A stretch of DNA of 40,119 bases from Perkinsus chesapeaki ATCC PRA-425 (lineage: Eukaryota > Protista > Perkinsozoa): the NCBI GenBank assembly GCA_013115145.1, contig JAAPAO010000318.1:1-40119 (forward strand). Direction: 5' to 3'. Below, piece after piece: positions 1 through 40,119 of this stretch (positions within the stretch are counted from its first letter, which is position 1; each line of letters begins with the position of its first letter). The notes beneath the pieces are model-generated. The model was not told where the DNA came from, did no database searches, and saw only the letters and a program-made list of their open reading frames with translations. The position numbers and the translations under genes were made by a program.

Positions 1-252
1 CACACACCCAAACTCCTTTTTATAAGGCTTATTAATATATTCTTGTGGTTGGTTGCACCGAGACCGTCCACAGTGTCTAAACTCTGTCGCTCGCCACGAA
101 ATTCTGCGCTGTTGCTCCGCCCATCTCCGCAAGATTTATTGTCAACTCTCTGTTGTTTCATACAGAGGAATCGGCGAGGTGAAACTCATGTTTGATTTAT
201 CGAACGACTTTTAACTTTATGCTATCCCAAGGCAAGTTACTCGTAAAAACTA

Positions 253-2306
253 ATGGCCACCAACTCCGCTGTAGAGGACCAAATCCTGGCCATGGTCAGT
301 GTAGCCGATAAGAGGGTTCGTGCCATGGATGAGGTAATATGAGTCCTCCGATCATCAAACGATGATGCCTGTAGGCGGCTGCTCAAGCTGATTTCGACAG
401 TGCCCCGACTCCGAGACTGTGGAGCAAGGACAGTAGGGAGGGGTGAAACCATTCGACCTCTATTAGTATCTTTTTAGTGCCGCACATGAAGCTCGGTGCC
501 ACGGTTGCTGTTGGCTCTACTCCCGAAGATAAGCTCACTGAAGAGTACCCTTTTGTCTCATAAACATTGCCTACTATATTCCATCAGGTATTTTGCCGGT
601 CTTCTCAGTGGTGGTGCCTCGATGATAGTTCTCGACATCTCCAAAGGTGTTTTCACCGAGGGCGGTAGGAAGCCCTTCCTGGCTCTATATATCTATTCTG
701 ATTAGTTGACCCCCAGGCCCTTGTTGACAAGCTCAACATGTGCGTTCAGAAAATTAGTAAGCCGAATGCTTTCTGAAGGCAGTGCGGTTATTGCCTTTTG
801 TAGGAGCTGCCGGAAAGGGCACCGGAATGAACCGTCCCTTCTCCCTCGCTCTAGCGGTCGCCAACAACGAACTAGCTAAACTCTGCGTCACGAAGGTTGC
901 CATCCCTCGAGGGATCGGTGCTGTTATTATTCCACCTGTCCGTACTGGTGCTGAAGTTACAGCATTCAGGAGCTCAGTTTTGGGCATGCGTGGAAGAAGG
1001 ATTAAGATATATGTAAATGCCGGTGTTTCGGAAAGTTTAATTACTGCTCCAGGTGCACACCACTACCACCAAGAACATTGAGGACTTCCTTCCTACTGTG
1101 GACGGAATCGTAACACCTACAAATCTTCATCAGTATTACTATGCTTAGGTTGTCCCTCCTTCGACCGTGAATTACCGCAGTGTTTGCGCCTGTGCCAATA
1201 TGGCTGGGAAGCTGGTAGGCTATCGGCGTCCTTGTATGGGCCTAGTAGGTGTTTTCAGGTTTTCACGGATTGCACAGGCTCTCCTGTTGGTAATCTCATG
1301 GCGGCTGTTTCTGTACAGAGTGATACTGCTTTGGTAGGTCAGGTTGTGAGTTGTGGGAAATTTGGTATTATTTCAGTTAACGGATGATAAATCATCTCAT
1401 GCAGCAGCCGCCACCCATACATTAGAGGAACAGGTGAGCACTCCGCTGCTAATAGCCGTTTTGAAGGAAATAATATTATCAATGGAAAGCTCATCAATGG
1501 ACTCTAAGAGAAGCTCGATGTTGAAATTGTTGTAGGCGGCCACGGCAGGCGTAACCTTCTCTGGACCTGTGAGAACCAATACGGTGGTTGGTGCAGTGGT
1601 TGAAAAGGCCATAGCTATGCAGGCCGATGACAGTAACAACGCAAAGCTCATCGTGGTAGGACTGCTCTAGATGACAAGTGTGCCGCTGGTTCCTCTACTT
1701 AGGCATTTTCGGATGATGGGGCGAGTGCGGCCTCTTTGTCAAGGATGAGACCTTCATGCAAGGTGAGGAGTTTCCTCATTTCTGCCCGCTTAAGCTATCG
1801 ATACGCACTGGGCTGCCTTAGTTGGCCTCTTTCGGCTCACGTTGCTTTTTTCTGTATATAGTGGGATATTCATACTTTTCCAGCTAACACTCCAGTCTTC
1901 CTGCGTGATAATCCACCCTAGAGTCGGTGGCCGACATGTACCAATACTTGCTCGTTGGTCAGATTTTGGCGATGTCCGCCTCGGAGGCGATAATAAACCT
2001 CTTTACCACTCTTTGGGGCGTTGAGCCTCTCCAGACAGCAAGGTACCATCCTTGTGTCCTCCAAGGCCCCCCTATAGCACTTAATGTAGTTACCAGTCGG
2101 CCGAGGCGGTGATACAGAACGTAAAGGACTTCTGTAAGGAGACTGGGCTTGCTGCTTCGGGTAGGGTACCAGTGCTTAGCCTGCCCTTAGTGTTCTTGAC
2201 AGGTACCTATATTGTTGTCGTTCGCCCGATCCCATCGACGGCCACATTCGACGAGATTGAGGACTTGGACGTATTTGTTGACCTCGTGGAGGTAGGGAGG
2301 TTTTAA
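253..2306 (+). CDS. Pyruvate kinase-fold protein, divergent, B domain absent, probably catalytically inactive (~15 exons, ~400 aa)
   Basis: Manual splicing gives one open frame: MATNSAVEDQ...KLGATVAVGSTPEDKLTEEYFAGLLSGGASMIVLDISKG...RPFSLALAVANNELAK...RGIGAVIIPPVRTGAEVTAFRSSVLGMRGRRIKIY|VHTTTTKNIEDFLPTVDGI|VVPPST...CACANMAGKL|VFTD...NAKLIV|AFSDDGASAASLSRMRPSCK|ILAMSASEAIINLFTTLWGVEPL...VIQNVKDFCKETGLAASG|TYIVVV. These blocks are colinear with the pyruvate kinase A barrel and C domain. Stop may be 2326 if a last 29-nt intron is used. Confidence 0.75.
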
Positions 2307-2554
2307 AGAAATTAGATTAGGTTTGACGGCGGAAATTAGGTATGATTTTAAAGAAGTAGTTCGCCGGCCTCGGGCCGCATACATTTTTTTGTGTAAACAG
2401 TTGGCAGTTACTCAGTAGATGCTCATGAGCCTGGAGAGAAATGGTTATGAGGTTTTTCATAAGCTTGCGGTCTCGCCAACGTGCCTTGAGTTCTAGTGCT
2501 AAGCTCGAGATTTCCTTGGCCATCACAGTAAAGAGCTGAATAGGATTTTCTATA

Positions 2555-5500
2555 ATGCTCCCAAGGACAAGAGCTCTCACTCATCTGCTCGGCCAGACCA
2601 AAGCTCTCCCAGCTGCAACGGCGGCGGGTTCGAGGATGATATGTCAACGACGAAATAATTCTTCCTTCATTAGACAGGTGAGAAAGGCAAAGGGATAGGG
2701 AGGTGAGGGGTAATGGTGCAGGTTATGGAACAAGTGCGGCGAGAGGCTGAGAACGATCCTAAATTAAAGAAGGCATTTGAGGAGGTCGAAAAGACAGCAT
2801 CTCGGGTAGTACTATTGGGGAATATCTGTGTGGTGTGGATGTGGCTGGTACAGGTGACAGAGACTAATGAACAGCTACGAGCGAAGGCTGAGGCGCAAGA
2901 GGCTAAGTTGGCGGCGATGCGAGATAAAATGCAAAGTGCTAAGTAATGCGGGAATCGTTGGTGGAGCAGAGGGGTGATGGATTGTGTGATAGAGATCGAA
3001 CTAAGAGCCTTTATGAGGAGTTACGAAAACATATGCCTGAAGGCGGCCCGGTTGGTGGTGATACAGCGAACAGTGCGTCCACTGCAGCACGTAAGAGGGC
3101 GGTGGTTGGGCAGGACCGGTAGGGAAGTGTTAAAGTGGATTTGGGACTGTTGGGGAATGGAATGCATTGGAGGTTTTACACGCGTTAAAACCCTTCGATG
3201 TTGTACCACATGGGTCTAGGAACACTTCAGGGCTCTTGACGAACACGTACGCATGCGGTTGGATGAATAGTTGGCTGTATGGTTTTGTCGGGAGGCATTT
3301 CGCTACATCGAGCACATTATTTGGGTATGTTAGATGGGAATGTGATAGTTGATAATGTTATTTATAAGGAATAGGTGGGAATGTGATGGTTTAATAATGT
3401 TATTTATAGGGAATAGGTGGGAATGTGATAGTTGATAATGTTATTTATAGGGAATAGGTGGGAATGTGATAGTTGATAATGTTATTTATAGGGAATAGGT
3501 GGGAATGNNNNNNNNNNNNNNNNNNNNNNNNNNNNNNNNNNNNNNNNNNNNNNNNNNNNNNNNNNNNNNNNNNNNNNNNNNNNNNNNNNNNNNNNNNNNN
3601 NNNNNNNTGATAGTTTAATAATGTTATTTATAGGGTATAGGTGGGAATGNNNNNNNNNNNNNNNNNNNNNNNNNNNNNNNNNNNNNNNNNNNNNNNNNNN
3701 NNNNNNNNNNNNNNNNNNNNNNNNNNNNNNNNNNNNNNNNNNNNNNNATTTATAGGGAATAGGTGGGAATGTGATAGTTTAATAATGTTATTTATAGGGA
3801 ATAGGTGGGAATGTGATAGTTTAATAATGTTATTTATAGGGAATAGGTGGGAATGTGATAGTTTAATAATGTTATTTATAGGGACACCGGAGTGGATGAA
3901 GCCTGTTTTGGAGCAGTTGTCGATAGTTAGTAGCAAGGCGCGGGAGGCCACTTCGACGGTGAGGATTCATCACGGTTTATCTTGCGTATTTGTGTTGGTG
4001 TAGTTTGTGGACAAGGCAAGTGGATTTACAAAAATGATGGATAAGGAGAGCTCGCAAGGTGTAGAAGAAAGACTTAAAGAATTCCAGCGAACACAGGCGG
4101 TAGGCAAATTCTTGCGCGCCCTCTAATTCGCTGCTTATGCTTAGGCCATGAGAGATTTAGAGAAGGAGAAGGAGCTTCGTGAGAAGGCTGCTGTGGATCC
4201 CACGGTATGCTTTGTCTGCCCTGGAGGGTCGTTGTTTCGCATCACATTATCCATTATTTCTCACTCAGCCATTTTCATTCGTTTCGCACTGCGGAGCCGA
4301 TTCTGGACTTGGCAAATTTCCGAACGAAGATTTCGGAAATTTTAGATTTCTTCAAATTCCACGTGTGGAGATGATGAACTTGCATTTTTTGTGTTGACAG
4401 GCGCAGCCCGTGCCCGAGAATCCTCATGGGTCAGCTTTGGTGGTGTCGGACAGGGCACAGTCTACTTGGGAGAGATTTGGCTTTACATCCAGCGAAGACT
4501 CGAAGTTCTTGGGAGGCTTCTTTGAGAATCCTATGGTTGACAGGTAGGCAGTCGGCGGCGAGTATGTAGAGTAAAGGGAAGGCTTGCAGGATTTTTGGGG
4601 AGACAGAGGTTGCACAATCCATACGGGAGATGAAGGAAATCGACCCCAACTTCCGGCTTTCCCAGATGGCAGAGGATATTGAACACGTTGTGGCGCCAAG
4701 GATAATAAGCTGGTATCTCGAGGTGATAAGGCGGGGTGGAGTCGGTGCTATATGCGATTAGTGCTGTGTGATGGGGCCCTTGTTTCCAGTATTGTTGATC
4801 TGTCTCTAATTCGAAAGATGAATGTAAACCTAGGCAGGTGCACGGTGTGGCATTTATATTCGGCATCTCCTAATTTCCTCTGTTGGAGAGTGTAATTAGT
4901 TTTTATAATAATTTTCTTCACTCGAGCACCACCAAAACATACCCGCGAGTATAGAGCATGATTATTGGGATACAGTAGCAAGTCTCAGTCGGCCGGTTTT
5001 AGGGTGACGTTGAGCGGCTAGAGGCCCATTGTGGAGAGGCTGCCTTCGCTGCGGTAAACGCATCGGTGAAGGCACGGCATACACAGAAGTTGACACTGGA
5101 TACCAATATACTGCAGGTGGGAGCTTGAGTAACTATACGGTGATGAGATTATTGGTAGGGGCCGGTCGATGTTGAATTGAAGGGAGCCAAGACGGCTTCT
5201 GAAGTCGATTCTCCTTGTTTTATCTTTACCTTCTCAACACAGCAAGTGAATTGCCTTCGGAATGAGTTCGGTAAGTTTGGCGGATCGAAGAGGTCAGAGA
5301 GGTATATTGTAGGTGAGGTAGTAGAAGGAGCTGTGGATGACATTAGAAGGGTCTTCTATGCGATGGCTGTACAGAAGCATCCTGAGCCTGATACACCGGT
5401 AAGGAGGGGCCACATTCCTATCCGTTCTTTGCTATTCGTTCTCTATTTAAATCCGATTGGCTTACTGAAGGTGTGGATTTGCCTGTTTTATTTCGTAAGG

Positions 5501-5677
5501 ATTGCCAAAGTATCCGTTAGTGTCTGATGCATTTGCTCGACTAGTGCCTGTAGTTGGGTTCTGCTCCTTTTGTTCCCTGTGAACATTGTTATTGTTGATA
5601 ATGGTTCTCTTTAGAATTTGGAGCATCCTTGGCGGATCCAAGAGCTTGCGATAATAGGCAACCAGCCATCGTGGTGA
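2555..5677 (+). CDS. TIM44: Mitochondrial import inner membrane translocase subunit Tim44 (multi-exon)
   Basis: Basic presequence MLPRTRALTHLL...; exons SFIRQ|VMEQVRREAENDPKLKKAFEEVE; ALVVSDRAQSTWERFG...FFENPMVD; REMKEIDPNFRL; GDVERLEAHCGEAAF; FIFTFSTQQVNCLRN; EGAVDDIRRVFYAMAVQKHP; final exon NLEHPWRIQELAIIGNQPSW*. Confidence 0.9.
3336..3881 (+). repeat. 41/42-bp tandem minisatellite inside a Tim44 intron
   Basis: Unit GGGAATGTGATAGTT(T/-)(A/G)ATAATGTTATTTATAGGGAATAGGT, about 8-9 copies visible, interrupted by N gaps; no spacers between units. Confidence 0.95.
3508..3747. other. Two assembly gaps (N runs 3508-3607 and 3650-3747)
   Basis: Runs of N inside the minisatellite, so true copy number is unresolved. 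Confidence 0.98.
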
Positions 5678-6474
5678 TTCTAACGGTAAGATCTTCACCC
5701 ACGCACCCCCACTCGATGCACAGTGTTATCACCAGGTTTATTGGGAAACATTTTTCCGAAGTAGAAAGTACTGATGGTGACACTCGGTGCTCTTTCACGT
5801 AGCTACTTACCGTTTCAGATTTTATGCGAATGCAGAGGTTTTGAGTTTTTGTGACTGATAACTGAGTAACTTGTGTATGGTTGCTTGGAGCCGCTGTTCG
5901 CTCCGACACATCACCCTTGACACCAATCTTACAATATATTTCATATACACATGTGTTATAGCCACCGTTATAAGTTTAGCAGTAGGCTACAAGCGACTTT
6001 GGAATACGTATTAGCCTTATTGGCGTTACCGAGCCATAGCATTATTAGAGACGCGGAAATCCACCTGGACTTGGCGATATTCCTTAAGGACTTCCTTTTC
6101 ACACTGAACTTGTTGATTGGCGTGTATACATCCCAGCTTAGGTTGCAAACCAATACAGGGGTGTCGGGTGGGAGTAATCGACACCGAGTTCAATTGTACG
6201 CATTCGAGCGAATAGATTTAGCAAGTTGAGAGTTGTTGGCGATTTTCCGGTTAGGTGACCATCATATCTCTCCTCACGGTTGGCCTTTTTAATATAGCTA
6301 TAGCGCCTCGTTTGCGACCTATAGGCTCATTCTATCCATATAATTAGTGTTGGAGTAGATCATGGAGGGAGGTCACTGAATCCTTATCAATAGTGCTATT
6401 CGATTGCTGAGGGACCGGCAGACTGCTATTTCCTCGGGGCATCCTGGATAAGAGAACAGCTGTCAGTTGTGGCA

Positions 6475-8740
6475 ATGTTGTCTTCCTTACGATCAGCAGC
6501 CGCTCGACAGAGCTTAGGCCGGCGAATGGACCATCTTAGAGGCTTCGCCGCCCAGGCACGGCATGACAAGAAGAATCTCTACGAAGTAAGGCGAGGATTC
6601 ATGGGATGGTCTGATGTATGGTGTCTGACAGATCCTTGGAATTGAACAGAAGGCTTCGGGAGAGGAGGTTAAGCAAGCTTATAGAGACATGGCGAAGAAG
6701 TGGCATCCCGATCGGAATCCTGACGACCCTCTGGCAGGCGACAGGTTTAAAGAGGTACGCTTTTTGTTGTTGTTGTATTGGCAGTTGATTGGTTAATGGT
6801 TTATTAGGTTTGTGAGGCATATGCTACATTGGGTAATCAATGGAAGCGAACCATTTATGACCAGGACATGCAGTTTGGATCGGCGCTGGATAGTCAGGTG
6901 ATGAGTTAGAGGAGGCTTACTTAACATTAGAAGCCACTTTGCTTAAGTATACGACATCTATAGTACATGTAGTATACTGGGCTATATAATCGCTATCTCA
7001 ATTCGTAGTGGACATATTACTGGTATGAGTTTGAGCCCTTTATGGTTGTCTGTCCAAGGTGTGGTAACTTACCACTGGTAAGGTTCTTATTGATGTCTAT
7101 AGTACTACCTTGGGACAACATTAACAATCGTACTTGTCAGTATCGACCATCTATGGGATCTTTGCTCAATACACCTCAAGCATGCGCTCTCATACTACTA
7201 GTTGTGTACTTATATTTGATTATGGTAATAGTGGATCTATTACTCGCTACTTTAACTCGTTTACCCATACTCAGTAATACTATGGGCATGCTATACCTGA
7301 TGCTCTATTGATTTATTATTATATATTGGTTAGCTGCATGATCATTTTCAGTGAGACTGTCGCATATCTCTCTTCTGAACTTTGAGATACCTTGAATTTG
7401 AAATAAAGAGAGATTAATGACGATATTTAGATGCGTATTAAGTATCGGAAATTTCTAGTGTCCAGTGTCAACTTCACATTCTCTATGTGTCCTGTATTTT
7501 TAGGCGAAAGGTGAGGATTGGAAGGAGCACTATAATAAAGAGACACCCGAGCAAAGGAATGCCCGCCGAGAGCGATATCGACGGTACGCAATGCAGCTTT
7601 GTAGCCTCACTGTTGCTCGTATACTATTGGTATTAGGCAAGGAAATAATTCAGCGTAGTGTATCCGAAAGTGCGTGTTGAAATCCTGTGGAATGGGTGTC
7701 GACGTCGCACACGATCCTTTCACAGAGAAGTCTCTCCGCCGGAGAGACTTCGGCGAGTCTTCGGAGAGCTGCTGTTGATTATCGCGCTGGCTGTAGCTTA
7801 TAACCTTGTAGGTACGCCAAAGGAGAGCGTAATGATGTACCACAGGATGACATGTCGTTGTCTATGATGATCAAGTTGTTTATTGCCGTACCGGTTGTAG
7901 TGTAAGTTAGCTGCTTTTTATGGAACTTATGCTCCTTTCCTGTCTCAGTTGGATAGGGTGTATTCTAGCCCCGGAGTTCGGGCCCGGTGAGAAGCCTTCC
8001 GAGCCATCACGCAATGATCCGGGCTTCGATGACAAATCCGTGCCACTCACTCGAGCGTATGCCTGCGGCTTTATGGACATGCATCTTTGTTATTCAGATT
8101 TTATAATCCTATTTTGGAGAGATGGGAGAAGTTGAAAGGTGTAGAGGAGCCTCCAGATCCGGAGAAGTTCTATGACGTAAACTTCCGTCTGCTGTGCAAT
8201 ATATTCTTTCACCATGCATCCGATGTGTCAATTTTCATCCTATTTAATCGCCACTTCAGTGTGGCAATAGTTCTCCTCATTTGACTTTGGAAAATTCCTC
8301 ACCGTGCGAGATTTCTCCTGCGAGATACGCGAATCGGCTCCCCGAGATTTCTCCAAAGCTTTCTCTTCTTGCTAAAATATATAAGTGTTATCTACTAGGT
8401 AACCATGCATATATTTCGTCACTGTCATTTCAAACTGAGTAACGTAGTGCTGTACAGTATTCTTTATAGAACATGCTCTCACAACTCTTCAGGTATACGA
8501 GAAGAATAGCTCTTATGCCAGGCGAACGATGGACAGAGATTACCTGCCTCAGAACAAGCTAACTGTCTTAAACGTACCTAAAACTAAGGTTCACGAGCCA
8601 TCAGTGTCCGTTGACGGTGAGCAACATTGTTGATGATTGATAATGTGATTAGTGCTGATGTAGATTCTGGAGAAGTAACACCCAACAACCGCAGCTTTTA
8701 TGAAGGAGTTGCTGCGGCTGCTATGAAAGAGAAAAAATAA
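6475..8740 (+). CDS. DnaJ (J-domain) protein with predicted mitochondrial presequence and a short hydrophobic segment (multi-exon)
   Basis: MLSSLRSAAARQSLGRRMDHLRGFAAQARHDKKNLYE|ILGIEQKASGEEVKQAYRDMAKKWHPDRNPDDPLAGDRFKE|VCEAYATLGNQWKRTIYD: a J domain with an intact HPD motif. Downstream exons are less certain; plausible last exon DSGEVTPNNRSFYEGVAAAAMKEKK*. Confidence 0.8.
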
Positions 8741-9128
8741 TTATTGTCACGTTTGAATTTGATAATGTACATTGCAGAGCGAGAGCTCGGCTGTGGAACG
8801 TAGGACGTTTCCGAGTATCTTTATGTCGAGTTGGAACTAAGCGATCAGAATGCGACGACCTCTGCTATGCTGCTATGTTGGTACATGTGTCGCGTACCTT
8901 CTCTTGGAGTACTGTCGGTCATCTGAGAGAGCGTAAGATACTACTGCAGGATGATGTGAAGGATTTACTTGCTCTAGAGGCGGTTAACTCTCGGGAGTTG
9001 TCGTATTTTTCCCTGTGACCGGAAGGCGGAGCGAAGCGATTCATGTATTGCATTTTTCGACGTGAAGTGCGGCCGCGGCGTCGACGGCGTTTATTGTAGA
9101 GTTCCTGTGTTACTCTTATCTGTTATTA

Positions 9129-10055
9129 ATGAATCTTATCCTATTCGAAGAGTCTGAGCTTGAGTATCCCTCCTCCTCCTCCACAACAGCAGCAACTGGC
9201 AGTAGTCAATCTACCGCAGAGGACTCCAAGGAGACCATCGCATATGTTGGGCTCCCGTCGTCGGATGCACGAACGAAGCATGTCCAAAAGGTCCTCAAGA
9301 GCGAGCCTGGCGATTGGATACGAGCTGGTGTCATTGATGGGCCATTGTGCTCTGTTATGGTTGAGGAATCTTCTCTTGAACTCGGGGTTAAATTCCGGAT
9401 TGACTTCGAGGCCCCTATTCAAGGTGCTGGTGCGGAGGCTGGCTCCATGGCCGATCCTGGGGTAGATCTGATCCTCTGTGCCCCGAGACCAAAGGTCATG
9501 GCTCGCCTTTGGCCTACTATCGCTCAATTAGGTGTCAAACGCATTTGTATTATTACTGCGGAGCGAGTCGAAAAGGCTTTCTGGGCGACACATGTACTCC
9601 GACCGGAATTCTACCGACCTTTGCTGCTGAAGGGTTTAGAGCAAGCCAGCGTCGACACTACCCCCACGAAGGTCTCAGTGCACCCGAAGTCTTTTGAAAG
9701 ATTCCTCAACGGCGAGCTGGAGCGTTCCTTTCCCACTGACAAGTACTGCAGGTTAGTGTGTCACCCTTACGATGGTTGTAGCCAGCTCCATGAAGCCGTG
9801 ATTGATGCTGTTAAATGTAGTGGCGGTGATGAGCCTAAGCGGGTAGTGTTGGCCTTGGGCCCGGAAGGAGGCTGGCTGGACTATGAGATCGAGATGCTTC
9901 GGGAAAGGAGCTTCCAATGCGTCACCACCATGCCCAGGATATTCAGCACGGATGTAGCTTTGACCTCATTGGTGTCTGTAGCGGCCGATGCTAGAAGATA
10001 CGCTTTATGCTGTCGAGAGGGGGAGGATGTTTCTGAAGAGATGGAACGTAAATGA
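9129..10055 (+). CDS. rsmE: 16S rRNA m3U1498 methyltransferase RsmE-like SPOUT protein, intronless
   Basis: 308-aa ORF with HVQKVLK, LILCAPRPKVMARLWPTIAQLGVKRI, AERVEK, GLEQA, LALGPEGGW and PRIFSTDVA, the RsmE SPOUT motifs. Confidence 0.9.
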   Translation: MNLILFEESELEYPSSSSTTAATGSSQSTAEDSKETIAYVGLPSSDARTKHVQKVLKSEPGDWIRAGVIDGPLCSVMVEESSLELGVKFRIDFEAPIQGAGAEAGSMADPGVDLILCAPRPKVMARLWPTIAQLGVKRICIITAERVEKAFWATHVLRPEFYRPLLLKGLEQASVDTTPTKVSVHPKSFERFLNGELERSFPTDKYCRLVCHPYDGCSQLHEAVIDAVKCSGGDEPKRVVLALGPEGGWLDYEIEMLRERSFQCVTTMPRIFSTDVALTSLVSVAADARRYALCCREGEDVSEEMERK

Positions 10056-10478
10056 AATGTACTGTTCTAGTTTGGAGGTGTTGTTGTGTTGCCTACTATG
10101 GTGGGAGGGTGTTCGGTATAGTTATCGAAGATGAGCTCTCAAGGCTGTGGATATTATTGGTTTGCGAATCATAGGTCGACGGATTGGCATGCAAAGGAGA
10201 TTATACGAGACAGTCGGCAGAAAAGTGCAAAAGATTATAAGCGGAGCGATGTAATGGGGAAGTTCATCAGGCTGGTATCCTTGAGGAATGGCGACAGTCG
10301 GAATATAGGACCCTCTATAGAGCATATCGGCGTCAGGCTCCACGTTGGACACGAACTATCCTCTCGAGACTCTTTGCTCCCTCCACAGGTGCATTCTCCC
10401 CGTTTAAGAAGGACCCGAAGCATAGACAGTAGTTTAGTTCCACCAGCTGGTCTCTATAGTGGCCATCCAGTACCACAT

Positions 10479-10548
10479 GACGCTATAACTAAATTCGGCC
10501 TTACCTGCCCAAGGTAGTAGGTCGTGGGTTCGATCCCTGGTCACTTCA
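10479..10548 (+). pseudogene. Degenerate tRNA-like element with intact B box
   Basis: GGTTCGATCCC at 10527-10537; possible anticodon hairpin TTACC-TGCCCAA-GGTAG; degenerate A-box-like TATAACTAAATTCGG; acceptor stem does not pair. Confidence 0.4.
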
Positions 10549-10776
10549 CCTTTAAGATTCTGGCGTGAAGATGAGCCACGGTGTATGGTAACAAGCCATG
10601 GTCTGTCGCGTCGATGGATGAGCGTGAAGTATAACTCGCCTGTTTGGGAGGGGCGTCGGGCTGCCTCGGTGGTTAAGCATGGAAGGGCCTAATGTCTTCG
10701 TTGTTATTGCTGTTATTGTTGTGGAGTTGCGTTCAACATGGTACACGGATAATGTAGTTGTTACTGTTGGTCCACA

Positions 10777-13158
10777 ATGCTTCGACGTAACGTACGGCTG
10801 AGAAAGGAGTATCTATATAAGAAGGCACTGGAGGAAAAGGAGCGTAATTAGGGGATAGAGCGGTATGGCTTCTAAGGCAATATAGGCACTACTCTGGATA
10901 AGAAGCGCAAGCTTAGGGAGGCACTCGAGCAGAATAAAGCGGTCCCGACCGAGCTACGTGGAGATACTAAATTGAGGACAACACTCGATCTGGAGGATGA
11001 TAGGACGAAGGTCATATTGGGAGGTTTGGGGAACTCGTCTTGACGGGGACGCATTTTAAACCGTCAATACCGATATTACTGTGTAGATGCAGTTTTGCTT
11101 GGATGTGGCATATTTAGTGATCTATCCTAATCGTGGTGTAGGGGAATTGAATGTCTGGAGCGACAAGTTATCTTGTAGCGGTATCCTGTCCTATTGCATT
11201 TTCTTTTTGGACCATCTGAAGTCCGATAAATTCTGCTATTAGTTTATATAGATTGGAGGTAGACTGCTGTCTCGTATGGGCTCACGTTACACTACCGTTG
11301 TTACCCTGATGTGGTTCCCTTAGCAGCTCTACGGAGGACTTCCGCGGCAATCGTTACGGTTCATTTCTGCGTTCTTATAAGGAATACAGCTGTAATTGTT
11401 ATCAAGCATCTGCACTTGGTTCGCCCAAGTCTGACATGCTCTACAATCTACGGTCTTTCCGTCTTAGGCCTCTGTGTCAGTGTGGAGGGACACTCTTATT
11501 GTGTGGTATTATGTTCCTATAGCATCACCTGCATAGGCTGATTCGAGTTGCTTCCTCTCAAGCTGCTCTTCGGTGTAGCTTCCAACTCAGCTGTACTAAG
11601 CTGCTGGAGTTCATTACCGCTCGCCTGTGCTTGTTTGTATTTTATATTGCCAGCCCGAGGTCCAGTTTAACTCTTTTCAATGTCGCTTCAAAAGGTTTAC
11701 TCTTTCACCGCGAAAGATATCTGTTTAGTAGCGTTAGCGAGTTCTCGGGCCGCTGGATCGACTGTGGGTTGGCTGTCAGGTTCAAAGATTGGCCATCGAT
11801 GACGAGTATCAGTATCTTGGGGTCCGTGAGCCGAGAGTGCTAGTGACCACCAGCCGCAATCCTAGCTCCAGGTAGGGAGGGAGGTATGGAGGAATTCTGT
11901 GGCGCAGTGACGGTTTAGATTGGGGAAGTTTGTGAAGGAAGTGCGGTTACTTATACCGAACAGTCAGCGTATTAATCGAGGAACGTACGTGATGAAGGAT
12001 TTGGTGGATCTATGTCGGAAGAACGACATCACAGATATGGTAGCAGCGTGTCACCAGCCGTGTCACCATCATGACCATTGTTTAGGTTATCGTTCACGAG
12101 CATCGAGGCCAGCCAGATGGGCTTATCGTGTCACATTTGCCTTATGGACCGACTGCTTACTTTGGCCTTACTGATGTTGTAATATCAGGGCATTAGCGGC
12201 GTATCCGAATGTGGTGTTAGTCTACTATTCCCATTTAAGAGCTACTTCCTGTAAATGACTTTGTCGTTCGAAGACTGCTCGAAAAGCGGAGTTATTCTGT
12301 ATTAATTTTCATACCAAATCTCATCAAGCTTGGACTAGGTTTCCAGAATCTCCTAGTTACAAAACTCTCCTCTCAAAATCTGCAAAAAACAGTTAAGGAT
12401 TTCCGGCACTTCAACTGTTACGTACTCTCGAGATTACGCGTACTGTAGAAATCTCTTCAAGCCTTGAAGAGTCTTTTGAAGTTCAAGGGACTGTCATATC
12501 TCCGCGCAGCCAGCTTACGAGCTGCTCAGTCCTGCCTGTTGTTCCATCACCTCACGTCCTTATGCACCCTCGAGTACTGCTGTACCTGTAGTTTGGTAAC
12601 TCCTTGTCACTGTGTAGGTATTGCGCCACGATCTGCCAGAGAAGCCACCGAACATGCCGGAGACATATCCCCATTTGATATTCCACGACTTTGGCGGCAA
12701 CATCGGTACGACTGGGCTGGGGGTGTGCTGGTAGGCATAGCGTTGTTCAGGAACTCGAGTTCAGACTATCTTATCGGCGCTATTTCCTCCGTCCAAGCCC
12801 GACAGTAAGTGTCTGGGGCGGGGATCGAACTTGTGCGGGCGAGGTGTACACGGGTTCTGCTAGGTACACGTACGATAACCTTCGCCAATGACGGTGGTGA
12901 CTGCATTGGTTTCCGCCATCACACTTTCGAGAAGCCAACGAAAGCCATGAAGAACAGAGGCGACGTGAAGCCAGAAGATATCAAGCTATTCGAGCAGGTC
13001 GGTGTCCCCTCCTTGTGTGCATTATCACTCCTCCTCCTCAGGGTCCCCGGTTTAATATGCACCTCTATCGCCTAGAGCTTGGAACGCTTGACATGCCTGA
13101 TGTGAAGACGGAATGGGTTCTAAGGCCCCACTTCAACAAACAGAAATCTGTACTTTAA
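10777..13158 (+). CDS. IMP4: U3 snoRNP / SSU processome protein Imp4 (Brix domain; multi-exon)
   Basis: [22 protein letters not shown]|[14 protein letters not shown]...VPTELR; IDDEY...[14 protein letters not shown]; [18 protein letters not shown]; [23 protein letters not shown]; YPHLIFHDF; [15 protein letters not shown]. Confidence 0.95.
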
Positions 13159-13325
13159 TAACAGCGTTACTGAGATGGTGTTGAGGTTTTGGTTTTAGGT
13201 TCTGGCGGGCCAAGCTATACTGGAAGAGTGAGGCTTATTGTTGCTGACCGGTCGAAAGACTAACTGTCCATTCACCAGACAAACGTTTCTCCTTGTTAAT
13301 GAGAGATTTGAGTGGGGAGTAGAAA

Positions 13326-13400
13326 TGCCTCTACCGGGGATCGAACCCGGGTCGTTTGGATGAAAGTCGCGCGCGTCTTTGTGATCGATTAAATTGGAAC
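13326..13400 (-). pseudogene. tRNA-derived remnant (3' half resembles tRNA-Glu(TTC))
   Basis: Minus strand reads CTTTCATCCAAACGACCCGGGTTCGATCCCCGGTAGAGGCA: perfect T-arm CCGGG/TTCGATC/CCCGG and a tRNA-like 3' end, but the 5' half cannot pair the acceptor or anticodon stems. Confidence 0.6.
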
Positions 13401-13653
13401 TTGACTACGCATCTACTGCTAGCACTGGCAGATTGCTGTTCCGCTAATTCTGAACTATTATTGCTTCTGATATCTGAAATGGATATCATCTTTGAACACC
13501 TTCTAAAGCGAAAAAAAAGAAAGTGTAAAATTCAGTTTGTTTTTTACCAAAATTTATTCTACTCCGCCATCCCCGTCCTTCACTCCGTCGCTCTTGTCGG
13601 AGAGTCGAGAAGGTATTGACCATCAACACCACCGGCAGCCGAGTGATGAATTG

Positions 13654-14771
13654 ATGATGATGGCCGACGTGCTTGTCAATAATAATGTAACTAAATGCAT
13701 CTGTAAAGTGGAAGAGATGCCCTTCAGGTTGCCGATGACTGCCATATCGATCTCGGTCCTCTGTTCCCGACGCAATCATCATCATCCGACGGACCTGAGA
13801 TGGAAAGCCCGCTGTCGGTTCCGTTGTTTCCGAACCCTAATTTACTTGATAACAGCGGCACCTTCGTTCCGAGTCTTAGCCTCGTAACGGCTCCCGTGGA
13901 CAATAACAGACTCGGTGGTTCTAGCAGTACGAGCCCGAGGTCAGCTGGAAGCTGTTCGAGCAGTGGCGGCGGGGGCAGCAGCCCTTCGAAGACTAAAAGA
14001 GCTATTAGAAATAAAGGGAAATGCGCCTATCCATTAGGATGCAATAAATACCGTCAAAATGGTAAGCCGTTGGCAATGCTGCAGCCTTTTTTGAAGTACA
14101 CCAGTAGGCACAAGATTCTGTGTGAAGCACGGTGGTGTGCGGCGTTGCGCAGTGGCAGGGTGTCCCAATGCTGCTAAGAGAGGGGACAACTCCCGAGCTG
14201 TGTAAGAAGATGTCATTCACTCTCAATTGGTCATTTTCCGTTTAGTTTCTGTATTCGGCACGGCGGCGGTAAATCCTGTCGTGTTCCCGGTTGTGGCGTA
14301 TCTGCTCGCGGCTCCACTGGATATTGCTACAAGCATCGGAAACTAGCTGAATCGAGACCACGGAAGGACTCGGCGGCCTCGACAGTCTCGGGATCTAGCT
14401 CTGAGCTTTCCCAATGCGATCAGAGCAGCCTTCAATTGGGGACAATAGAAGTCCCCAGTCTTGCACTAAATGCAGGAGAGTCAATGGACTTTAGCGATGC
14501 GATGGTCACGGCAGCTGCGGAGGCTGCTGCAGCAGCAGCAGCGGGCTCAGCACCCGAGTCCCCTCAGTGGAGCTCATTTGCTAACTCTTGGAATGGATAT
14601 CCGACTGCAGGGGGTATACCTTCCCTAGCGGCGTCGATGAACTTTATGGACCTCAGTGATGAGAAGTGGACCGACTTCCTTAAACCCATGGAACCATTGC
14701 CTGAATTATTAACAAACCATATTAATCCTAATTCCTCTTCTGATGCCACAGAGCAACTTCAGCTTTTTTAA
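13654..14771 (+). CDS. WRKY19-like C3H zinc-finger repeat protein, paralogue 1 (4 exons)
   Basis: Spliced: KCAYPLGCNKYRQN|..FCVKHGGVRRCAVAGCPNAAKRG...|FCIRHGGGKSCRVPGCGVSARGSTGYCYKH, followed by an acidic low-complexity tail; repeats of C-x4/5-C-x~12-C-x2-H-GG. Confidence 0.8.
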
Positions 14772-15546
14772 TAGCAAGTGTAGCTGTCATTTAGGCCGTC
14801 TTGGATCTTCTACAGTATTACACTTTCCCTCCTCTGTACTTTATCAATTCCATAAGTTGTTTTGTAGCCTCATCATCTAATTATCCTCCTATCATCTGCC
14901 AGAGGGGGGCGGTCAGAAGAATCAAAGGGACTCCTCTCGACATTGTGCGTTTGTTTCAAGCCCAATTTGAGGCATTAGTCCTCCTCCCCGGCAGCAGCAG
15001 GCCACCCTTCTCTGGTTGAAGCGTCGTCGTCGTCGTCGTTGTGGGTTCTCTATTTTTTATGTCATGTCCGACTATGCTGTTGATGCACTCCTGTGCAAGC
15101 TGTTCGTAGTCATCTGTCCGGTAGCTTCTAACTCAGTAACCGATTTAACTAGTTCTTGATTCACCACCACGCTTGTCCACTCGCTCGTCGCCAACTTGAT
15201 GCTACTGCTAGATATTTTAACTGTTCTTTCCTTAATCGCTGCAAATTCGCAGCAACTATATTGTAATGCTGCGTCTCGACCTCTATGCATGTTGAGTTTT
15301 GCCGAGTGCGAATCACGAAAACCCGTGAACGTGAAGACATCCTCCTCGTGCCTATCGACTGTCAAGCTTAAGCGAATGATTAAGTAGTGAGATGCCGACG
15401 TATACTCATTAAGCTTGAGCGATTAATTGAATAATAAAACTACAACTAGGAGCTGTGGAGTTCAACTACTGCCAAGTATAGATAGGTTGTTGATGTACCT
15501 GACCGTTGGACGTGTAGAGCTACTCCGGTAGAATATTCTCATTCAT

Positions 15547-16220
15547 ATGGCTGCTGCGACGGCAGCAGCAGGAGGCGTTCCGACGAAGAAGGGCGCGGAG
15601 AAGCGATGGCGGTGCAAGTTCGCCGGAGGATGTGACAAATACCGTCAAAACGGTGAGTTGATGTGGAAGCTCTTATATTATAAAAGTATTGGCTGCTCCT
15701 TCTCAGGGACTCGGTATTGTGTGAAGCATGGTGGCTCGCAAGCTTGTAGTTTCCCTGGTTGCACGGCAACTTCCAGGAAAGGCGGACAGGGAAGGTGTGA
15801 ATTAATGATGGCAAAATCCTCATTGTCCTTTCGACTAGCGATGCATCCTTGCATCTCATCAGGTATTGTATTCGCCATGGCGGGGGCAACCGCTGTACCT
15901 ATCCAGGCTGCCATACAGCTGCTAGAGGACGCACTGGTTACTGTTACCGTCATAGGAAGGGTATGGAAGACTTTAATAAGGATACATACTTTAATGACAC
16001 CATGTATTATCTACCAGACGATTGCCTTGTCACTCGCTTGCTGCAAGACATCGGCGACCAGTCTGGGTCATATCCCCCTTCCGAGCCCTCCACTGATGCT
16101 TCCTCCACGTCGGACTTGTCTCCGGCAGAGTCTACGTTGCCTAGTTTCTCTCCTTCTCAAAGCAGCTCCAGCCAGTTTTCTTACCCTGGCTTCGCTATGC
16201 CTATTATCTATCATCTATAA
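15547..16220 (+). CDS. WRKY19-like C3H zinc-finger repeat protein, paralogue 2 (3 exons)
   Basis: RCKFAGGCDKYRQN|GTRYCVKHGGSQACSFPGCTATSRKGGQG|RYCIRHGGGNRCTYPGCHTAARGRTGYCYRH, then a Ser/Pro-rich tail ending PIIYHL*. Confidence 0.8.
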
Positions 16221-16862
16221 TCTTTCTACTATTTATTACTGCGTGCTCAATGAACCGCTCGTTGAGGTTTTTTCGGTACAGTGCTCGCACTGGTATAGTG
16301 CACTACTTTACGGTTAGCTTTTTCTCTTTGCTACCGTAACTCAAACTCAACCGTCTTGGTTTTAGGAATCCATCAGTGATAGTTCGTTGTGTTCAGTCGA
16401 TGATACCATGACCCCGTCAGCCAGTACCAATGAATGTGGAATCAACGAAAACCGCTTCCATAAATTTGGCAACCCCTAGCCTCAACCCATGTTTACCTAG
16501 GGTGCGTCGGAGATACGCGTAGCGACGTCGTCGTGATGTGACAATCTCTAGCGCTTAACTTTTGAGTAATATTCGATACCCTCGACAAGAATGACGTAGC
16601 AGCCGTGCTTATATCAGCACGCAGGGCCCCACTGTTGGAATAGTTTCATACCCGCCTTGAACGAAACCTCCGCGGATGATAGCGCTTTAGAAGATGAAGG
16701 AAAGTTAAGTTGAGTTAGACCAGAAGGCATCCCCGCCTGTTTGTTAATCCCTAATACGTTACAATGGCGACATTGCCTTCTATTTGATCCATACTAAACT
16801 TGATAACCCAATACATGTGTTTAGTACAGGAAAGTGAGTAACGTTTGGTAAGCTAATGAAAT

Positions 16863-18950
16863 CTATGATAGATCCATAGCAGCCGGAGCAGTGAACTGTC
16901 GGAGGGATGGGAAGGGATCGTTGCCACCACCACCTAAAATCAATCAACGTAATCAATGACAGTGTGAAGGGCACCATTACCTCCAGCAGCGGCAAGGCCA
17001 GTAAGCACCTTATTGGTGCGGGTGTCCTCGGCGGCTGCTAGCTCCCTTCGGATCTCAATCGTAATCTGATAGCATAGTATTAATTACGATGAGCCAGCGT
17101 GTTGTGGTCGTCACCTCCTTATGTGGATGGGCCTTCATCACCGACTTCAAGGTTTGGATCTCAGATTGAGACAGCTCAAGTTTATACCTAAGAACGTTCA
17201 ATCAAGAAGGGGGAAATAAAACTCTTCATTATTGAATTATTTATCGACTATCGCTTCTCATTACCGCCTCCTTCGGTAAGGGTAACTACCTCTGAACAAA
17301 TGCCAGCAACGATTGATGCCAAAGGACTGGCATCTCCCTTTCATCCTCGATAAACCCCTTATAGTGCTCGACAACCGCAGATACCGCTCTCTTCGGCAGG
17401 GAGTATCTGACCGATCACATATTAACCATGGCAATACAAGGATTGGCTACTTCTTATTGATAATAGTTCTAATAGCGATGCTTGCAGTGGGGCCAGGCCA
17501 AGAGTGGCCGGACAGCTGACATAGTCTCACCAGTGCAGCGGCAGAGTGCAATACGGGAAGAGAGCACTTGGAAAGGACCTGGACGCCAACGAACTTACAT
17601 TTTAACAGTGTTGAATCCTAGGGTTTAGTCCGCACGAAACGCACCAAAGAGGTGATGGTCAATCGCCCCGCCCATACTACACTGCAAACTATAACTGCCT
17701 CTCGGATGGTACAAGTAGGGCAAAGGATCAACGGTAGGAAGATACCCTTGAACCAGGCTGCCGGCTTGAATGTAGCGGCCTGAGAAATGCATAGGGAACG
17801 TGTGGCGATTGGGCTACCTTGAGGGCTTCATAGTAATGGAAATTAAGGCGCTTATTAACAGCCATATCCTCTCGAACTGCCGGGAGCAACACCTGATAAC
17901 ACACAATGCCCGGCGAGCCGTGGTCAGGGAGACCTACGAGATTGAGGAATCTTTGAGCTTGCTTTGGGCTGAGGTTGGAGACGAATATCTTAGTGGCCTC
18001 TCTGGTGGCCGCTGGTGTCCATTCAACAGGGTTGGTGATGAAGAGCACCTACACAGGCGTAATACTTGCAGAAATTACAAAGCAAGGCTTTCCCACCTCC
18101 TCCCAGTTAATAAGGCTCGGTATTATCTTAAAGGCCTTCGGTATCTTACCCGACTTGTACGTGCTCAGCCACTTACCAATATCAGTGTACCTATGATGAC
18201 AACATCATCCACACGTTCCCATATCATTGCCACCCCTACACTCTAACAACCTGAGGGTTAATGGCCTCACTGGGATCCTCAGTTGACTGGACCTTCGACA
18301 CTCCCCCACTAGTACTGGCTTCTCGTTCACGGAGCTACGCGGCCGATACAAAACCGCCACGGCAATCTTTTTACTTTCTGCTCTATAATATCCGCCAATG
18401 TTAGCCGCTTGGGCTCCTCCTGGCCCGATCTGAAGTGCGCTTGAGCGGCCTCATCTTCATCAGTGACCTCCGCACCAATTTGAACCTGAGCGCTGCGATA
18501 CATACGGTCATTGACCGAGGTGCTCTTACGCGGCCGTCGGCATCAACCTCAACCTCTCCTTCTTCAACTTCAGGAGTCTGTTAGTGACAAATCTCGTCCC
18601 GTGCTGCCCAATAAGAATCCTACCTTCGATTCACCGTCCTCCGCCTCCTCCAATTGCTGTTGTTGAGCTGCCTTTAGAATACGTTCGGTGATTTTCGAAG
18701 GTACCGATTCGGCCGTCTAGACTCAAAGATATTTTATAGGTTAGAAGAGCCCCGCCCACCTCAGGCTCATCAGCAGCCTTACGCCTGCCTTTCTTCTCGC
18801 GGGGCACCTTCGAAATTCCGGCCTCGGCATCGGCCTAACAAAAATTCGATTCCTTCTATCTCTGATCATTCTTGCCTTTAGATCTTCTAGTAGAGGCCCG
18901 CTGCGGAGCTTCTTAGTATCAGCCACTGATGGTCGTGGAGCACGTGGCAT
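16863..18950 (-). CDS. BYSL: Bystin / Enp1 (40S biogenesis factor; multi-exon)
   Basis: [29 protein letters not shown]|[24 protein letters not shown]|..[13 protein letters not shown]; [24 protein letters not shown]|ITIEIRREL; ends APAAMDLS*. Confidence 0.92.
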
Positions 18951-19000
18951 GATGCAATGTATACAACGAGATCGACAAAAGGTAAACTGTAATAATGCAG

Positions 19001-19070
19001 AAAAACATCGAGCCTGGGGATCGAACCAGGATCGCTCTTCAAAGCAGATCTTACTTGGTTCATGCGTGTC
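19001..19070 (-). pseudogene. tRNA-derived remnant (Gln/Glu-like) with B box and oligo-T, just upstream of bystin
   Basis: Minus strand reads CTGCTTTGAAGAGCGATCCTGGTTCGATCCCCAGGCTCGATGTTTTT: B box, bulged T-arm, CTTTGAA loop-like heptamer and T5; no intact cloverleaf. Confidence 0.45.
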
Positions 19071-19989
19071 ACGCATTACTCACGTTTAAGGCGACTTAAG
19101 GCATCTACAAACCATCTTCACTAGAACTCCTTGCTTCCTTCGTATACTTAAAAATGGTAACGCTGCCAATGTGAGGTATATGGTATCGGACATTACATTA
19201 TATAGTACTCTACAATGTGTATCAAGCACTAGCCAGTGTACCAGAGTGCAGCTAAACAGTGTCACCATGGTGGGCGCTCCTTGCTGCATCGGAGCGTGTA
19301 CCTCGAACTGTTCGTTTTTCAGGGAGCCAGCTTGCGGTAAATTACTTCACATCCTAGTATCGTAGATTCCACCCTACGCTTTTGATATGTAACGCTAGCC
19401 TTGACTGTGCTATTAACGTCTGTGATGTACTGAATCTAGCATACACCACTTACATGAGCATTTCGTTTATATTTTTTCTAGGGGAAAGAATTTGATCCAT
19501 TACGACGCACTGCGAGGATAAGTGTTTTTCATGCCGCATTTATATCGTTGGCTGGTTCGTAGCCTTCATCCCCCAAGCAACTCGACAACTCATGGCACCT
19601 TCAACAATAATGTGAACTATGTACGCAAAATGTAACCGAGTGGGCGAGTGAATAAGAGGAAGGAAGGAGCATTGAGAAATATACAATGTGCTCAATGAAT
19701 TAACGAATCACAATTAGCATTCTTAATCACTGTTTTTGCTCTACAACTGTGCAGTGCTATACATATCTTTTAGCATCCGCGCACCCGATAGAATATACAT
19801 AGATGCACACACTAACACAGTCAGCTGCCCACCACACTCAAACACGTCTTGAGAAGGTTGTGCAATGGGCCACGGTTTACAATTTCTATGCGCACTTAAC
19901 ACAAATAAACGGGAAACGGAAAGGGATATACATGACGTAGGAGAAACCAGCCATTACTGGTCATATAGATAATTTATATATCAGAGCTC

Positions 19990-20832
19990 TCATGGAGCCC
20001 GAGTGTAGTTCTCACAAACACTAGGAGTGCATACTTGATCACCCTGATGGCAAACGGCAATATGAAGATACCATTTGCAGTGAGATCTCTCTCCGCCTAG
20101 GAGTCCAGGATTGAGGTCCTCGCAGTAGGCATCGCAATTGGAGCTCTGACCCATATGAAATATATCAGTGGTGGGTGCAACAGTAGGCTCACCGGCACCG
20201 CACACTGTAGGAGTGCAGACCTGGTTTCCACCCTGGCATACAGGCTGCGCCATCCACCATTTACAGTAGGAACCGACATCATTGAGATTTTGACAATGTA
20301 CGTCACATGTCGGAGAGTGATATAGATGAGGTCCATTAACAGCCGAAGGAGTTCTTGCAGTTGGCCAGGTCTGTGAGTTACAGACGGAAGTATCACCACA
20401 AGGCTGGTCACCGCCGCTGCAGACAGGAACGTCCTTCCACCATTTGCAGTAGGAAGAAGCGTCATTCAGACTCTGGCACATTTTGTCGCACTCGGGATCG
20501 AAGACGGAAGTACCAGTCGAAACAGAGGAGCCAGTCGTAACCGCCGGTCCACAGATATCCAGATTGCCACAAGCTTGATTACCACCTTGACATACAGCGT
20601 TGTCTTGCCACGACTTGCAGAAGGACTCGGCACCATTGAGGCTTTGACAATAGAGATCACAAGTGTGTCTTACGACATCATCACTGATGGTGGTGGTTGC
20701 AGTGGTGCTTGTGGCCGGACTGATGGTCGTTTGACCGTTGATGGCCGTGAACATGGCGGCACCAACGAAGACGGTTTTCAAGCTAGCCGACATTGGAACG
20801 AAATAAACAAGCTGAGAGAAGATTATATTCAT
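19990..20832 (-). CDS. Secreted protein with four 6-Cys modules separated by Thr/Ser/Pro linkers, intronless
   Basis: Signal-like MSASLKTVFVGAAMFTAING (likely start 20793); module consensus CDxxCQxLNxxxSYCKxWxxxPVCxGGxQxCxxxxC, four copies. Confidence 0.85.
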   Translation of the reverse strand: MNIIFSQLVYFVPMSASLKTVFVGAAMFTAINGQTTISPATSTTATTTISDDVVRHTCDLYCQSLNGAESFCKSWQDNAVCQGGNQACGNLDICGPAVTTGSSVSTGTSVFDPECDKMCQSLNDASSYCKWWKDVPVCSGGDQPCGDTSVCNSQTWPTARTPSAVNGPHLYHSPTCDVHCQNLNDVGSYCKWWMAQPVCQGGNQVCTPTVCGAGEPTVAPTTDIFHMGQSSNCDAYCEDLNPGLLGGERSHCKWYLHIAVCHQGDQVCTPSVCENYTRAP

Positions 20833-21982
20833 CTAATTCATAGATCTTTAATTAATAATAGCATATCTTCAAGTGTGACACCGACGAAACGAAACCGAAA
20901 GATATTCGAAGATTCTGCGGCGCGCTCGTCATTGAAAGCTGGCAGCTTGAAGCAGCAGTGATACGCGACCATCGATGTAAATCCAATTGGGCCATTTGGG
21001 CATTTGAAATGGCGAATGTCATCCGACGCTTGTCTTCCCAGCCGCTATTGACAAGCTAGCGAGAATAAAGGGGTTGCAGCCTGGTGTACTCGGCAGCCGG
21101 GGTGCCGCAGCCCTCGGGGGCCCTAACGTCAGATCGCTTGATCACACCAATCCAAGTGCCACGGCGGATTAGTACGGTAGACACTCTCTCAGAAATAGCG
21201 GGCTCCTTAATTGGATCTCTACAGGTTGTCTTACGTAACTGTAAAATTAAATACATGATACCGTAGTAACGCTGTTATTCATAGAGTGTTGTCGTCGGTT
21301 AGTCGGGAATTCACTGGACCTACTAGTTGCTGGTGCCAGGGCATCTACTAGTGGCACTAGGTACAGCATGTTACCGTGGCGGGAAACTTTGATGGTCCAG
21401 ATATTTTACCGGTGTGCTCAGATATTCACTAGAGAGTGCTGAGCTTCCGGAATTGCTGCTCGTACTTCTCAAACACAGTAGGGCTTCAAAAACGCTGTCC
21501 TATAGGAATGCACTGGATTCCAGTGACTGGAGTACTCCTAGGACCATCTGGTGAAGTGGTTGTTTGCTTCAACTTGGATCCAATGGCGGATCCGGCGAGA
21601 ACTCGAAATTTTGCCCTTGTTCTCGCATGACGACCGCTTCTGGACATGTCTGGATTCTTAGTGGGGCCTCAAAAGACGTTCAAGCTCCGAAAGCCCTTCG
21701 AAATCGATTTAGATGTGAATCTATTACATCTGTCAAACTATAGAACTCGGCGAATGAACGGAGATATCCAAACGTGGAAGCACTAAGCATAAACCTAGAG
21801 CATCCTCCCATAGAGAAATGATGGTGGGCATCTGAATGGGGAGGGACTACGAGTAAAATAGTAGGTGTAACTTATTGTTTGCCAGGATAGTATCCTTAGG
21901 ACTCATATCGTATATGAAGGTAGATGTGTAGATAACACATTGAGATAGCGTATGTTGTGGTTAATGCTCACCAGTTAGCCGG

Positions 21983-23747
21983 CTAAAGTTTAGGGTTACC
22001 GTAAGTAACCTCATATTCTATTTCACATTGACCAAAGGCTATTCTAAAAAGTCCTCCTTCTCCCCATTCTTCATTCCAGCTATTCACTGCCAACCAATAA
22101 CCATCAGTGTCTGCTGTCGTGCCCCAACCGATTAGTTTGACCACATGAACGCCTACGAGTGCCCCTTCTACGTACTTATAAACACCTGACTTGTAGGCAG
22201 CGAAGTCTTCGTAAGCGTCGAAACTCGCCGTGACCTATAGAAGACCAATTATTGGATCGCACAACCTATAACACGACCGAATTTGATCGCATCTACAAGG
22301 CAATGAAGTTGACTGAGGCGGTAAGATCTCCTCTCTGTAAATGCCGACTACGGTTTGCTCACCGATCCATTGACAAATATTTCCCTTTTTATCGCGTTAA
22401 CGTCAGATGGGACGTCGTATTCTCCGGGGGGCTCCGCGAAATGCAAATCCCTGAGAAGATCTGAATGAGAAGTTTCTGAAGTTGGTACTCCGATAACTTC
22501 ACTCCGTATTTCTTATTTGGGCAAACTGAAGAGCAGGCGGGTGTTGGAGGAGGGATCTGAGGAGAGCGAGCATGGGAAGAGCACAGGAGATAGTCATTCC
22601 AAGTTGGAATTTCCAACTACTTCAGAGCAGCGAGGATATTTTGTTCCTCGCCCAACATGACTACACTTGGGAAAGTTGTATGGCCAGCAGCCAATGTCTC
22701 CTGTCATCGATTGAAGTGGTACGTAGTCCCCTCCTGAGGACTTTGGAAGTACATAGAAGCTATAAGTGATGAGTTGACAGGAAGCGAGATACGTTTCCCA
22801 CCAGTTGGTAATCCATACTCTGCCATGAAGCTCCACATTTCTGTAGACGATGTTCCATCCTTGCAGACACTGCCACAAGAAAAGATTTAAACTTGCCTAC
22901 GAATCAAGAGCATTGTCTAAACTCATCGCAGATTCCGTGTTGAAAACAACAGGCAGCAGCATAAGCGGGCGACAGCAGCTTGTTGAACTCTCCATCGGTT
23001 CTTATGCATAAGCGGTCATTGAGAACTCCAACGGTTGACATCGCTCCGAAGCTATTGCAAGCCCCCTGGTCCCTGAGAAGCAAGTCCCTGAACGTGATGA
23101 TTCGCTGCTGGCGAAATTACCCGACATGTCCAATCACTCTGGCACATTTTTTGAATCTTTTGCGCGAATCGAAAGTTGGTGGCAGATCGGCGACCACCGG
23201 TTTCGAAAAGTTTCCTCGAAGTTGTTTTTTGCGCTTCTTGTGAAGCTTGGATCCTCCGTGACGTTTCAGAATATCACCGTAGGACAAACCTAAGGATTCA
23301 AACGGTAGCTTATGCTTCGAAGCATACTGAGGATTATTTTGTACACAAGAGCCAGATAAAAATATGCAATTAGTGGGCTTACCATTGAATTGCAACTGAC
23401 CTTTTGCCGCTATCCAGCTATCCTGCTCCGAGTTAATTCTATCCACATCAGCCTGCATTATAGCCGGTCTGCTGTTAATGAATATTTCTTTCAGTTGCGA
23501 TAAAGACAGATGCTTGGTAAAACCCTCTTCGGTCAGATCGGCCTTGAATCTCCGATAATGCTGCATCTCTTCTTCTGAAGTGTACACCAGGTCTACAAAC
23601 AACTTTTGAGATCGAAGCTCCAATTTGAGAACCAGGCTAACCTGTTTCGGCCTTAAATTTGTGAAACATGGTCTCAGCCGCATCTTGATGGTAGAAAGCA
23701 ATCTCGACCAAACACTGCAGATAAAGTAGGTCGGATATTCCTACCAT
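21983..23747 (-). CDS. Cathepsin B-like papain-family protein, non-peptidase homologue (catalytic Cys replaced by Phe; multi-exon)
   Basis: Propeptide SRPAIMQADVDRINSEQDSWIA; mature LPPTFDSRKRFKKCARVIGHVG|DQGACNSFGAM; GCWPYNFPKCSH; IKREIFVNGS|VTASFDAYEDFAAYKSGVYKY..GVHVVKLIGWG..YWLAVNSWNEEWGEGGLFRI..GNPKL*. All junctions splice in frame. Confidence 0.9.
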
Positions 23748-23846
23748 GGATTCGGAAAAGAAATGACTCTAGCAGTATCACAATTTCGGAAAAGAAATGA
23801 GGTTCGCAATGCGAACCTTATTTCTCTTCATTTTCGATGCCCTTAC

Positions 23847-24468
23847 ATGGGCATCGGTACGGGGTACGGGGTACGGGGTACGGAGTACGGGTCCGTAATT
23901 CGTAATGCGGAATAGCACGAGCTGTACGGAGTACGGAGCGTGATGTTATATAAGCGTTGGAATGTGCTTGAATGAAGTGCCAAATACCCAGAACCAACAT
24001 AGTGTCCTCGCTGGGAATGGTCCATTGTGTTGAGAGTGTTGTTTGCGAATGGTGGATCCTGCACGCATGTGCATTCTTTCCACATTGGTGCGCGTGCAAT
24101 AAGTAATAAAAAATGAAAGTAAATAGTTTGAAAAAATAAAAGTTTAAATAGTCCGGGATATCTCTCTCGTCAATCTCGACCGTTCATTGGCCACCAGAGA
24201 TGAGCTTAATGTTTCATCTCCTGTTGTAGTATATGTCATTATGTGCTCCTCGCCATGGAACTCCGCGCATTGCGCACGCGTGCAGATTCTTAGCTTTGCT
24301 AAGCTGTCCGCTCCGTTCTCTATCTTATCCCTCTCTCTCTGCTATCATGTCGAGTTCACAACCGACAAGACCTCCACATCTCGGTACCCCGTAGCGTACT
24401 CCGTAACACCTCGGTAAACTCGCCGTACACCGTACCGTACTCAACACCGGAAAACGGAAAGTGCCCAT
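23847..24468. repeat. GGTACGG heptamer tandem (23856-23891) with oppositely oriented CCGTAC-rich tract (~24385-24440); possible MITE-like element
   Basis: (GGTACGG)n and TACGGAGTACGG on the left; CCGTAC/TACTCCGTA on the right; 7-bp inverted ends ATGGGCA...TGCCCAT. No clear target-site duplication. Confidence 0.45.
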
Positions 24469-25026
24469 CTATCGTCGACGACGAACTTCGTCGAACTTCG
24501 CATGAACCATGAGGTTGAAGCATGAGGTAGCCACGGGATACGTGAAAGTCCAAAGGTAAGAGTGAGCGAGTGAGGTTATGAACTCTGCTCTACCCGTTCC
24601 GGACTATTGTGGGAACACTATTGTGAGAGTTTAGTGGTATTAAGCAATCCGCAAAGTTGCCCCAATCAAGCACTAAGCGCGAATATCTAAGCTGGCCTGT
24701 CTTATGATACTCTTATTCATTGGTATTCCGTCACAACTGTGACGGTGACGCGACCGTTTAGTAAAGAGTCTACACTGTAGACTCTACAGTGATAGTGCCG
24801 ACGTCTGAATAGCAGGCTAACTCGACCTCCCACAAGATTCGATGATGAGATTCCCTCGAGGGAAGTGCGAAGCCTTGGATTGCATCACTATGGAGATCAG
24901 CAACGACTTTATTAGACTCTGTTAAGTTACATTCTGTATCGCTGATGGTACTTCACCCGAGACTGAATACACACAAGACTTTCTCGTAGAAACGTTAGTC
25001 ATAAGCGCTTGCAAGAAGAACGCAAC

Positions 25027-26973
25027 TCATTGCCGAATCCGCTTATTCGAGCGCCGCTCCCGTCGATCATGCAGCCGGGTTTCAGAATGGGCAGTTGGCG
25101 AACTCCTTGTGTCATCATCGACTTCGGCGGCTGCCAGTACTCTCACGACCATTACTGATGGCGGCTTACCTGAACTCCGATGCTTCTTATCGAGGTAGAG
25201 ATGTTTTTCAACTTATGATTATTCCGCAGAATTGGGAAAAGTTGGATAGATTGTGTCTGTGGTAGGCTTTACGGAGAGTACTAGCTCAAGAAGTTCGCGG
25301 GCCTCATATTGAACTAGCGAGCAATCAGCAATCACTGCTGAATAGCAGTGAAGTAGGGTGCAAGCAGTTACTATTATTACGACTTCGCCAGACTAAAATT
25401 CAACTACCCAGTTGAGATGGATTATCAATTCCTCAAAGAAAGCACAGTTACGTAGCCCCGAGGGTGCGCGAATGACTCCGTGCAAACACATTGAAATCTG
25501 GCAAACATCAGTTTGTATTGTCAAAAGCGTCTGTTCACTCGTGAAGCAGCTTGCACGGGGAAAGCTGTGGTTGTAGTGTACTTTCACAAGTCGGGCATGA
25601 GCCTCACCTGTCTCTTCCGGAATGCTCCATCGGGCTGAGAGCGCCTTTGAATGACCATGTATCCATAAGGTAGTTCGCAAACGCCTTTTCATACCTGAAT
25701 AGGCAGTTCCTAAATACAGCTGGGAGGCATACATGGTGATCGCAGCAAACATAGTAAACCGGGCAATGGCAGGCACGTTGATATCAAATTCATAGAGGGG
25801 TTTGCTATGGCTACTGTATCCACTACGCCTGCTCTATACGGGAGGGTGACCTGAAATCAAGGCTTGTTAGCAAGTCAATCTTCGTAATCTCGCGGTCTAC
25901 TTCGACCTCGGCATCAGCTGCCCAGTCCTTAGCTTTCAACTTCAGTGCAGCGTTTGGTTCATTTGGCTGGCTAATAGATACTGATCCGGTAACAGACGCC
26001 GCACCTCGCGTCAGTTCCCCTTGTGAACCTAGTCGTGCATCGTCATCAATTCATGGTGATATATATGGTACCAAGGTAGGAGCTAACCGTGAGCTCCTGG
26101 CCGATCGCAGCGAGCACCTCTGTAGCAAGTACATCACATTTCGCCGATGGCAGATCTTCGCTTTCGAGTAGCTCGCTTGCATCCAGACGATCAGCTTCCG
26201 ACACAGCAACCTGTCAGGAGGAAGCAACCTATCCAGACTACGTTCAAAGCTACTCCGACTACTGTGTGTATGACGCATTGGCACTCTGCGTCATTGCCAA
26301 GACTTTGGTCTTTAATAACCAGTTTCAGCACGGCATCGTCAGCGTCTTCATCTACATCGTTTGGGTCGGCATCGATTGGCGTTGAATCATAAAGGAGCCG
26401 CACGGAGGTGGGAGCTCGGAACACCTGCAGCAGAGATAGCTTACAGTTACTTTTTCTATGAACTGTCGCACTTGCAGAGCGCTTATTAGAGGTGAAATGT
26501 AAAGGGCAAACTCGGCTGGGAACTCTTCGACCGGCAATTCCTGTAGACGGCCAAGTCTGTAGCTGAACGTGAAGGCCTGAACGAAGCCTCCGATAACCTA
26601 CCCCTACCAAACAGAGCTGAAGCAGGCGAGGGGGGATGCCGAGAGAACTTAGTCACCTGTAGATCGTAAGCTCGGCAAAGTCTAGCCGGAAAGTAACAAC
26701 CAGCAGCAACCGTCTTGGACTGAGACTCTGCAAGTGTGATATCGTTTGTGGTAAAGACAATTCTCTACCGGTGCTCATATAGAGACCAGCTTCCTCATCA
26801 TTATCCGCTCTTATATACACAACTATATTTCCATCTCCTGTTGGGTTATCCTTTCCCGCGACAGCTCTCAGTGATTGTAGCAGCAATAACAAGTTATCAG
26901 TATTTTCCAGTTGAATATTGAGTCTATGATAGCACCCACCAGGTCTGTCCAGACCTGGTGCGTCAGATGCCAT
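25027..26973 (-). CDS. RAD1: Rad1-like subunit of the 9-1-1 checkpoint clamp (multi-exon; 3' end approximate)
   Basis: LENTDNLLLLLQSL (cf. LDNVRNLSTILKAI); GLYMSTG|ESQSKTVAAGCYFPARLCRAYDLQ; AEFALYISPLISALQ|VFRAPTSVRLLY; VLKLVIKD..ECQCVIHT; LATEVLAAIGQEL. These blocks are colinear with the Rad1 PCNA fold. Confidence 0.65.
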
Positions 26974-27104
26974 TGAATCGGCAACTGAGTGCGGCGGCGG
27001 CGGCGCCGTGATTTCGCTCGTTCTCTTTCCACCTTCGTCCACTACTAACAGCTCAACAAACTGTAAATGGAAACCATAAGTCGCAAGCTTCAGCAATTTG
27101 CCAT

Positions 27105-28110
27105 TTATAGGGCTTTCTCGGCTACGTAAAGCTGAACCACTCCTTGGGCGAAATGCTCAACCTCGATGACCTTCAAACCATTAGCGTTCATCAAAGCGCT
27201 GAACTCCTCGGGGGAAGGGAATTCGAAGATCGACTTCTCCAGGTAACGATACCTACACAGTGGAATCTAACACTCAGCATCCATCTACTCGAACGCCTAC
27301 TCGTCCATATTGCCCGATACCGCTCCGCCAAGGATTGGCACAACATATCGGACGAAGTATTTGGCAACTGGCGCAAGGATTGTCCCCTTCGGCGCGGTGA
27401 ACTCCAGTATGCCAACTCGGCTGCTGGGACTCGATACCAAGACTCGGCTCATTTCACGAAGGGCTCTGATGGACAGGAGAGATGGGCACACGCTGGTGGG
27501 AGATGGTTTACTTCGCTCTGTCGGGCACGTTACGAATGCCAAAGGACATGGTGATCTTATCGATCGAAGCATCGGGAACTGTTGTCAGATTCTGAGCATC
27601 GCCAACTTCCAACGCCACACGGTCCTGCAGATTCTCAGATGCGACCTTCTCCTGGCCAATGCCGACCATGCCTGACAGACAATCAACTCCAGTACAGCCG
27701 ACTGGACCAAACTTACCAACGCTGGGGTCTATCCCTCTGACATGAGTCAGATTGCCGACCTTCGCAGCCATTATGGCAACATCACCAGTACCAGTGGCGA
27801 GATCAAGCAGACGATCGGTTTCCTTGAGGTCCAAAGATTCGAGCATGCTCCTACGCCAGCTCTGGTCAAGTCCCAATGACATCGCTCTGACATAGAAAAG
27901 TTGCAAACCCGAATGAGTGGTGGTAGGCTACCTGTTCCCCATATCGTAATACTTGGCGATGCGATCGAACATCTTGCCGGATCCAAAGGGCTCAGCCTGA
28001 TGGTTGGTTCTGTCGAAAGACTTGTCCAGAACAACATTAAGCAGGACCAATGCGAGAGGAACGAGAAGCGCCAGAATCCAGCAGACTCGAAGGCAAGAGA
28101 AGCTTGACAT
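27105..28110 (-). CDS. ubiE: UbiE/MenG-family quinone C-methyltransferase with N-terminal hydrophobic leader (4 exons)
   Basis: FGSGKMFDRIAKYYDMGNR|AMSLGLDQSWRR..LLDLATGTGDVA..GIDPS|..GDAQNL..ITMSFGIRNVPDRAKALREMSRVL..ILEF..|YRYLEKSIFEFP..YVAEKAL*. Confidence 0.9.
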
Positions 28111-28307
28111 TGTACTGGAAGGAGAAACCTAGAGGCGAGCGAAAACAGTAAAAATGTGGTGGTTTATTGGACTCCCAGAAGGGATCAAAAAGCAAGTTGG
28201 TGAAGTCTCTTCCCCAACACAAAGCAGCTCCAATATGAAACTTATATAAAGCTACTCAAACATGCGTTGAAAATGAGTATTAAAAAATCATCCACTCAAC
28301 AACTGGA

Positions 28308-30459
28308 TCATGGGTCCCTCTCATAGAGGTTTAAGTTATACCTGAAAGATCTGCCCATAATGCACCCTCATCTCGACGCTTACGCTGTCGGGTGCCTCTC
28401 TATATGAGCTCGCAGTTCATCGTATCTGATCAAGACACTTCTGGCCCATAAGGGCCGAGTTTGTGGAAAAACTCAGAGGAAAATTCCGGAAATTCCCAAA
28501 ATTTAGCGCCTTTCCTTTGGCCAAGGTGACATAGGCGGTTGAATATCACACCTGTGAATGTATTCTACCAAGGACGGGATATGTTCCTAATGCAGAGTAG
28601 GAGTATTGAGGGATAAGATATCTTCCTGAAAGGAAGAATCGACAACAATTCTGCTGGTAACGTTGTTCTCCCGGCATGATGATGAATTTAACGACAACCG
28701 CCCACCGCCCACCGCCGCCGGCGCCGCCGTCCTACTGTTCCTGCAAGTGCCATGGAATCTCATCATAGACATCATTGAACATATCGATTATGGGGGCACG
28801 CTTTTGCTTAGCAGAGATCTGCATGCAAGGACAATCCAGTAGACCATTCATTACAACTCCTTACCTTCAAACATTCCAGAACTTCAGTACGATACTTTTT
28901 ACCAAGTTTGACGCAGTCCTCCTCAGTAGTGAGACCGAGTTTGATGAGGAGATTCCGGAACCTACCACCATTGCCACCCGCGTCACGTCACGTCACAACG
29001 CACCGGCTTATCGGATCCGTGCCATCCGACACCCAGCTCTTAACCTCGGCATCGGGGCGGTATCTAAGCCGTCCAATTCGAAGCCCCGAGGGACACCCTA
29101 CCGAGAGGCATCATCTGAAGTGGAATGGTGCCCTCGACGATACGTCATCAACTCCAATAAAATAGGTCCTTCTCCACCTGACCGAGGGCTAGACCGTTTG
29201 CCTTGGACACCTCACCAACGGTCATCTCCCGGGCCTTTCTGACAGCCTCGTAAACAGCAATAACATCATTACCATCGACCCGTAGACTCGGCACACCATA
29301 AGCCACACCGCGGATGGCGATACCGTCCCCGGCGTACTGCTCGGAGACCGGGGTGCCTGCGAGATGGGGAGTTTGATACCCTACGGGGACTGATGGGCCC
29401 ACTTATAGCATAGCCGTTATTTCGACATATGAAAATGGTTTGAGTCTTCATCACACTGGCAAAGTTGAGAGCTGTCGCAAAGTCGCCCTCGGATGCGGCT
29501 CCATCACCAAAGAAGGTTACCGCGCAGCGATCGGCCTCACTGAGATCACCGACTGAGAGCCTTCTTGACTTGATGACCCTACTCCAGTTTGAAACTATAT
29601 CCTGCTCCAGCGGCGTGGGGGATATTAGTCCCCAAAGGAGAGGAGATCGCCTGGATGTTACCCTACAACGGACAAGGTAGGATAATCGACGATGACCTTC
29701 GACCACCACCTCAGGAAAGCAATAATGAACAGGCATCTGACGGCCCTTGCCCTGATCGAACTGCGTGCTCATGCATTGATCTGTTACCTGCCATACCAGC
29801 TATCTGCCATCAGTGTAAAGGGGGGCACCTGTTGTGTGGTAAATCCGCGGTACAGGAAGACTCCAAGCTCTCTATACTGGGGCCATATCATATCCTGGAA
29901 TTTCAATGCAGCTGCTACACCTACGAAAGCTCTACGCCGGTCCAGGATGGGCGGCAAAAGGCTACCGAGCTGAGTGGCCTCCTCGCCATGATTGGTCATA
30001 TAAAAGGATATCCTCCCTTGCCGTTGGACATCATACAGCACTTGATCATAGGAATTAACCTAGCGGCTGTCTCATACCGCTCTTTCCTCTAATTCCACCA
30101 CCATCTTACACGCATCATCGTGTCCAGTATCCGCATTGCCTCATCGTTGCTAAACGGCATGCCGTTGTCCCCGAGCAGCTTACTCTGCTCATCCAGCCGA
30201 CGAAAAACAGGGAAAGGCTCAACATGCGCCACGAAATTAGGATCGCTGCTCCACTGTAACATACAACAGCAGCATTCCCTTTACCCCATCTCCAGCCACT
30301 CACCTCAGTGGTCCTAGTGCCGGCAAAAAGTGGCTCGCCTCGACTAACTCTACCAAGTGACTGCGTCATCGCTTCCATACCATCCGATACTGCAGTAGAC
30401 AAAGGCCGAGCCCCAAGGGGCAGGAAGAGACGTCTGCTGACGTACTGTCGGCTAAGCAT
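28308..30459 (-). CDS. BCKDHA: Branched-chain alpha-keto acid dehydrogenase E1 alpha subunit (multi-exon)
   Basis: Presequence [13 protein letters not shown]; [21 protein letters not shown]; [11 protein letters not shown]; [11 protein letters not shown]; TPP motif [19 protein letters not shown]; [10 protein letters not shown]; [17 protein letters not shown]|[14 protein letters not shown]|[10 protein letters not shown]. Confidence 0.93.
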
Positions 30460-30588
30460 ATCAACCTGCGACTTTCCGGGTCAAGCTGTAATCTACAGCA
30501 AAATCTTGCAATCTTGCCCTCACTCGAAGTTTCTCAACGCTTATGCACGCGTTGTTATTTCAACCACTTGTAGTTTTTATACCGGTAC

Positions 30589-31284
30589 ATGGGATTCTGC
30601 CGTGATACATCTTTCCTCTGTTGCCTACCAGCTCGCTGGGGCACCTTCATCACCACCGTCGTTGAGCTAATCCTCTGCGTCGGTCTGGCCATTATTCCCA
30701 ACATTGTTTTCGACTCTGCTTTCGACGTGAAGTGTGACGAGTACGTCCTCAGCGACAAGCAAGTGGCCCAGTTAACGGATGACTTCAGGGAGCAGCTTAA
30801 AAGCAGGATATCTTACTCCACTATAGAGCAAGCACATATAGCTTATTACGTCATGGTAGCCTTCATAGGTTTGGGGGCTCTAATAGGCCTCATTGGTCTG
30901 GCATGCCGCAGCTCCTTTATGGTTAAAACCTATGCTGCCTTCGACGGCCTCAGCATCATCGCCATAATAGCACTCGCCTGTGTTTACATCTACCCTAATA
31001 TATCAGCTGTTGCCACCTCGGCTGACTACATATACTACAAGGATCTTCCAGAGATGACCGGTCGCCCCAGTGAGGATCTCGGCATCTCAGTAAGGACCGT
31101 CTCATGGATAGCTGTCACCATCTTCCTCGTCGTGCTATCCGTTATTCGTATCTGGTTCGTATCAGTTGCATCTGACTCTGCCAAAGAGATCCAAGAGAAC
31201 AACAAGAGCTTCGCTGAGTACAGTCAGCCGTTGCTTGTCGGTGGCGGAGCCCACAATGGTAACGGCAGAGTTGTCGTGGTGTAA
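30589..31284 (+). CDS. Four-transmembrane protein of unknown function (LAPTM/tetraspan-like topology), intronless
   Basis: 231-aa ORF; Cys-rich start FLCCLPARWG, four hydrophobic helices, cytosolic tail ending ..EYSQPLL.. Confidence 0.85.
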   Translation: MGFCRDTSFLCCLPARWGTFITTVVELILCVGLAIIPNIVFDSAFDVKCDEYVLSDKQVAQLTDDFREQLKSRISYSTIEQAHIAYYVMVAFIGLGALIGLIGLACRSSFMVKTYAAFDGLSIIAIIALACVYIYPNISAVATSADYIYYKDLPEMTGRPSEDLGISVRTVSWIAVTIFLVVLSVIRIWFVSVASDSAKEIQENNKSFAEYSQPLLVGGGAHNGNGRVVVV

Positions 31285-33066
31285 TAGCCTTATAATGAGG
31301 AGTATCATTTCAGTTAGTAGTGCGAATCGTTTCTAGAAGGATTCTCGTATTCATTCAGTCTTGTGTTTCAGTAGGGCGGCGATTCATCGCCATCAAACCA
31401 AAAGTTACAGCCTAACACAACCCAGTTGTGACAACTGATACATGCCTCACTTGAATCACCACTGGCTAACGGATCTGCGTGTGTAATTGCCCATATGGTA
31501 TCTCATGGGTCTATCAAAGACGCTTTGTCTCTCTTGCCTGACGTGCGTCGGGCAACGGGAAAAGGAATTCCTCGGGAGGCAGACCAACGATTAGCACTTA
31601 GTTGAAGTACGTTACTTTTCGCAGAGCGATCCGCAATATGGGCTTTGACTTTGGAAACCCGACGACCAGCGCCAATCCTGCATTACGGGGACCCACTATG
31701 CACGATGGGACTCACTGCCGACTGGCAGTTGGTAACAGTCGTCGACTCTTGCGACACGCAACAGCTGAGACAGTACATAAGATACCGAGAAGGTCACCTT
31801 AGCCAAGGGCCATCATTCTGCTGCTCAGTGCTTGGCACTCAATATCGCTTATCAAAGCAACACCTTGTCCTACGATGAAACTAGGCACAATTGCGCTCTT
31901 TTAGCCTTCAACGAACATATCAGGCTGGCATTGTAAGCTTCATCTCTGTATTAGCCACGGATCATTCTTGAAGCTACACTCTCTTGAAGCCCTTGTTCCC
32001 CCAGTTGTGTGAAACTTAAATTGTAGATTTTGCACAACTGTCCTAGTTAAACTCGGCAGCATCGTCCTCCATGATTTTCAAAGGGGCCGCGAGTACGACA
32101 AGCAAAGTGTTCTATAAGATTTGCTCAAACGAGGTTACGTCCTTTGAAGCAATAGCTTTCCTTTCGATGCATCCATACAGTTGCACTCATCTCATTGTGT
32201 CTAGTTAATTGAGTTGACAGCAGAGAGCATGGGATCACGGCCAAGCACGGACGAATGGTTCAGACACAAGCGCCATACTTCCAACTGTGAGTTGGAGGCT
32301 TAATTGGCTCAGTATGTATATCAGGGTTATATGAGACGCACATGCTCGGGGCATGACTCATGCGCCATGAGTAGCCTCTCACTGGGAATGTTGGCACACA
32401 TAAGGATATTATCGGAGCTAAACGTGACGGAGGCAATGTATACAGGAGTGTCATTTGTCGTCGTGCATCGTCTCGGTACCAGTTGGTGAACTGTGAAGGA
32501 GAACACGACAAGGAAGCTTGAGCCAGACCAACCAATGCTACAACCCTGGGACTATATCTATAAGCGCACTACTGCACTTAACTGCCGCACGCATGCACAG
32601 CCTCTCTGCGCCACCAGCCGCTATCGATATTGGGCTCTGAGCTATAAACTTCATAGTAGGAAGGGTATGACGGAGTCTTCGCCGCGAAGGTTTAATCCAT
32701 CACACAACCCCTCAGCATATAGTAATGACCTTCAGAGCATAACAAGTCATGGGGAATTAGTAGTAGCAAGATAGTAACCAATCTGGAATCCAGCTTCTGG
32801 ACCCACAACAACCGGCTGCCACGTTGTACATGCGTGCACAACTTTCTCGGCCCCCTTGTTATCACACAGCGTAGGTCTGCATTGAACTAGAAGCAGCCGC
32901 TTGACGGGAAGCATACGGGATAGGCTCGATCTATCTGATAGAGCGTCGCATGATTAATATAATACACCAGCCATTGGAACTCATCGTCGCATAGTTCACA
33001 GTTCTTACAACCATGTTCGCCATCATCCGCAGCGTATCTCTATTATGTTTGCTCTTTGTTGACTAC

Positions 33067-33264
33067 TCAAAGGCCTCCCCAGTGGTATGCCATTCTGGAG
33101 CTTGCTCGAATGGAGTATGTCAGGTAGATGACTTCAACTCTGTTGGCTATTGTTACAACTCTATGGCTACTAAATGCACCTGTGACTGAAAACCAGCGAC
33201 TCCTCGGTCCATCTTGGTAGAATTGTGTCTCCCCACAATAAGGGTTTTGTATCCCGTGAATCAT
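33067..33264 (-). pseudogene. Remnant of a lineage-specific paralogous family (copy B)
   Basis: Encodes C..WFSVTGAFSSHRVVTIANRVEVIYLTYSI; 33110-33153 is 36/44 nt identical to 36111-36154. Confidence 0.4.
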
Positions 33265-34241
33265 TGGCCTCGCGTACCCGGAGAAAGTGCTATCGGTAAA
33301 TAGTATTTACTAAATACTAGATTACCAAATTTTTCTTGACAACCACAATACCTTAACATTGTCTCTGTATTAAACTTGTGTTGTGTTCTTACTCAATTTG
33401 TGCGTGTGGGTCCCCGGTCATCACGCGAGGGTCGGCCTAAGTGGCGAGCAGTGCCAAGGACTATAGAGCGGATCTCAACGCATATCAAGGACTCGCATAA
33501 TAGCGTTGGTGATACTGGGACGACTTCTCCAGCACGTAACAACACCCACATTTCGAGAATCTCGTGCGCTATCTTTCTCGGGTAACTATACGCGCAGTTG
33601 TTGGGTGCTACCCAGTGGGTAGGTTCATCAGTGCCAAATCGGTCAGCCTTACCAGAATGTGTCAGGTTACGTGGACTAGATTCATTCGGCGTTCGTTACG
33701 CAGCATATCTCCGCCCGTACATGAAAGCCGGCAGTCATACTTCAGACTCTGAAGTTCAGAGTAGTTTATAGCGTTTTTAGATTATAGTAAGTCATGCCGA
33801 TCATAGGCTTGAGTTATTGCGGCGACGTTACTATTAAGCAACAGAAAGGAAGTCTCTGGTAAGAGTCGGCGCAGCTCCTACTGGGAACCTCCTGGCGCCT
33901 TTTGGGCCCCCCGCCCACAGCGAAAGCCTTTCGCCGAAAGGCCCGGTACCCCGAGTATGTTGACCGGGGCTAACACGCTCCAACACGAAACGGCTGCTAC
34001 CATCGAGTGGCAGCCACCCTCAAGATTCCCAGCCTCTCCAATCTTTATCGTTATACATTTAGGTCACTCTACATCGCTCTGCGGTGGCGAAATGGTCTCT
34101 GCTTCTGCGGAACACCAACGTGGTGGGCACTGCGGCACAAATCTTGATAGCGAGTCTCTGGTCTTGATAATCAAGACCAGGGATTCGCATCAATTTTTAC
34201 CGGCCCGATCGTGACATAAAGGGTATTTACAATATATCCCT

Positions 34242-34538
34242 CTATAAACTTTTATCAAACCTGATTAATGGAGCCCCTGTTATAAAAGCTCTAACTAAGA
34301 AGATTGCAAAACGCATAGCTATCGTAGTCTGCTCCAAATTGAAGGGCGGCACTGAGAACACGAAGGCGACTTCGTCCAGATCGATTGCGTAAAATGCGCA
34401 CAAAGTATCTTTTACAGAATGAAAACGTCCTGGAGTACACAGTTTATACATGCCTCGTAGCCTGGACAAATCGTCAACTGGATACTCCAAACATGGGCCT
34501 AGCTTTATTATCAGTCTGTACCACAGACTCTGTGTCAC
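34242..34538 (-). pseudogene. Remnant or fragment of the same family (copy C)
   Basis: Encodes GMYKLCTPGRF..TLC..VFSVPPFNLEQTTIAMRF, sharing FSV, PFN and TIAxR with copies A and B; no convincing start or signal peptide. Confidence 0.35.
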
Positions 34539-34939
34539 AGAGGCCGCGTGCTACTGTCGGATGCTGCATGTCCGTTGACATCAGGCTTGGCCGATTGTCA
34601 CAAGCGGATCCTAGTCGTCAGTGCTTCCAGGCACTGCTACCATCGAGCTGAGATAGTCATATGAACGGTTTACGGTAAACCGAAGCAAAGGCAATCGAAG
34701 CAATTCTTTGCTCTGAGAGAAATATGAGCATGCGTGCTAAGCCTCTCCCGCTTGTTGAGGAGCGTTTAGTGAGCCGCTTAACAGTCGACTCGCAGTCCAC
34801 TGCTTTTATCTTCGTTTCGCGGAGAATATGAGATTAGACTTTACTCAATAGCCGCTATTGAGTAGCGCCATTTTCCACAAGGTTGCTAACTTGGCTGATT
34901 GGCTACTGATTTCAGGTTCACTCTCCCGTTTGGCCCTTA

Positions 34940-35434
34940 ATGATATTGCGCTGCGCCTATATCTTTATTATCACCTGTAATGCGCTCCAGATGATGGCTC
35001 AGATAAGTATCCCTCCTTCTGGCAAGTACTGCGGCTCCTTCGAGATTCGAAGTCGAATCTCGAAAAAGTTTGATGGAATCCGCTTACAGCTGAGTGTCTA
35101 TTTTCATGGGTTAACCAGTACCGTAGACATTTATGGATTGCTCTCGGCCAAGAGTCGCACACCAAAGCCTGTTGTTGAGGTAGGCGTTCCCTACCATTTC
35201 GATTCGGCGACTGGAAGGATCACATTTCCCGATCATGCTAAGATCCGGGAATTCATCAACGATCTGGTACACTCTATCTATGGTGGACTTCTCGATACCG
35301 GATACCGAGCTGTCCCTAACAATCTACGAGCCTCCTCTCAGCGTGGCCTCCTTGACGACCTCTTTTACGATGGTACTGCCTTATATTTACAAGGCTTACG
35401 AGGCTATAATCTGACCGAAGCTCAGTGTGCTTGA
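34940..35434 (+). CDS. Secreted orphan protein (164 aa), intronless
   Basis: Hydrophobic N-terminus MILRCAYIFIITCNALQMMA followed by PSGKYCG, beta-rich core, two Cys (near the mature N-terminus and at the C-terminus). Confidence 0.75.
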   Translation: MILRCAYIFIITCNALQMMAQISIPPSGKYCGSFEIRSRISKKFDGIRLQLSVYFHGLTSTVDIYGLLSAKSRTPKPVVEVGVPYHFDSATGRITFPDHAKIREFINDLVHSIYGGLLDTGYRAVPNNLRASSQRGLLDDLFYDGTALYLQGLRGYNLTEAQCA

Positions 35435-35866
35435 TCGAATCAACCTTATTCGCTCGTTGCTGCTTTCTCACATATGATACAAAGAGAGAATAGAATAAGA
35501 TTGCCATCTCGTTCGCCGCGCACTGGTTCCATAGTGGTCATTTCTACATATATGATATTTGTTGCGTTGACTGGAAGTAGTGGGTCACCGGCCGGATAGG
35601 AGTCCTTGTTTCTCCAGGAAATTGATGTGAGCGGGTCAAAATTTTAGACTCCAAAAAGGTCATGTTGTGTGACCCACGCAGCACTTCGCGTCCTATTCGA
35701 CGTCACCGTGGGTTATTGGCATCATACCTACTGAGCCTATTAAACTTCGTTACTCACAATCGAAAGTAATGCGCTTGTCTCTGAACCACTCGTCCATACT
35801 TATCAAGTATTACTTGGCCGTGTGTGCGTCTGAGTGCAAATGTGCGCATGCGATTGGCTCACTCGG

Positions 35867-36260
35867 TTACCCCAAAGTTCGCTGACAGAACCCGCGCACT
35901 CCGGAGAAGAGGACGCCGGCGGAGCGCGCCCACACCGTGCGTGCAAGGAATCTCAAACGGTCTACGGTAGACCCCACAAAGGGGTTGAGTTTCATGTAGA
36001 ACATTGTTGTAGGAAATTTTCCTAAGGAAAATCTTATCCGAGGCCAATTTACAACAAGCGTTAAGAGTCCGTTGTATTGCCCTATAGCTGAGACGTACGT
36101 CCAACAGGGCATGGAGTACGTCTGATGGAAGACATCAACTCTGCGGGCTATTGTTTCTATCGTGGCATTGAACGGTTATGATAGACTTGCATAACGACTC
36201 TGGCGATACTAGCACGAATTACTCGGAACGTACCATTGGTACGGCTGCTGTTGCGGCAGC
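35867..36260 (-). pseudogene. Frameshifted remnant of the same family (copy A)
   Basis: After an in-frame TAA reads PFNATIETIARRVDVFHQTYSMPCW...; upstream ESLC lies in another frame. Confidence 0.4.
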
Positions 36261-37949
36261 AACAGCCATTTTCCACCAGAAGTTCTGGTCCAGAACGATT
36301 CCCGGGCTATACGCGCAGTGGCTGGATGGGTAAACCACCGTGAGTTCATCAGTGTCAAATGAGATCAGTCTTTCCCAAGTGTATGAGATTCCATGGACTA
36401 CATTCATTCGACGCTCAGAGAGTTTCGCGGCGAATCTGTACATCAACGAAGACAAACCGTTATACTTCGTTTTTTTTGAAAACTGGCTGTTTTAACCAGT
36501 TGATCGATTTAGTGCCATGTTTGATATTTCGCGAAAGATCACTCAATATTCAGCGACAAAATCGGAAAATACGAGCTATTCGGTTTTCGTGCGTCGTTGT
36601 TTGTGAGTTACTAGATTACAGTTAGCTATGCCGGGCATAGGCTTGAATTATTGCGGGGAGGTTAGTAGTGGGCAACAGAAAGAAATCTTCTTCTAAGATT
36701 CGGTAGAAGTCCCATTGGAAACCTTCCAATGTCTCCTGCCCTTCACCGACCCACACCGAAGGCCCGCCGGGCCTGCCACGAGTACGGCACGACATTGAGT
36801 ACGTTGGACCGTGGCATGCAACGCCTTCTGCCACCCTCGAGGTCCCTAGTCTTCCAATCTATTGGCGTCGATCTGAAGTGGCAAATAAAGCCACTAGAAA
36901 TGTCATACACACGAGTGCCGCTGACATTGACAATGACTCATTGTCCAGAACATCTTTCAGCTGAGCTGGACCAGCTTGCCGCAGTAAGCCGAGTGGTCGT
37001 AGCACGGTTCGCTTGACACGGTGCAAAACGAATCATGTTCCCCGGTTCCTGGTGTTAATTGAACACTGTAAATCACGCCAGGAGATGGGCTGTGTACAAT
37101 GCGCATATTGCTTGCTCGCACAGATTTGCCCACGGCTCGCCACAGCAAGCGGCACCTTCTGGTCAAAACACCTGCTCCTTCAATTTGAAGGCTTAAAACC
37201 AGATATACCGAGAGGCATCAAACGGCCGTCCATGGCTGCTTTCGTTGTCTGGAGGCTGGACAGATACCGAGGCATCGCCCAAGTTGGGCTCTATGTGAAA
37301 CCTCTGCAGAATGCCGTGGAGCGCGATAAGCTGCCCATCACGAGCATTGTGACGACTTTCCGCCGCGCACAGCACCCAAATCCACATGTCAGAAACCAGG
37401 GATTTCACATCAACGGTTACCGGCCCGGTCGGAAAGTGCTTCGCCTTTAGTGTGTGTAGATTCGCTCGACTTCTCTCATTGTAACGAGTGATGTGCTATT
37501 CAGTCGTATACACACATGTATACAACATCAAGACATCCTTTCACCTGACCTTCGAATGATTCGAAGGCTTCGATGGAGCGCAGGCTCTCTCTATTCTGTT
37601 TTGCGGCGTTGTGTGGCTTTAAACCGATTCTCGGTAGTGAAAACTCGGAGACCTTTCGGAGATATTTTGGTTACTCCTTGGGAACTGAGAGTGATAAAGA
37701 CTAATGTCAACAAACATAGCAAGCACAGCGCCTACCAATACTTGAACTATATAAGATTACGGAGTGCTTTAATCCACACAAGCGCACGGCCTAAGATTAG
37801 CACGGAACAACCGAGCGCTGCGGATTATTGCCGTGAGGGCAGGCTTAGTGAGAAAGGGGCTTTCGTTGACTCCCTTGTCGACTTGGGTCCGATTTGCCCC
37901 TGTTGTTGCATTCATTCCAAGTTTTTGCAGTTGTATCGTTCTCATTAAT

Positions 37950-38129
37950 ATGTACAACATCACCCGTTTGGCCCTCATATTGTGCTCGGTGCTTATTTTG
38001 TACTCTTCGGCCTCCCCGACGATATGCTTTTCTGGTGCCTGCCCGGGCGGGTTCTGCCTTATCGATGATGAGAGCCCAAAGCCTGGTGGCTTATGTTTAG
38101 GCAGTGGGACCCCGTGCACATGTCAATGA
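37950..38129 (+). CDS. Small secreted 6-Cys peptide (59 aa)
   Basis: MYNITRLALILCSVLILYSSA-SPTICFSGACPGGFCLIDDESPKPGGLCLGSGTPCTCQ*; upstream TTTTTGCAG acceptor-like site; a homologous decayed copy at 39067 supports it being real. Confidence 0.7.
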   Translation: MYNITRLALILCSVLILYSSASPTICFSGACPGGFCLIDDESPKPGGLCLGSGTPCTCQ

Positions 38130-39066
38130 CAAGCAGTCGCTAACCTATCTATGAGGCAGTGTCTAAATCTCGACCTTTGTGTCATCCCGTCATGAGAGGT
38201 TTTATACGGTTGTTGAGTATTACAGAATAGACACAATAAGCCTCTGAAGAACTTCTGCTCTCTAACACAACAGCTTCGTCTTTATTTGCGCTGTGTTGCT
38301 TTCATAGTCAATCTACGCCATTCTATACTCAGTGAGTGCATCTTGAGCTCTCTCGTGCTTTCGTCTCATCGACACCTCTATCCCGGTGCCACCGGCTTTG
38401 TATCGAGCCTTCACTACAGGCTGAGTGATGACAATGGGCAGTTTGACGATGGACAGACTACGTCGCGCACCCAATAGACGGAGGCGTGGACGGTAGATGC
38501 CTTGCCATACATTCGGGGTTAGTACATTCAAGAGCCCAAGGCCGCGGCATTATTAATATTTGGCTCGAGCCTATAGAGGTTGGTCTTGCAGAAAATACTG
38601 GTTTGAGAGTATTTCATCACGAGTGACTTTTCCCGGCGGCCGATGATTATTCGGAACATGTCGCATGTGTCGAACCACTTGATGTTCCGAATGTTTCACC
38701 CCAGTTCATGCTACTACCGAAGTTCGAAGTCCTTAAGTCGTGATGTTGGTAAAAGTATAACATTTTTTAGTTTCGGACAATTGAAATCTACAACAGTGTA
38801 GCTTTTAACCATTGAGCCACCTTAGTACGAGCGCGCACCGACAGAGCGCGTAGTATGTAAAAATAAAATATGTCAAGACCTCTCGTGGCACTGCTCATTC
38901 ACATTTATGGACTGCACTCGCCTAGCCTAGGCGACCTAGGTTATTACAGTCTCAGATAAGATTGCTTTTGCGTTTATTGTATTGTTTTCCGATCATCAAC
39001 AGTGGGCCTGTGGCCCATAACCAGTTTCATTAACACGTCCAGCATGACGAGCTTGGTATTTCTGTA

Positions 39067-39171
39067 GCCTCTCCCGGCTTCTCTGTTGGGTGTCCAGGCA
39101 GGTTCTGCCTGTTTGATGGCAACACACCTGGTGGGGTCATGATAATAGGACTATCGGATGTACATTGGTAG
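39067..39171 (+). pseudogene. Decayed paralogue of the 6-Cys peptide
   Basis: ASPGFSVGCPGRFCLFDGNTPGGVMIIG vs ASPTICFSGACPGGFCLIDDESPKPGGLC; four Cys are lost and there is an upstream in-frame stop. Confidence 0.55.
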
Positions 39172-39375
39172 TCAGTCTTTCACTTGTCAATCTCACAATC
39201 GCCTTATGAGGATTTTGTTGCACAAGTATTGTATTCTGTCACAGAATTTCTGCGGCTCTTCAGCGACGTTTGCTGGAACATTTTCTGGAATTAATTTAGC
39301 CTTCTAAACTATCGGCTAAGGTAATCTCTTTGAACACATACCAGTAGAAGAGACCTCTTAAGTAGCATTGCCTAC

Positions 39376-39607
39376 CTCACTAAATCGGCCATCGTACATG
39401 TAGCCTTGAGGGCCTTTAAGAATCCCGTGTCCGCTGGCGAATCCTTGCTCATCCAATGTGCCAGCATACCTGCTATCCTATCATACCCGCAGTTTCTGAA
39501 GATTCCTAGTATTACGTATAACCAAGTTTATTAAACTTGATTTGAACACTATGGCCACTTCGACCGCTGCAACATCGACCGTTCAGCCATTCCCCCTCGA
39601 TTGTAAC
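39376..39607 (-). CDS. Two MORN-repeat-like exons of a partial gene or pseudogene
   Basis: tgtag|VTIEGEWLNG...QIK|gtttaa..atagcag|YAGTLDEQGFASGHGILKGPQGYMYDGRFSE|gtaggc; fits the YxGxW/F..G..xGxG pattern. Flanking exons not resolved. Confidence 0.4.
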
Positions 39608-40119
39608 CTACACAAGGAATGTAGCTGTACTGTCTTGCTGAGAAGCCTCGGTATACGCCGTATACCATACCTCCGTATACCATACGGTGAAAAATAAACA
39701 ATCTACAGCCTTCTCCATCGGTCAGACTATCGAAGTTTGAGAGAGTCGGCCAGAGAATCAGTCAGGGATTCTGGTTGGGATTAGGTGTTGTTGGCAATCA
39801 CCGCTGCCGGATCTCGTCGTAAGCTGTCCAACGAAGGAACACAGTACAATGCTAGAAGGCTTCCGGCAACAGGACGTAGATGCGATATCTCCGTGCGTGA
39901 TGATTTTGGGGTGTACAGTTGATTTATTCCCTTGTCGGATCCCCTGGGTATAGCTGCCGATGGCCGCTATAGGGAGCGCACTTGCAGGAAAGTGGCGAAC
40001 TTGAGCACTTGGATCTGCCACCGATGGTAATTTATCCATCCGAGACGGCCAGGATTCATAGTCCATTGAATGCAATTACCATAAACTTGGATTATGGTCA
40101 AAAAGGGGAGATATAGTGG

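What the first reader, a model, noticed from the sequence alone, without database searches (positions are those of the whole stretch)
253..2306. Lid-less, catalytically dead pyruvate kinase paralogue (candidate regulatory subunit or metabolite sensor)
Seen: about 15 exons splice into one open ~400-aa frame that no ORF in the track reveals. Established: pyruvate kinases need R/N/H of ARLNFSHG, DTKGPEIR, K270/E272 of SKIE, D296 of ARGDLG and a ~100-aa B domain (human PKM numbering). Here the aligned segments read MIVLDISKG, AVANNELAK, KIYVHT and VVPPST. Only ~15 residues separate the DTKGPEIR-equivalent from the GVD(FIFASF)-equivalent (RGIGAVIIPPVR), so the B domain is deleted. The C domain, which carries the allosteric effector site and tetramer interface (AFSDDGASAASLSRMRP..TLWGVEP), is the best preserved part. 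Inference: an intact frame with retained interface surfaces suggests a selected pseudoenzyme, possibly a hetero-oligomeric PK regulator or sugar-phosphate sensor, not a decaying pseudogene.
Basis: partly seen in the sequence, partly recalled or inferred. Interest (0 to 1): 0.78.

Follow-up and report, generated by a model that had tools for sequence, protein, structure and literature searches.

The report
Lid-less, inactive pyruvate kinase paralogue
The oyster/clam parasite Perkinsus chesapeaki expresses a conserved 407-residue relative of the glycolytic enzyme pyruvate kinase that has lost its lid domain and its catalytic residues, so it is very probably a selected non-catalytic "pseudoenzyme" whose role is still unknown.

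Summary
Spliced RNA contigs support all 15 introns of a 16-exon gene (window 253-2345, + strand) that encodes 407 aa.

- **Organism and distribution:** the genome is Perkinsus chesapeaki. I found collinear orthologues only in P. olseni and P. marinus.
- **Homology to pyruvate kinase (PK):** the P. olseni orthologue P0006 has the same 407 aa and aligns exon for exon without gaps. It hits Pfam PK_C at 70.9 bits. All 53 PDB sequence hits are PKs. hhalign against alveolate PKs gives probability 99.2%, E 1.3e-19. An AlphaFold model aligns to PK structures at Z 22.
- **What is missing:** Pfam's barrel profile PF00224 does not hit. The B (lid) domain is absent inside one continuous, RNA-covered exon. 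K270, E272 and D296 are replaced by His, Thr and Thr (PKM numbering). R73, D113, T114 and K115 also appear replaced, but that part of the alignment is weak.
- **Selection:** against P. olseni, amino-acid identity is 81%, pN is 0.117 and pS is 0.75 (saturated). This is strong purifying selection, not decay.
- **Function:** regulator, sensor or new enzyme remains untested.
- **Left out:** the window's joined protein was not sent to any search. I used exon references and P0006 instead.
- **Literature:** I found no paper describing such a protein.

The parts
253..333 (+). Exon 1, start codon ATG at 253, residues 1-27. N-terminal extension, predicted helical at low confidence.
   Evidence: An in-frame stop lies 3 codons upstream. 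The loose end at 373 carries the end of exon 1. Collinear with the P. olseni orthologue P0006, residues 1-27.
375..432 (+). Exon 2, residues 28-47.
   Evidence: Joint 432->478 with GT..AG ends. Maps to P0006 residues 30-46.
478..544 (+). Exon 3. Barrel strand beta1 equivalent (MKLGATVAVG).
   Evidence: Joints. The AF2 model has a strand at 53-57. VIA alignments to PK structures start at model residue 43-50, against residue 2 of E. coli PykF.
588..664 (+). Exon 4. Alpha1 and beta2 equivalents. MIVLDISKG takes the place of the PK motif (V)ARxNFSHG: R73->V (628-630), N75->D (634-636), S77 kept (640-642), H78->K (643-645).
   Evidence: Joints 544->588 and 664->706. The best local hhalign match of the N-terminal part falls here but is not significant (E 0.12). 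The AF2 model has a strand at 81-85.
706..756 (+). Exon 5. Alpha2 equivalent.
   Evidence: Joints. 15 of 16 residues identical to P. olseni.
804..1012 (+). Exon 6 (69 in-frame codons). Covers beta3, the site of the missing B domain (codons 854-871: A129 V130 A131 N132 N133 E134), alpha3, beta4 (AVIIPPVR), alpha4 and the start of beta5 (RRIKIY).
   Evidence: An RNA contig covers 804-1012 with 0 differences. Smith-Waterman z 7.2 against the genome's own PK, residues 250-284. HMMER aligns NNELAKL...GIGAVII to SEKDK...GCNFIAASF of P. falciparum PK. hhalign probability 99.2% from residue 139 onward.
1053..1109 (+). Exon 7. End of beta5, the former catalytic loop, alpha5 and beta6. K270->H183 (1056-1058); E272->T185 (1062-1064), or a gap in the hhalign alignment.
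   Evidence: Joints 1012->1053 and 1109->1149. Alignments. 19 of 19 residues identical to P. olseni, with 0 non-synonymous and 11 synonymous differences.
1149..1214 (+). Exon 8. VVPPST replaces (I)ARGDL: D296->T206 (1164-1166), or the loop is deleted in the hhalign alignment. ANMAGKL corresponds to CNLAGKP.
   Evidence: (aligns to PK 318-339).
1259..1333 (+). Exon 9. Beta7 (VFTDC) with T328->C227 (1271-1273). Shortened alpha7 and beta8 equivalents.
   Evidence: The loose end at 1333 carries the start of exon 10. hhalign. pLDDT is about 30 from residue 227.
1377..1433 (+). Exon 10. End of beta8 (LTDD corresponds to LSGE; S362->T in the window, P in P. olseni) and an alpha8 remnant.
   Evidence: Low model confidence. 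This is the least conserved part, 12 of 19 identical.
1536..1655 (+). Exon 11. Linker and start of the C domain (first helix and strand).
   Evidence: Joints 1433->1536 and 1655->1703. The PK_C profile covers P0006 residues 292-388.
1703..1762 (+). Exon 12. C-domain loop SDDGAS (1709-1726) in place of the phosphate-binding TETGTT loop of canonical PK, followed by LSRMRP, which corresponds to LAKYRP.
   Evidence: Smith-Waterman z 5.1 against PK 451-468. Alignments.
1763..1962 (+). Intron 12, 200 nt, the longest in the gene. It is not a hidden exon.
   Evidence: Joint 1762->1963 with GT..AG ends in an RNA contig. By my reading of the exon positions, the corresponding intron in P. olseni is only about 43 nt (L017 5771-5813).
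1963..2042 (+). Exon 13, C domain.
   Evidence: Smith-Waterman z 4.2 against PK 471-494. Joints.
2090..2160 (+). Exon 14, C domain.
   Evidence: 23 of 23 residues identical to P. olseni. Joints.
2203..2291 (+). Exon 15. Last C-domain strands, with an acidic loop five residues longer (FDEIEDLD) where canonical PKs have the PGSSN effector loop. The C-terminal strand is kept.
   Evidence: Alignment. Joints 2160->2203 and 2291->2340.
2340..2468 (+). Exon 16. Last codon GTA, stop TGA (2343-2345) and 3' UTR to at least 2468.
   Evidence: RNA contig X1 record 3 covers 2338-2468, joined to exon 15.

Best explanation
The locus is an expressed 16-exon gene for a 407-aa protein descended from the alveolate cytosolic pyruvate kinase (PK).

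**Shown:**
- It keeps the (beta/alpha)8 A-domain barrel and the C-terminal alpha/beta (PK_C) domain in their usual order.
- The roughly 100-residue B (lid) domain, which in PKs closes over the active site and helps hold the nucleotide, has been excised cleanly between beta3 and alpha3.
- The residues that bind PEP, Mg2+ and K+ are replaced.
- The gene is maintained by strong purifying selection in at least three Perkinsus species.

**Inferred, high confidence:** it cannot carry out the PK reaction, so it is a pseudoenzyme with respect to PK.

**Inferred, lower confidence (about one in three):** it acts non-catalytically through the surfaces it has kept. These are the C domain (effector pocket and C-C dimer strand) and a remodelled but highly conserved barrel face. 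The mode I consider most likely is to bind a small phosphorylated or acidic metabolite, to join canonical PK subunits, or both, and so tune glycolytic flux. Trypanosomatid 'prozymes' tune their active paralogues in this way.
For: - **Gene model and expression:** spliced contigs from two runs support all 15 introns.
- **Organism:** Perkinsus chesapeaki. The genome's canonical PK is 100% identical to a P. chesapeaki protein.
- **Homology, exon by exon:** pieces E6, E8, E12, E13 and E14 align collinearly to the genome's own PK at 250-284, 318-339, 451-468, 471-494 and 498-517.
- **Homology, via the orthologue:** P. olseni P0006 matches every window exon without gaps. It gives PK_C 70.9 bits against a cut-off of 28. 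All 53 PDB sequence hits are PKs, the best being P. falciparum PK at E 7e-15. hhalign against 36 PKs gives probability 99.2% and E 1.3e-19 over 236 columns.
- **Fold:** the AF2 model has mean pLDDT 73. Residues 52-135 are confident (74-93) although no PK rows covered them. VIA-align gives Z 22.4, 293 residues aligned, model 43-407 against T. gondii PK 36-510. Foldseek's top hits are all PKs.
- **Lid and catalytic residues:**, plus the sequence itself.
- **Selection:** over 398 codons against P. olseni, amino-acid identity is 81%, pN 0.117 and pS 0.75. Exons 7 and 14 have no amino-acid change but 11 and 12 synonymous differences. A second transcript in the same runs differs at 23 sites, and all 18 sites listed for the runs lie at third codon positions.
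- **Divergence pattern:** a very long stem branch followed by short branches within the family.
Against: - Pfam's PK barrel profile PF00224 hits neither the window exons nor the full-length orthologues, even at E<=10.
- The first 138 residues have no significant sequence similarity to PK, so the R73, N75, D113, T114 and K115 assignments rest on a weak alignment and a predicted fold.
- Residues 227-280 (alpha7, beta8 and alpha8 equivalents) are about 21 residues shorter than in PK and modelled at pLDDT about 30. Barrel closure and the A-A interface are therefore uncertain.
- The model of the C-terminal two thirds used PK fragments in its alignment, so it is not independent of the homology claim.
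- No activity, binding or partner data exist.
- Asp85, His183, Asp226 and the Asp-Asp pair at 250-251 are conserved and are predicted to sit at strand ends. They could form a new active or metal site, in which case the protein would be dead only for PK chemistry.
Confidence: 0.8

Rival explanations
1. Stand-alone sensor or scaffold. The protein does not touch canonical PK. It forms its own oligomers or binds other partners, and uses the C-domain pocket or the barrel face to bind a metabolite.
For: - The region that forms the A-A interface in PK tetramers (alpha6 to alpha8) is the most shrunken and least conserved part.
- The effector loops are remodelled: SDDG replaces TETG, and an acidic loop five residues longer replaces PGSSN.
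- The very long stem branch argues for a shift away from the ancestral partnership.
Against: The C-terminal strand and the C-domain core that make the C-C contact in PKs are kept. No ligand or partner has been identified.
Confidence: 0.3
2. Neo-enzyme. The barrel has been rebuilt for a different reaction that needs no lid or nucleotide, as in other members of the PEP/pyruvate-binding barrel superfamily.
For: - The former active-site loops are the most conserved part of the family. Exon 7 (HTTTTKNIEDFLPTVDGI) is 19/19 identical between species, and AVIIPPVRTGAE is the same in every family sequence that covers it.
- Polar residues D85, H183, D226 and D250/D251 are conserved at predicted strand C-termini.
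Against: - The geometry could not be inspected, because no coordinates are returned.
- There is no match to any other enzyme family in Pfam or the PDB; all hits are PKs.
- Both canonical metal ligands are gone.
Confidence: 0.15
3. Decaying pseudogene or annotation noise. The frame is open by chance and the transcripts are non-functional.
For: - The PF00224 profile gives no hit.
- Public gene models for the orthologues are fragmentary or fused to the neighbouring gene.
Against: - Fifteen in-frame exons are spliced exactly.
- The 407-aa frame is collinear and gap-free in P. olseni.
- pN is 0.117 against a saturated pS of 0.75.
- The differences listed for the second transcript are all at third codon positions.
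Confidence: 0.03

Closest known systems
Canonical alveolate cytosolic pyruvate kinase (P. chesapeaki P0009; P. falciparum PK PDB 7z4r/3khd; T. gondii PyK1 PDB 3eoe)
   Same: The A-domain barrel and C domain are in the same order. About 31% identity over 236 profile columns. Best sequence and fold matches. The protein ends on the same C-terminal strand.
   Different: No B domain. K270, E272, D296, T328 and (by the weak alignment) R73, D113, T114 and K115 are replaced. The alpha6-alpha8 region is about 21 residues shorter. The effector loops are altered. It has 15 introns, whereas this genome's canonical PK genes are intron-less tandem copies.
Engineered human liver PK with the B domain deleted (PDB 7qdn)
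   Same: The architecture is A+C without the lid. It appears among the Foldseek matches (E 4.4e-15). This shows that a PK can fold without its B domain.
   Different: That protein is a laboratory construct with intact A-domain catalytic residues. The Perkinsus protein is a natural gene that has also lost those residues.
Trypanosomatid 'prozymes': catalytically dead paralogues of AdoMetDC and deoxyhypusine synthase that activate the live enzyme in a hetero-oligomer (PMC3663545)
   Same: In both cases a protist parasite keeps a conserved dead paralogue of an oligomeric metabolic enzyme. This is the working analogy for the mechanism.
   Different: The enzyme families are unrelated. Hetero-oligomer formation is demonstrated there and untested here.
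Database entries 'Pyruvate kinase C-terminal domain-containing protein' (P. marinus PMAR020572 and PMAR009967) and the mis-named 'TIM44' entry of P. olseni (P0006)
   Same: These are the same family, 56-81% identical, with the PK_C domain flagged automatically.
   Different: The entries are uncharacterised and partly mis-modelled or fused to the neighbouring gene. The degenerate barrel, the missing lid and the lost catalytic residues are not annotated.

Membership tests
Pyruvate kinase (EC 2.7.1.40; Pfam PF00224 + PF02887) | C-terminal alpha/beta domain matching PF02887 (PK_C) | tested here: met
   Orthologue P0006 scores 70.9 bits (cut-off 28) at residues 292-388; P0005 scores 62.4 and P0003 67.5. 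Window exons 11-15 map onto that region without gaps at 65-100% identity. The window's short exons alone do not reach the profile.
Pyruvate kinase (EC 2.7.1.40; Pfam PF00224 + PF02887) | Barrel domain matching PF00224 (PK) | tested here: not met
   No PF00224 hit at E<=10 for P0005 or P0006, nor at the window locus in the own-genome search. Homology of beta4-beta8 is seen only with phmmer and hhalign.
Pyruvate kinase (EC 2.7.1.40; Pfam PF00224 + PF02887) | B (lid) domain of about 100 residues inserted between beta3 and alpha3 | tested here: not met
   LALAV-ANN-ELAKL is continuous within exon 6, and an RNA contig covers 804-1012. hhalign and HMMER align NNELAKL directly to the post-lid SEKDK helix. 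The P. olseni and P. marinus sequences read the same way.
Pyruvate kinase (EC 2.7.1.40; Pfam PF00224 + PF02887) | Catalytic and metal residues K270, E272, D296 and T328 (PKM numbering) | tested here: not met
   His183, Thr185 (or a gap), Thr206 (or a gap) and Cys227. These positions are invariant in all 36 canonical PKs aligned.
Pyruvate kinase (EC 2.7.1.40; Pfam PF00224 + PF02887) | PEP and K+ site residues R73, N75, S77, D113 and T114 | tested here: inconclusive
   The best local alignment gives V83, D85, S87, A129 and V130, but with E 0.12. The placement is supported only by the order of secondary-structure elements and the fold alignment.
Pyruvate kinase (EC 2.7.1.40; Pfam PF00224 + PF02887) | PK-type A+C three-dimensional fold | tested here: met
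   AF2 model of P0006 with pLDDT 73. VIA Z 20-22 to more than 50 PK entries, with 280-300 residues aligned. Caveats: it is a predicted model, PK fragments were in its alignment for residues 135-407, and residues 227-280 are unreliable.
Pyruvate kinase (EC 2.7.1.40; Pfam PF00224 + PF02887) | Catalyses PEP + ADP -> pyruvate + ATP | not testable with these tools
   This needs an enzyme assay of the recombinant protein.
Pseudoenzyme (conserved, catalytically deficient homologue of an enzyme) | Homology to an enzyme family, loss of catalytic motifs and evidence of selection | tested here: met
   Homology. Lost motifs. pN 0.117 against pS 0.75, and expression.
Prozyme-type regulatory paralogue | Physical association with, and modulation of, the active paralogue | not testable with these tools
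   Complex prediction on the C domains of P. olseni PK and P0006 returned NOT FOLDED. No experimental data exist.

The most novel reading that the evidence does not exclude
Perkinsus regulates glycolysis with a dedicated, lid-less dead pyruvate kinase subunit. This subunit co-assembles with the canonical enzyme through the retained C-C (and perhaps A-A) interfaces, or senses a metabolite on its behalf. That would be a prozyme-like layer of PK control not described in any organism.
Probability: 0.25. Interest if true: 0.8.

Novelty: new variant of a known kind. Interest (0 to 1): 0.55.

Why it matters
Pyruvate kinase is among the most studied allosteric enzymes. I found no description of a natural, conserved PK homologue that has lost both its lid and its catalytic residues in four full-text literature searches.

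If the protein regulates PK or senses a glycolytic intermediate, it would add a new mode of control at the last step of glycolysis. It would also be a lineage-specific handle in a commercially important group of bivalve parasites.

It is also a natural experiment. It shows that the PK A+C scaffold tolerates clean excision of the B domain, as the engineered human construct 7qdn does.

On the practical side, it shows that public Perkinsus annotations of this gene are fragmentary, fused to the neighbouring TIM44 gene, or mis-named.

Tried and rejected
- **Pfam on ten single exons:** nothing useful, because the pieces are too short.
- **Own-genome scans with PF00224 and PF02887:** only the canonical PK arrays were found, nothing at the window.
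- **phmmer of exons 6 and 11 against the PDB:** no hits.
- **AF2 with only the five family sequences:** pLDDT 46, unusable.
- **MAFFT of the family with full-length PKs:** it mis-aligned the N-terminal third onto the B domain.
- **MAFFT with separate N-terminal PK fragments:** it scattered the fragments. I discarded both alignments and used PK fragments from alpha3 onward only.
- **hhalign of residues 1-140 against the PK N-terminal part:** E 0.12 local, nothing in global mode. Sequence homology of that part is not shown.
- **Phylogeny:** the family sits on a stem of about 10 substitutions per site, so its point of origin among alveolate PKs cannot be read.
- **Complex prediction, P. olseni PK C domain with P0006 C domain:** This is no evidence either way.
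- **ESM Atlas feature search of residues 40-200:** the best hit is a PK barrel cluster at 0.82, which is below the level that counts as more than a lead.
- **Search for relatives outside Perkinsus:** I found none with an exhaustive phmmer of exon 6 (the two other hits are unrelated repeat proteins) or with two word-indexed searches.
- **Hidden B-domain exon in intron 1763-1962:** rejected.
- I used exon references and the collinear orthologue P0006 instead.
Full report
**1. What is in the sequence**

The window is contig C2383 of a 41.7-Mb eukaryotic assembly. The genome's canonical pyruvate kinase (PK) is 100% identical to a Perkinsus chesapeaki protein, so I take the organism to be P. chesapeaki, as earlier notes of the scan also say.

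Two small public runs hold contigs of this locus from which GT..AG introns have been removed, so they derive from RNA. Thirteen junctions are listed directly, and two more follow from loose ends at 373 and 1333.

The gene model is:
- exons 253-333, 375-432, 478-544, 588-664, 706-756, 804-1012, 1053-1109, 1149-1214, 1259-1333, 1377-1433, 1536-1655, 1703-1762, 1963-2042, 2090-2160 and 2203-2291;
- a last exon from 2340 with one codon and the TGA stop (2343-2345);
- a 3' UTR to at least 2468.

That makes 16 exons and 407 codons. Only the 3' end (2306) was off.

**2. How the protein was examined**

I searched exon by exon.

An exhaustive phmmer of exon 6 (69 aa) against 1.84 billion representatives found only two related proteins, both from Perkinsus marinus. 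Word-indexed searches then gave the full-length P. olseni orthologue P0006 (407 aa), P. marinus P0005 and P0003, and fragments.

Every window exon maps onto P0006 without a gap and in order. P0006 numbering is therefore also the numbering of the window protein, and I used P0006 as its proxy.

**3. It is a pyruvate kinase relative**

- **Exon by exon.** Independent local alignments of exons 6, 8, 12, 13 and 14 to this genome's own PK fall at residues 250-284, 318-339, 451-468, 471-494 and 498-517. They are strictly collinear. The three strongest have z-scores of 7.2, 5.1 and 4.2, and 0 of 200 shuffles reach their scores.
- **Own genome.** In the six-frame search of the assembly, the only match to exon 6 besides itself lies inside a canonical PK gene.
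- **Pfam.** P0006 hits PK_C (PF02887) with 70.9 bits against a cut-off of 28.
- **PDB by sequence.** All 53 hits are pyruvate kinases, led by P. falciparum and T. gondii enzymes at E about 1e-14. There are two stretches, one in the barrel (134-257) and one in the C domain (293-386).
- **Profile-profile.** Comparison with 36 alveolate PKs gives probability 99.2% and E 1.3e-19 over 236 columns, from alpha3 of the barrel to the C terminus.

Pfam's barrel profile PF00224 does not hit at all. The first 138 residues show no significant sequence similarity.

**4. Fold**

With only five family sequences AlphaFold failed (pLDDT 46).

I then supplied an alignment in which PK fragments cover only residues about 135-407 and nothing but family members covers the N-terminal third. 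The model reached pLDDT 73:
- a confident alternation beta1 (53-57), alpha1, beta2 (81-85), alpha2, beta3 (125-129), alpha3, beta4, alpha4, beta5, alpha5, beta6, alpha6, beta7 (222-225);
- an unreliable stretch at 227-280;
- a C domain at about 90.

The N-terminal strands were therefore built without PK information and still complete a PK-like barrel.

Foldseek's top matches are all PKs, including an engineered human liver PK with the B domain deleted, 7qdn. VIA-align gives Z 20-22 with 280-300 aligned residues. Model residues 43-407 match, for example, residues 2-470 of E. coli PykF.

Caveats: this is a predicted model, it is partly conditioned on PK sequences, and no coordinates were available for inspection.

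**5. What is missing**

*The lid.* The beta3-equivalent LALAV (A129, V130 and A131 stand where PKs have D113, T114 and K115) runs through two Asn residues into ELAKL. HMMER aligns ELAKL to the SEKDK helix that follows the lid in canonical PKs. The roughly 100-residue B domain is therefore absent.

This junction lies inside exon 6, which an RNA contig covers end to end with no difference. No alternative exon can supply a lid there.

*Catalytic positions* (invariant in all 36 canonical PKs):

| PKM position | Residue here | Basis |
|---|---|---|
| K270 | His183 | |
| E272 | Thr185, or a gap | |
| D296 | Thr206, or a deleted loop | |
| T328 | Cys227 | |
| S362 | Thr in the window, Pro in P. olseni | |
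| R73 | Val83 | weak N-terminal alignment |
| N75 | Asp85 | weak N-terminal alignment |
| H78 | Lys88 | weak N-terminal alignment |

The alpha6-alpha8 region is about 21 residues shorter than in PK.

PK chemistry needs the lid, the Mg2+ ligands and K270 (established enzymology of the family). Loss of PK activity is therefore a strong inference, but it has not been measured.

**6. It is maintained by selection**

The P. olseni gene (locus L017) has the same 15 coding exons. I summed differences exon by exon over 398 codons:
- amino-acid identity is 81%;
- pN is 0.117;
- pS is 0.75, i.e. synonymous sites are saturated, so dN/dS is far below 1.

For comparison, the canonical PKs of the two species are 87% identical.

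Non-synonymous divergence by region:

| Region | Exons | pN |
|---|---|---|
| Barrel core | 6-9 | about 0.08 |
| C domain | 12-15 | about 0.08 |
| N-terminal part | 1-5 | 0.14 |
| Linker | 10-11 | 0.21 |

Exons 7 and 14 have no amino-acid change but 11 and 12 synonymous differences.

In the same RNA runs a second transcript differs at 23 of about 200 positions, and all 18 differences listed for the runs fall on third codon positions. The assembly holds only one locus, so this variant is an unassembled paralogue, a diverged haplotype or another strain.

A tree shows a very long stem and short branches within the family. This is the pattern of a burst of change followed by constraint. The origin within alveolate PKs cannot be resolved.

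**7. How it probably works**

Shown: a PK-derived A+C scaffold, no lid, no canonical catalytic residues, expressed and constrained.

Inferred: it acts non-catalytically. Two kept features suggest how.
- **The C domain.** In PKs it carries the effector pocket and the C-C dimer contact. Here its core and its C-terminal strand are kept. The phosphate-binding loop reads SDDG[AT][ST] instead of TETGxT. The second effector loop is five residues longer and acidic (FDE[IL][ED]DLD instead of PGSSN). The pocket is altered rather than simply preserved.
- **The former active-site face.** This is the most conserved part within the family: AVIIPPVRTGAE, the stretch around HTT[TS]TKNI, and TDC. Asp85, His183, Asp226 and Asp250/251 sit at predicted strand ends. 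Something constrains this face.

I therefore rank the roles as follows:
- regulator or sensor linked to PK or glycolysis, about one in three for a direct mixed oligomer or ligand-dependent action on PK;
- a stand-alone binding protein, about 0.3;
- a new lid-independent activity, about 0.15.

Decay is essentially excluded.

**8. Comparison with what is known, and novelty**

The closest relatives are the canonical alveolate PKs. The closest architecture is the laboratory B-domain deletion of human PKL (7qdn). The closest concept is the trypanosomatid prozyme (PMC3663545).

Databases already hold the P. marinus and P. olseni sequences. They appear as hypothetical or 'PK C-terminal domain-containing' proteins, and one carries the wrong name 'TIM44'. 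The sequences are therefore not new.

Four full-text searches found no description of a natural lid-less, catalytically dead PK. A fifth, on Perkinsus and pyruvate kinase, found no paper about the PKs of Perkinsus itself. The library does not cover most subscription journals.

I found no relative outside Perkinsus, within the sensitivity of a 69-aa exhaustive search and two word-indexed searches.

I class it as a new variant of a known kind. It fails the membership test for a functional PK (barrel profile, lid and catalytic residues not met) and meets the sequence-based definition of a pseudoenzyme.

**9. Verdict**

Interest is moderate to good (0.55): it is a clean, well-supported and apparently undescribed pseudoenzyme of a textbook enzyme, restricted to one parasite genus, with mechanism untested.

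Noticed in passing
window 2555-2942 (and L017 6545-10311): The downstream same-strand gene is a TIM44/DnaJ-type gene. Its likely true first exon is 2555-2677, a 41-aa Arg-rich segment with no acidic residues that looks like a presequence. It is followed by a GT donor at 2678 and an acceptor AG at 2720-2721. Public models P0007 (P. olseni) and P0129 (P. marinus, PF02887+PF04280) instead fuse the PK-like gene to TIM44, and P0006 carries the name 'TIM44'. The RNA contig joins 2291 to 2340 and stops at TGA, so the two are separate mRNAs less than 90 nt apart.
   Followed up: partly
window 812-1014 (runs X1 and X2): A second transcript variant of the PK-like gene is about 11% diverged, and every difference listed lies at a third codon position. 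It also has a different exon-6 start. No second locus exists in the assembly. It could be an unassembled paralogue, a diverged haplotype or another strain.
   Followed up: partly
window 1432-1579: One RNA contig (X1, depth 22.5) carries a non-canonical joint with GG..CA ends that skips 146 nt, i.e. intron 10 plus the first 43 nt of exon 11. It may be an assembly chimera or belong to the variant transcript. Unexplained.
   Followed up: no
window 3331-3884: A 41/42-nt tandem repeat (4.3 and 3.3 copies, 94-100% matches) lies on either side of two runs of N (3508-3607 and 3650-3747).
   Followed up: no
G000 contigs C126, C475 and C609 (loci L001-L014): The canonical PK genes of this genome are intron-less and lie in tandem arrays (at least three copies on C126 and two on C475). 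This contrasts with the 15-intron PK-like gene.
   Followed up: no
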